Shown here in pieces: positions 1 through 64,000 of a stretch of DNA of 64,000 nt (position 1 is the first letter of the stretch; every line of letters starts with the position of its first letter). The position numbers and the translations under genes were made by a program. This DNA is from Eledone cirrhosa. Taxonomy: Eukaryota. Location of the stretch: contig OZ024742.1 of assembly GCA_964016885.1 (NCBI GenBank), positions 254,634,001 through 254,698,000 of the forward strand, in the 5' to 3' direction. The notes beneath the pieces are model-generated. The model did no database searches, was not told the origin of the DNA, and saw nothing but the letters and a program-made list of their open reading frames with translations.

Positions 1-868
1 TCTCTGTTTTTCTCGTTTTTTACTGTTGTTGCTGTGCTGCTTTTGTTGTTTGTTTTTTCTTTTTTCTTTTGAGTCTATCTATATATTTTGATGCCTTCCT
101 CTTTGTTAGTAGTAGGAATTCTATAATGTGGAAGTGGTAGCCAGCAGAGACTGGCGGCGTTGGCGATACTGAGACAGTGGTGGTGGTGATGTCGATACCG
201 AGGCAGTGGTGGCGGTGATGCGACCGTATTACTGTAGTGATGGTGCTGTAGCGGTGGCAGCAGCAGTGAAGGAGTCAGGGGGTGGTGGCGGCGGTGATGG
301 GATAGTGGTGGTAATGATGGCCGTAGTGAGCGGTGGCGGTGAAGGTGAAAATGCTGTTGTGTTTAGTGTACACAGATGATGGGGTGGGTGGTGTATCTAG
401 TTTCTGGTGTTGGTGAGTTTCGCTGTCCTATATAGTGTAGCCAGAGGAGAGGAGGGGGGGGGGGGGTTCTTCTTCTTCCATTTATAGCCATTTTATTTTT
501 TTTTGGATATACAGTGTACAATACAAAGTTGAATATTTGAATATTTGAGCCGTATTACTGTAGTGATGGTGCTGTAGCGGTGGCAGCAGCAGTGAAGGAG
601 TCAAGGGGTGGTGGCGGCGGTGATGGGATAGTGGTGGTAATGATGGCCGTAGTGAGCGGTGGCGGTGAAGATGAAAATGCTGTTGTGTTTAGTGTACACA
701 GATGATGGGGTGGGTGGTGTATCTAGTTTCTGGTGTTGGTGAGTTTCGCTGTCCTATATAGTGTAGCCAGAGGAGAGGAGGGGGGGGGGGTCTTCTTCTT
801 CCATTTATAGCCATTTTTTTTTGGATATACAGTGTACAATACAAAGTTGAATATTTGAATATTTGAGC
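1..868 (-). mobile_element. 5' UTR of a second R4/Dong-like element copy whose body lies left of the window, with an internal ~320-bp tandem duplication (~223-549 / ~550-868)
   Basis: 1-490 aligns by eye with 4884-5360 (tctctgtttttctcg...ttcttccatttatagccatt). The block ccgtattactgtag...aatatttgag occurs twice. Confidence 0.8.
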
Positions 869-1070
869 CTTATAACAATATATTTTGGGTCCGAATTTTT
901 TTGGGGCTCAAGCCGGGTGCTTTACGTAGCATTTGTACTAAGAGTTGTTATTTCACAAATGATTTAAATATGTTAAAAATTCAAAACTTACGGGAGCGAT
1001 TTCATGACCTCCGTCACCTCGTGCGTCTTCTTCCCTTATTATTATTATTATTATTATTGTTATTGTTATT

Positions 1071-4000
1071 CCTTGAATCTCAGTCATTGATGTTGGTTAA
1101 CTGGAAAGTCCGTTGGATTGAATATCAAGCCACTACCTGCAGCCTCAGATATTCAGGACGTATCGGAGGGTTCTTGCCGTTCCAAGCAAGCATGCCTTTT
1201 GAAGCGTTCCAAAAAGCGTGAAGGGGCCGATTTTCTTTAACCATCCCTGGAAACCTTTGGAGATAGTCCCCAGTGCGCCTATGACAATCGGGATCACTTT
1301 GACTTCATGGCAGTTCCAAATCCTTTTCACCTCCCACTTTAGGTCCTGGTATCGGTTAATTTTCTCCCTCTCCTTCTCTTGCACTCTCGTGTCGAACGGG
1401 CAGGCCACATCCACAATCAGGCACGATCTTTTTTCTTTGTCCACAACCACCAGGTCAGGTCTATTGTGTTCCAGTTTTTTGTCCGTCTGTATCCTAAAAT
1501 CCCACAGCACCTTCACCTGACTGTTCTCCATCACCGCCTCTGGCCTATGCTCATACCATTTCTCAGAATGTGGTAGATTGTTTACTTTGCACAGGTGCCA
1601 GTGGATCACCCTGCCCATCACATCGTGTCTCCAGCCCTTATAGTGGGTCTGGGCTAGGTGTTTACACTCGGACACAATGTGAGCCACAGTCTCCTCTCTC
1701 TCTCCACAGATCCTGCACAGTGGGCTAGCCTCCTCCTTGTAGATATGGTGCTTCAACCACTTCGTTTTGAGGGCCTGCTCCTGCGCAGCCATTAGCATTC
1801 CTTCTGTAGCCTTTTTGAGGTCTCCTCTTCTCAACCAGTTCCATGTCTGTGGATCTCTAAATTCAGTTTTCTCAAAGAAGGTACTATGAAGGGATTTTCC
1901 CTTAAGGCTGCTCTTCCTCCTTGATGTTATTTCCTCCTTGGGTATCCCCTGGCCTACTCTCCCCTCCTTCAGTACAGCTCTGAGCATTGGCTCCTTACTA
2001 TAGGTCACGTATTTGTATAGGTTGTTTTTCTCCATCTGAACACAGTCCTCTATGCTGATAAGACCTCTTCCACCCTCAGATCTCCTTAGGTAGAGTCTAT
2101 CGACATCACTCCTCTTGTGGAACATGTTGTAGATAGTCAATAGCTTCCTAGTCTTCCTATCCATTTCTTTTTGTTCAGCAACATTCCATCTCAGAATTCC
2201 CGCACTGTACCTAATAATAGACACAGCTCGGGAATTTACTGCGCTTATGGCATTTCTGCTGTTCAGATGTGACTTCAATACGCTCCTTACTCTCCGAATG
2301 TATTCAGTTCTTAACAATTCCTTCATTTTTTTGTTCTTTATGCCATCAGCCTCCAGAACGCCCAAATACTTGTATCCTTCCTCAGAGTCAATTTCCTTTA
2401 TCATCTCACCTGTTGGTATCTGGATCCCGTTACTTCTGCTCAACCTACCCCTCCTCATCACAATGACTCCACATTTACCAATACCAAACTGCATACATAT
2501 ATCACTGCTGAAAATACGGACAGTGTCAACAAGCACATCCAACTCCTTCTCACTTTTCCCGAAGAGCTTAAGATCGTCCATGAAGAGGAGGTGATTGATG
2601 GTAAGCTCTCCCCTTCCCAACTTGTATCCTGCTCTCACTTTTCGCAGCATAATGGTCAAGGGCATCAGGGCAAGGACAAACAACAGAGGGGACAGGCTAT
2701 CTCCCTGGAAGATACCTCTCTTGATCTTCACGCTTCCCAAGGATACTCCAGTTGATGTCAACTCTGTCTCCCAGGACCCCATACTCCTGCCCAGCAACTC
2801 TCTGATGTTATCTGCCACCCTGAAGATCTCCAGGCTTTTGGTGATCCAGGAATGAGGCACCATGTCAAATGCCTTTCTGTAGTCTATCCATCCCATGGCA
2901 AGATCAGTGTGTCTCCTCCTGCAATTCCCCATTACCATCTTATCAATAAGCAACTGGTCCTTTGTACCACGTGACTTCTTTCGGCATCCTTTCTGTTCGT
3001 CCGGCAACAAGTTGTTTGTGTGGAGGTGATGGTAGATTTCCTCAGACACAATGCTCGTCAACAGTTTCCACATTACGGGCAGACATGTGATAGGTCTATA
3101 GTTGGTAACATCATTACCCTTGATTCGGTCTTTCATTATCAGAACTGTGGTACCTTTTGTCAACCACTCTGGCACCTCACCCGACACCAAGCAGTCATTG
3201 AACATGGCCGTCAGCTTCGGGTGGAGGGATGTTAAATGTTTAATCCAATACCCCTGCACACCATCTGGGCCTGGTGATTTCCAGTTGGTTAGTTTTTTGG
3301 CTTGCCCCTTAAGAGTTTCAACTGTGATACTCAAATCAGTCTGTTGCTGTGCCTGCTCACCGATCTCCCTCTGTACTGTCTCAATCCACCCTGCCTGGGC
3401 ATTGTGTCTAACATCCTGCTCCCATATTCCTCTCCAGAATGTTTTAGCTTGTTCCGCCCCAGGGATCAAGTCGGTGCCTCTTTCTTTCCCCTCAAGCTGT
3501 CCAAACAGCATCTTCTGGTTGTTGTCGAACATGCGGTTCTGTTTATACTGACTGACTCTGTTCTCGTATCGCCTGATTTTGGCACTCTTTGCTACAATGC
3601 GTTGCTTCAATTCCTCTATGATAATATTTAGCTTTTTACTCCTAGTTTTGTATTTTATTTCCAGTCTATTTTTAGTGCCTATGTTTTTTAGTGTCCCATT
3701 CAGTAGTGACTCAAGCTTTCCTATGTCATTTCTCATTTCCCCGATTTGCCCACTCAGTCGCTTCTTCCACCACGGCTCTGCTCTTTCTTGTCTGTTGTTT
3801 CCTCTCGCTTTTATACCAAGTAGTTTCCTCACCGTATTTGCTGTTGCTTTGAGGATATTGTTGCACTGGTGAAGACTCCTCGCCTCAAGGTATGGGATGA
3901 CTTTGTTTACCTTAGCTGTTGTTTCTTTTAACTTTTTCCTGTCTACAAATCTTAGGTTCATAGGTCTCCCACTATCATTGTTCAACTCATCTACCACTAA

Positions 4001-5376
4001 ATTTAGGATGTCAACCGAATCTTGTCCTAGCCCGTCAGCATTCATCTCCTCAGTGGCCGTATCTCTGTTCCAGGTATTATTTATCTCAGTATTCAGATCA
4101 TTGTCTGCTTCGGGTGGTTCCTCCGCTCTCAGGACCTCCTCACCTTCATTTCCCGCCGGCTCGCTTGTCTGGCATACTACACCCGCCATCTCCAAGCCAT
4201 TCTCTCTGCTCAGTTCCTCCAGTTCCAGCTCGCTTATCCACCCATTAGTTCTTATTACCCGAGCCTGCCCGGCCAATTTTTGTTCATCTAATTTAAATAA
4301 ACCAATCTCGTTCCAGATGTTATGCATCCGTCTCCTGTAGCCCCTCTCCTTGGGGTTACTTTTCAGGTAGCATTGCATAACAGTTCTATTCAATTCTTTC
4401 GTCCAGTTGGTTCTGGCCCCTTTCCTTCTTCTTCTTCCTCCAACATCAGCAGTATTTCGTTGACAGTCAGGTTCCTGCTGCTGAGCCAGGGGGCACCTGT
4501 TGGGTGAGAGTCTGTCACATGACGTTCTAGTCTCCATTTCACCGTTATTCGAACTGTTTATGTTCGATATTTAAACACTCTTATCGAGGATTGGCGAATG
4601 TATGTTTACATAGCCATCTGTGGATCCGCCATCCCACTTGGCCCTTGTGTGGCATTATCACCACGCTGTATACGGACACACATAAACAAACAAACACACG
4701 GGCAGAAAGGGCCCCAAAAATGAATAAGCATAAGTTTCATTGTAATGTAGTATTCGAATGTCTGACTTAGTTTTTGTTTTTTAAGTTTTACTTTTTCCCC
4801 CCTCTTCTCTGTCCGTCCGCCTGCCTCTCTCTTCATTCTTATTTTCTTTACGTTTTGGGGGTTTCTTTTTTTGTTTTTGTTTTTCTCTGTTTTTCTCGTT
4901 TTTTACTGTTGTTGCTGTGCTGCTTTTGTTGTTTATTTTTTCTTTTTTCTTTTGAGTCTATCTATATATTTTGATGCCTTCCTCTTTTTTAGCAGTAGGG
5001 ATTCTATAATGTGGTGGCAGCAGCCAGCTAAAAGAAGAAGTGGGAGACTGGCGGCGGTAGCGATACTGAGACAGTGGTGGTGGTGATGTCGATACCGAGA
5101 CAGTGGTGGCGGTGATGTGACCGTATTACTGTAGCGATGGTGCTGTAGCGGTGGCAGCAGTGAAGGAGTGAAGGGGTGGTGGCGGCGGTGATGGGATAAT
5201 GGTTGTAATGATGGCCGTAGTGATCGGTGGTGGTTTAGTGTACACAGGTGATAGGGTGGGTGGTGTATCTAGTTTCTGGTGTTGGTGAGTTTGGCTGTTC
5301 TATATAGTGTATACAGAGGAGGAGGGGGGGGGGGGGTTCTTCTTCCATTTATAGCCATTTTCTTTTTTTTATTTTC

Positions 5377-5378
<2 letters not shown>
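1071..5378 (-). mobile_element. R4/Dong-clade non-LTR retrotransposon inserted in a (TAA)n microsatellite
   Basis: Single RT-RLE ORF, ~75-nt 3' UTR and ~840-nt 5' UTR. (TTA)n tracts flank both sides (1036-1070, 5378-5427). Dong elements are known to target TAA repeats. Confidence 0.85.
1145..4537 (-). CDS. Intact 1130-aa non-LTR retrotransposon protein: reverse transcriptase, CCHC zinc knuckle, PD-(D/E)xK restriction-like endonuclease
   Basis: Motifs KSPGPDG, NYRPITCL, IDYRKAFD, GIFQGDSLSPLLF, LFMDDLK, YKYLG; CRIC...HIVSEC; RHD; RPDLVVVD...DVACPFD...KEREKINRYQDL. Confidence 0.95.
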   Translation of the reverse strand: METRTSCDRLSPNRCPLAQQQEPDCQRNTADVGGRRRRKGARTNWTKELNRTVMQCYLKSNPKERGYRRRMHNIWNEIGLFKLDEQKLAGQARVIRTNGWISELELEELSRENGLEMAGVVCQTSEPAGNEGEEVLRAEEPPEADNDLNTEINNTWNRDTATEEMNADGLGQDSVDILNLVVDELNNDSGRPMNLRFVDRKKLKETTAKVNKVIPYLEARSLHQCNNILKATANTVRKLLGIKARGNNRQERAEPWWKKRLSGQIGEMRNDIGKLESLLNGTLKNIGTKNRLEIKYKTRSKKLNIIIEELKQRIVAKSAKIRRYENRVSQYKQNRMFDNNQKMLFGQLEGKERGTDLIPGAEQAKTFWRGIWEQDVRHNAQAGWIETVQREIGEQAQQQTDLSITVETLKGQAKKLTNWKSPGPDGVQGYWIKHLTSLHPKLTAMFNDCLVSGEVPEWLTKGTTVLIMKDRIKGNDVTNYRPITCLPVMWKLLTSIVSEEIYHHLHTNNLLPDEQKGCRKKSRGTKDQLLIDKMVMGNCRRRHTDLAMGWIDYRKAFDMVPHSWITKSLEIFRVADNIRELLGRSMGSWETELTSTGVSLGSVKIKRGIFQGDSLSPLLFVLALMPLTIMLRKVRAGYKLGRGELTINHLLFMDDLKLFGKSEKELDVLVDTVRIFSSDICMQFGIGKCGVIVMRRGRLSRSNGIQIPTGEMIKEIDSEEGYKYLGVLEADGIKNKKMKELLRTEYIRRVRSVLKSHLNSRNAISAVNSRAVSIIRYSAGILRWNVAEQKEMDRKTRKLLTIYNMFHKRSDVDRLYLRRSEGGRGLISIEDCVQMEKNNLYKYVTYSKEPMLRAVLKEGRVGQGIPKEEITSRRKSSLKGKSLHSTFFEKTEFRDPQTWNWLRRGDLKKATEGMLMAAQEQALKTKWLKHHIYKEEASPLCRICGEREETVAHIVSECKHLAQTHYKGWRHDVMGRVIHWHLCKVNNLPHSEKWYEHRPEAVMENSQVKVLWDFRIQTDKKLEHNRPDLVVVDKEKRSCLIVDVACPFDTRVQEKEREKINRYQDLKWEVKRIWNCHEVKVIPIVIGALGTISKGFQGWLKKIGPFTLFGTLQKACLLGTARTLRYVLNI

Positions 5379-5427
<49 letters not shown>

Positions 5428-5599
5428 AATGGATTGGTAGAACTTTTAGAGTATCAGGCAAAATCATTATCATCAGCATTGTGGTCACAGTCAAACATTT
5501 TTGAAAACGTCTCTACAATTCACAATTTTCCATTGTTCCTGGCAAATTCTCCAAACTGAGGTTTGTATCGTCTGAGTGTTGATCAATGAAGGTTTGAGC

Positions 5600-5905
5600 A
5601 GGTTTCCTCTGCTGCATCTTTTGTAAGTTGGTTCTCACAATAGTAGTTAACACTAAGAGAATAAATGAACTTATAGCAATCTGTGAACTTTACAAGCTTG
5701 AAGTTACATACATACAAGAACATCCTTTCCACCATTCTGATCATATAATCGATTATCATGATTTAAGAAAGGGCTGGAAACGTGTGTCTAATTAATTTGA
5801 GAAGGCTCAAAACAATTCACCTGTTGGAGGAGTAGTCATGATTTTCATTTCAAAATCACAAGAATCTTTGCTTTGTATTGAAACTATAACACCAAGAATA
5901 CAGAT
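5600..5905 (+). pseudogene. Degenerate APE-endonuclease fragment of an RTE-like LINE
   Basis: Hand translation gives ELIAICELYKLEVTYIQEH and GGV...SLLCIETITPRI, which resemble LINE endonuclease N-terminal motifs. Confidence 0.4.
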
Positions 5906-6487
5906 TCATTAACTCTTATGGAGAAAGGCCTTTGAAATACACAAGTGTGTCTCTATTTATATACATTGCAGTGAATTACAAATGGATCATCTGAAGAGGA
6001 AAGGGTCATGGATTGCATCACGGTATCATTTCAGTATAGAAATATATATTATGTATTATGTCTATGGTGCAATTGAAGAATTCATGAAATCTAGCTTTCG
6101 TATTGTATTATTAATGTATTTAACTCCACCTTGTGCAACAAATGTAATACCATATAGAAATTAGTAGAATACACTTGGCATCAAGTGCTTTTTCCAAATT
6201 AAACCATTGTTTTGCTGATTGGAGAAACACAATGATAGCCATGGTTAGCAATTAGGAAGCACCATATAACACATGTATATATATGTATGTATGTAAGTAT
6301 GTATCTAGGCAGAATGTAAATGGAAACATCAAAGAAAACAACAGAGAACAATGAAGAAATATATTAGTTTAACACCCTATATAGTAGGAAAACTGTCTTG
6401 ATATTTCGGATACTAGTCTTTCATCAGACGAAGGAGAAATAAAAGATGAAAAAGAAAGATAGAGAGTGAGAAGAAGGAGGAAAGATT

Positions 6488-6518
<31 letters not shown>

Positions 6519-6955
6519 TGAAATTTGTGATTATAGTTTAGTACTTCACTACTTTCTTTGGTAACATGAAAGAAGCTCAGCGCACATTACTGCCCTCAGT
6601 TTCACGTAAACATATAACCTTGAATGGTTTTTAAAAAAACACTCCTGCCGCATAACATGCATTTGAATCTTATTGCTTGCTTTTAACGTTGTATGCTTTT
6701 TCATATATTTTTTGATATTGCCTTATTGATTCCTAAACCATTGTGAGGTTAAACCTCTTCTATTTGTTCTATATAAGATTTCCTAAAGATATGCAGTTAG
6801 GATGTAACACCTATGATGTAGATAATTGTTAACTGATAATTTCCAATTATTCTGTAAATGAATGTGATATTATAGCTTTTTAAAAATGTGTGTAGAAATG
6901 AAAGAATAAATAATAATTTCATATGCTTGACTTTTTTTAATAATTTTGAATATTA

Positions 6956-7050
6956 TACAGGGTGTCCTAAAAAATGTAAACACACTTTGATCACCTGCAC
7001 AGGCAATATTTAGTAGAATGCTTTTGGAATGCTTTTGGGGAGACCTTGTA
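6956..7050. mobile_element. Short Tc1/mariner-type MITE remnant (similar one at ~13562-13650)
   Basis: Imperfect TIRs TACAGGGTGTCCTAAAA ... TTTTGGGGAGACCTTGTA bounded by TA. Confidence 0.45.
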
Positions 7051-7085
7051 TATATATATAGATATATGTCTAAATATATATATAT

Positions 7086-7188
<103 letters not shown>

Positions 7189-7235
7189 TTACATATATAT
7201 ATATTTACATATATAACAGACTGGCAGAGGAATAC

Positions 7236-7274
7236 AGTCCTGATGAAGGGTAATGACCCAGAAACATGTTGATT
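7236..7274 (+). ncRNA. Minimal type I hammerhead ribozyme motif
   Basis: agtc-CTGATGA-a-GGG taatga CCC-a-GAAAC AT GTT-gatt. Stem III is the palindrome ACATGT; stem I is short. Confidence 0.55.
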
Positions 7275-7424
7275 TTTCCTCAAAGTTGAACAAACAGGTG
7301 ACAATTGGTTACCGGCACAGCACATCTTCAAAGCAGGTCATTTTTTTACAAATGAATCGAACATTATTATTAATGTTCGATATAACCCATATGTATATAT
7401 GTGTGTGTATGTATATATATGTGT

Positions 7425-7728
7425 AAATGAAGTAATTCCGTCGGAAAGGTCCAGGAAAAAAGAGTGCTCTATGTAGGTTACAGAGCTTAATGGTTATGTA
7501 ATAAACAACATAAGGTAATTATTTCATTTACCAGTGGTTTCTTGAAAGCAAAGAAATTTTACTTTCAATCATCAGAATGAAAAAATCCTGGTGGATTTAT
7601 TGACATTGGTTTTTAAAATCCAATGTCAATAAATCCACCAGGATTTTTTCATTCTGATGATTAAAAGCAAAATTTCTTTGCTTTCAACTGGTAAATGAAA
7701 TAATTACCTTATGTTGTTTATTACATAA

Positions 7729-7729
<1 letters not shown>
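7425..7729 (-). mobile_element. Fold-back (PLE-type) non-autonomous element between microsatellites
   Basis: Inverted repeat 7493-~7610 / ~7618-7729 plus an unpaired tail at 7425-7492. Contains an HHR. Confidence 0.7.
7522..7582 (-). ncRNA. Type I hammerhead ribozyme with canonical core
   Basis: Minus strand reads TTTCATT-CTGATGA-TTGAAAG...CTTTCAA-GAAACC ACT GGTA-AATGAAA: stem I 7 bp, stem II 7 bp, stem III 3 bp, GUA triplet. Confidence 0.8.
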
Positions 7730-7772
<43 letters not shown>

Positions 7773-7799
7773 GTGTATGTGTGCATACTTACATATTTA

Positions 7800-8022
7800 T
7801 ATAATGAAGTGCCAAGAAATCCCAGTAGAAGGAAGACATGGTAGAGGTAGACCACTAAAAACATGGGCGGAGGTAGTGAGAGCTGAACACAGATCGCTGA
7901 AGCTCACGGAGGAGAAGACAAAGGACCGGGACGAATGGAGAGATTCTGTGGTGAATAAGACCCAACCCACCCTTGCAAGCAGGTAAAAGCAGACGTAAAA
8001 TGAGGATGGAGATGATGATGAT
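7800..8022 (+). mobile_element. 3' end of an RTE-clade LINE with (GAT)n tail (related copy ~11240-11470)
   Basis: KCQEIPVEGRHGRGRPLKTW...KDRDEWR is an RTE C-terminal motif; the tail is gacgtaaaatgaggatggagatgatgatgat. Confidence 0.75.
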
Positions 8023-8072
8023 ATATATATATATATACATTTATTATTATTACTATATATATATATATATGT

Positions 8073-8203
<131 letters not shown>

Positions 8204-8286
8204 ACATATATATATATAGTAATAATAATACATTTTATTTTAATAAATATATATATTTAGTAATATATATATATTTATATATATAT

Positions 8287-8346
<60 letters not shown>

Positions 8347-8599
8347 GGGCTTCTGAACACAGAACTCCTTTGCCACACTACCATAGCTGCACCTAAATGA
8401 ATGTTTATTTTTATTACCCTACTTTAACTGGTGTTGTTGCAGACAACAAATACATTTTTTGTAAATGCTTGCTACTTCATTTAGGTAAGAAGGAATATAA
8501 TAAGATAAATTTTTAGTGTTGCCAACTCAAGAACAGGAACACAATCTTATTCTCTTATTCCATCTGATTCAATTCTGATTCAATGAATAGTATAGTTCC

Positions 8600-8687
<88 letters not shown>

Positions 8688-8700
8688 ATATATATTTATA

Positions 8701-8741
<41 letters not shown>

Positions 8742-8769
8742 ATGTGTGTGTGTGTATATACACATATAA

Positions 8770-8801
<32 letters not shown>

Positions 8802-9065
8802 GTATATAGGCATCTAAATGCAAGGAGGAGTTAGAGTGTAATTCTTGTGAAATGTATACATTTTAAAGTGTTCCATTTTACGTTTTACTATAGATGCTAT
8901 GTTTTCTATAGTGATTCCATTAACCTCAAAATATCATCAATGTCTGTTGTTTGTGTGGAGTAATAGCAGCAGATAAAATCTTCTGCCGCCACAGATAACA
9001 CAAAAACAAATATATTGTAAGAATGATAGGAGGAATAGGATGATGATGTTACCACCACCACCACC

Positions 9066-9116
<51 letters not shown>

Positions 9117-9902
9117 AATAATAATAATAGTAATAATAATAATAATAACAATAATAATAATATAATAATTAGTAAAAAAAGATATAAGGAAAAAATATAT
9201 TTTACAAGAATTCTTAATGTTGAAGGATTTAATGTAGTTTTCAGAAATTTTTCGATGGAAATCGATGTAAAAAAAGTATTTTGCTCTCCTCAAGATGAGC
9301 TTGTTGTCTAACAAAAATATTAAAATATGGCGGTTGTTGGTTCTTTCTCTATAACTTTACATGGGGAAGATTGGTGCTGTATGCCGTATTATTCTCAATT
9401 TCAAAAATTCCTTTGAAAAGGTTGACGTTGATAGGAACAGTAAAGTTTCGATAAGTAATTTTATGTTTATAAATAATATTCTATAGACATTCAAGTACAC
9501 ATTCAAGACACAGGAAAAAGGGTTTGTTGTTGTTTTTTTTTTTTTAAGGAAATGAAAAAATTAATAAAAAAAAGAGCTGTACGGAGAAGGAAATAGTAAT
9601 TTTTACTTGTCTACTGAATAGAAAATATTTGTTGTTAGTATGTGTGAATATTATTGAACTTAAGTGCAGTAAAGGCTTCACAGTATAAAATCTAACCAAG
9701 AAAGTATCAATTATATTTATGTATAGATTTCATATATATATATAACCAAGATATCGGTATGAAAGAATGTGGATGTAGACAAATACACTGGGGAACAAAT
9801 ATAACATCATTTTCATTTGCAAGCCATCAAACTGGAATAGACTCTGTGTTGTTTAATATTTATCGTAATGAATACAATCCCTTGCACCACCCACCACCCC
9901 TC

Positions 9903-10003
<101 letters not shown>

Positions 10004-10516
10004 ACTACTTAGTCCCACACTGTCAATATGTTTAATGTTAGGAAGGGCATCCAGCACCTGTAAATAAACGGCCAAAATACAGTTCCATTTGAATATGGTA
10101 CAGTACGCCTAACTGGCCAGACTTGCCTCATAATGTGGATGACCCATCTAACCCATTCATGCATGAAAAATAAGATGATATATATATAACACACATACAC
10201 ACAAATATATATAGGATTATTAATGAAGATCGTTGATATTATGTCAACGGTCCCTGGTCAACATCTAACTCACTCAAAGAATCTGCTAAATTGTAGTAAT
10301 ACAACTGCAACTAGCTGGTCAGAGTGCAAACAATTTAGTTAATAGCAGGTATGGTAGCTGTATTTTGGTAGAGTTATATAGGTATATATATATATATAGA
10401 GAGAGAGAGAAATAAATAGCTGGATAGATAGACACATAAATATGTGTATGCACACACACACACGCACATATATATATATATAAAGGTTTACATATACATA
10501 AAGTTATAGATATATA

Positions 10517-11005
10517 TGCTGCAACCGGTCACTTTTTGGCTCTATGAAGAATTAATAAATTAAATAATCAGAGCAATATATCATAAATCATGTCCTTAGA
10601 ATTATTAGATAAAATAGATACCATTTCCTCTTCCAATTAGCATAATTAACCATATAAAAAATCAATTAGACCAAGCTATAAGAAGAAAGGCTCTTATGAA
10701 GAAATCTCCGACAAATAACCGAAAGTGGCCTCTTCGCGGTGGCCCCGATCGAGTATTTATCCAACATTTCGACAGCATGTGGAAACTGACTAAATATACC
10801 ATCAACCATACACAATTAGGTGTAAAATTAAACTTAGAAGAAATGTGTACATACCGTAATTATATCTCTACCATGGTTTCATCCGTATTTTTAGACATCC
10901 AATTAATAGGAATGTCTTGAGTTAGGATTCATCAGGAGACAAACTCAAAATCAGACATTTAGTTTTCCAACCTAATAATTCTAAGGACATGATTTATGAT
11001 ATATA
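10517..11005 (-). mobile_element. HHR-bearing non-autonomous element with short inverted terminus, in (TA)n
   Basis: ~33-bp inverted repeat at 10576-10608 / 10972-11004 (atatcataaatcatgtccttagaattattag); HHR inside. Confidence 0.65.
10863..10941 (-). ncRNA. Type I hammerhead ribozyme with elongated stem II
   Basis: TGTCTC-CTGATGA-ATCC...AGACATTCC tattaatt GGATGTCT...GGAT-GAAAC CATG GTA-GAGATA. Stem III is the palindrome ACCATGGT. Confidence 0.8.
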
Positions 11006-11070
11006 TATACGTTTGAATATGTGTAATACCTCATTACACAATGCTTCAAGTGAACTATAACCTCCTCCTA

Positions 11071-11214
<144 letters not shown>

Positions 11215-11599
11215 TATATTCCTGTATATATATGTAAAGCACATGGTTGGTGATCATTGAGTGAAGAAATGCCAAGACATTCCAATGGAAGGAAGCAGCA
11301 GTAGAGTAAGACCAAGGAAGACCCTTGTGGCGATGGGGTGCGCTGATCTAAAATTACTGATGCTCACGGAGCAGGGGACAAAGGAATATGACAAATAGAG
11401 AGATGCTGTATTGAAAAGGATCTGTCCAACCCATGCAATCCTGAAACAGCAGGTGTAAAAGGATGATGATTTTGTGTGTATATATATCACCACATTTATC
11501 GTAATTACGTTGACTTTTCCATGAGCTGTAGCAGAGTCTTTGAGACAATGTTTTACAGCCAGATGCTCTTCCTGTTTCCAACCTTTTAGTCACTTCTGA

Positions 11600-12860
11600 T
11601 GACATGCAGGGATACAGTGTACTTATCCTAAATTAGATATATGTGCATACATTTTTTTGTTAGTTTCACTAAAATCCCACTACACCTGTTGTTTACTTAT
11701 GTTTTACATTGTGTACATCGTATAAAGTTCCCACCTATTCCTTTTCTACATTTTGATCATGGTCCCTTCCCTGATAGAACCAGAGTCCTGTTACGTTTCT
11801 TACTCACTAAAACGTTTGTCTTTGTTAAGTTTACTGTGAGGTCTTTTGATTCTATTTTCTGTTTCTACAGTAAGAATTTATTCTCTAGTTCTTACACAGA
11901 TTCAGGAATAAAATTCAAGTTGTTAGCATACAAAAATTCCTATGGATATTCAGTCATAAATTCCTCTGTTATGGCCTGGAGAACTATAATAATCAGGATT
12001 GGGCTGAAGACTGAACCCTCATTCACTTCTACATGTACTTTGAATTCCTCACTTAACTCATTTCCTACTTTCACTTTACTGACATCTCCTCTGTACATGG
12101 CTTGCACTGTTTATACAAGCTATTCTTCAACACCTAGTTTCCTTAATGACCACCAGATGACAGTTTGTGGTACTCTGTCAAAATGTCTTCTCTCGATTAA
12201 AAAAAAGCTAGATATAGTGGCTTACACTTGGCTAAAAATTTCTTGTCTCTTATAGTTGTCTCATTAAAAATAGGGCATATGCTTCAAAATCAAACTGCAT
12301 CTCATCCAAGACTCTTTTCCGAATTAGTTTTGTTAAATCTCTTCCTTATAGTTGCTCCTTTCTAGTGCATCTCTCTTTTCCTTGCAACAATTATTGACAT
12401 ACTTCTATGCCAGTCATTGTGTGTGACCCATCATGCACTACCTGACTGATTATGTGGATGACTAGTTCAGCTCCTGCTTCCAAAAAAGGTTTTAGTATCT
12501 CAGTGACTATCTCTGATGGACTAATAGACTCACCATTTTTCATCTCCTCAACTGTTTCTTTGACACTGAAAATGTCAATTCTGTTGGATCTGTTGGGTGT
12601 AGTCTCTCTTCCTCACACTCATTTTCCACATTCATCACTCTCTCATAGTAACATTTACACATGTAAAGTGCACCAGTGTCATTTTGAACACACTTTTCCC
12701 CAACAAAGTCCTGGATAAAAGTCAAGGATAAACTACTTAGTGATATGGAACATTTCATGTGTCTCATCCTTATCTCACAAGACATTGACAAGCATCCTGT
12801 TTTCAGGTTCTTTGCATGCTATGTATACCTGTCATCTAGCTTCTCTTTTAGATATTTGAT
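11600..12860 (-). pseudogene. Decayed RTE-clade LINE reverse transcriptase fragment
   Basis: Minus-strand remnants REDI/FDRVP-like and VNEGSVFSP (QGSxLSP-like), with many stops and frameshifts. Confidence 0.6.
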
Positions 12861-13104
12861 ATTGATCTTTGCTGTCCATGCTAATAAACCAATACCTCAA
12901 CATTTATAAATATTGAGGTAGAATTGTCTTTTGCGATTTTCAACAATCGAATTTCACTTACAAGGCATTGAACAAGTGAAAGCTATATTAGAAAATACTT
13001 GCCCGGCATGCCATATAGTGGCGACTGAACCCACAACCATACAGTTGTGAAGTGAAATCCTAACTGCACCGCTGTCTTATTTTATTACTAAAGTATTACC
13101 CAAC

Positions 13105-13562
13105 ATCTGACAGGTAAATATGGAGGTAAACATTATTTAACACTGTAGGCAACAGTGGGTAAATATGGAAGTTGAGGGTTAATACTGTGGATAACAGTGG
13201 ATAAATATGGTGTGGAGGTTTACCACTGTGGTTAACAGTAGGTAAATGTGGAAGTAAAGGTTACCACTATGGGTAACAGTGAATAAATATGGAGTTGGTG
13301 GTTTACTACTGTGGGTAAGAATGGAGGTAGAGTGTTACCACTATGGGTAACAGAAGGTAAATATAGAAGTAGAGGGTTTCTACTGTGGGTAAATATGGAA
13401 GTAGACGTTTACCACTATAGGTAACCGTGGGTAAATATGTAAGTAGAAGTTTACCACTGTAGTTTACAGTGGGTAAATATGGAAGTACAAGTTTACCACT
13501 GTGGGTGACAGTGGGTAAATATGGAGATAGATAGTTATCATTGTGAACAACAGTGGGTAAAT
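13105..13562. repeat. Diverged ~41-bp minisatellite
   Basis: Recurrent acagtgggtaaatatggaagtagaggtttaccactgtgggta units. Confidence 0.8.
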
Positions 13563-14169
13563 ACAGGTTGTCCCCCCAAAAAAAATGTATACTCATATTT
13601 ATTAGAATGCTGTTGAGGAATGTATACATATTTTGGGGACACGCTCTATATAAAACGGCATCAATGTGTTAATTAAAAACTAATGAATTCACTATGCCTG
13701 TAACCTTACAAATATATAGTCAATACACATCTGTGTATATACAACACAGAATTATCCAATACTCTAGGGATTACCATATATACAGATTGGGCAATTTGCC
13801 GGATCCAATGATGGGGATATAAACATGTAAAGATGTCAATTTTATGTATATTGAAAAAAATTACAAATTTAATATATACTATAAATATAGTAATAAATAA
13901 AGTAGCAATTTGAGAGAAAGGAAAGAAAAGGAACATATTTTCATATATGTATATACCATTTGTTAAAGAAAACAAAGAAAAGAAAATCTGAACTTCATAT
14001 AAATAGTCAGCAGACAATAATTACTTGTGCATATATGACCATATGCATGTGTGTGTGTTTGTAAGTGTTTATGTGTGTGTGAATATGATATGTATGTGTA
14101 TGTGTGTGTATATATATCATCATCATCATCATCGTTTAACGTCCATCTTCCACGCTTGCATGGGTATAA

Positions 14170-14251
<82 letters not shown>

Positions 14252-14312
14252 GTGTGTATATATATATGTATATACATACACACACACACACATACATAGA
14301 TATATATATATA

Positions 14313-15201
14313 TAGTAATAATAATAAATGTGAAGACTAAAATCCAAAGAGCGCTCGATAAGGATAAATATATATCAAATAATTAAGAACCGTAGAGCAA
14401 ATATTTATTAAAATAACAGATTAAAGTTTAAGCAAAGAATCGCTGCTTTCACCCTTAACGGGATCTTCTGAAACTAAAGAAATCAATCTGTGAACGCAGA
14501 AGTAAATATTTCGAAAAACGTTGCAACTGAAGGAAAAAAGGAAGACGATACTTTGGTTCGTGAAGACGTTCCCTGGCAATGAACGGGAAAAAAGCGAAGA
14601 TAATACGTCGTTATGTGAATCATGAGAACAATTACACGCAAAGACAGAACCACGTTTATGGTATAAATGAAGTCGTAGACTAATATTCTATTTAGAAAAC
14701 CGAAAGATTCGTGGCTTCGGAGTTAAGATCAATGTAAATAAATTAGTAGAACGAAAATGACAGAGGTTATTAAAATCATAAAAGTAATAATTAAATATAT
14801 ACATGCACACATATATACGTACATACACGTGCTTACGCGAAAACACACGCCATGCATATACACATGCACATACACATAAACACGCGCACACATATGTAAA
14901 CCCGCGTGACACATGTACCCGCAAACATACGAACGTATACACCAAATACACATATAAAAATATATGTGTGTATATATATAATTATATAAATGTATATAAA
15001 TATACACACATAAATACGTATCTATTGCACGCACACACATACCTACAGGTAAATACACATATGTTCACCAAACGTACATACACCAAAAATCAATGTACAC
15101 ATATACACACCTTGCGTACGTGCAAATACGCATACACGCATACACACACAAATTCGAAATACACATATAAACATATACACATAACCATATTCACACAAAC
15201 C

Positions 15202-15206
<5 letters not shown>
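14313..15206 (-). mobile_element. Multi-copy (TA)n-associated non-coding element, family A (other copies 18369-18435, 44352-44520, 55496-56752)
   Basis: All copies begin (TA)n-gtaataataataaat...aagactaaaatc. 14313-15200 is co-linear with 55496-56300. Confidence 0.8.
14425..14475 (-). ncRNA. Hammerhead-like fold with variant CAGAAGA core (also 55607-55657 minus, 56680-56730 plus)
   Basis: AGTTT-CAGAAGA-t-CCC gttaa GGG-t-GAA-AGCA gcgattctt TGCT-T-AAACT; all three stems pair. Confidence 0.6.
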
Positions 15207-15237
<31 letters not shown>

Positions 15238-15449
15238 GGAGTGAAAACAATGGAAAAATGAATAGAACAGACAGTCCCTTCTCCTTCTCTGTTGATCGAT
15301 GGAGATACATTGTAATTATAATTATGATATTGATGGACATGAGAATGAGTAAACAATACTGAAGTAGAGATTAAATGTTCTGTATAATGACTATCTGGTG
15401 AGTCTTAGTACTCTGAAGTTTCATCTGCACACTCCCAGGATCATCACAC

Positions 15450-15716
15450 GTATACATACATACATACATACATACATACATACATACATACATACATACA
15501 TACATACATACATGGTGGCTGCCAACTCGTTTTCGAGTACGGCCACTACTTTATATCCATGTAGGAGAACCCCTACTGATGCGCTGAACGAGTGTGACTT
15601 TTTAGTCCAGCCAGCGACTTGAAAACTCTGGTACAAAGACTACACTTGTGACAATTATTGACACATAGTGTTGGGCCCATGGTACCATGTGACGACAAGT
15701 GCAGAGAGATCTCCAG
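15450..15716 (-). mobile_element. 3' end of an RTE/BovB-like LINE with C-terminal C2H2 finger and (TATG)n tail
   Basis: Minus strand CSLCTRVFKSLAGLKSHTRSAHQ*, followed by a short UTR and (atgt)n. Confidence 0.6.
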
Positions 15717-15717
15717 A

Positions 15718-16063
15718 TATAAAGCAATGCCTGTGCCGTGAAGCTTTTATAGTGAGCAAAGGCACTGCACAAAGCCAGTCCCACTCTCTTAACCAAGATG
15801 ATATTTACCAAAAAGAAGAACAAGTCAACATCATTGGATACCATCATTGGATACCATCAGGGTTGCAGGTGTTATATCAGAGTTTTCCTTCTCCTAGAAT
15901 TCTAGGAGAAATAAAGCAATGCCTGTGCCGTGAAGCTTTTATAGTGAGCAAAGGTACTGCACAAAGCCAGTCCCACTCTCTTAACCAAAAAGAATAACAA
16001 GTCAACATCATTGGATACCATCAGGGTTGCAGGTGTTATATCAGAGGTTTCCTTCTCCTAGAA
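15718..16063. repeat. Local direct duplication (~150-180 bp arms)
   Basis: ataaagcaatgcctgtgccg...ttctcctagaat at 15718-15900 and 15911-16063. Confidence 0.85.
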
Positions 16064-16098
16064 TGCTGCCTTGACAAAGGCATACATACATACATACA

Positions 16099-16132
<34 letters not shown>

Positions 16133-16595
16133 GTGAAGGTGCATGGATTAGTGGTTAAAGCATTGGGCTTGCAATCGAAAGGTTGTGAGTTCAATTCTCA
16201 GACCGGGTGATGTGTTGTTTCCTTGAGCAAGACACTTTATTTCACATTGCTCCAATTTACTCAGCTGTAGAAATGAGATGATAGGACTGGGGCCCCTATC
16301 ATTCCACTGCAAAGTGGTCGTGGAGGTGCCACGGCAAAAAAGCACCCAGCCCACACTGTAAAGTGGACATGTAGGCGCCACGAAAAAAAAAAAGCACTCA
16401 GCACTCACTGTAAATGAGGTTGGTGGTAGGAAGGGCATCCAGCTGTAGAAATCAAGCCAGAATCAGTTCCCGTATGAGCAAGACAAGGTCAGCCGACTGG
16501 ATATTGCCCACAACAGGACAACCCGTTTAACTCATGCTAGCGTGGACGAACAGACGTAAAATGGTGATGATGATGAAGATGATGATGATGATGAT
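16133..16595 (+). mobile_element. tRNA-derived SINE with RTE-type (GAT)n tail (related head at ~52652-52800)
   Basis: A box tggattagtgg, B box gagttcaattc, central tccttgagcaagacacttt, 3' gacgtaaaatggtgatgatgat. Confidence 0.75.
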
Positions 16596-17629
16596 ATATA
16601 TATATATATATATATCAAATTATAAAATAAGAAGAAATAGTAGACACAGATATATACCCATTTTTTCTTCAAAGCCTCGACTGTACCGTATGCAACAATT
16701 GCACATTATGGATGTGCAATATTGCTGTGAGGCACACCAGCTTCTCAAAGAACACCTCAGGGAATGAACGTTTTCCAGATACGTTTGTAACACGTGACAA
16801 AATCTCTATAGGTGGAGGGAGAAATTAACGCGTAATGTATCGGTCAAGAAAGAGGACTGATTCCCTTGTAGCAAGTGAAAATATTTCAAAGGGTGGAGGG
16901 AGAAATTAATGCATGATACAGAGGTCGCAGGCGGGTAGTAAGGTGGATGGAAAGTAATTATAGTGTTTGCTTGAGAAAGCAGTTACTACACTTTCAGGTT
17001 AACTCAACCATAGCGGAGTTTGAGACCATATAATAATGAGATACACACTCATACATGTATATATATATATATTTTTCACATGTATGTGCGTGTGTGGGGT
17101 GTCAACCTTAACCAGTTTTGCTTGATGATCAGGAGAGACAAAATAATCAAAATATTTAAATTGACTCGATATCAGAGCTACATATCAAATTATAAAATAA
17201 GAAGAAATAGTACACATATATATATATATAAATGAAAGCAAGAGGTACAAGGAGAGAGAAGGGGGAGAGAGAAAGAGGATAGCAGTAAGGTGATAGAAAA
17301 AAGAAAAACCACAGCGAGGGGAAAAATTATATATGAATTAAAAAATGGCGTGCTGCGTTGTTGCGAGTGGGATACATATGAATGAAAATAGGGCGAGAAA
17401 TGGGACTGCCCATCATCAGTGATCTGCTGACTATCATTGGTATTTCTTTGCATTAAAGACCAGATACTTCAAAATCAGTGCGAGCAATAACTAAAATAAA
17501 TTATTGGGATAGAGCAAACTGGATGGAGAAAGAAGTACTGTAAACAAACAACATAGTAGTAATGCAACATAAAGAGAGGAAAAGAGAGACAAGTCAATGA
17601 TACTTGTGAACTTAAGTTCAAACAAATCG

Positions 17630-18351
17630 ATCGACCGCAGTTCCGACGTCACAGCCTTTTTGATGTCGTCCACGTCTTCAAAACGGGTCCCCTCCAGGTC
17701 GTACTCGGAGATCCATGACTCATCGCCAGTGATGACTGTCCCTAGCAAGTCTGGTTCGGTTTCAAGATGCTCAAGGATGTCCTGGCACACTTGCATGCGT
17801 TGACCCTTCTGGTCATCGTTCAGCAGTTTTGGACCCATCTTTGCGCAGACTTTCCGCATATCCAAATCTTCAGTGAGAATCTTCCAGACGCTGTTCCGAT
17901 TCATGCCCAGCTCATTTGCCATCAGTCGAACAGTCAGCCGACGATCGCTATGCACCATCTGCCTGATGCGCTCAATGTTGACCTCAGTCTTGGTTGTTGA
18001 GGGCCTTCCGCTCCTGGGGTCATCTTGCACCACTCCGTAACACGTGAGCGTGACATCGTCTCATCTCCATACACTTGCTGCAGCAATCCCAGTGCTTCTG
18101 ACGGAGTTTTCCCCAACCATACCAGAAACTTCAAGTTTGTTTGTTGCTCTGTGTTCATTGCTTGACGACCTGAAACAGAGGACATGTATATAAAATTATG
18201 AAGAAAAAAGTGTGATCGCTTCAGAGAGCTAAGATTACAGTTACATACTCCAGTGGGATTACTTTGAAGGAGAAAACTCTTAGTGTGAAGTTTGGGTTTG
18301 AAATAAATCTTTTGTGACATCAGTCCTGGAACTTTTCTGACACACCTCGTA
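17630..18351 (-). mobile_element. Internally deleted, frameshifted mariner transposon with one TIR
   Basis: DDPRSGRPST, DRRLTVR, RKVCAK, VITGDESW, GTRFEDVDDIK motifs. TIR tacgaggtgtgtcagaaaagttcc abuts (TA)n. Confidence 0.85.
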
Positions 18352-18679
18352 TATATATATATATATATAGTAATAATAATAAATGCAAAGACTAAAATCT
18401 AAAGAGGGCTTGATAAGGATAAATATATATCAAATAGAAAACATGAGTGGAACAGCAACATCACAACTTACAATTAAGGACAAAATGAAAACACACACAC
18501 ACATAGAACACACAACCAACCAGTAACATGTAAATAAACAAATAAATAAACGAATATAAACACACACAGACACCCGGATGTAACACATGCGCAAACTAAG
18601 CACACAACACACACACAAAAACAAGATGGCGTAGGACAGAACAAAGGAGAGACACAAAAAACAAAGAAAAGAATCCCCA

Positions 18680-18722
18680 GTCACTGAAGAGGTCACAGAA
18701 TGTGTGACGAAAGAACTTTGAC
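18680..18722 (+). ncRNA. Minimal hammerhead motif with CTGAAGA core
   Basis: GTCA-CTGAAGA-g-GTCAC agaatgt GTGAC-GAAAG AA CTT-TGAC. Confidence 0.6.
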
Positions 18723-18767
18723 AATATATAAACAACCATCTGGTTGTGGAACCAACAAACCAACCGG

Positions 18768-18950
18768 AAATTTATAAATTTATTATAATAAATTGAAGTG
18801 AAAGCAACTGGTGCGTGTGTTTCTTATTGGCAACATGACCCTCCCAAAGTATAACAATATATATATATATATATATTGTTATACTTTGGGAAGGTCATGT
18901 TGCCAACCAGTTGCTTTCACTTCAATTTATTATAATAAATTTATAAATTT
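18768..18950. repeat. Near-perfect palindrome centred on a (TA)n tract
   Basis: aaatttataaatttattataataaattgaagtgaaagcaactgg...aaagtataacaa(ta)n is mirrored. Related single arms at ~63885-63965 and ~48960-49015. Confidence 0.85.
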
Positions 18951-19122
18951 AGGAATTTATAAATATATTTTAGGAATTTATAAATATATATATATATATA
19001 TATATATAAATTGAAAAAAAATGAAAACGAAATTTCATTTCTCACTCTAAGTATGGCACTTACTTAAATGTAAGTATGTATGTATACGTACATACATATA
19101 TGTATACAGACGTACAGTAGCA

Positions 19123-19162
<40 letters not shown>

Positions 19163-19331
19163 TATACATATATGCATACAGGTACACATACATATATGCA
19201 CGCATCAGTTTAGCCGACGTTTATTATAACGCCGCTTTGTTCGTTTGTTTGTCAACAAACCGAACAGCCTGAATTTATGCCATACGGTGTTAAGGCAACC
19301 ACGTCACCTTTTTGTTCAACACTGACACAGG

Positions 19332-19376
19332 AACGATGTACTAGTTTCAAGCTTGTTAGCTATCATCAGCACCGTT
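19332..19376 (-). ncRNA. Minimal type I hammerhead ribozyme (array copy, inverted arm)
   Basis: Reverse complement of the motif at 20055-20099. Confidence 0.8.
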
Positions 19377-19611
19377 TGCCCATCTGCCAGATAGTTGAAC
19401 GTTCGAAAGTATATACTTTCCTTATGAAAATTAACGGCTGAGCAGCCTAATTTGCATATTGAGTGAGTTAAATCGGTCAGGCATACCGAAATCGATAAGT
19501 TGAAAAAAAATGAAAACGAAATTTCATTTCTCACTCTTAGTAAGGCACTTACTTAAATGTAAGTATGTATGTATACGTACATACATATATGTATACAGAC
19601 GTACAGTAGAA

Positions 19612-19713
<102 letters not shown>

Positions 19714-20054
19714 TATACATGTATGCATACAGGTACACATACATATATGCACGCATCAGTTTAGCCGACGTTTATTATAACGCCGCTTTGTTCGTTTGTT
19801 TGTCAACAAACCGAACAGCCTGCTACTGTACGTCTGTATACATATATGTATGTACGTATACATACATACTTACATTTATGTAAGTGCCATACTAAGAGTG
19901 AGAAATGAAATTTCGTTTTCATTTTTTTCAACTTATCGTTTTCGGTATGCCTGACCGATTTAACTCACTCAATATGCAAATTAGGCTGCTCAGCCGTTAA
20001 TTTTCATAAGGAAAGTATATACTTTCGAACGTTCAACTATCTGGCAGATGGGTA

Positions 20055-20099
20055 AACGGTGCTGATGATAGCTAACAAGCTTGAAACTAGTACATCGTT
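20055..20099 (+). ncRNA. Minimal type I hammerhead ribozyme (array copy 1)
   Basis: AACGGTG-CTGATGA-t-AGC taacaa GCT-t-GAAAC TA GTA-CATCGTT. Stem I is 7 bp; stem III is the palindrome ACTAGT; predicted cut after 20092. Confidence 0.85.
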
Positions 20100-20257
20100 C
20101 CTGTGTCAGTGTTGAACAAAAAGGTGACGTGGTTGCCTTAACACCGTATGGCATAAATTCAGGCTGTTCGGTTTGTTGACAAACAAACGAACAAAGCGGC
20201 GTTATAATAAACGTCGGCTAAACTGATGCGTGCATATATGTATGTGTACCTGTATGC

Positions 20258-20320
<63 letters not shown>

Positions 20321-20555
20321 TGCTACTGTACGTATGTATACATATATGTATGTACGTATACATACATACTTACATTTAAGTAAGTGCCATACTAAGAGTG
20401 AGAAATGAAATTTCGTTTTCATTTTTTTTCAACTTATCGTTTTCGGTATGCCTGACCGATTTAACTCACTCAATATGCAAATTAGGCTGCTCAGCCGTTA
20501 ATTTTCATAAGGAAAGTATATACTTTCGAACGTTCAACTATCTGGCAGATGGGTA

Positions 20556-20600
20556 AACGGTGCTGATGATAGCTAACAAGCTTGAAACTAGTACATCGTT
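20556..20600 (+). ncRNA. Minimal type I hammerhead ribozyme (array copy 2)
   Basis: Identical to 20055-20099; predicted cut after 20593. Confidence 0.85.
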
Positions 20601-20769
20601 CCTGTGTCAGTGTTGAACAAAAAGGTGACGTGGTTGCCTTAACACCGTATGGCATACATTCAGGCTGTTCGGTTTGTTGACAAACAAACGAACAAAGCGG
20701 CGTTATAATAAATGTCGGCTAAACTGATGCGTGCATATATGTATATGTACCTGTATGCATATATGTATA

Positions 20770-20869
<100 letters not shown>

Positions 20870-21104
20870 TGCTACTGTACGTATGTATACATATATGTAT
20901 GTACGTATACATACATACTTACATTTAAGTAAGTGCCATACTAAGAGTGAGAAATGAAATTTCGTTTTCATTTTTTTTCAACTTATCGTTTTCGGTATGC
21001 CTGACCGATTTAACTCACTCAATATGCAAATTAGGCTGCTCAGCCGTTAATTTTCATAAGGAAAGTATATACTTTCGAACGTTCAACTATCTGGCAGATG
21101 GGTA

Positions 21105-21149
21105 AACGGTGCTGATGATAGCTAACAAGCTTGAAACTAGTACATCGTT
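21105..21149 (+). ncRNA. Minimal type I hammerhead ribozyme (array copy 3)
   Basis: Identical to 20055-20099; predicted cut after 21142. Confidence 0.85.
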
Positions 21150-21324
21150 CCTGTGTCAGTGTTGAACAAAAAGGTGACGTGGTTGCCTTAACACCGTATG
21201 GCATACATTCAGGCTGTTCGGTTTGTTGACAAACAAACGAACAAAGCGGCGTTATAATAAATGTCGGCTAAACTGATGCGTGCATATATGTATATGTACC
21301 TGTATGCATATATGTATATATATG

Positions 21325-21412
<88 letters not shown>

Positions 21413-21465
21413 TGCTACTGTACGTCTGTATACATATACGTATGTACGTATACATACATACTTAC

Positions 21466-21508
<43 letters not shown>

Positions 21509-21520
21509 TATACATATATG

Positions 21521-21552
<32 letters not shown>

Positions 21553-21605
21553 TATGTATATATATATTAAGAGAGTAAAACAAAGAATCCTTTAATACAT
21601 CAAAA

Positions 21606-21662
21606 GTTTTTATTAGCCGACAATGTTTCGTCCTATTAAGGACTCATCAGGGCAATCAAAAC
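21606..21662 (-). ncRNA. Type I hammerhead ribozyme with canonical GUC site
   Basis: gttttgattGCC-CTGATGA-GTCC ttaata GGAC-GAAAC ATT GTC-GGCtaataaaaac. Confidence 0.85.
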
Positions 21663-23611
21663 AACAAGAGGTAATATCGGCAGATACAAGCCAGAAACTC
21701 TGAAAAATATGGAGTGTACATACACTAATGTCTTACAAAAAGATATGATAATAAAAATGAAAATTTTTATTATAAACCCAAATATTCTAGTAGTACAAAT
21801 TGTACCCATTAGCAGATATATTCCATTACTTAGTTTTTTGTTTGGGTTCTTTTGTTTGCCAACATTAATGTTATCATTGGTTTTTGATGACTCTTCATTC
21901 TAGCTCTCATAATCATTTGGCTACTGTACCATATCTATGTCTTCACTATTACACCTTGTTAGTATACATAAGATTACACACTTTACGCCACTTACGTTAT
22001 TCTATTATTATCTTTATTTTTTTATTATTATTAACTTTAATTTTAATTTTAATTTTATTTTTAATTCTATTTTTAATTCTAAGTCTATTCTGATTTATCT
22101 ATCGACAACCCCCTCCCCCTCCCCCCCTCCCCCCATGCGCACATAAACTTATTGTCAACCCCTCCAGATTGAATATGATTATATTTAACCCCCCCTCTTT
22201 TATGCTCCGTTCTATTATTTATTATAGTATATCGACTATATTTTATGCCACTTCGCACCCTCCATATATTTTTTTATTATTATTAACTTTAATTTTAATT
22301 TTAATTTTATTTTTAATTCTATTTTTATTTCTAAGTCTATTCTGATTTATCTACCGACCCCCCCCCCCCCCTTCCCCCTACCCCCATGCGCACATAAACT
22401 TATTGTCAACCCCTCCAGATTGAATATGATTATATTTAACCCCCCCTCTTTTATGCTCCGTTCCATTATTTATTATAGTATATCGACTATATTTTATGCC
22501 ACTTCGCACCCTCCATATATTTCGTCAATTCTGTCCCCTTTAGCCTACCTTAATTCTACTTAAGTCAGTTTTTTAGATATCGTTGCGTATATGATAGTAT
22601 AATTTTCATTCCTTTTTGTAAACATTTGTAACGATACATTAAAGTTTATATACTTTAATGACTTAAACTACAGCTAATATTATACTACCTTATTGGACGG
22701 GTTCGATATTCTTAATATTAATTTATCAAATAGGGTTTGGAGTCAATTAAAATGATTGCTTTCCTTAGTGTTTACCTAATTTCTTAAATGCACGCGAGGC
22801 CTAAGTGTGTATATATTTGCTTTTGTTTTGTAATTTCCGGTTGATTGTATTTATTTGTTTTATTCTATATTCTATTTACTATTCACTGTCTGGCTTCGCT
22901 CACTCATCCACATATGTCTGTCTACTAACCTTGTAATTATAAGTATTTATATATTTATATATTTTATGCCAATTTTATAATATATTATATTATATTGTAT
23001 GTAATATTGATCCTTATTACTTACTGTTCATTATATGTAACATTATGATATTTAAACTTTATATATCATGTAAGATGTCTGGATTTTTGTAATACTGTAA
23101 TATTGATCCTTATTGCTTACTGTTCATTATATGTAACATTATGATATTTAGACTTTACATATCATGTTAGATGTCTGTATATTTTTCTGTAACATCATAT
23201 TTTTTTCTGTAACATCATCATTTTTCCCTGTACCATTATAGTTTTTTTTGAGTATTATATAATTTATATTTCCTCATTTATTCTGTAACCCAGTATGAAT
23301 CAATTTGTATATATTGTTTATGGTACATGTTAATACACTGTTAACGTTTTATCATTGTATTTTATTGTGACATCTATATTGTTTCTGTAAATTAACCGGT
23401 GATTATCTATTTTATTATATTATATTGAATTATATAATTTTGTTGTTTACTATTTGTTATATATGTTTCTTGTAATTATATCATATTATTGCCTCATGTA
23501 TATTGGGTAGATGTATTAGTATTATTTTCACTCTTAACATGCTTATTTTTAATATTCAAACTTCTAATAGGGCTTAATTTTTGTGTAGTCGAACATAGAT
23601 GTCTGTGTTGT

Positions 23612-23649
<38 letters not shown>

Positions 23650-23991
23650 CATATATACATGTATATTTTGTACCTTTTGATTTTTGATTTTTAATTTGGA
23701 ATTTTAATGTTGGTAAAAGAATATTATTATTATAATGTATTATATTGTGTTATATATAATTCCTGCTCTATATAACCAAATTTGTTTAGATTTAGGTTGG
23801 TTGCTTTGGACTATATTTGTAATATGGTTCTTAATGTTATCTACATCCTTAGTTATTCTTATTATATATTTTTTATTATTTTTATCCTTATTTTCATTTT
23901 TATTATCATATATTTTTGTAAGACATTAATGTATGTACACTCCATATTCTTCAGAGTTTCTGGCTTGTATCTGCCGATATTACCTCTTGTT

Positions 23992-24048
23992 GTTTTGATT
24001 GCCCTGATGAGTCCTTAATAGGCCGAAACATTGTCGGCTAATAAAAAC
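23992..24048 (+). ncRNA. Type I hammerhead ribozyme with one stem II mismatch
   Basis: Same as 21606-21662 except GGAC>GGCC in stem II. Confidence 0.75.
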
Positions 24049-24188
24049 TTTTGATGTATTAAAGGATTCTTTGTTTTACTCTCTTAATTTTTTGGCTCTG
24101 TTTAACTGCATTGAGCTATACCTTTTACTGTCATTTCTATAATACGAAGAGGGTGTTTGACTCAAACACGCTCCAGTATTCTAATCCT

Positions 24189-24271
<83 letters not shown>

Positions 24272-24293
24272 GTATATATATATATATATATAA

Positions 24294-24346
<53 letters not shown>

Positions 24347-24354
24347 TGTATATA

Positions 24355-24393
<39 letters not shown>

Positions 24394-24419
24394 GTATATA
24401 TATATATATATATATATAC

Positions 24420-24469
<50 letters not shown>

Positions 24470-24513
24470 GTATATATATATTACATATATATGTATATAT
24501 GTGTATATATATG

Positions 24514-24563
<50 letters not shown>

Positions 24564-24692
24564 ATAGTACAGCATATACGAAGTTCGATCAGCAGCCAAG
24601 CCAGCGAATGCTTTCAGCAGTGGAGCCAAGCACTCGACAAGGAATAAACCTCAGAGTAATAACATACAGTTTAAAGGGTGTGTATGTGTGTG

Positions 24693-24740
<48 letters not shown>

Positions 24741-26149
24741 TGTATGTATGTATGTATGTATGTATGTATGTATGTATGTATGTATGTATGTACATATGTT
24801 CTAACTCGAATGCAAGCCACTCAGAGGCACAGAAAAGCCCTCTCCGGCGTTCTCCAAAGGTTTCTTTGGATCCCCTTGGCAATTTATGGTTGATTCGAAA
24901 TATAAGCACTAATAGATATTTCCATAATAACATCTCAGATTTTTTCTTTTCCCTTTTGTCTTCTTCTTATCCACTCAATTTCACGTGAGTTTGTTTTCTG
25001 AATATTTACAACCCCATTTGTATTGTAGTAGCTTCTTAATCAAAACCCATATATCAGCCTGACATGTCAAACTTTCTTTCCCCTTTCCCATATAAAGCAT
25101 GAAACTAATAAGACTTTTTGTACCAGTATTTGTTGTTTCCTTGAACCTTATATATATGTATGTAAAAGGTAAATAGAAATTACAACACAATTGGTACAGT
25201 ATATGGAAGGAATATATTAGTTTAACACTTGAAATAGCAGGAAGAGGGCCTTAATGTTTTGGATGTTAGTCTTTCATCAGAAGAAAGAATGAGAAATTAG
25301 TTAGATTAACAGGACGGGTGGAGTGGAATTGGAAAAAAATGTCTTTAGATAAAAGTAACAGGTCCATTCATGTTGCCATCTCTTGAAAAACTGTTGATGC
25401 TGGCTTTTGTGTATGATATACTTTTTTAGAAAAGTGGATGATATACCATTTCTACCTGAAATGGAAAAAAAAAAACGTTTTGTATAAAGAGTTATACTTC
25501 TGCACTTGCATATGCGTGTGTATGTGTGTATATATATATATACACACACACACACATATATATATATGGTCTCCCGACCATTCCCGCATCAAATGGAACA
25601 AAACCATCTAAACCATACTAGCATGGAAGATCGACGTTAAACGATGATGATGATGATGATTATCATATATATATATATATGAAAATAAATTTGTGTATGT
25701 ATGTATATACATACACAAATTTATTTTCAATCTGTAAGCCACAGTTGCGCATCTGCCTAGCTAGATAATATACTTTTTAGAAGCACATATTTTGAAGGAT
25801 TAGATCATAGGGCATGTAACTTTGTTGTTATATTTTCTATAGACTCAGAAAATTAAAAAAAAATTGTATGCCGCCAAGCATAGCAATGGAGTTTGGAAAA
25901 TTTCCTGATTAGAAAAATAATTCATTTAGAGCATTTACGTATATTAGTAGATAATTACAAGAAAAATCATGTTTTTTAAGAAAACAAACAAGAAAACTTG
26001 TTTTGTTTGTGATACTCCTCAAATATCATCTTATTTGCTCAGGGGCAAGTATCTGCAATAAACATTCTTTCTCTGAATAACTGAATATTGCCAGTATCAT
26101 TTTAATACAATTTAACTTAAAAATAATGATTTCATATATTTTAGTTTGT

Positions 26150-26187
26150 TAATAAACCCGGCCAAGTCTGGGCAACACTGCCAGTAT
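26150..26187 (+). mobile_element. Possible degenerate Helitron 3' terminus
   Basis: Hairpin cccgg-ccaagt-ctggg about 10 nt before gccagt, resembling the CCCGG...CCGGG...GCTAGT Helitron end. Confidence 0.3.
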
Positions 26188-27064
26188 AAGTATTGCATCT
26201 TCTGCATGTATGTGTGTATATAGTAGCCAACGGTAATAGTGTGGAACCTCCCCTTCTCATCTTACCCCTTTATCCTACTCCGCTTCTCTGACACACAGAA
26301 CTCCAGCCATATGAGGCATCATGGTCCCAGATGCCATATTCTTCATTTATTTTATTCAGAGGCGAAATTACCAGCCTACATCCAGATTCATGGCAAACCC
26401 TTATATTTAGGAGACTATTCTGTTACTGGTATCAATCATTAGACTGTGGCCATACTGGGGCACTGCTCTTTTACTGGTTTCAGTCATTAGACTGTAGCTC
26501 TGCTGGAGCGTCATTAGATGGTGGCTGTGGTGAGGGCCACATCTTGAAGCCATTTAGTTGATCATATCAAATCTAGTTTTTATTTTTCTTAAAAATACAA
26601 TTAGAAGATAAGAGCCAGGTAACATTATCTAATTACCACTTAAAATTAAACACATGACAGAACCCATTGCAATTATAACTCTGCATGTCTTCTTCCTTCA
26701 TTTGAAATTTTAATTGTAAATAACTTTTTAACATTACAAATCATAGTTTTAGTGATTTCACCAGTATATTGTATTGTTAACACTAGTATGTAGAGTATAA
26801 CAGCAGTTTTTCGTTAAAACTAATATGCTAACTATAACAGCAGCATTCTGTTAACACAGTATGTTGACTATATCAATAGATTTCATTCTCAAATTGGCAA
26901 AACTATAAAGAAAATGGCGATGTATTTGTAGTTAAATATAACAATATAAAGAAAACAGCATGATATTTAGCTTCCTCTATGAGTAGAACAATTAAAATCA
27001 TTTGAATTAATGATTAAAAACTAAACAAAAGGAGTAAAAGAATTCCAAAACATCACACTTTCAA

Positions 27065-28330
27065 TCAGTTACACAGATGGGGTACATTTAAATAAGGGAA
27101 TATGGTGTGGAGCTACTGGTCTTTCAAAAATAATAATAGAGATATGAGCTTCCGATTACATCAGGATTTCATAATATTTGATGCAGCGTGCTGGGGAATT
27201 ATATTAGCCATATATTCAGCTAAGGAAATACCATGGGGAAAAGGCTTTCTATTCACTGATAGTTTATCAAACCTAGAACTGTTTCAACCAAAAAGAAAAG
27301 GTTGGGTTAGAGATATTGAGAGTACTCTGCTAAGAAGAGATAACTATCATTCAGAAAATAAACAAATAATAATGATTTGGATATCAGGCTATAAAGATAT
27401 TACGGAAATCAGATGAATTAGTAAAGGAGTGAGTAGAAAGGGAAATAAATCAATATAGGCTACATCCCAAATATATCATAAGTGAAATCATTTAGTAAAA
27501 ATATAATTAGTTAAGGGTGGAAAATATGTGGGTGAGTATCTTGAGATAAGCTCTCAAATTTCAATCCTCCTCTTTCTCAGCCATATTTATCAACATTTAA
27601 TCCTTTAGCATTTAAACTCGCTGTATCCAGCCAGAACTCTCATCTATTTTTTGTTCAAACTGGCTGTAACTGGTCGCTCATACCTACATTAAGGAATTGT
27701 TCTCAAAATAAATAACATAAAAATCTTGTAGATTCAATATTATGTGAAATAATTATGTAGAATAAAGCCTTTACTGTAAAAATATAATAGTAAATATAGA
27801 ATAATGTATAAGCTAAGGGGTTATAATACATCCGATACTAAGCAAATTTAATAAAAACAAGACTATGCTGGCTTGAATAGGACATATACCATTGAAATAT
27901 ATTTTATCATGACATTGCTGCAGAGAACCACCTCTATATTCTTGCGGAGACATCGCAGAAACTGTATGGAACTATTTGTTCCAATAAAAAATCTGTCATT
28001 TTGAGAAAGAGGACATCTTGAAGCAGATCATTAAAAGCAACAAAGATTGGAGATACAATTGTTTGTCAAAGATATACCAACTGTAAACAAAATTTCTGAG
28101 TTTAACGAAAAGATTCACAACAAAAACTTTTAGCTGCTTTACAGCTTCCTTTTTTCCCATTTTATCTTTTACCTTCTTGTTAAAGCTTCTATTGCCTCAC
28201 ATTGGCCTTGCTCCCTCTTCTTTATCTTGTTTTTGTTTCTCAACCGAAAGGGGTACAAGACACCTCCCCTAGTTTGCCATAGCTTACTATCTATATATGG
28301 ACATTTAAATCAATTAAATAAAACAAATAT
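27065..28330 (+). pseudogene. Decayed I-clade-like LINE RNase H/C-terminal fragment and 3' UTR, interrupted by a MITE (~27598-27822)
   Basis: YTDG, FTDSLS and WISGYKDI RNase H motifs. The 3' UTR aaaaacttttagctgcttt recurs at ~59721. Confidence 0.6.
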
Positions 28331-29289
28331 ATAAATAAATAACAGTAGTGCTCTTGCAGTATTTTTATGGTGTCATATAGAGAGAGCCTTGTAGAGTTTG
28401 TACAGACTCTGTGTTTTGAGTCAAATTTCAAATCACAGTTTTACTGTTATCATTGATATAGCTGATCTACAGACATTCCATAGTGTTATTCGAAACAACC
28501 ACCAAATATTAAAGATCAATGTGACATTTTGAATGTTTTATTTGCTGTCACCTTTGCGAGTCTCTCTCTCTCACACACACATACACATGCAACACGCTCC
28601 CATACACATGCACACACACACACATACACATGCAACATGTGCACACACACACACACACATGCACACATACACTCACATATACACAATCTTATAATCCCCT
28701 TTTCATAATGACATTTAATAACATGGGATTATTAAAAGAAAATGTTCACTGTTGTTGTTGCCACTACAATTAGCAGCAGCACAACCACCACAGCTTACTT
28801 CCTCCCTCATACTCATATAGACACATACTCACAGACATTCCTATATCTCATTCCTCTAATTCTCTCCATATTCATTTTCATCACTCCTCACTTTCTGTCA
28901 CATTCATCCTTTTTCAACACATAACTCAATTATCTCATTCCATTACTCTTCCCAGCATTCATCACTGGTTCTATTCCCATCACCCAGTCAGTTTCATCCT
29001 TCTTCAACACATAACCGAACAATCTCATTTTCATTTCTTTTCATAACATTCATCATTGGCTCTATTTCTCTCACACATTCACTTTCATCTTTATTCAACA
29101 CATAATCCAACTGTCACATTTCATTTCTCTTCATGACATTCTTTATTGACTCTTCTCCTATCATCTTCTGTGATTCATTGTTTAACTCCCAATCTTTCAG
29201 CAATAATCCACTAATCCACTGAAACATTCTCATTTCCATTTCCCCCCATCTTCTCTACTGCCCCACATTTATAACCTATGTCTTCCCCA

Positions 29290-30950
29290 CTGTCTCTGTT
29301 ACACCACATTCATCAACAATGACTTTCCCACCCCCTCTGTTATACCACATTCATCACCCCTGTTTCTTCCACATTCTCTGTAACACCACAATCATCATCC
29401 ATGTCTTCCCTATCATATCTGTTACACCACATTCATCACCCATGCCTCCCCCACCTTCTCTGTTACACCACATTCATCACCCATGCCACCCCCACCTTCT
29501 CAGTTACACCACATTCATCACCCATGCCTCCCCCACCTTCTCTGTTACACCACATTCATCACCCATGTCTCCCCCACCTTCTCTGTTACACCACATTCAT
29601 CACCCATGCCTCCCCCACCTTCTCAGTTACACCACATTCATCACCCATGCCTCCCCCACCCTCTCTGTTACACCACATTCATCACCCATGCCACCCCCAC
29701 CTTCTCTGTTACACCACATTCATCACCCATGCCACCCCCACCTTCTCAGTTACACCACATTCATCACCCATGCCTCCCCCACATTCTCAGATACACCACA
29801 TTCATCACCCATGCCTCCCCCACCTTCTCAGTTACACCACATTCATCACCCATGCCTCCCCCACCTTCTCTGTTACACCACATTCATCACCCATGCCTCC
29901 CCCACCCTCTCTGTTACACCACATTCATCACCCATGCCTCCCCCACCTTCTCAGTTACACCACATTCATCACCCATGCCTCCCCCACCTTCTCTGTTACA
30001 CCACATTCATCACCCATGTCTCCCCCACCTTCTCTGTTACACCACATTCATCACCCATGCCTCCCCCACCTTCTCAGTTACACCACATTCATCACCCATG
30101 TCTCCCCCACCTTCTCTGTTACACCACATTCATCACCCATGTCTCCCCCACCTTCTCTGTTACACCACATTCATCACCCATGCCTCCCCCACCTTCTCAG
30201 TTACACCACATTCATCACCCATGTCTCCCCCACCTTCTCTGTTACACCACATTCATCACCCATGCCTCCCCCACCCTCTCTGTTACACCACATTCATCAC
30301 CCATGCCACCCCCACCTTCTCAGTTACACCACATTCATCACCCATGCCTCCCCCACCTTCTCTGTTACACCACATTCATCACCCATGCCTCCCCCAACTT
30401 CTCTGTTACACCACATTCATCATCTATGTCTTCCTCACCCTCTCTGTTACACGACAATCATCACTAAGTCTTCCCCATCATCTCTGTTACACCACATTTA
30501 TCAGTTGTGTCTTCCCCACCCTCTCTGTTACACCACATTCCTCAAGAATGTCTTCCCCACCCTCTTTGTTACACCACATTCATCATCCATGTCTCCTCCA
30601 CATTCTCTATTACACCACATTCATCAAACAAGTCTTCCCACCCCTTCTGTTACACCACATTCATCAACCGAGTCTTCCCACCATCTCTGTTACACCACAT
30701 TCATCACCCAAGTCTTCCCCACCTTCTCTGTTACACCACATTCATCAACCACCTTCCCCACCACCTCTGTTATACCACATTCATCAACCGAGTCTTCCCA
30801 CAATCTCTGTTACACCACATTCATCACCCAAGTCTTCCCTACCTTCTCTGTTACACCACATTCATCAACCACCTTCCCCACCACCTCTGTTATACCACAT
30901 TCATCAACCAATCTTCCCACCATCTCTGATACACCACATTTATCAACCAT
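29290..30950. repeat. 41-bp minisatellite, ~40 copies, homogeneous core and diverged edges
   Basis: Unit gttacaccacattcatcacccatgcctcccccaccttctct with starts at 29421, 29462, 29503... Confidence 0.95.
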
Positions 30951-31119
30951 GTATCTCTATCAATTATAATTATTCTTGCTCCATGAGCCAATGCATGTAT
31001 CATATTATGTTCAGTTGTTGGCAAAATACTACATTCGAAGTCTTAACCAGTTTTTCTGTAAAATAAATAAGCAGAAGTATATCTGAAAAATATAAGGATT
31101 TTTTTATTGACGACTTTCA

Positions 31120-33392
31120 AGGATTATCTCCCCCTGGTGTATTGTTAGTGATAGCATTTATGAATTATCTGCCCTTGGTATATTGTTTGTGATGGGATTC
31201 ATGGATTATCAGTCCGTAGTTGGATTTCACAGATTGTCAGCCCCTCGTGTATTGTTAATGGTGGCATTCATGAATTATCTGCCCCTGGTGTATAATTAAT
31301 GATGGTATTCATTGATTAGCTGCCTCTGGTATATTGTTAGGGATGGCATTCATGAATTATCTTCCCTGGTGTATTGTTAGTGATGGAATTCATGAATTAT
31401 AATCCACTGGTCAACAGCCAAAATGGTTCTTACATGTGAATATGTGCCTCTTACTAATTTCATAGCACTAAATTCAGTTTTGATATTCATTTTTTGCTAT
31501 CAGACCAGAATGCCTTAATATGAGATCGAAAATATGTTCCTCGTATTGCATTATTTATCCATTGTGTAACATATGAATATAGACATATTAACTTATTAAT
31601 AAAAATATATAAACATATTTTTATATATTTTTTTAACACTTAGTATATTAACAAAACATTTCTGAACAATATTCTGAACATAACAAGATATTTCAAAACA
31701 TTTCTAAAAAAATTTCTGGATTTTGTTTTTACGCTTCTTTTGCTGGCTCTCCTCACGTCGCAGTGTCCAGCAGTAGTCACCCATCATGTTGGGATTGAAC
31801 CGACCCTGATACCTACTCTCCATTATGGCAATGTCCTGGTGAAACCTTTCTCCATGTTCATCACTGATGTCTCCTAGATTACTTGGGAAGAAATCCAGAT
31901 GAGAATGGAAAAAAATGAAGCTTCAACGACATTCGTGAACCCAGAGCGCGATAATTTTGTATCATGGTTTCAACAATTTCTTTATAGTTGTCTGGACGGT
32001 GGTTTCCAAGAAAGTTCTGTGTCACATCTACAAATGATTTCCATGCATTAGTCTCCAAAGGGTTTAGTGTTTTCGTAAACTCACTATCATTAACCAGTAT
32101 ACGAATCTGAGGACCATTCAAAACCTCTGCTTTTAACTTTGCTTCAGGTACCACTGTACACAATTTCTTACACAAGTACTGAAACCCATTACCTGTATGA
32201 TCCATGCTTTTAATAAAGTTTCTGGCCAAGCCTAATTTGGGATGTAATGGAGGGAGGAATACTTTTTCAGGATCCACGAGAGGTTTGTACAGACAGTTGA
32301 ATCTACCGGGTGCATCCTTTGGTCTTGTTGGCCAATCCTTCTTCATGTTGTGCTCCGCATCTGCTCTACTATTCCACGAACATAGAATACACATATGCTT
32401 TGTGTAACCAGTCTGAAGACCTAGAAGTAGACTAATTAAGTTGTTTATGACGATGACGAGCGGTTGTAATGCCGACGCCAGATTCCAGCAGGTTTCGTTG
32501 CTTTAGTCTTGATCCCAGGAGCTCTACCTTATCTTTAGACACATGTAGGTCTCTAATGAGATCGTGAAGAGATTCCTGGTTAAATGGTATGGGTTCACTT
32601 GTCTCATGTTCGTCTTGATAGTCATCATCAATAGGGGTGCTACTGGAATCAGAATCAGAGATTAGCTCGTGTTCAGCAGGTGGAACTGGAACAGGTAATT
32701 CGTCACTGTGAGGTACTGGTTGGATTGCTGTCGAGATATCGGGGTATTGAAGTGTAGTTTGTGTCTTCAGAGTTATTCCTTGGATGTTTATATGGCAGAA
32801 GTAGCAATCGTTATTGTGGTCTTTGGTTCTCGCCACACTGAGGCGCCCATTTCTTGTCTTCGTCTACTAATGGACATTTGAAGTAGCATTTGTAGTTTAC
32901 TCGAACTGCTTTTGTGATTGGTTTCTTTATGCTTTCTGGGGTAAAGAGTCCACAAATATAGCAAAATCGGTCCGGGTCATTTACACATTTCCAGTGTTCC
33001 GTCTCTCCCACTAGTCAAAGTTGTTGTGAATTATCCAAGAATAGCTGAGGATAGTTACAATTCTGTGATCTGAAACAAAAGCAGTAAGTATAAATTAGTT
33101 AACAACTAAATATAGTGGATACAATTGGATGAAGTAATATGAGCCACGTAGCTATGAGTCATAAACATGGATATGCTGGTTCTTGAAAACTAGACCCGAT
33201 ACAGCTTAACCGTTGTCATATTCAGATTCTGCACACTTGATTACCCTAGAATCATACTAAATTATACCACAACCATGAAATGAATATTTTTTTGTTGACC
33301 AGTGTATTGTTAGTGATGGCATTCATGGATTATCTGTCCCTAGTGTATTGTTAGTGATGACATGAATGGATTATCTGCCCCTGGTGTATTGT
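31120..33392. repeat. ~41-bp minisatellite split by a DNA transposon (31120-31404 and 33305-33392)
   Basis: Unit tgtattgttagtgatggcattcatgaattatctgcccctgg occurs on both sides of the insertion. Confidence 0.85.
31405..33304 (-). mobile_element. CMC/Chapaev-3-like DNA transposon, internally deleted and frameshifted
   Basis: TIRs CACTGGTCAACA / TGTTGACCAGTG. Transposase pieces: FCYICG, DCYFC, DLIRDL...ELLGSRLKQRNLL, GLQTGYTKHMCILC, LPPLHPKLGL, GPQIR, SDEHGERFHQDI, DYCW. Confidence 0.8.
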
Positions 33393-34669
33393 AAATGGAA
33401 CCATCTGCTCCTGATTTCTATCAACAGAGAGTCAATACAAAGTTTACATTTCACTGTTATATTTCAAATGTTGCCACGTGATGAATTGACAAATAGAACT
33501 AATATATTTGAAGTTCTTTTCTTCTATTCAGACAGGAATGAAGATAGGAGAAAAAGAGAACTGAGACCCCTACAGCCAGTAATTCCTTGTCAGCTGTGTT
33601 CAGGAAATAGCTTCTATTTTCAGTTGAAATAATTTTACAGTCTGAATGATTTGGTATCATGAAATTTTTTGAAGCTTATAATGGTGTCTGCTTTCTATAT
33701 AACATAACTCTTTGATATTGAAATGATGTGCTAACATATGTAATGGGGCTAGGAAGGGCATCCTGTTGTAGAAACCATGTAAAAAAGGGTTGAAAGGACC
33801 CTTTTATTATGACATACTGACCTCTCTAGTGCTGATGGACGAAAAATGCACCCACTATACCTTATAATGTGGATGGTGTTTATCATTTGTAGAAACCATA
33901 CCAAAAAGGGTTGAAAGGACCATTCAGTTGTGACAGTTCCTCTTATCTAGTCTGATTAAGTTCTGACATGGCCTGTGACAAGCCATCCATCCCTTGCTAA
34001 CAAGGATGATGATGATGATCATGATGGTGACACTGATCATGATGATGATGATGATCATGATGGTGGTGGTGGTTGTGGTGACAATGATGATGAAGATGAT
34101 AATGAAGGTGATGATGATGCTCAAAATTCAATGAAGGAGCTTTTGCGTGTTTCCTACAGAATGTAAAAATGATGATGAAAATGATGTTGCTAGTGTTGGT
34201 TAAGTGTCTGTAATATGATGTGGTCAAGCCAGATGACTATACAATTTTCCTCCTACATACATCAAATCATATGTTTAATATAGAAATATTCAATTTTTGA
34301 CATCATGCATGGCAGAATTTATTGAATGAATATGATCTGAAGAGAGAAGAGGAGATGAAAGATGATAAAAGCAAGTCAATATTTTGTTTTAAATAATAAT
34401 GTCTTGTGGTGTATTTATTATGTCTGACAAATAATATTAACTTTTAAAGAACACTAAAGTACAGTATTAGTGCAAAGGCATGAACGTTTTTCAATGGTTC
34501 CTAAATAAAAATATAACAAAAGATAAAGAAATCTTTTAGAGAGTATCGATCATGAATTTAAAATCATAATTGAGAATGAAGGAGTCTAACTCTCTGGAGA
34601 AGAAACCTATGTATGGTTAATAAATGAAGTTAATAGAACATTAACATTAGAAACTTCTAGATGTCTTCT

Positions 34670-34933
34670 TTAACCCTTTTATTACCATAAATTTAATGAA
34701 CTCCAATGCCTATGATTTTAAAATAATTTAGAAAATAATAAAGAATTTAAAAGGACTTAGTAATATAATTAAATTTCCCATTATTCATCTGGTATTTGGA
34801 ACATAATTTAATAATAATTCTTACAGAAAATTCTGGTGGGAGATTTTTAGATATATATAAACACCCCCAACCAAACAGTTTTGTATCATAGAGCCATGGC
34901 TGTTTTCAGGTGTGTCAGTATCAAAAGGGTTAA
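34670..34933. mobile_element. piggyBac-type MITE (related copies ~44010-44240, 51420-51740, 52128-52535, 53006-53268, 54050-54270)
   Basis: ttaa-ccctttt...aaaaggg-ttaa: TTAA boundaries with short CCCTTT TIRs and a shared internal sequence. Confidence 0.7.
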
Positions 34934-36032
34934 TATTGCAATAGAACAAGTTTTTAAAGGCCACTTTCACTGACAAAGTAGGAGTTAGTTGTGTGGGCCC
35001 CATGACAGGTATTTCCACTTTGACCTATGGTCTGCATCTCCCCTCATCAACCCTTAGTTTTCATTTCAGCTTCCATCATCACAATTCATGACTTTCTTAG
35101 CCTTCCTCTTCTTTTATTTTGTTCAATCTTCGTTTCCACCTATACTCTCATCCAGTCATCCTTCCTCAACACATGACCTAACCATCTCATTACATTTCTC
35201 TTCATGTTACCCATTGGTTCTATTTCTCTCACCTAGTCTCTTTCATCCTTCCTCAACACATGACCCAAATATCTCACACCATTTCTCTTCATATCAATCA
35301 TCACAGCCTCTATTCGTCTCACTCAGTCCTTTTCATCCTTCCTCAATGCATGACCCAAACATCTCATTTCTCTTCACAACATTCCTCATTGGTTCTGTTC
35401 CTCTTTTTAATCATCCTCAACACTTGAACCAAACATCTCACTCTATTTTTCTCTTCATAAGATTCCTCGTTGGTTCTATTCCTCTCACCTAGTCTCTTTC
35501 ATCCTTTCTCAATATATGACCCAACCATCTCATGCCATTTCTCTTCACATTATTCCCCATTGGTTCTCTTCCTCTCACCCAGTCTCTCTACAATTTCTTC
35601 TTTGTCTTCTTTCTCAGTGATACTTCACTCATCCACAGACTATTTTCATTTCATTTCTTTCCATCCTTTTCTGGAACGTATCACTCATGAATTCAAAACC
35701 ATAATTGAGAATGAAGGAGACTAACTCTCTGGAGAAGAAACCTATGTTTGGTTAATAGCAGAAGACAATAGAACGTTGACAATAGAAATTTTTAGATGTC
35801 TTCTTTTAACATTGCACTAGAACATTAGTAATGGAATAGACAAACTTTTCCAAAAGAATAAAAGTAATAATTATAACATCTGCTATATTATTATAGTATT
35901 CTGGTTTATTTTTGGAGTTTGTTTTTGTTTTGTTTCTTCTTTTGGGGTTGTTGTTGTTGTTGTTTTGTTTTCTTATTTACTAATGAACATCAGAATATTT
36001 ACTAATGTAATTATTCATTACAAAGAAACAAG

Positions 36033-36065
<33 letters not shown>

Positions 36066-36119
36066 AACATATGTGTAACTCTCTCTCCCCCTCCTCTCTC
36101 TCTCTCTCTCCCTCTCTCT

Positions 36120-36196
<77 letters not shown>

Positions 36197-36382
36197 AAGA
36201 AAGTGGGAGAGAGAGTGCTATACACACACATTTAAACATGTGTCTTATGTAGACCTGTCCAACCCTTGCTAGCAAGGAAAGCAAATGTTAAATGGTAATG
36301 ATGATAATATATATATATGTATGTATATATATAAATATGTGTGTGTGTGTATCTATATATCTATCTATCTCTCTCTCTCTCA

Positions 36383-36460
<78 letters not shown>

Positions 36461-36874
36461 GCGTGTGTGTGCAAATATTCATAATTGTATCTGCCTTTAC
36501 TTTTTTATATTATGTTTAAGTTATAACTACTACTACTACTATCACCTGTACTGCTACAGCTACTATAGATAATAGACAGAGAGAGGCAGATAGGTATACA
36601 AATATATATTCGAGCCATATTTGTGAGAGAAGTTGGGCAGGCAGGAACTGTGTTGTGGCCCATCAGATGTATTGTACTTATTATTGAAAGAGCCAGCCTT
36701 GTCACATATTCTGTCATACAGAATCATCATTATCATTGCTTAATGTCTACTTTCCCTACTTAAAATGAAGGTACTGACCCCACAGAGGCTGGGATCATGA
36801 CTCTCATTTACATTTGTGCACCTATCAAATGTCTAGATAGGCTTGCTGCCCACACCTTGCTTACATACCAATAT

Positions 36875-37200
36875 TGTCCACAGTAACTATGGAAATCTTT
36901 GGACACTCCATCAACAATGACCACAGAAGCTATGGAAATCCATGGACAAACCACCAACATCATCCTTAGTCACTATGGAAATCCATGGACACACAGCCAA
37001 CATCATCACAGCCAACATCATCCTTAGTCACTATGGAAATCCATGGACACACCAGTAACATCATCCTTAGTCACTATGGAAATCCATGGACACACCAGTA
37101 ACATCATCCTTAGTCACTATGGAAATCCCTGGACACACCAGTAACATCATCCTTAGTAACTATGGAAATCCATGGAGACTCCCCCAACATCGTCCACAGT
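36875..37200. repeat. 43-bp minisatellite
   Basis: Unit ctatggaaatccatggacacaccagtaacatcatccttagtca (starts 37031, 37074...). Confidence 0.9.
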
Positions 37201-37634
37201 AATTGTGTCAATTAAAGAGTCAAATATTAGTATTTTAATTCTAGTGCAAAATTAATCTTTTTAAGCTAAAATATGCAATGTTTGCCAATTGAAGTAAGCT
37301 CAATACCTAATGCTATAACAATCAATAGTTTGCAACAGGCCAAATAAGCTAGTTCAAATAACGATAATGGTTTCTGATTTGGGCATAAGGCCAACAATTT
37401 GTGCGTGTGAGGGGGTCGATTAAATCTACCCCATGCAATACAAGTACTTTATTTTGTCAACCAATAATAATAATTTATGAGTGAAATCTCAAATACCAAT
37501 AATATAAAAAATGGCATGAATGGGTCTTGAACCAATGCTGATGGTTCTATGTCTGGCAGATATCCCACAGGGTGGTTATGACCATTATTATGTGACTGCA
37601 ACAAGAAAAAAAGGTGCCCAAATGATATCTATGT

Positions 37635-38870
37635 TTGATATGGAATGTTACTTTAAGAGCAACCCAGTTGATGAAAATAGTATCCCACAAACGGGTGATA
37701 TACACTTGCAGAACACCGAATGGAATGAGAGGGAGATATTTCTAACAACTGATCAGCATCTCTGTGATCAAACCAGGGTATTAAGAAAAAATGGGTAGTT
37801 AATGGAACTAGAATTGGAGGAATCAAAAGGAAAATACAGGTTGATATCAGCAATGAGGAAAGTATGAATGGAAAAATTGATGAAAATGGGAAACTTGAAA
37901 GGGGTAAAAGTAAGCCTACAGAAAATGAAGAAAGAGTGATTGGTACTGGAAAACATTATCTTCATCACCATCCTTTTTACATCCATTTTTCCATGTTTGC
38001 ATGGAAGAATTAAACACGGAAAATCAAAATGTTGTCAGAGAAATTTTTGAAATGATGAAAAAGAGGGAATTCCCAGATTACAAAGATTTCAAAAAGGTGG
38101 ATATTGGTGTCTTGTAAATCATGACAGGCAAAGTGAATTGATTACTTTGGTACATAGAAATAGGAGATATTACAGAAATAAATGATTAAATCAGGACTGG
38201 AACTACATATGTGGCAAAGACTGAAGATCAGAAAGAAGGAAAAAAATTGCCTTTCTTTTCTTTTTGTTTTATACATAATACTGGTATCACTAATGCTGTG
38301 AAGAACTGCTATGGGATTTGAATGGTGTGAGAGACAGCTGACAATCAACAATTTCCTTTCCATGGATGCTTGCATGCCATTTCACAAGAACTAGAATCAA
38401 ATTGATTCATTGGTGAATACAGTGTATCTCTACAATAATGATATAGGTATATAATTTGACACTAGGAATCGTGATGTATTTGTGATGTAAAGAGGGAAGG
38501 TAATTATAACTGATGGGCTAGCACTGCCTAATGAACAAGTGATAAAGGCCATTGAGAAGAATAGATAGAAGTATCTTGGGATATTGGAGATGGATAAAGT
38601 AAAGAAGATCAAAATGAAGGAATATTTTACAACCAGGAGATTGAGGCTGGTATTTGACTCAGAATTGAAAGGCAGGAAGAAGATCACAACAATAAATACA
38701 TAGGCTGTTGCAATTTTGCCATATGGAGTAGGTATGCAGAAGTGGACACAGGATAAGGTCAAAGAATTGAACAGGAAAACAAGGAAGAAAATAACAATAT
38801 CTGGAATTTGAAATCTGAACAGTGATGTAGATAGACGATATATACCAAGAAACAAAGGAAGGAGGGGACG
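37635..38870 (+). pseudogene. Old, deleted R4/Dong-like relic (further scraps at ~48250-48420 and ~63230-63370)
   Basis: MECYFKSNP...EWNE...DQTRVLRKNG*LMELELEE and KYLGILE...RKTRK...SDVDRRY are homologous to the intact ORF at 1145-4537. Confidence 0.75.
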
Positions 38871-38871
38871 T

Positions 38872-39810
38872 ATTCCACCTCGAAGACTTATAAGGGACTA
38901 GTGGAGGGAAAGAAGAACGACGTTCTCAGGGAAACCATGGGTGTCGAAGATGATCAGCTGTTCGCTCTCTTGGAGAGAACTTCAGCCCAGGGCCTATGGA
39001 TAACTTCCAGAAATCGCTGGCTTGGCAGTATTACTGGGAAGCATTGTCAGTTTGAGATAAGCTCTACAGGCATGGAAGTGCCGTCAGCCAAGCCGGTCAG
39101 AGATGCGTGCAGGGCAACGAAACAATTGTGCATGCACTCGTTTAGTGCTCGAGCATTGCTGACTTGTGAGGCTATGTCAAACAGTTGCTGTTGCATGTAG
39201 GATGGATCCAGTTATCGACTGAGTCCATTGTGCAGATAGCCTCACCGTCCTCCTTTGAGGAGGAGGAAAGGCAGGCACTTTTCATCTGCCTGGTGGCCAT
39301 GGCAAAAGAGATTGTGTGGCGGACAAGGTTAAAAGGGTTGAAGAAGAATGCTTTGCTCTCCAGCGAATCCCTGATTAACTTTTTTCAAGTTTCACTTGAA
39401 GAGGAAAATGAGGGTAGAGAGGCAAGTGGTGTCTTCTAATAAGTTTGTTGATGGGTTGGGGAAAGTGACAATTCTGGGCCAAGTGAATGGGCCAGCTCAG
39501 ATTATGTGCCCGTAGACTGAGGAGTGGGAGACTGAGAGAGGGCGCTGGCCCTGGTGGTCGGGGTGGCCATGGTCTTTTGTGTGGTTTTCACCACGAGTGA
39601 CCCTCTGAGCCCCCCCCCCCCCCCCCCCCATTGGAGCATTTTTGTTATTTGATTTTTAAAATTTGTTTTTACACATTTCTGTGTTTATTTTTGTTATAAC
39701 CTTTTTTACATGACCAAAACCCAATTTGTATCATCCTGTACCGCTCTGTGCCGTCTCTAATGTTTTTCTTCATGTTAGCCCTTGTGGCCAATAAAGAAAC
39801 AATTATTATT
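38872..39810 (+). mobile_element. 5'-truncated L1/Tx1-clade LINE 3' fragment with (ATT)n tail
   Basis: Homologous to 42315-43210; ends ccttgtggccaataaagaaacaattattatt. Confidence 0.8.
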
Positions 39811-39814
39811 GTTG

Positions 39815-42800
39815 TTGGAGAAGTCTGGATCTCGAGATACGGGCCGTCTTCTTGGATCCAGAGGGTAAGTTGCTGGTACTAGATGTGACCAGCGGAGAAG
39901 GACACGCTTTCAGGCTAGTGGCCGTCTATGCCCCAACAGGAGCAGGAGGCCTGAATTCTTCCGGCGTCTGGAGACCTTTCTTGGAACGTCCCGCTCTCTA
40001 GTGTTAGTGGGCGACTGGAACGGGATCTTAGATGCATGCTGGGATTGTGTGGGATTAGCGGATAGGGGAGGAGGATGTAAAAGCCTCACAAACCTGCTCA
40101 GACGGTTTCAACTGCCTGATAGGTACTGTCTGGATTTCCCGAATGTGCCAATGTAGACATGAACAAACCGCATCGGGTCATCCAGATCATATCTAGATAG
40201 CGTATTTTGTAGGGAAATAGATAGGTCTAGCATAGGCTGTCCACATTTCAAAATAGTCCGCTACACAGACCACAAATTAGACCACAAATTCGTGATCTGT
40301 GAGGTTGACTTACATAGGCTTCATAGACAGTGACCCGGCTACTGGAAGCTAAATGCGTCATTAACAGTACGCAAGGCCTACAGAGACCGGATTAGCGAAC
40401 TAGTTAACCGGGCGTTGGCGGGGGCCATCGTCAACAACAAATGGTTGTTTGCTCTGAAAAGAGTGATTAGAATAGATCCATTAGGTTTAGTAAGGCTTCA
40501 GCAATAGAGAAAAATAGAGCAGAGAGAGAACTAGTTAGAAAATTAGACGAGTCGCTTAGCAAAGGCATCGCGACCGACGTACTTGCGGCGAAATTGGCCC
40601 TTGACCAATTCTTCAATGCAAAGCACGAAGGCTGCATTGTCAGAGCTAGGGTGCATGCTCCCAGACACGAGGGGACCAAAGCCGTTCAATGGGCCCGAGT
40701 GGCGGAGGCGCGGCGTATTAACAAAGCAACGATCCGGTCTTTGGTGGACCACGACGGGCGCATGCTACTCGATCCCGGGCAAATGTGTAAAGCTTTTCAG
40801 CGACACTTTGCTCAGCTGTTTGGGGGCAGCGGTGGGCCGGATCGAGGGATGGACTTTAGTGTCTACTTCGACGGACTGCCGCGGCTCTCAGCCACTGAGG
40901 CGGAGTGTTGCAAAAAGCCGATAACAGCCGCTGAACTACGGGAAGCAATGACTGGCTGCACAAGGGGTAAATCGCCTGGTTTGGATGGTCTGCCCAATGA
41001 ACTGTACATACACATGTCAGACTTGTTAGGAGGTCTCTTGGTGGATGTCTACTGCAACTGCAACAGAATGGAAGAATTCCCAGCTCTGTGAGCCAAGGAG
41101 CAGTGGCACTGCTGAGAAAGGATCTGAACAAGGGGGATAACAAAGATAATTTCAGATCCATGACTCTACTAAAAACACAGAGTTTAAAATTTTGGCCAAG
41201 GTGCTAGAAAAGAGATTGGCGCTTGTCGTTGGAGGTCTGGTGGGAGAGGCGCAGACATGCGCCATTAGAGACAGTTCCATCCACGACAACCTCCACCTCA
41301 TGCGTTACCTTGTGGAGAAGGTAGCTAGGGAACCTGGCACGGGTGGGTCCTTGATCAATTTAGATCAGTCGAAAGCTTTCGATAGGGTTGACCATCATTA
41401 TCTGGTGGCAGTCCTGAGGGCGGCTGGCTTTGGGCTCGTCTTCAGAGGCTGGATCGCTGCCATGCACAGCAACATCTGCTCTGTGGTGAGAGTGAACGGT
41501 TCAACATCATGCGCTCGGTCCGCCAATGATGTCCCCTCTCGTCCCTCTTGAACATATTGACTCTCGAGCCATTACGGCACAAACTGGAGACGTTAAAGGG
41601 GATCCCGCGTGAACTAGGATGCAGAAGATCCGTGTCAGCATATGCAGACAATGTCACCGTAGTGGTGTCAAACGCAAAACACATCGAGGCGATCGGCACT
41701 ACACTAAGAGAATACGAGACGGTGACAGGAGCAATGATCAACCAGGAAAAGTCGGTGGGCCTGCAACTCGGCACCTGGAGAGGCAGGTCCATGCCATCCA
41801 ACAGTATCGTCGGGTGCTGGACGGACCGGTTAAATTGCTAGGGGCGTGGTTTGGTCCGGACTTCCAGACGGACAAAAACTGGGACAAGGTGATGAGCTGG
41901 GTGGCTTCTCTCACCCAGAAATGGACAGAGATGAAGCTATCTCTGAAAGGTCAACCATCGTGCTTTGTCCTAAGCCTCGTTTGACTGCGCTGGAGCGTTT
42001 GCTCTTTCGCTTTTTGTGGAGGGGACGTGCTCCGATGGTCAAACAGTCCATCTGCTGTCAACACCCGCTACGTGGAGGGCTGGGCATGCCGTGTCTGATA
42101 ATGCGCAGACATGTGCTCAGGCTAAGACATCTCCACCACTTCCTCGACGGTGATCAGGTGTGGTCGCCGTTTGCTAGACGCGTCTTTCTCCAGGTTGTCT
42201 CCTTGACGGTGCTGCAGTCCTGGGTCAAGCGGAGAACGAGAGGGAGCGCTTGGAGACTGGAATTTCTTCAGGCGCTCATAGCCCTCAACCAGTCGGGCAA
42301 TGTAATCGGTGGAAACTCCACCTTGTCGTTCTATAGAGGATTAGTGGAGGGGAAGAGCGACGACGTACTTGGGAAAACTGTAGGCATCGACGAAAATCAA
42401 CTAGCCTATCTCTTTGGAAGGAATTTTGGGCCGGGGCCTATGGACAACATCCAGAAATCCCTGGCCTGGCAGTGCTACCGAGGAGCTTTGCCAGTTCGGG
42501 ATAAACTCTACAGGCATGGAGGTGCCATCAGTCGGGCATGTTCGAGATGCACGCAGGGCGACGGAACCATTCTGCATGCACTCGTCCAGTGTCCGAGCAT
42601 TGCTGACTTGCGGGTTTATGTCGAACACCTGCTGTCGTGTGTAGGACAGATCCAACTATCAGCTGAGTCCATCGTGAGGATTACCCCGCCCTCTTCCTTT
42701 AGCCGGGAAGGGCAGGCAGTTTTTATCTGTCTCGTAGCCATGGCGAATGAGCTAGTATGGTGGATGCATATGAAAGGGCTGAAGACGAGCACTTACCTCT

Positions 42801-43215
42801 TCGGTGAAGCCCTGATTAGCTTTTTCAAATTTCATTTGAAAAGAAAATCAGGGTAGAGAGGGAAGTGCTCTCTTCCCAGCATTTTGTTGAAAGGTGGGTG
42901 ACAGAGGCAAGAATGGCCCGAGTGAATGGACCTACTCTGACTAGGTGCCTGTAAATTGAAGGTGGAAAACTGGGAGAGGGCACTTTACCTGGTGGTCAGG
43001 GTCACCGTGACTTTTTTAATGGGTTTCTCTACTAGGGCCCTCGGAAGTCTCACCCCTATTGGGGAATTTTTCCCTGTTCTTTTTTTGTTACATCCTCTGT
43101 TTTTGTTTTTTTTACACGCAGAAATGCCCATTTGTATCGTCCTGTATTGTCCTGTACTGTCCTTAATGTCTACTTTGTGTAAACCCTTGTGGTTAATAAA
43201 GAAAGCAATATTATT
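39815..43215 (+). mobile_element. L1/Tx1-clade LINE ORF2 pseudogene (APE endonuclease, RT, zinc knuckle) with 3' UTR
   Basis: DPEGKLLVLD, VAVYAPT, VGDWN, TDHK, GYWKLNASL, KSPGLDGLP, LDQSKAFDRVDH, SAYADNV, CSRC...HALVQC; multiple frameshifts and stops. Confidence 0.9.
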
Positions 43216-44586
43216 AAAGATGAAAGTCAACCTCAGTTCAAATCCCGCTGAGGTTGACTTTGCCTTTCATCTTTACGGGGTCGATAAAATAAAGTACCAG
43301 TAATGCACTGGGTAATTGATGGCCTTGTGCCTAAAGTAGAAACAATTATTATTATTATTGTTGTTGTTGTCGTTGTTTTTGTTGTTGTTGTTATTATTAT
43401 TAATGGAACATTTATCATTGCAAATCTTCATGCAAGAACGAATGTTATCGTTTATTTTCTCTTTATTTTCCCCAACGCCAACGCCATAATTCTTTTTATT
43501 TGTTAATCTCTTTTTCTCCTCTTTTCCTGAACCTTTTCATTTATTTATTTATTTTATTCTTTTTTTTTTTTGTCACAGCAAAATCTTAATATTCTTTGCA
43601 ATATCAGCTTCAACAATCAGACGCCAGAACAGCTATGGACATCAACTATAAAATAATCGCTGGTGTGGACAGAAAAACAACAAAACAAAAATAAATTGCA
43701 AACAAAACAACATTAAAAATTAAACATAATATAAAAGAAATCCAAATTTTTAAACCAAAACCACAGAGAAAAACGTTTTATAGGAAATATCGATGAAGGT
43801 GAGAATCTTCTGCATATTTTAACAGATAAACTTCACATTTCATGCCTTACTGACTACACTAATCAACATCGGAGATGGAATTACCGTTTTCTCAATGAGG
43901 TTTTGAACAATCATTTCAAATCTGTTTTCAGGGTTTTATTTCTTTTTCTTTAGTACTACTAGGTTTAAAACATGACAACTTATATTCTTCTCAAATTATT
44001 CTATATATTTAATCTTTTGTTAATGAAAGACACTGCCTATGATTTTCAAATAATTTTGAAATTAATAAAGAATTTAAAGAGATTTATTAATATAACTAAC
44101 CTTTCCATTTTTAATCCAATGTTCAGATCATAACTTAACAAAGATTCCAACGTAAAATTTTTATGGGAAACTTTTAGATAACTGTGAACAAATTAAGATA
44201 AATTGTTTCATATAGAAAAAGAGGCAGTTTCAGTTGATTAAAATGAAATACCCAGCATATAATAAGTTTAAAATTGATTTCAGCTATATTTTTAATTTAA
44301 ATATGTAAATAAAACATATATATATAATACACTCATATATATAATATATATAGTAATAATAATAAATGTGAAGACTAAAATCCGAAGAGAGCTCAATAAG
44401 GTTATTATATATATAAATATATATTTTAAAAAACCGTAAAGCAAATATTTATTAAAATAACAGATTAAAGTTTAAGCAAAGAATCGCTGCTATCACCTTA
44501 ATAGGATCTTCTGAAACTATACTATATATATAAACAAGAAGTGTAACTCAACAGGTTAAAATTAACTTCGTTTATTCATATTTGGT

Positions 44587-44642
44587 GCATTATATATTTC
44601 GGTGATAACCATTATTCAACAACTATGACCTCATCAGACAGC
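44587..44642 (-). ncRNA. Minimal hammerhead motif
   Basis: gctgt-CTGATGA-GGT c ATAGTTGTT gaat AATGGTTAT c ACC-GAAA TATA TA-atgc. Stem III is the palindrome ATATAT; stem I is weak. Confidence 0.6.
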
Positions 44643-44868
44643 TAGAACTTGAACAGAAAAAAACTCAAAACTTAATGATGTAACAAAGTTTACCTCTGTT
44701 ATTTTGGTCCGTTGATATGCCCAGTTCCGAAGTGTGGTGTTGTTTTCTCGAAGAAGATGATATATATATATATATATACACACACCCATATATATATACA
44801 TGCATGCATACACATATACACATGCACACACATACACAATTATATACACTCACATATATGAATATATT

Positions 44869-44902
<34 letters not shown>

Positions 44903-45747
44903 CAAAATCATTAGCTCAGTGAACCAAAAAATTACCCACCATACAACTGTCTAAATCAGGACTTCCCAAAATATGGGTTTTAAACTACCAGGGGTTCACA
45001 TAAATATTTGGGGTGGTGTGGAATGTCACAATTCTCTATTTTTAAATAATATTAATATTGACTCACAGTTTGAGTTATTGTGTACAAATAAACAATCTTA
45101 ACCATCTTATTTTTTTGCATATAAAATATCGGCTTGAGATACTCATTTGTATACAAGTTTTTAGCCTATTCTCGTTTCAGTACTGGCATTCTCACTGGTT
45201 AGTGATAAAGATGTGATATGGTCACAGCTTAAAATATAGCAAGATTCTAAACGTCTAACGTCTGTCTTGCTCTTCACTTTGGTGTTTTTCCCAGTTTCTG
45301 TTCTTTCAAACAAGACTACCCACTGCACAGGTTGCCAGTCTATCACAGTGTTAAAGCCCCAGTTACTGCTGGTACTCATTTTCAGGTGTGTATACAGGAA
45401 CAACATAAAATGAAATGTTTAACTCAAAAACAAAACACATACATCAGCTCAGGAATCAAATTCATGACATTATGATCGTAAGCCCAATACCCTTACCACT
45501 ATAGTATGTGAGATTCTTTATGTATATTATACAGAAACATAATGTATATTCCTTCTACTACTGCTAGCTAATATGTAGTATGTGCTTAGCTACTAGCTAG
45601 GACCATTTTTATACAATATTTTTATCAATTGTCTTTACAGCATGAGCGAGGGGTTATCAAAAGAACTTTAAACAGATCATTATCACCATCAAAACAAACT
45701 GTTGTTTAGAAGGAATTTGTAGTTTACTTCAAGCATTCTGTATGGTA

Positions 45748-46075
45748 TAAAGAAATCAAAGTTCAAAAGCCTCGACAATGCGCATTGGATGGAAAATAAT
45801 TAAGCCGTAAGAAATGGGGTGTGTTTTTTTACCTTAATTTATTCTTATGTCCTGATATTTTGAGATTAATATCTCTTCTTCCGAGGAAAATAAAGGAACT
45901 ATTCCAGTGTCCGATGTGGCTTGCTAATACTGGACACTGGAACAACTCCTTTATTTTCCTCAGAAGAAGAGATATTATTCTTGAAATTAAGGTAAAAATA
46001 CATAGCATGTTTCTTTGACTTAATTATTTTCAGTCCAATTCACAGTGTCGTCGCTTTCAAACTTCAAATTCTTTA
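45748..46075. mobile_element. Diverged fold-back element with degenerate hammerhead-like motifs in both arms
   Basis: Arms mirror around ~45920. Motif TTCCT-C(G/A)GAAGA-a-GAGAT atta ATCTC-(G/A)AAA TA TC-AGGA. Confidence 0.65.
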
Positions 46076-46846
46076 ATTTGTTGTTTATTTTCCATGGTTG
46101 CATGTGCTAGATTAGTTGTCACATTCTGAGGTTAGATTAGTTAAGTGACCATGTCTTGTTCATATATTCCAATTTTGCTGTGGTTTTTACCGCTTGATGT
46201 CCTTCCTAATACCAACCACTTTACAGCATGTACCGGCAGCATTTTATTATATCACAAACAATGTTACCTTACAGTATTTGTTGGATGCATTTTATTGTAG
46301 CACTAACATTGCCACAATACAGAGCGGGCTGGGTGTATAGCATTATGACACCAATGGAAACATTTTAAGAGGCAATGGTATAAATGATACTCAAAATAGT
46401 AAATAAAGAATCAAACAAGCATGAGGTGTATAGATTTAGATATACTTAAAAGGTTCAGAACAGCTTTCTAAATCTACTTCTATCACAGATATTTAATATT
46501 AAATATTAAATCCATGCTTTGTAGTAGTGCTTGAACTTTTCGATGGCAAATTCTCACAACACCTCCCCACAATAAATCAGAGCTTTTGGATTAGTAAATA
46601 AATCAATAATTCTTTATATTTCTGTTAATATCGATCCTATATTATTGATTTAATCTGAAAGTGATTTGTTTCATTAATATTTAATAAATCATCAGGGATT
46701 GTCCATATATTTGTTATACAGATTTTTTTTTTTGTGGGAAGAGGTCCAATTACTTTTTGCAGGAAATAGGATATAGAAAAAAATTTTTTTAATTCTAACA
46801 TGACTCAATATGAATACACAAAGTATATAAAAATTGATCACTTGAC

Positions 46847-46917
<71 letters not shown>

Positions 46918-46963
46918 TCTCTGCATATATATATATATATATATGAGGCTTCCAAAACGACCA

Positions 46964-47026
<63 letters not shown>

Positions 47027-47324
47027 TATGTTTATATATATACTAATGTATGTGTGTGAAGTGACTTTGCTGAAACTTCAAATTTACTGCCACTTTTCTA
47101 CTTAGAAAATAAAATATGGACTCTGCATATACATATTGAGTGCTCATTTAGTTAGTTTGAATATTTTAATTATTATGGCATTTTAGAGCCATACTAATTT
47201 ATACATATATGATTAAGAAGTAGCACTTACAGGACGGATACTGTTCCAATCAATGGTGAAACCATCAAAAACCTTTTTGATGGTTTCCCAATGCCAGTAA
47301 ATACAAGAGAGAAAATAATAATAA

Positions 47325-47525
47325 TAATAATAATAATAATAATTGTTTCTACTTTAGGCACAAGGCCAGCAATTACCAGTGCATTACTGGTACTTTATTT
47401 TATCAACTCCGTAAGGTTGAAAGGTAAAGCCAGCCTCGGCGGGATTTGAACTCAGATCGTAAAGGGACGTAACTATGCTGGAAAGCATGGTGTCTGACCC
47501 TCCACCGATACTGCCAATCCACAAT
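47325..47525 (-). mobile_element. tRNA-derived SINE with (ATT)n tail (copies 43233-43400, 47695-47890, 54520-54670, 59362-59545, head at 63975-64000)
   Basis: Head tggcagtatcgg, B box gagttcaaatcc, central gcctttcatccttacggggtcgataaaat, 3' ccttgtgcctaaagtagaaacaattattatt. Confidence 0.8.
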
Positions 47526-49063
47526 AATGCTTTCTGATTTAGGCACAGGGCTAACAATTTGAAGGGAAGGGGATAGCCGATTAAATTGGCCTCAGTGCCT
47601 TACTGTAGGGATTTAAATAAGAATGGAAAGAGATGTAACTATATACCACAAAGCATGTTTTCCCACACTACTAATACTGTGAATCCACTGCCCTAATAAT
47701 GGATTCTGATTTAGGCACAAGACCAGCAATTTTGTGGGGAGGGGAAAGTCGATTAAATCAACCCCAATATGTGACTGGTACTTCATTTTATTGACCTCGT
47801 AAGGATGAAAGGCAAAGCTAACCTTGGCAGGATTTGAACTACATACTGCAGAGCATGTTGCCCAATGCTCTACAGATACTGCCAATCCCCTGCCCTAATA
47901 ATAATAACAATTATAATATTGATAATAATAATAATTTATTTATTTGGCCTCAAGGACCCAGGACATTGGGGACAATACAAGGACAAAGACAAGACAACAC
48001 AAAGCGACGTTTCCATCTAGTAAAGAAAAGAGGACATCAATGAAATGAAAACAATAGAAATAACAATAATAGAAATTGTAATTAATATACATAACAATAG
48101 AAACGTTTCTTTATTGCCCACACAGGGCTAACATTAAGAAAATATTAAATATGGCACAGGATGAATTAGTTTGTTTTGGTGTGTAAAAAGCTTATATCAA
48201 AATCTTAATATTTGGAAGCATCATGAATTAAATGACCAGCCCTGATCATGAAGGACAAAGAGAAAGGGTCTCAGGTCAAAAACTATAGACCAATAACTTG
48301 TCTCCAATAACTTGTTTCTATGGAAACTTAACAAGTATGGTTGCAGAAAGTATCTATGATCACCTAGATAATAAACTATGGTCCCTAATGAATAGAAAGG
48401 GTGTTGGAGAAATTCTTATGTATATATTATGTGTGTTTGCGTATATATACATTTAGAGAGAGAGAGAGGGTATATATAAAAGTATATATGTTATGTTTAT
48501 GTATAATTGTTTCTTTCTTTATTTATTTCAATGATTTTTTAAATATATTTATGTAAAATAAATATATATGAATCTTGTTATGAATGTTTTAAGTGTGATC
48601 ATGATACAGCTATTTCAATAGTTATCTGAGAGCACCAGGCACTACTGTTTCACAAAATTTTATATTCATCATCAGTGACATTCACTCAGAATTGAGATAA
48701 AAATAACTTTTAAACTTTTATGCTTTACATGCAAAAACATCTGATCAAAGCTCTTTTGTCACACATTCTCTGACCTTATCAATGGCTATTTGTTGTTCTT
48801 CTCACTTACTCTTCTTTCAAGACAAGATAGAGTAAACACAATAAGACCTGAAAGAAGAGAAGGCACAGAGAAAAAGTAGTCATTGAGGAAGTCACAGCAT
48901 GTGAAATAATAAATAAATAATAAGTAATAATAATAAAGCTTAAGTGAAAGTCAAATAGTGCATGTGTTTTTATTGTCAAAATTGGCAACACGACAAACTC
49001 CAAACATAACAATATTTGTTTTAACACATGAATCTACATCAAGAATCTTGCAACACAAATATA

Positions 49064-49101
<38 letters not shown>

Positions 49102-49106
<5 letters not shown>

Positions 49107-50163
49107 GTCAAGTAAAAATATTTTCGAAACAGAGAGCGAGTTTGAAATTATAAATGTAAGCTATCGCCGTATTTTGACTAAAGAAATTAAAGAAAATTAT
49201 TTAGCTTGATAGTGGGGTTAAGAATCTTCGGGGAAATGGAAAAAGATGAGTATTGATTTACATGGGAGTTGAACCCACATCTTTGGTTATCCAGACCACT
49301 GTGCTACCATTACACCAACACATCACCTGTCTTTTACCATTCGAATTAAAAGCTATAATCTTAGCAACTGTAAATGTCAAATAAGAATATTTTCGAAACA
49401 GCGAGCGAGTTTGAAATTATAAATGTAAGCTATCGCCGTATTTTGACTAAAGAAATTAAAGAAAATTATTTAGCTTGATAGTGGGGTTAAGAATCTTCTG
49501 GGAAATGGAAAAAGATGAGTATTGATTTACATGGGAGTCGAACCCACATCTTTGGTTATCCAGACCACTGTGCTACCATTACACCAACACATCACCTGTC
49601 TTTTACCATTCGAATTAAAAGCTATAATCTTAGCAACTGTAAATGTCAAATAAGAATATTTTCGAAACAGCGAGCGAGATTGAAATTATAAATGTAAGCT
49701 ATCGCCGTATTTTGACTAAAGAAATTAAAGAAAATTATTTAGCCTGATAGGGGGTTAAGAATCTTCGGAGAAATTGAAAAAGATGATTATTGACGTACAT
49801 GCGAATCAAACCCACATCTTTGGATATCCACTATCAGGCTAATTAATTTTCTTTAATTTCTTTGGTCAAAATACAGCGATACCTTACATGTATAATTTCA
49901 AACTCGCTCGCTGTTTCGAAAATATTCTTACTTGACATTTACAGTTGCTAAGATTATAGCTTCTAATTCAAATGGACAAAGACGGGTGATGTGTTGGTGT
50001 AATGGTAGCACAGTGGTCTGGATAACCAAAGATGTGGGTTTGACTCCCATGTACGTCAATACTCATCTTTTTTCATTTCTCCGAGGGTTCTTAACCACAC
50101 TATCAGGCTAAATAATTTTCTTTAATTTCTTTAGTCAAAATACGGCGATAGCTTACATTTATA
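49102..50163. repeat. Tandem (269-bp x2.7) plus inverted array between (TA)n tracts, carrying a tRNA-like unit
   Basis: Unit starts at 49102, 49371 and 49640; orientation flips at ~49828 (tggatatcca). Confidence 0.9.
49988..50058 (+). tRNA. tRNA-like cloverleaf, anticodon position GGA, probably a pseudo-tRNA (minus copies 49254-49324, 49523-49593)
   Basis: Acceptor GATGTGT/GTACGTC, D arm GTGT-AATGGTA-GCAC, anticodon arm TGGT-CTGGATA-ACCA, T arm GTGGG-TT(C/T)GACT-CCCAT, T-run ~10 nt downstream. Confidence 0.6.
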
Positions 50164-53100
50164 ATATATATATATGTATAAGGCTGATGAATACACATGC
50201 TTTTTCTAAAAAAAAAGATGTTTCCTTCTTTCCTCTTCACACTCTCTATCGTGCAATCATGACACTTCACCTACCCAGCCCATGAAAGCTAAACATCTGA
50301 CCTCCCACAATGTTGTGTCATGACAAAAAGCACAAAGTTCACCCTGTATGCTGGTTTGGCACCACAACAAAAGCACCCTGTCCACCCTGTAAGGTGCTCA
50401 TGATAGTGACATGACAAAAAGCACACAGTTACACTGTAAGATGGTTCTGTTGGTGACATGACAAAAAACACCCAAATCACACTATCAAGTAGTCATTTTG
50501 GTGCTATGATAAAAAGTCCCCTGTCCTCACTGTAATGCGGTTGGTGTTAGGAAGCGCATCAAGCTGCAGAAGCCAAGCCAAAATACAGATCTGTATAAGC
50601 AAGATGTGGTCTCTGGACTTGACTTGTCTCATAACATGACAACCCATATAAACCAGGCAAGTGTGGAAAATGTACGTTAAACGATGATAATGATGATGAT
50701 GATAATATATAATAGGTGTTTAGTTCGATATAATGGTTGCTGCATAAAAGCCTACATATATATATTTATATTCATTTATATAGTTTTATATACACTTTAA
50801 AAGCTACGTGTCCAGGTCAGGAATTACTTCCAATGAATATATTCACATTGATATATTCATAATCAATTAATCAATAATGTATTTCTCTGTCCGTCTGCCT
50901 GTCTGCCTGCCTGTCTGTCTGGTCTGTTGTCTCTTTAACGATAGCAAATTGTCAACAAACCATGACGAAATAGCCATTTTCTATTTACATTTAGAAATCT
51001 TTCACTTAATTTCCATCACTAATGCCCTCGTCAGTCTCATGTTTGTCACACATTTTTTCAATGGATTCAATACAATCAATAATCAATGAATTATATTGCT
51101 TCTTTTAAAAGGTGATATAATTATTACAGATTGATTTCTGTGTTGATATATTATCCATTGGTCTTAGTTGAGATTATTATGGCTTGTCAGCCATGCTTGT
51201 ACATATATACATGAATATCTGGTTTGTACTCTGATGTTTTATTCATATATGCACATATAATTGTTTTTAAACAGTGACATTTTGACTGGAAAATAATGTG
51301 GCTAAAATCCCACTAGTACATAATACACAAAAAAAGGACACATTTGGCATTATAGTCCTGTATATTTTTGAAATGATGGATGTTCACTATGTAGATATCT
51401 GTGTAATTAATCAGATTTTAAACCTTTTGATATCAAACTGCCAGAAACAATCTCTTATTTCATGATAGAAATCTTTTTGTTTTATAGTGTTTATATTTGT
51501 TTAAAAAAATAACTTTCCATGATAATGCTATGTAAACACAATTGTTATGTTCCAAATATCAGGTTAATGATCAGAAAATTGATTATAATTGATTTTATTA
51601 CAAAATCCTTTGAGTATCTTGAATATTTTCAAAAATGATTTGAAAATTATAGACAGTGCCTGTCACTAGAAGTATGGCAATGAACGGGTTAAAACTATAG
51701 GTAGTGTCTTTCATTAGAAATATGGTAACAAAAGGGTTACAGTAAAAATATGGCTTCAGTTTGCATTATATGAGGATGGATCATCCTTTGGAGGATCTTT
51801 CAGTTGTCTAATCAACTGATTATGCAATTTGTGAAAATAAATGTAAGTGGTTGAGTACCCTACAGACATACTTCTGTTTACCCAATTTTACTTACAAGGT
51901 TTGGGTTGACTCAAAGCTTAGGTAAATTACACTTGTTCCCAATATGTAATGCAATGGGATCAAAAGAAGGACCTTATTATTGTGCAGTAAACTTTGTAAC
52001 CACTTTTTTTAATATATATACATGTTTAGTGATTTTTTTCAAATGAATTATGAATATTGGAAATTGAAACTAAAATAACAATAATTATTCCACATTTAAT
52101 AATTTTTGAAAACATTTTACTTTTTCCTAACCATATTTCTAATGAGAGACAAAACCATTGATTTTCAAATAATTTGGAAAATTCTTGATATTTTCCAAAT
52201 TAATAAAATAACTTTCTTATTATTAAGATAAACTTGAAAAGTACAAAACATTAGTATGAATGCATCAAAATAATATACTATTATAGTGAATATTTTCAGA
52301 ACAATCTGTCTGCTAGTAAAGGTACAAAAAACATTTGAATTAACAAATACATTTTTATGTATATTTTTTGCTAAGTCATTATGGGATATTAAAAGTTAAG
52401 CTGGTAGTTAGAACATTACTTAATGAATATTCTTAAATAAAATATGATGGAAGTTAAATATAAACACTTTAAAACTAGAAGTTTCATATTATAGAACCAG
52501 GGGTGGTTTCATGAGGTTTGATACCAAAAGATTTTAGAAAATTCTTTGAAACTTTTGGCACCAGCATTCAGTGTAGAATTAATCAGGAATGTATAACACA
52601 ATTCCAAATGTAATTAAGTGAAGCATATTTCAAATGATATATTATATTTTGTGAAGGTGTGTAGCTTAGTGGTTAGAGTGTTCAGCTCATGATCAGGAGG
52701 TCATGAGTTTGATTTTTGATAGTGCATTGTGTCCTTAAGCAAGACACTTTATTTCATATTGCTACAGTCGACTAATTTGACAAAAGTGAGTTGTACCTGT
52801 AACTCAAACATTATTTTGCAAATAATCTCCATAACAACTGCATTAAAAGTACATGTGTTTGTAGAATGCCCAGCCACTTATATGTTAATTTAACAAGTAG
52901 GTCCTTCTGTTGATTGAACAACTGCAACACACATAATCAAAACTGATGGGTGTCCATTTATTTATACCTAGCAATGTTCTACAAAATAAATGTGTCTTTC
53001 AGTATTTAACCCTTTCATTACTATATTTCTAATGAAAGACACCACTATGATTTTCAAATAATTTTGAAAAATAATCAAGAATTTCAAAGGATTTAGTAAT

Positions 53101-54969
53101 GTAACTAACTTTCTAATTATTAAGCAGGTGTTTGGAACATGACTTAACAAAGATTCTTACAAAAAATTATGATGGAAGATTATTAGATAAATATAAACAC
53201 TTTAAAACAAACAGTTTTATATCATAGAACCAAAGTCAATTACAGGTGGATTGGTATCAAAAGGCTTAAAAGAGTAACTAGAGTAAGATTCCCATGTTCA
53301 ATCCTACTGCATAATATTTTGGGCAAATGTCATGTACCACAAACTTGGGTTTACCCAAGCCTTGTGAATGAAATGTAGCAGACAGAAACTTTTTGGAAGC
53401 CCATCAGAGGAACTGTATTGGTAATTTAAAGCTCGAGCCTTCTCACATGATCTGTTATGCAGAATGTCCCTAAAAATTATGTTATGGGTACATGTGACCA
53501 TGGAACACTCAACCACTTACAGATTAATTTCATGAGTTGGCTGTACTGTTAATTAAACAACAGGGACATTCATCATTGCAACTGATGGAGATCCATTCCA
53601 TGGGAGTATTGGATGAGGTTGTTATGGTAATAGATATAGATATGTATGACAGAAAGAAATTCGAGAATAGACGAGATGATTGTTAGAAGAAATGAGAGAT
53701 ATAGAAGACAGGTGATCTATTGGTCTGGTCAGATTCTATTGAGGTATTTTTAGAGCTATTCACAAATGTACTGTAATATAATAGAGTAGAAATATAGAGG
53801 AAGATATAGGAAGATAGAGATGCCAAAATGATGAAATAGATTAAGATAATAAAGATAGTAAGTAAAACACAGAGAATAGGAATAACTTGATAAATAGATA
53901 ACTATCTCGTGAAACAGTTTGAATATCTCAAATTCAGATAATGCAATATTGATTTTGTCTAAAATAGATAGACCTAGTAATATATATTCTGTATGAGATG
54001 TATAGGGTTGATTTAATTGAGATCAGCATATAACAGCTATTTATTTTATGAAAGATATTTTTAATAAAACAAAGCATTTTTTTAAAGTACTCATATTTAT
54101 ATTTAAACTTTCCATCATAATTTTATGTAAAAACCTGTTCTAAATATCAACATGATGATGAAAACGTTGGTTACTTTACTCCAAACTCAACAAATTCAAA
54201 ATTATTTTCTAAATTATTTGAAAATCATAGACAGTGACTTTCATTAGAAATATGTTACCGAAAGATTTAAATATGTGAAGTAAAAAGAATTTTAAACTAA
54301 TGTAGACAGTGTGAAAGTAGTTCAGGATCAAGTCATGGTATGAAGGCATGGGTTCCTAACTGTTGATAGAGTTTTAGGGGCACTGTTATGACATGCCATA
54401 TGTTGGGCATTTTAAAGTTGGCGACGCCCATCCCTGTACTGGTCTGAACACAGCCAACTACTTTCAGAGAGAGAGAGAAGGAAAGAAAGTAAGAGAGAAA
54501 GAAAAGAGTGATGAAGGATCAACTCCCAGTACTTGACTGGTACTTTATTTATCAACCTAGAAATATGAAAGGCAAAGTTGATCTCAGTTGTATTTGAATC
54601 GGAGCATAATAAGCTGAAATAAATACTGCAAAAAATTTTATCTGATATTCTAACAACTCTGTCAATTTGCTGTTTCTAACTGGGAGAAAAAATGAAATTG
54701 ATAGTAAAACTGAGGAAAAAGAATGACTGGAAATGTAACAATTGTGTTTGAAGAATTTGAGAAATTTGGAAAGAATTATATTATTTCATTTTTCTTTTAT
54801 ACTTTTATAGGTTTTAATCGTCAATCATGTCAACCCCAATATCTATTTGTTCAAGTCTGGAACTTATTTTATCAAGCTTTCTTTTGTCCAGATGCCAAAT
54901 TACAGGACATACAGTCACAAATATGAACAAAGGCATTGCCATGGACACACATAATATGTATATATATAT

Positions 54970-55059
<90 letters not shown>

Positions 55060-55495
55060 GTGAACTCCACGTGGGGTCAGTAATAGCCACACTTATGTAT
55101 AGCATTTTGGAGCAAAAACCCGTTGATAACACGGCTTCCTTGTTCAATCATCTTACCAGAAGCCCAACATTCTTTATGTAGGCAGACAGTACCTGATTTT
55201 GGAGTTGCAGAAACCAAATACTGGATTTTACCATCAGTCCAGGGTCCGGGTAAATTATCAACACATATATTTTTATTGTTTGACCCGAATTACTTGATCG
55301 TTTGTTTTGGCTGTGCGGATGATCTGTTTAACCATCATCTCAGTGTGTTTGGCCCTTAACGTATGTTGTAGCTCTGATTCACATGAATCATCGAGCGTTT
55401 GCCACACATATTGGACGTTGATTTTCGTTAATTCCTGAGCTGAAATACGATTCTCGCTAATTTATATTTGTATATATATATATATATATATATAT

Positions 55496-56746
55496 AGTAA
55501 TAATAATAAATTTGAAGACTAAAATCCAAAGAGGGCTCGATAAGGATAAATATATATCAAATATATAAGAACCGTAGAGCAAATATTTATTGAAATAACA
55601 GAATAAAGTTTAAGCAAAGAATCGCTGCTTTCACCCTTAACGGGATCTTCTGAAACTAACAAAGTCAATCTGTAAACGCAGAACTTGATATTTCAAAAAA
55701 CGTTGCAACCGGAGGAAGACAGGAAGACGATACTTTGGTTCGTGGAAACGTTCGCTGGCAAAGAACGGGAAAGAACGAATAATACGTCATTAATAGGAGC
55801 GCTGAAAAACAATTACGCGCAAAGACACAACCACGTAAATGGTATAGCAGAAGTCGTAGACTAAAATTCTAACTAGGAGACCAAATGAATCTCCGCTACA
55901 GAGTTAAGAACCAAGTAAATAAATACAATACAGAAGTAATAGAAATAAATAAATACATACGCGCAAACAAATACGTACATACACAAGCATACGCAAAAAC
56001 TTACCATAGGTATACAAAACCACGCACATATAAATATGTGTGTGTGTGTATGCGTGTGTGTGTATGCGTGTGTGTATGCGTGTATAAATAAATAATTATA
56101 TAAACGTATATAAATAAATAAATACGTATATAACAAGCGCACACACATACCTACATATAAATACACGAATGTTCGGAGACGTAAGTCAACTAAAACATGA
56201 AGTACGCATATACACACACCCACCATACGTACGAACCTGCATACTCACACAGACGCAAAACTCCCGTATACACATAGCCAAACCATATGTACCAGAATAT
56301 ATAAAATTATACGCCATAACAATCAAATATACGTACGAGAAGGTATACGTACCTTCACAAAACATACGGGTAATATATACTTACCTATGCAAATAAGTAA
56401 AGGAATAAACAAAACATATACTTAGCTCCCACATCAAGACGTAAAATATCCACGTATAGATCGTACTATCCGTTAGGGTATAACGTGGGGCTGTAATACA
56501 GGAAAGTTTTGTGCAATTTATGTTTTGTTTTTCACCGCTCCTATTAATGACGTATTATTCGTTCTTTCCCATTCTTTGCCAGCGAACGTTTCCACGAACC
56601 AAAGTATCGTCTTCCTGTCTTCCTCCGGTTGCAACATTTTTTGAAATATCCAGTTCTGCGTTTACAGATTGACTTTGTTAGTTTCAGAAGATCCCGTTAA
56701 GGGTGAAAGCAGCGATTCTTTGCTTAAACTTTAATCTGTTATTTTA

Positions 56747-56752
<6 letters not shown>
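55496..56752 (-). mobile_element. Longest copy of family A with an inverted partial terminal repeat
   Basis: 56533-56752 is the reverse complement of ~55582-55810; both ends abut (TA)n. Confidence 0.8.
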
Positions 56753-56808
<56 letters not shown>

Positions 56809-56991
56809 GTTTGTATATGTATAATAAAGCCAAAACAATGCAGGTATGGACATAGAATAAAGAATGCAAATGCAAAAGATATTGTTGAAAATTAGTCTTT
56901 TACCTTAGATTTATTTAAATGTCCTTAATTTTTGAGATAATATCTCTTCTTCGGGGAGAAGTAAAGCGATTAAACCAGTGTTCTAAATAGC

Positions 56992-58648
56992 TTGCCAAGT
57001 CATGCTGACAGGAAATGCTCCCGAGAGGAATTAGACCTCCTCAGTCTCGGTCCCAAGTTCATATTGAAACAGAGACTGGGCGACAAATTATGGCTCGACA
57101 TAGAAACGAATTTCTGTCGGGCTGCCTACCAACTAAAATCGATATCGACTCTCGGCAACAATACCACGGAATCTAACAAACCCAGATTCCCGATATACCA
57201 ACTGGATCGCCCACTCTGTCCACCGCCTGCCAACTGTGAGCTTGAAGAAAAACTCTCGAGGCTAAAACATTCCGTATTTAACATCTTATGGAAACAGAAG
57301 AAGATAGCCCCAAACCTCTCCGGGACACAACTCGCCCTGAAGAACCTACGGAATAGGGAACTTATATACTTAACATCCGACGAAGGTAAATCGTTTTGCG
57401 TCATCTCTCAAGACACATACAACAACCTAGCCTCTGAACATCTAAGCGAAAATGTACTATATACAAAGATCCCGGACATGACTGCAGCCCAGATCGAAAA
57501 ACAGACCAACTTCATCTGGTTCGACATCTGTAGGAGAAGACAACTCCCAAATAAAGTTAAGCTCAACTACACCACTAGAAATAGCAGCCTGCCCACTTTC
57601 TACCACCTCATCAAGATCCACAAGAATAGTACTAAGACACAAATAAGACCCATCGTCTCTAGCATAGAAGGACCCCTATACAAAATTTCCTGGCTCCTCT
57701 TCCAGGTCCTCAAGCCTCTATTCTCCACCTTTCCCGGGCATGTCAGTAGCTCCGACGAAGTCATACGTAGACTACACCAACTCCAGCCAGAACAACTTAA
57801 ACTAAATAGATACGCCTTTAGCCTCGACGTTGTCTCACTCTACACTACAGTCCCCGCTCATCCAACTGTTGATTTATTGACGGACTGCGTGGTCGCAGAG
57901 GACATCCACTGCTACGGCCTCCATCCGACGGACATACACCAGCTTTTGTCCTTCACAGTGGACAACACATACTTCACCTTCCACCACCACACATACAGAC
58001 AGACAACAGGATTACCCATGGGATCCAGCCTATCGGGCCTGCTGGCCATCACCTATATGAACCAGCTAGAATGCCGAGCCCTCAACACCTGCCATTCCCA
58101 TACCTTCTTCACCCGATATGTAGATGACATACTCATCCTTACATCATCCCGTGAGGAGGCGGATAAAATATACACAACATTCTCCAGCATGGACGCCAGT
58201 ATAAAGTTCACTGGACTTCCAACTCAGGGTAACCGAGGAAGGCAACATCCACACATGCTTCTATAAAAAAGCCGCCAGCAGGGACCTGTTCGTACATTTC
58301 AGATCGGCCCTCCCAGCCGGTGCTAAGTTCGGATACATAAGGAACGAACTAACACGTATCCGGAACAAATGCACCGACGCTAGAGACCGAGACACACACA
58401 CCACACATCTCCTGGAAGTACTCAAACTGAACGGATGAACGACATCCACCACAAACCGTGCCAGAAAAAACAGAGGACACCACACCCGAGGCACTAACAC
58501 TTGCTTCCTGAAGCTCCCACACTTCAGTGACCAAATAACAACAGCCATCCACAGAGCTATCAAACGAGAGGGACTAGATATCCAACTGGCCCACTCAGGT
58601 CCTTCTCTACGCGGACAGCTAACCAAAAAGACACTCCACCAGACATGA
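56992..58648 (+). pseudogene. Penelope-like element reverse transcriptase, 5'-truncated, frameshift at ~58210
   Basis: LSLGPKF, FYHLIKIHK, IRPIVS, SLDVVSLYTTVP, GLPMGSSLSGLLA, TRYVDDIL. Continues in another frame as LDFQL...FYKK...HFRSALP...LKLNG*...LKLPHF. Confidence 0.9.
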
Positions 58649-58705
58649 CAGTGTGTGCGGGGTGCTTTTTGCATGACCACTTTACAGTGTGGGCTTTGGA
58701 TATTT

Positions 58706-59028
58706 AAATATGTGGGGCCACATCTAACTTTTTTAAGAAAAGATGGTATGTGCACACCTATTCTTTTAAGAATCACGAAGTTCGCAAATCCGCCACGTTG
58801 GCTAGAAAAATATATGATTTAACGAATGAAAAAATAGAATATCAACTGTCATGATCTATTATGCGCTATGCACACCCCTACGAATGTGGAAAAAAGGATT
58901 ATGATCTTTGTGTGACAGAAGTATTGGAAATCATGACAGGGAAGAATTTACTAAACTCTAGCCAGGATAGAATATTCAACTGTAAGCATAAATACCTAAA
59001 AACATCCTCTAAATACAGTCCAAACTAA
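58706..59028 (+). pseudogene. PLE-type GIY-YIG endonuclease fragment
   Basis: Hand translation with one frameshift and one stop: KYVG/ATSNFFKKRWYVHTYSF...ATLARKIYDL...AHPY...DLCVTEVLEI...LLNS...CKHK. Confidence 0.7.
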
Positions 59029-62000
59029 CCCATGATTAGATCCTACAACTCCATTTCCATTTTCTCTTGACCTTATCTTCTTTGTCTGGCTGATCTTTAT
59101 GACAAAGCAGACTGGTGCCAAATCTACCATTTCAATATTCCCCTTATCTATAAAATCACTTATATACTATCAAAGCTAATAGATTTCTTTTCATCAAAAC
59201 AAAAACTCCTATTACCTAAAATGGTCCTCTTTGAACTATAGAACAATTCCTTCTCAGTCAATGACATTTCTTACTCCAACAGTACCAAAAATAATTGAAG
59301 TTACTATCTACATCACTTCTTCCTCTTTCCCTTCTACACTAATACCCTAAAAAAACATTATTAGTATCGGTAGAGGGTCGGATACCATGCTTTCCAGCAT
59401 AGTTACGTCCCTTTACGATCTGAGTTCAAATCCCGCTGAGGTTGACTTTGCCTTTCATCCTTACGGGGTCGATAAAATAAAGTACCAGTAATGCACTGGG
59501 TAATTGCTGGCCTTGTGCCTAAAGTAGAAACAATTATTGTATTATTTTTCTCTGAGGATTCACAGGTGATAAATGTAATGTGGATAAATGAATAAAACAA
59601 AATATTTGTTTAGCTTTAGTAGACAAAGCTACCAAGATTTGATGTTTAATATATTTTCAAATAGCTACCAACTATAAAAAAGAACTTTCAGTATACTGGA
59701 GCTATAAAAAGATTCAATAACAAAAACATTTAGCTGCTTTATAGCTCTCCTTTTTCTTCACATTTTCCTAATTTTGCCCCCTCTTCTTTTCCTTTTCTTT
59801 TCTTTTCCTTTTTTCTCTTGCTCCCCTCTTTCTCAATTTTGTTTCTTAATTGTAAGAGACCTTAGTCTGTCATGGTTTACCAGCTCTATCTTGGTGTTAG
59901 ATTGATTAAAAAATGAATAAATAGATAAATATGATGGGTTTCTACAGCTTCTATCAACCAAATTTTGCACTCAACCTGAGGCTATAGCAGAAGACACTTA
60001 TTCTAGGTGTCGCACAGTGGGACTGAACCTAGAAATAAATCAATAATTGGTGTTCACTTCAATTGAAATTATAATTTTTTTTTTTTCATAATTTACTAAA
60101 TCTTTGTTTATCTAAAAAAATATATTTTGTTTTTGTATTCCTGAAATTGTTGTTTTATTTGTTGCTATTTTTGTTTCTATTATTTCTATATTTTATTTAT
60201 ATGATTTCTCTATATTTTGGATATTTGCCTTTATCTCATATTGTTTATAAGGAATATCATTTGTTTCACTCCTTGCCTTCTTTGGACTGAGACAGTGAAA
60301 AAAATGGTTTGTTTAAAGTAACAACTTTAATTCAAATTACTGCCTTCTTCTTCTTCTTCTTCTTCTTCTTCTTCTTGTCAGAAGCAACAATCTCTAGTTG
60401 ATCAGGCTGGATCCCCAATTGAGACCAGCTGAACTCATGAATGTTTTCCAACCATCATGCACAGGGTCTACGCTGGGTCTCCTGCTAGTTGCTTTTGCTT
60501 GTAAAATCTGACCAAGTTTGAAGTGTGTAAAATGTTTAATAAAATATCTCTTGTTTCAGAGAATCTCTGACTTGCACCATTTTTGTAGAATTAACTCTTT
60601 ACATACTATAATGATTTAAAAGAATATATTCAAAAATAAGTTTGTTAATTCAAATTTTTCTAATATCTTTCCCAGTGGAGAGATTGTTGTGAGAATTTTC
60701 AGTGTTAAAATAAAGACTATGTATTATCATCTGTGGAGATGCTTATCAAATGTCAATTGATATTTATCTGAGAGATATGTGAACTTTACATTCCCTATTT
60801 AACATAATATCCTTCCTGACTCAAACCATGTTATAGGATATACTGAATGTATATATATCGAATTATAGAATGTAATGTGGGCATTTCAATGAGACACCAA
60901 AACTAACACTTTACAGAATGTCCTAAGAGCATTTCCTTGTGGCACTAACACTACTAATTTACAGAGTGCACTGGATGCATTTTATTATGGAATCCACATG
61001 ACCACTTTACAGACTGTATTGGGTGCCTTTTATCATAGTATCAGCACTAACACTTTGCAAAGTATACAGGATGCATTTTATTAGGGCACCAGCATTAGAG
61101 CAGTTGTCATATTCTCAACCAGACCCGAAAGTTCTCTCTATCCTATATACTGTCTCTGTTTGTGTATAAATATATATGATTATATTATATATCAATAGTA
61201 ACAATGGAAACAGCAATAATGAGATATCTTAATCCCCTCAAACCAAACAACTTGATTCTAGCCTGAGTCTAGACTAATAACTGATTATGTTACTCACCAA
61301 ACAGACTAGAATGATCTATAGGAGATCATGGACCCGTGAAAACAGTCTTCTTCATTGATTTCCAATTACAATTTTCTCTCTTTCTTCATTTCTTTTCAGA
61401 AAAATCATTCAATTTAACGAAACCCTTCATATATAGAGTCCTAATTATTTTTATATTTCGTCCACCTCTCCTACTCTTATTTTTGTTGTATTTTCAATTT
61501 GGCATTGCTCCAGGTATCATCACCTTTCGTCTACAATATCTGTGTTTAGCTGTGTGTCTGTTGGTTTCTCTTCCTCCATCTTGGTCTGTCTATACTGTCT
61601 GCGTTAAGCTGTCTCTTGATCTCTCTTCCTTTTCTTTAGTCTTTCTACAGAGTGTTGGTTTAGCTATCTGTCTTTTGTTTACCATTTCTCTATATTGGTC
61701 TTTATATAATGTGTATGTTTAGCTCACTGTCTCATAGTCTATCTTTTCTATCTTGGTCTTTTTACAGTGTGTGTATTTTTAGGTGTTTGTCTCATGGTTT
61801 CCCTCTTCCTCTATCTTGATCTTTCTTCAGTGTATGTGTTTAGCTGTCAGTCTCATGGTCTCTCTCTTTCTCTATGGTGGTCTTTCTTCAGTGTGTGTGT
61901 TTAACTGTCTGTCTGTTTGTCTCTCTCTCTCTTGCTCTATCTTGGTCTTTCTGTCTATTGTTCTCTCTTCCTATATATTCGGCTATCTTGAATTTCTATT

Positions 62001-62355
62001 TTTTTGTGTCTTTAAATGTATTTTCTTTCTTTTTTATTTTTAATGTTCTTTTATTTTAATAATCATTTCTGTCATTAAACTGCCACTATGCTGATGAACC
62101 ACCTCGATTTAGTTGCTTATATTGATTTTAGTATTCCTTTATCTCTCTACCTCTCCCCCTCTGTCTCTACCTCCTATCTCTCTCTCTATATATATATACA
62201 TATATATATGTATGTGTGTGTGTGCGTGTGTGTGTGTGTGCGTGTGTGTGTATGTGTATAAATTTATTATGGTATATATATATACAATCCTGATCGATCC
62301 CTCTTTGGATTTTGGTCTTCATAATTACTATATATATATGTATATATATATATAT

Positions 62356-62860
62356 ATTACAAAATAGCAGGAGGCATGTTCTGGTGTAAATCCTTGAAAG
62401 GTTTATTTTACTATGATCATTTCAATGACCGGGTTCAGTATGAATCCAGTGACATCATCAGGTAATTCAAAATATAACGAAGAAATATATGAAATAAAAA
62501 TCTTTGGTGCTTAAATCAGAGACAAGAGGGCGGCCGGTATTTTAGTGACTTGTATCTGATTTAAACACCAAAGATTTTTATTTCATATATTCCTTCGTTA
62601 TATTTTGAATTACCTGATGATGTCACCGGATTCATACTGAACCCGGTCATTGAAATGATCATAGTAAAATAAACCTTTCAAGGATTTATACCAGAACATG
62701 CCTCCTGCTATTTTGTAATAATTAACTCCGTACTCGCACCACCTACTACACAAACGAAGATGGGTGATTGCATTACGTTGAGTGCTTTCCATAAGATTAC
62801 ATCGTGGCTGACCACACAGAATGACTAGTTCTATCCAGTAAACCCAAATAAATATATAAT
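62356..62860 (+). mobile_element. Fold-back element: ~170-bp near-perfect inverted repeat with hammerheads plus a 3' tail
   Basis: 62356-62526 mirrors 62550-62719 around a short spacer; unpaired tail runs to ~62855; microsatellites on both sides. Confidence 0.8.
62610..62667 (+). ncRNA. Type I hammerhead ribozyme (inverted copy 62408-62465 minus)
   Basis: TTAC-CTGATGA-TGtcACCGG attcatactgaac CCGGT CAtt-GAAA TGATCA TA-GTAA. Stem III is the palindrome ATGATCAT. Confidence 0.7.
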
Positions 62861-63116
62861 AGAGAGAGAGAGAGAAAGAGAGGGAGAGAGAGGGTGAGAA
62901 AGGGAAAGAGAGATGGCCTGTGTAGTTGTAGAGTTTGCTACACAACTATGTGCCTTTGGGTTCAATTCTGATGTGTGTTTTTGTGTCTGTGCTTATGTCC
63001 TTTAACTTAGTGGTTCAACAAAAACAAATCAATATGTACCGTACTTCAAATGCTAAGTAGTGAGGTTGATATGATTCATTAAATCAGGATGGTGCCAGTG
63101 TGTGTGGCCGGAGTCA

Positions 63117-63151
<35 letters not shown>

Positions 63152-64000
63152 TTAGAAAGAGATCGAAGTTTCAGTTCAACATATAATATTTGTCATTAAA
63201 TGTAATATCTGCTATTAAAACTAATCCCCATGTAGAGACAGAAGTTGTGCCAATCATTATTGGGGTGCTAGGCACATTCCTTAAAGATTTTACGTCTTTC
63301 ACCAAAAGCCTTGGAATCATTGACTTCATTTTAAGTGGCCAAATTTCTACCATCTATACCACATACTGAGCCTCTGAGATCAGCGACTGATCTGAAGCCA
63401 GTTAACACACTTCAACTAGCGACCAATTTCTTGAGAAAACTTCTTTTTTTTTAAATGATTATTATTAAAAAATTTATTTCCTTGATGTGAGAAAAAACTT
63501 TATCTTGCAATATTTTCACTCTGATATATTAAACAATACCAAATAATTCAAGAAATTGAGACATTGATAATGAAATGCCACTCATGGTGGTGGAATTTTT
63601 TTACAGTTATTTAAATTTAATCAACAAACATGGTGCATACATACATACATACGTACATACATACATGTCTACATACATATATACAGACATGTGTATATAT
63701 ATATATATACATACATACATCTATATACACACTTGCAATTGCATATGACAATAAATATGGCAATATCAACAAAACATTTTCAAACACACACAGAGACTTT
63801 ATAACAAACAAATATATATGAAGTCATATATGTCTGTATGTGTGTGTCTATAAATGTATGAAACATATATATATATATATATAAATGTTCTACTATGGGA
63901 GGGTCATGCTGCCGATAAAAACCACATGTACCTGTTGAATTTCACTTCAATTTATTATTATAATTGCCCAAGGGTGGTGGATTGGCAGTATCGGTAGAGC

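Follow-up and report, generated by a model that had tools for sequence, protein, structure and literature searches.

Short non-coding repeats that resemble the locus reported here are known from several systems. Non-LTR retrozymes are made of short non-coding tandem units, range from monomers to large arrays and are proposed to be mobilized by Penelope-like elements, or PLEs (passages of PMC7229834 and 10.64898/2026.07.22.740005). The repeat family described below is like them in these respects but lacks a hammerhead and carries a tRNA-derived cloverleaf, and in a comparison made from DNA alone no pLTR sequence link was found. In the sections of PMC8557442 that describe PLE insertions, these contain partial tandem copies plus a 5'-truncated copy in inverted orientation, are tailed at one end and target (TA)n, and their two-armed layout with outward 3' ends is given as not seen in non-LTR TPRT. 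MRC1/Chlamys and Naiad, as laid out in those sections, share with our family the partial tandems, the inverted 5'-truncated copy, the one-end tail, the (TA)n and the absence of a canonical hammerhead; our family differs in having a tRNA-like domain and in tails that exceed 30–40 bp in two of its subfamilies (B and E). Schistosoma SM-alpha, in the portion of PMC6765202 that deals with it, likewise consists of tandem non-autonomous units with Pol III-type boxes in which an upstream unit may transcribe the next, whereas an active hammerhead is present in SM-alpha only and a T-run follows the tRNA in our family.

Two further groups contain tRNA-like sequence. Helenus/TRIMp3 elements have it in a terminal repeat, and like our family are non-autonomous and not LINE-driven; Helenus has LTRs, PBS, PPT, 4–5 bp TSDs and LTR machinery, whereas our family has PLE ends (passages of PMC10886601). 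Judged by layout, membership in this group was rejected, as there is no unique internal part between units and the inner ends are variable. SINE2 elements, according to the same passages of PMC10886601, also combine a tRNA-derived segment containing A and B boxes with thousands of copies. In contrast, the tRNA of our family is not at the 5' end, a LINE-like tail is missing and the insertions are two-armed PLE insertions. SINE2 membership was likewise rejected, the tRNA occupying unit 47–117 of a permuted unit with no pile-up of 5' ends at unit 46–48 and no LINE-type end.

The window, by which we mean the whole analysed stretch of 64,000 nucleotides from Eledone cirrhosa (GCA_964016885.1, contig OZ024742.1, positions 254,634,001 to 254,698,000), contains one two-armed copy of a repeat that is dispersed and non-coding, carries a tRNA-derived cloverleaf inside the unit and lacks a hammerhead. 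The features of this insertion are collected in Table 1. Units are numbered on the tRNA-sense strand of the 269-bp repeat, from window position 49639 down to 49371, which places the cloverleaf at unit 47–117 and tRNA base A58 at unit 102. TRF resolves the left arm as 2.7 copies of the 269-bp unit with 96% matches, the inverted arm is 93% complementary to the left arm, the CCA at the junction is common to both arms, and (TA)n lies on both outer sides. The preliminary description had proposed exactly this tandem and fold-back structure, with its CCA junction and (TA)n bounds, and it is confirmed by TRF, by alignment of the inverted arm and by the sequence itself. The 71-nt cloverleaf that it reported, with a CT-GGA-TA loop, a short variable loop and a run of five to six T residues, is also present, with ARAGORN and Rfam in agreement, and the acceptor stem is fully paired (7/7) in the 49988 copy only, as had been stated; both left copies carry the same two substitutions. 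Copies 1 and 2 have in common seven substitutions that are missing from the other units, including both acceptor-breaking ones, and two further substitutions are common to all three left-arm units. Because the seven are common to copies 1 and 2 only, these copies arose by duplication after insertion, and the 2.7 units are thus partly a local duplication with some homogenization. The loop of the predicted 3' stem contains the short end, and one two-sided change between subfamilies was seen in this stem by eye.

Table 1. Features of the two-armed insertion in the window and loci with arms that stop near the five-base motif.
Feature	Position	Strand
(TA)n target microsatellite, left flank	49059–49103	
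Left arm, 2.7 units reading outwards (unit 78–269, 1–269, 1–269)	49102–49830	-
Long ('tailed') 3' end of left arm	49102	-
Tail, unit 225–269; found only at this insertion end	49102–49146	-
Copies 1 and 2, 98% identical	49102–49639	-
tRNA-like cloverleaf, copy 1, acceptor damaged	49254–49324	-
tRNA-like cloverleaf, copy 2, acceptor damaged	49523–49593	-
Third cloverleaf, 3' half only; left arm's 5' end in the anticodon loop (unit 78)	49791–49830	-
Head-to-head arm junction, CCA microhomology	49828–49830	
Right arm, unit 156–269 and 1–224; short 3' end at 50165	49828–50165	+
Purine-rich leader, 5' strand of predicted ~18-bp stem extending the acceptor helix	49970–49987	+
Best-paired 71-nt cloverleaf, unit 47–117	49988–50058	+
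A box in the 49988 cloverleaf	49995–50006	+
Anticodon loop in the 49988 cloverleaf	50018–50024	+
A58 in the 49988 cloverleaf	50043	+
B box in the 49988 cloverleaf, C56 changed to T in that copy	50037–50047	+
Overlapping 4-bp palindromes, unit 107–115; site of most family head-to-head junctions	50048–50056	+
Trailer with T6 run (50068–50073), 3' strand of closing stem	50061–50078	+
5' strand of predicted 3' stem, unit 201–207 with 236–242	50142–50148	+
(TA)n target microsatellite, right flank	50160–50178	
Loci with arms stopping just 3' of the five-base motif	L093, L095, L163, L165, L169, L322, L325, L330	

The absence of a hammerhead from the unit, also noted in the preliminary description, was borne out by two approaches. 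Rfam detected none in the window element nor in seven loci of other subfamilies, and a hammerhead descriptor gave none in the element and none in 6/6 subfamily consensuses as compared with four in the 19.0–21.5 kb array of the window; this descriptor is not exhaustive, because it missed an Rfam hammerhead at 21612–21656. The C-block, required in all hammerhead permutations according to the relevant part of PMC10085705, is missing from the sense strand of all six consensuses. Antisense or scrambled-order hammerheads were rejected as well, as the core-like words of the antisense strand are scattered and not conserved and fail stem I. The array at 19006–21467 is itself two-armed, with internal (TA)n and four type I hammerheads (cores at 19369 on the minus strand and at 20062, 20563 and 21112 on the plus strand), and its family is dispersed, with a 97% match in L071 and 75–80% matches in L072 and L055. 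The hammerhead at 21612–21656 (minus strand) is a separate type I motif outside the array unit that scores 31.7 bits with Rfam (gathering score 34). Elsewhere in the window are a broken Penelope-type RT element (56974–58818) that is 90–92% identical to L071, L075 and L080, a 41-bp minisatellite repeated 42 times (29243–30951) and, by eye, a young non-LTR retrotransposon with an uninterrupted 1141-aa frame containing RT motifs (1145–4570, minus strand) and two decayed transposase-like frames (17491–18398 and 31879–32863).

The repeat is not a one-off but exists in thousands of dispersed copies, with at least 5,800 exact 3'-motif matches in its own genome (3.0 Gb, 1796 contigs). A first-look search of this genome gave 2377 candidates, and the 40 that were scored are mostly tandem or inverted. 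Exact matches numbered 476 for a 27-nt 3' motif of subfamilies A/A2, 4907 for a 17-nt 3' motif of B/C/D, 420 for a 16-nt motif of E, 599 for a 32-nt tRNA motif and 1264 for a leader plus trailer motif; each reversed control gave 0. Six subfamilies were distinguished, with unit lengths of 259–290 bp (consensus A 269, A2 271, B 290, C 260, D 259 and E ~287 bp). Divergence from their own consensus is star-like, with subfamily medians of 2.8% (B) to 7.4% (E) that are biased low as the copies were chosen by motif. A possible seventh, more distant subfamily in four loci (L334, L338, L342, L348) has the changed T-loop and, in addition, further variants of the anticodon loop. Subfamily B also forms a satellite of at least 55 kb on contig C28, from position 19441199 (19.44 Mb), in which 333 of the 342 trimer matches listed lie on one strand, and because of this satellite the 599-, 1264- and 4907-match counts show a strand excess. 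SINE-derived satellites on record offer a precedent for such an array (PMC10702118). Two smaller arrays of the family are located at C4:61009630-61012411 and C4:264917472-264925885.

ARAGORN makes three tRNA-Ser(GGA) calls in the window element, and the Rfam tRNA model scores it at 47.1–47.3 bits (gathering score 29, E about 6e-7), compared with 60–75 bits for the best genome tRNA hits scored. tRNA-Ser genes have a long variable arm, and the anticodon loop of a functional tRNA is conserved, with U33 and a purine at position 37. In our family the variable loop has 4 nt, the T5–6 run lies 10 nt downstream of the cloverleaf, and four anticodon loops occur among the six subfamilies: CT-GGA-TA is common to A, B and C, while A2 has CC-GGA-TA, D has CG-CGA-TA and E has CC-GGC-AA; position 37 is a T in A–D. 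The 4-nt variable loop, T37 in A–D and the varying anticodon loop rule out a functional tRNA-Ser gene, in keeping with the doubt first raised about the Ser identity. The earlier suggestion of a captured tRNA gene holds only as a statement of ancestry, for the loop is not preserved as an anticodon. The genome-wide check of what the consensus retains has a divided outcome: the cloverleaf is kept and the acceptor stem of the family consensus pairs fully, but the anticodon loop varies. The D arm shares 17 identical bases, with one gap, with host tRNA-Gln, although the tRNA-Gln genes compared had been found with that same D-arm motif. A comparison covering Gln, Thr and one tRNA-like repeat family gave 43–49/71 overall identity to candidate parents, the repeat family itself giving 43–48. 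This tRNA-like family (L246–L261), which is dispersed, has variable anticodons (mostly GGC) and was found among 16 Rfam hits of 40–75 bits, probably represents the head of a SINE and has a T arm similar to the one in the window repeat family. L144 and L146 (G000:C1:168.217-168.220 Mb), called 'Pyl' by ARAGORN, are tRNA-Gln-derived with a CTA anticodon and a mismatched anticodon stem, lie within a tandem Gln cluster and are probably decayed.

The tRNA part is the best conserved portion of the unit, with 58/72 columns invariant over the six consensuses compared with 30/80 in the 3' part. In subfamily E all four changes in cloverleaf stems keep or improve pairing, whereas covariation analysis of 16 copies was null (0/27 pairs with a two-sided change, and 91.6% of cells pairing, which is not above shuffles); set against this null result, the E changes suggest selection on the cloverleaf fold. 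The A and B boxes are intact in A–D by comparison with the consensus boxes and the B box is broken in E, while in subfamily B the two uppermost acceptor pairs are lost. In 6/6 consensuses the T-run is predicted to pair, as the 3' strand, with the purine-rich leader in a 17–19-bp helix (-17.9 to -23.4 kcal/mol), and both run (T5 in A–D, T7–8 in E) and leader are longer in E. G-U pairs favour the tRNA-sense strand of A (-36.0 versus -27.6). The folding z of consensus A is near -2.6 on both strands, the antisense scoring as well, and single copies give -1.0 to -4.6 in sense and -0.03 in antisense, with modest values of -1.0 and -2.0 for the window copies. The 72-nt piece alone does not form a cloverleaf by energy (z of -0.2 to +0.2).

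In order to describe insertions independently of the tRNA letters, arms of A–D were sampled by their 3' motif (85 loci from 100 among the matches listed of 476, plus 70 from 100 of 4907), which after duplicate removal left 210 arms in 137 loci. The outer end of an arm is always its 3' end, at one of two fixed sites: a short one at unit ~224 and a long one, at 258–269 in A, giving tails of ~35–45 nt in A, C and D and ~65 nt in B and E. Two-armed loci make up 67/137, and 62 of these 67 pair one short with one long end (four have two short, one has two long); the corresponding numbers for subfamily E are 20/24, three and one. A dinucleotide repeat is reached within 8 nt by 179/210 arms, and target-site duplications are unreadable within (TA)n. 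Partial tandems, in which an arm continues into the preceding unit, were seen in 23/210 arms. Eight of these 23 end -2 to +9 nt from an invariant five-base motif, in arms starting at the short or the long site alike; these otherwise unexplained stops may mark an RNA end. Of the variants in 20 multi-unit loci, 47 occur in every unit that covers the site, 376 in a single unit and 31 in some of the units, and within a locus variants can be common to both arms (e.g. L005, L009, L012). Such sharing within loci is as expected if each insertion had a single template and its units then aged independently.

Elements with RT and GIY-YIG, identified as such with Pfam, abound in the genome (10,596 GIY-YIG candidates), and autonomous two-armed RT plus GIY-YIG loci have short and long ends in 3/3 inspected (L076, L042, L077). 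We regard it as very probable that PLE machinery mobilizes the repeat family. Amplification by such machinery, one of the options raised in the preliminary description, is supported by the short and long ends, the inversions and the (TA)n targets, and the internal tRNA, the lack of an A-tail and the two fixed 3' ends set the family apart from an ordinary SINE. A 3' end shared with an autonomous PLE was not found when the six consensuses were compared by BLAST with 50 GIY-YIG loci drawn from 150 scored of the 10,596 candidates, which gave microsatellite or chance-level matches only. Eleven short motifs had no sequence match among the PLE consensuses supplementary to PMC8557442. A search of the genome with a degenerate Naiad motif gave 0 matches, an uninformative result as no Naiad-type locus was obtained. 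The long end of E shows an 11-base likeness to the end of one RT-GIY-YIG family (L047, L080), both before a (TA) run; it is below BLAST significance and we treat it as a lead only.

Inner ends are concentrated beside A58. Among A–D arms that reach unit 117, 98/147 end at unit 101–117, a break-off rate of 3.9% per nt as compared with 0.3–0.45% elsewhere, and only 3/49 end at unit 87–100. Nine ends fall at 101–104, 30 at 107 and 45 at 108–112, and three overlapping 4-bp palindromes are present at 107–115 where head-to-head arms join. One-armed loci share the excess (36/53), so inversion is not the cause of the pile-up. Subfamily E, in which A58 is changed to T, was sampled through a 3' motif of its own (70 loci from 80 among the matches listed of 420, yielding 89 arms in 62 loci) with the 101–117 window kept fixed. 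Here 11/59 arms end in the zone compared with the 98/147 of A–D (Fisher p=2.6e-10), a count that retains three E ends that look like internal deletions; with one arm per locus the values are 8/41 and 64/96 (p=6e-7). E keeps the T-stem and palindromes identical and differs at two bases of the T-loop, A58 and the one that follows. Subfamily B keeps the break-off (13/17) despite its lost acceptor pairs. In the passages of PMC11019740 on this modification, m1A blocks pairing and truncates reverse transcription, and TRMT6/61A writes m1A on tRNA A58. Since the A58-changed E loses the pile-up with the same T-stem and palindromes, a block of reverse transcription by m1A58 is indicated. The copied RNA was probably folded as a tRNA and methylated at A58, and the genomic DNA likely records this methyl mark of the RNA. 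As most ends lie 4–11 nt 3' of A58, trimming must be assumed under the m1A58 reading. Copies that pass A58 show no excess of misincorporation at this base (3/122 substituted). E is older than A–D and may have used another RT; this, the absent misincorporation and the break-off kept by subfamily B all count against the m1A58 reading. Loss of the tertiary fold of the T-loop would produce the same contrast in E, and both readings need tRNA-like folding of the template. E arms also pile up at unit 55–71 (14/33 compared with 0/37 in A–D; L362–L431), for which one may guess at a stall at the D arm or at a further modified base close to tRNA position 9. Apparent 5' ends at unit 87 were rejected as an alignment artefact that was gone with anchored extension.

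We propose that the PLE RT and GIY-YIG endonuclease copy a tRNA-folded, A58-methylated RNA, a mechanism that as a whole we lean slightly towards. Transcription of tandem copies, most probably by a route other than Pol III acting on the internal boxes, would yield a longer-than-unit or circular RNA, and the cloverleaf, clamped by the leader-trailer stem, would act as a folded, host-modified stabilizing module and not as a cutting site. The PLE enzyme would nick (TA)n, and each of the two target ends would prime cDNA, with the short and the long site as starting points. m1A58 would then halt about two-thirds of the cDNAs near unit 103. Their ends would be trimmed as far as the nearest microhomology, in the palindromes at 107–115 or in the microsatellite, before head-to-head joining. 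Later unequal exchange would extend some arrays, by one unit in the window and into the satellite on contig C28.

The pile-up might instead be a structural stall at a folded T-arm elbow that E lost together with the U54–A58 pair, or might reflect an RNA start near 103–108. Most ends do lie at 107–112, at the base of the T-stem, and there is no misincorporation signal, but the 5' edge of the zone at 101–104 is past the stem base, few ends occur at 87–100, E has an identical T-stem and no consistent extra G was seen at junctions by eye. We consider these explanations rather improbable. We are similarly doubtful of a Pol III promoter role for the tRNA part, in which leaky termination at the T-run of a partial tandem would let the upstream unit transcribe the following one, and both cloverleaf and methylation would be by-products. 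The boxes of A–D, the invariance of the tRNA columns and the precedents in the relevant passages on SM-alpha (PMC6765202) and TRIMp3 (PMC10886601) are what would be cited for it, together with a broad excess of ends at unit 37–54 (11/37 arms, 2.7 expected, p=4e-5 with the window chosen post hoc); however, 26/37 arms continue past this zone, only 3/19 end there in E, and E spread (420 exact matches) with a broken B box and a T7–8 run. The T-run, 10 nt past the tRNA, had been taken for a Pol III-type terminator. All sampled copies carry, and would need, sequence beyond it, and the run pairs with the leader; since an efficient stop there would remove the 3' end carried by all copies, it is not the terminator of the copied RNA.

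The preliminary description had also suggested that RNase P/Z cutting takes the place of a ribozyme. RNase Z cutting would give ends at unit 118 and RNase P cutting ends at unit 47. Ends do not accumulate at the RNase Z site (2/149 arms at unit 117–119, 1.9 expected) or at the RNase P site (1/37 at unit 46–48, 0.5 expected), and the tRNA as a ribozyme substitute is thus unsupported, although this is a weak test because a cut followed by ligation leaves no trace in DNA. More generally, cutting by RNase P, or by a nuclease acting on the anticodon loop with subsequent ligation by RtcB, could yield monomers or circles, which would fit the ribozyme-free yet retrozyme-like layout, the circularization of retrozyme RNA by RtcB (in the passages of PMC7229834 on this step), the implication of the A58 result that tRNA enzymes see the RNA, and a second broad excess at unit 72–86, in which the window left arm ends (9/46, 2.8 expected, p=0.002, post hoc; 10/43 in E). 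The 72–86 ends are diffuse, however, the ~18-bp leader-trailer pairing spans both the P and Z sites, and B lacks its top acceptor pairs; we find such processing quite unlikely. A wider version, a class of PLE parasites in which the tRNA mimic replaces the hammerhead, is unlikely in our estimation. In it, tRNA enzymes of the host would modify the transcript, cleave it at the anticodon loop or RNase P site and circularize it, and the thousands of genomic copies would form a datable modification record; the recorded marks would be m1A58 and perhaps, in E, a second one near position 9. Finally, an ordinary tRNA SINE mobilized by LINEs, inverted through twin priming and duplicated locally, would explain a tRNA-derived part with A and B boxes and the duplication of copies 1 and 2. 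It is very improbable: the tRNA is internal, with 46 nt upstream, head-to-tail continuation and no A-tail, and outer ends that are both 3' at two fixed sites are contradictory to it in the 62/67 short plus long loci.

Taken together, the repeat behaves in the manner of non-LTR retrozymes or non-autonomous PLE derivatives but belongs to neither the retrozymes, having no hammerhead, nor the SINEs. A tRNA-bearing element mobilized by PLEs was not found in the open-access literature (Repbase and SINEBase being outside this scope), and an O. vulgaris repeat annotation, in the passages of PMC13282606 that report it, gives SINEs and PLEs as classes only. For annotation, the family means thousands of copies that will be wrongly labelled as genes for tRNA-Ser(GGA) and other unusual tRNAs. 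It also offers a ribozyme-free substrate of 260–290 nt, with two mapped priming sites, for studying the origin of tandem, inverted and tailed PLE insertions. Its subfamilies amount to a natural experiment, with E as the A58 mutant control: an RNA modification seems to be readable from where the DNA copies break off.
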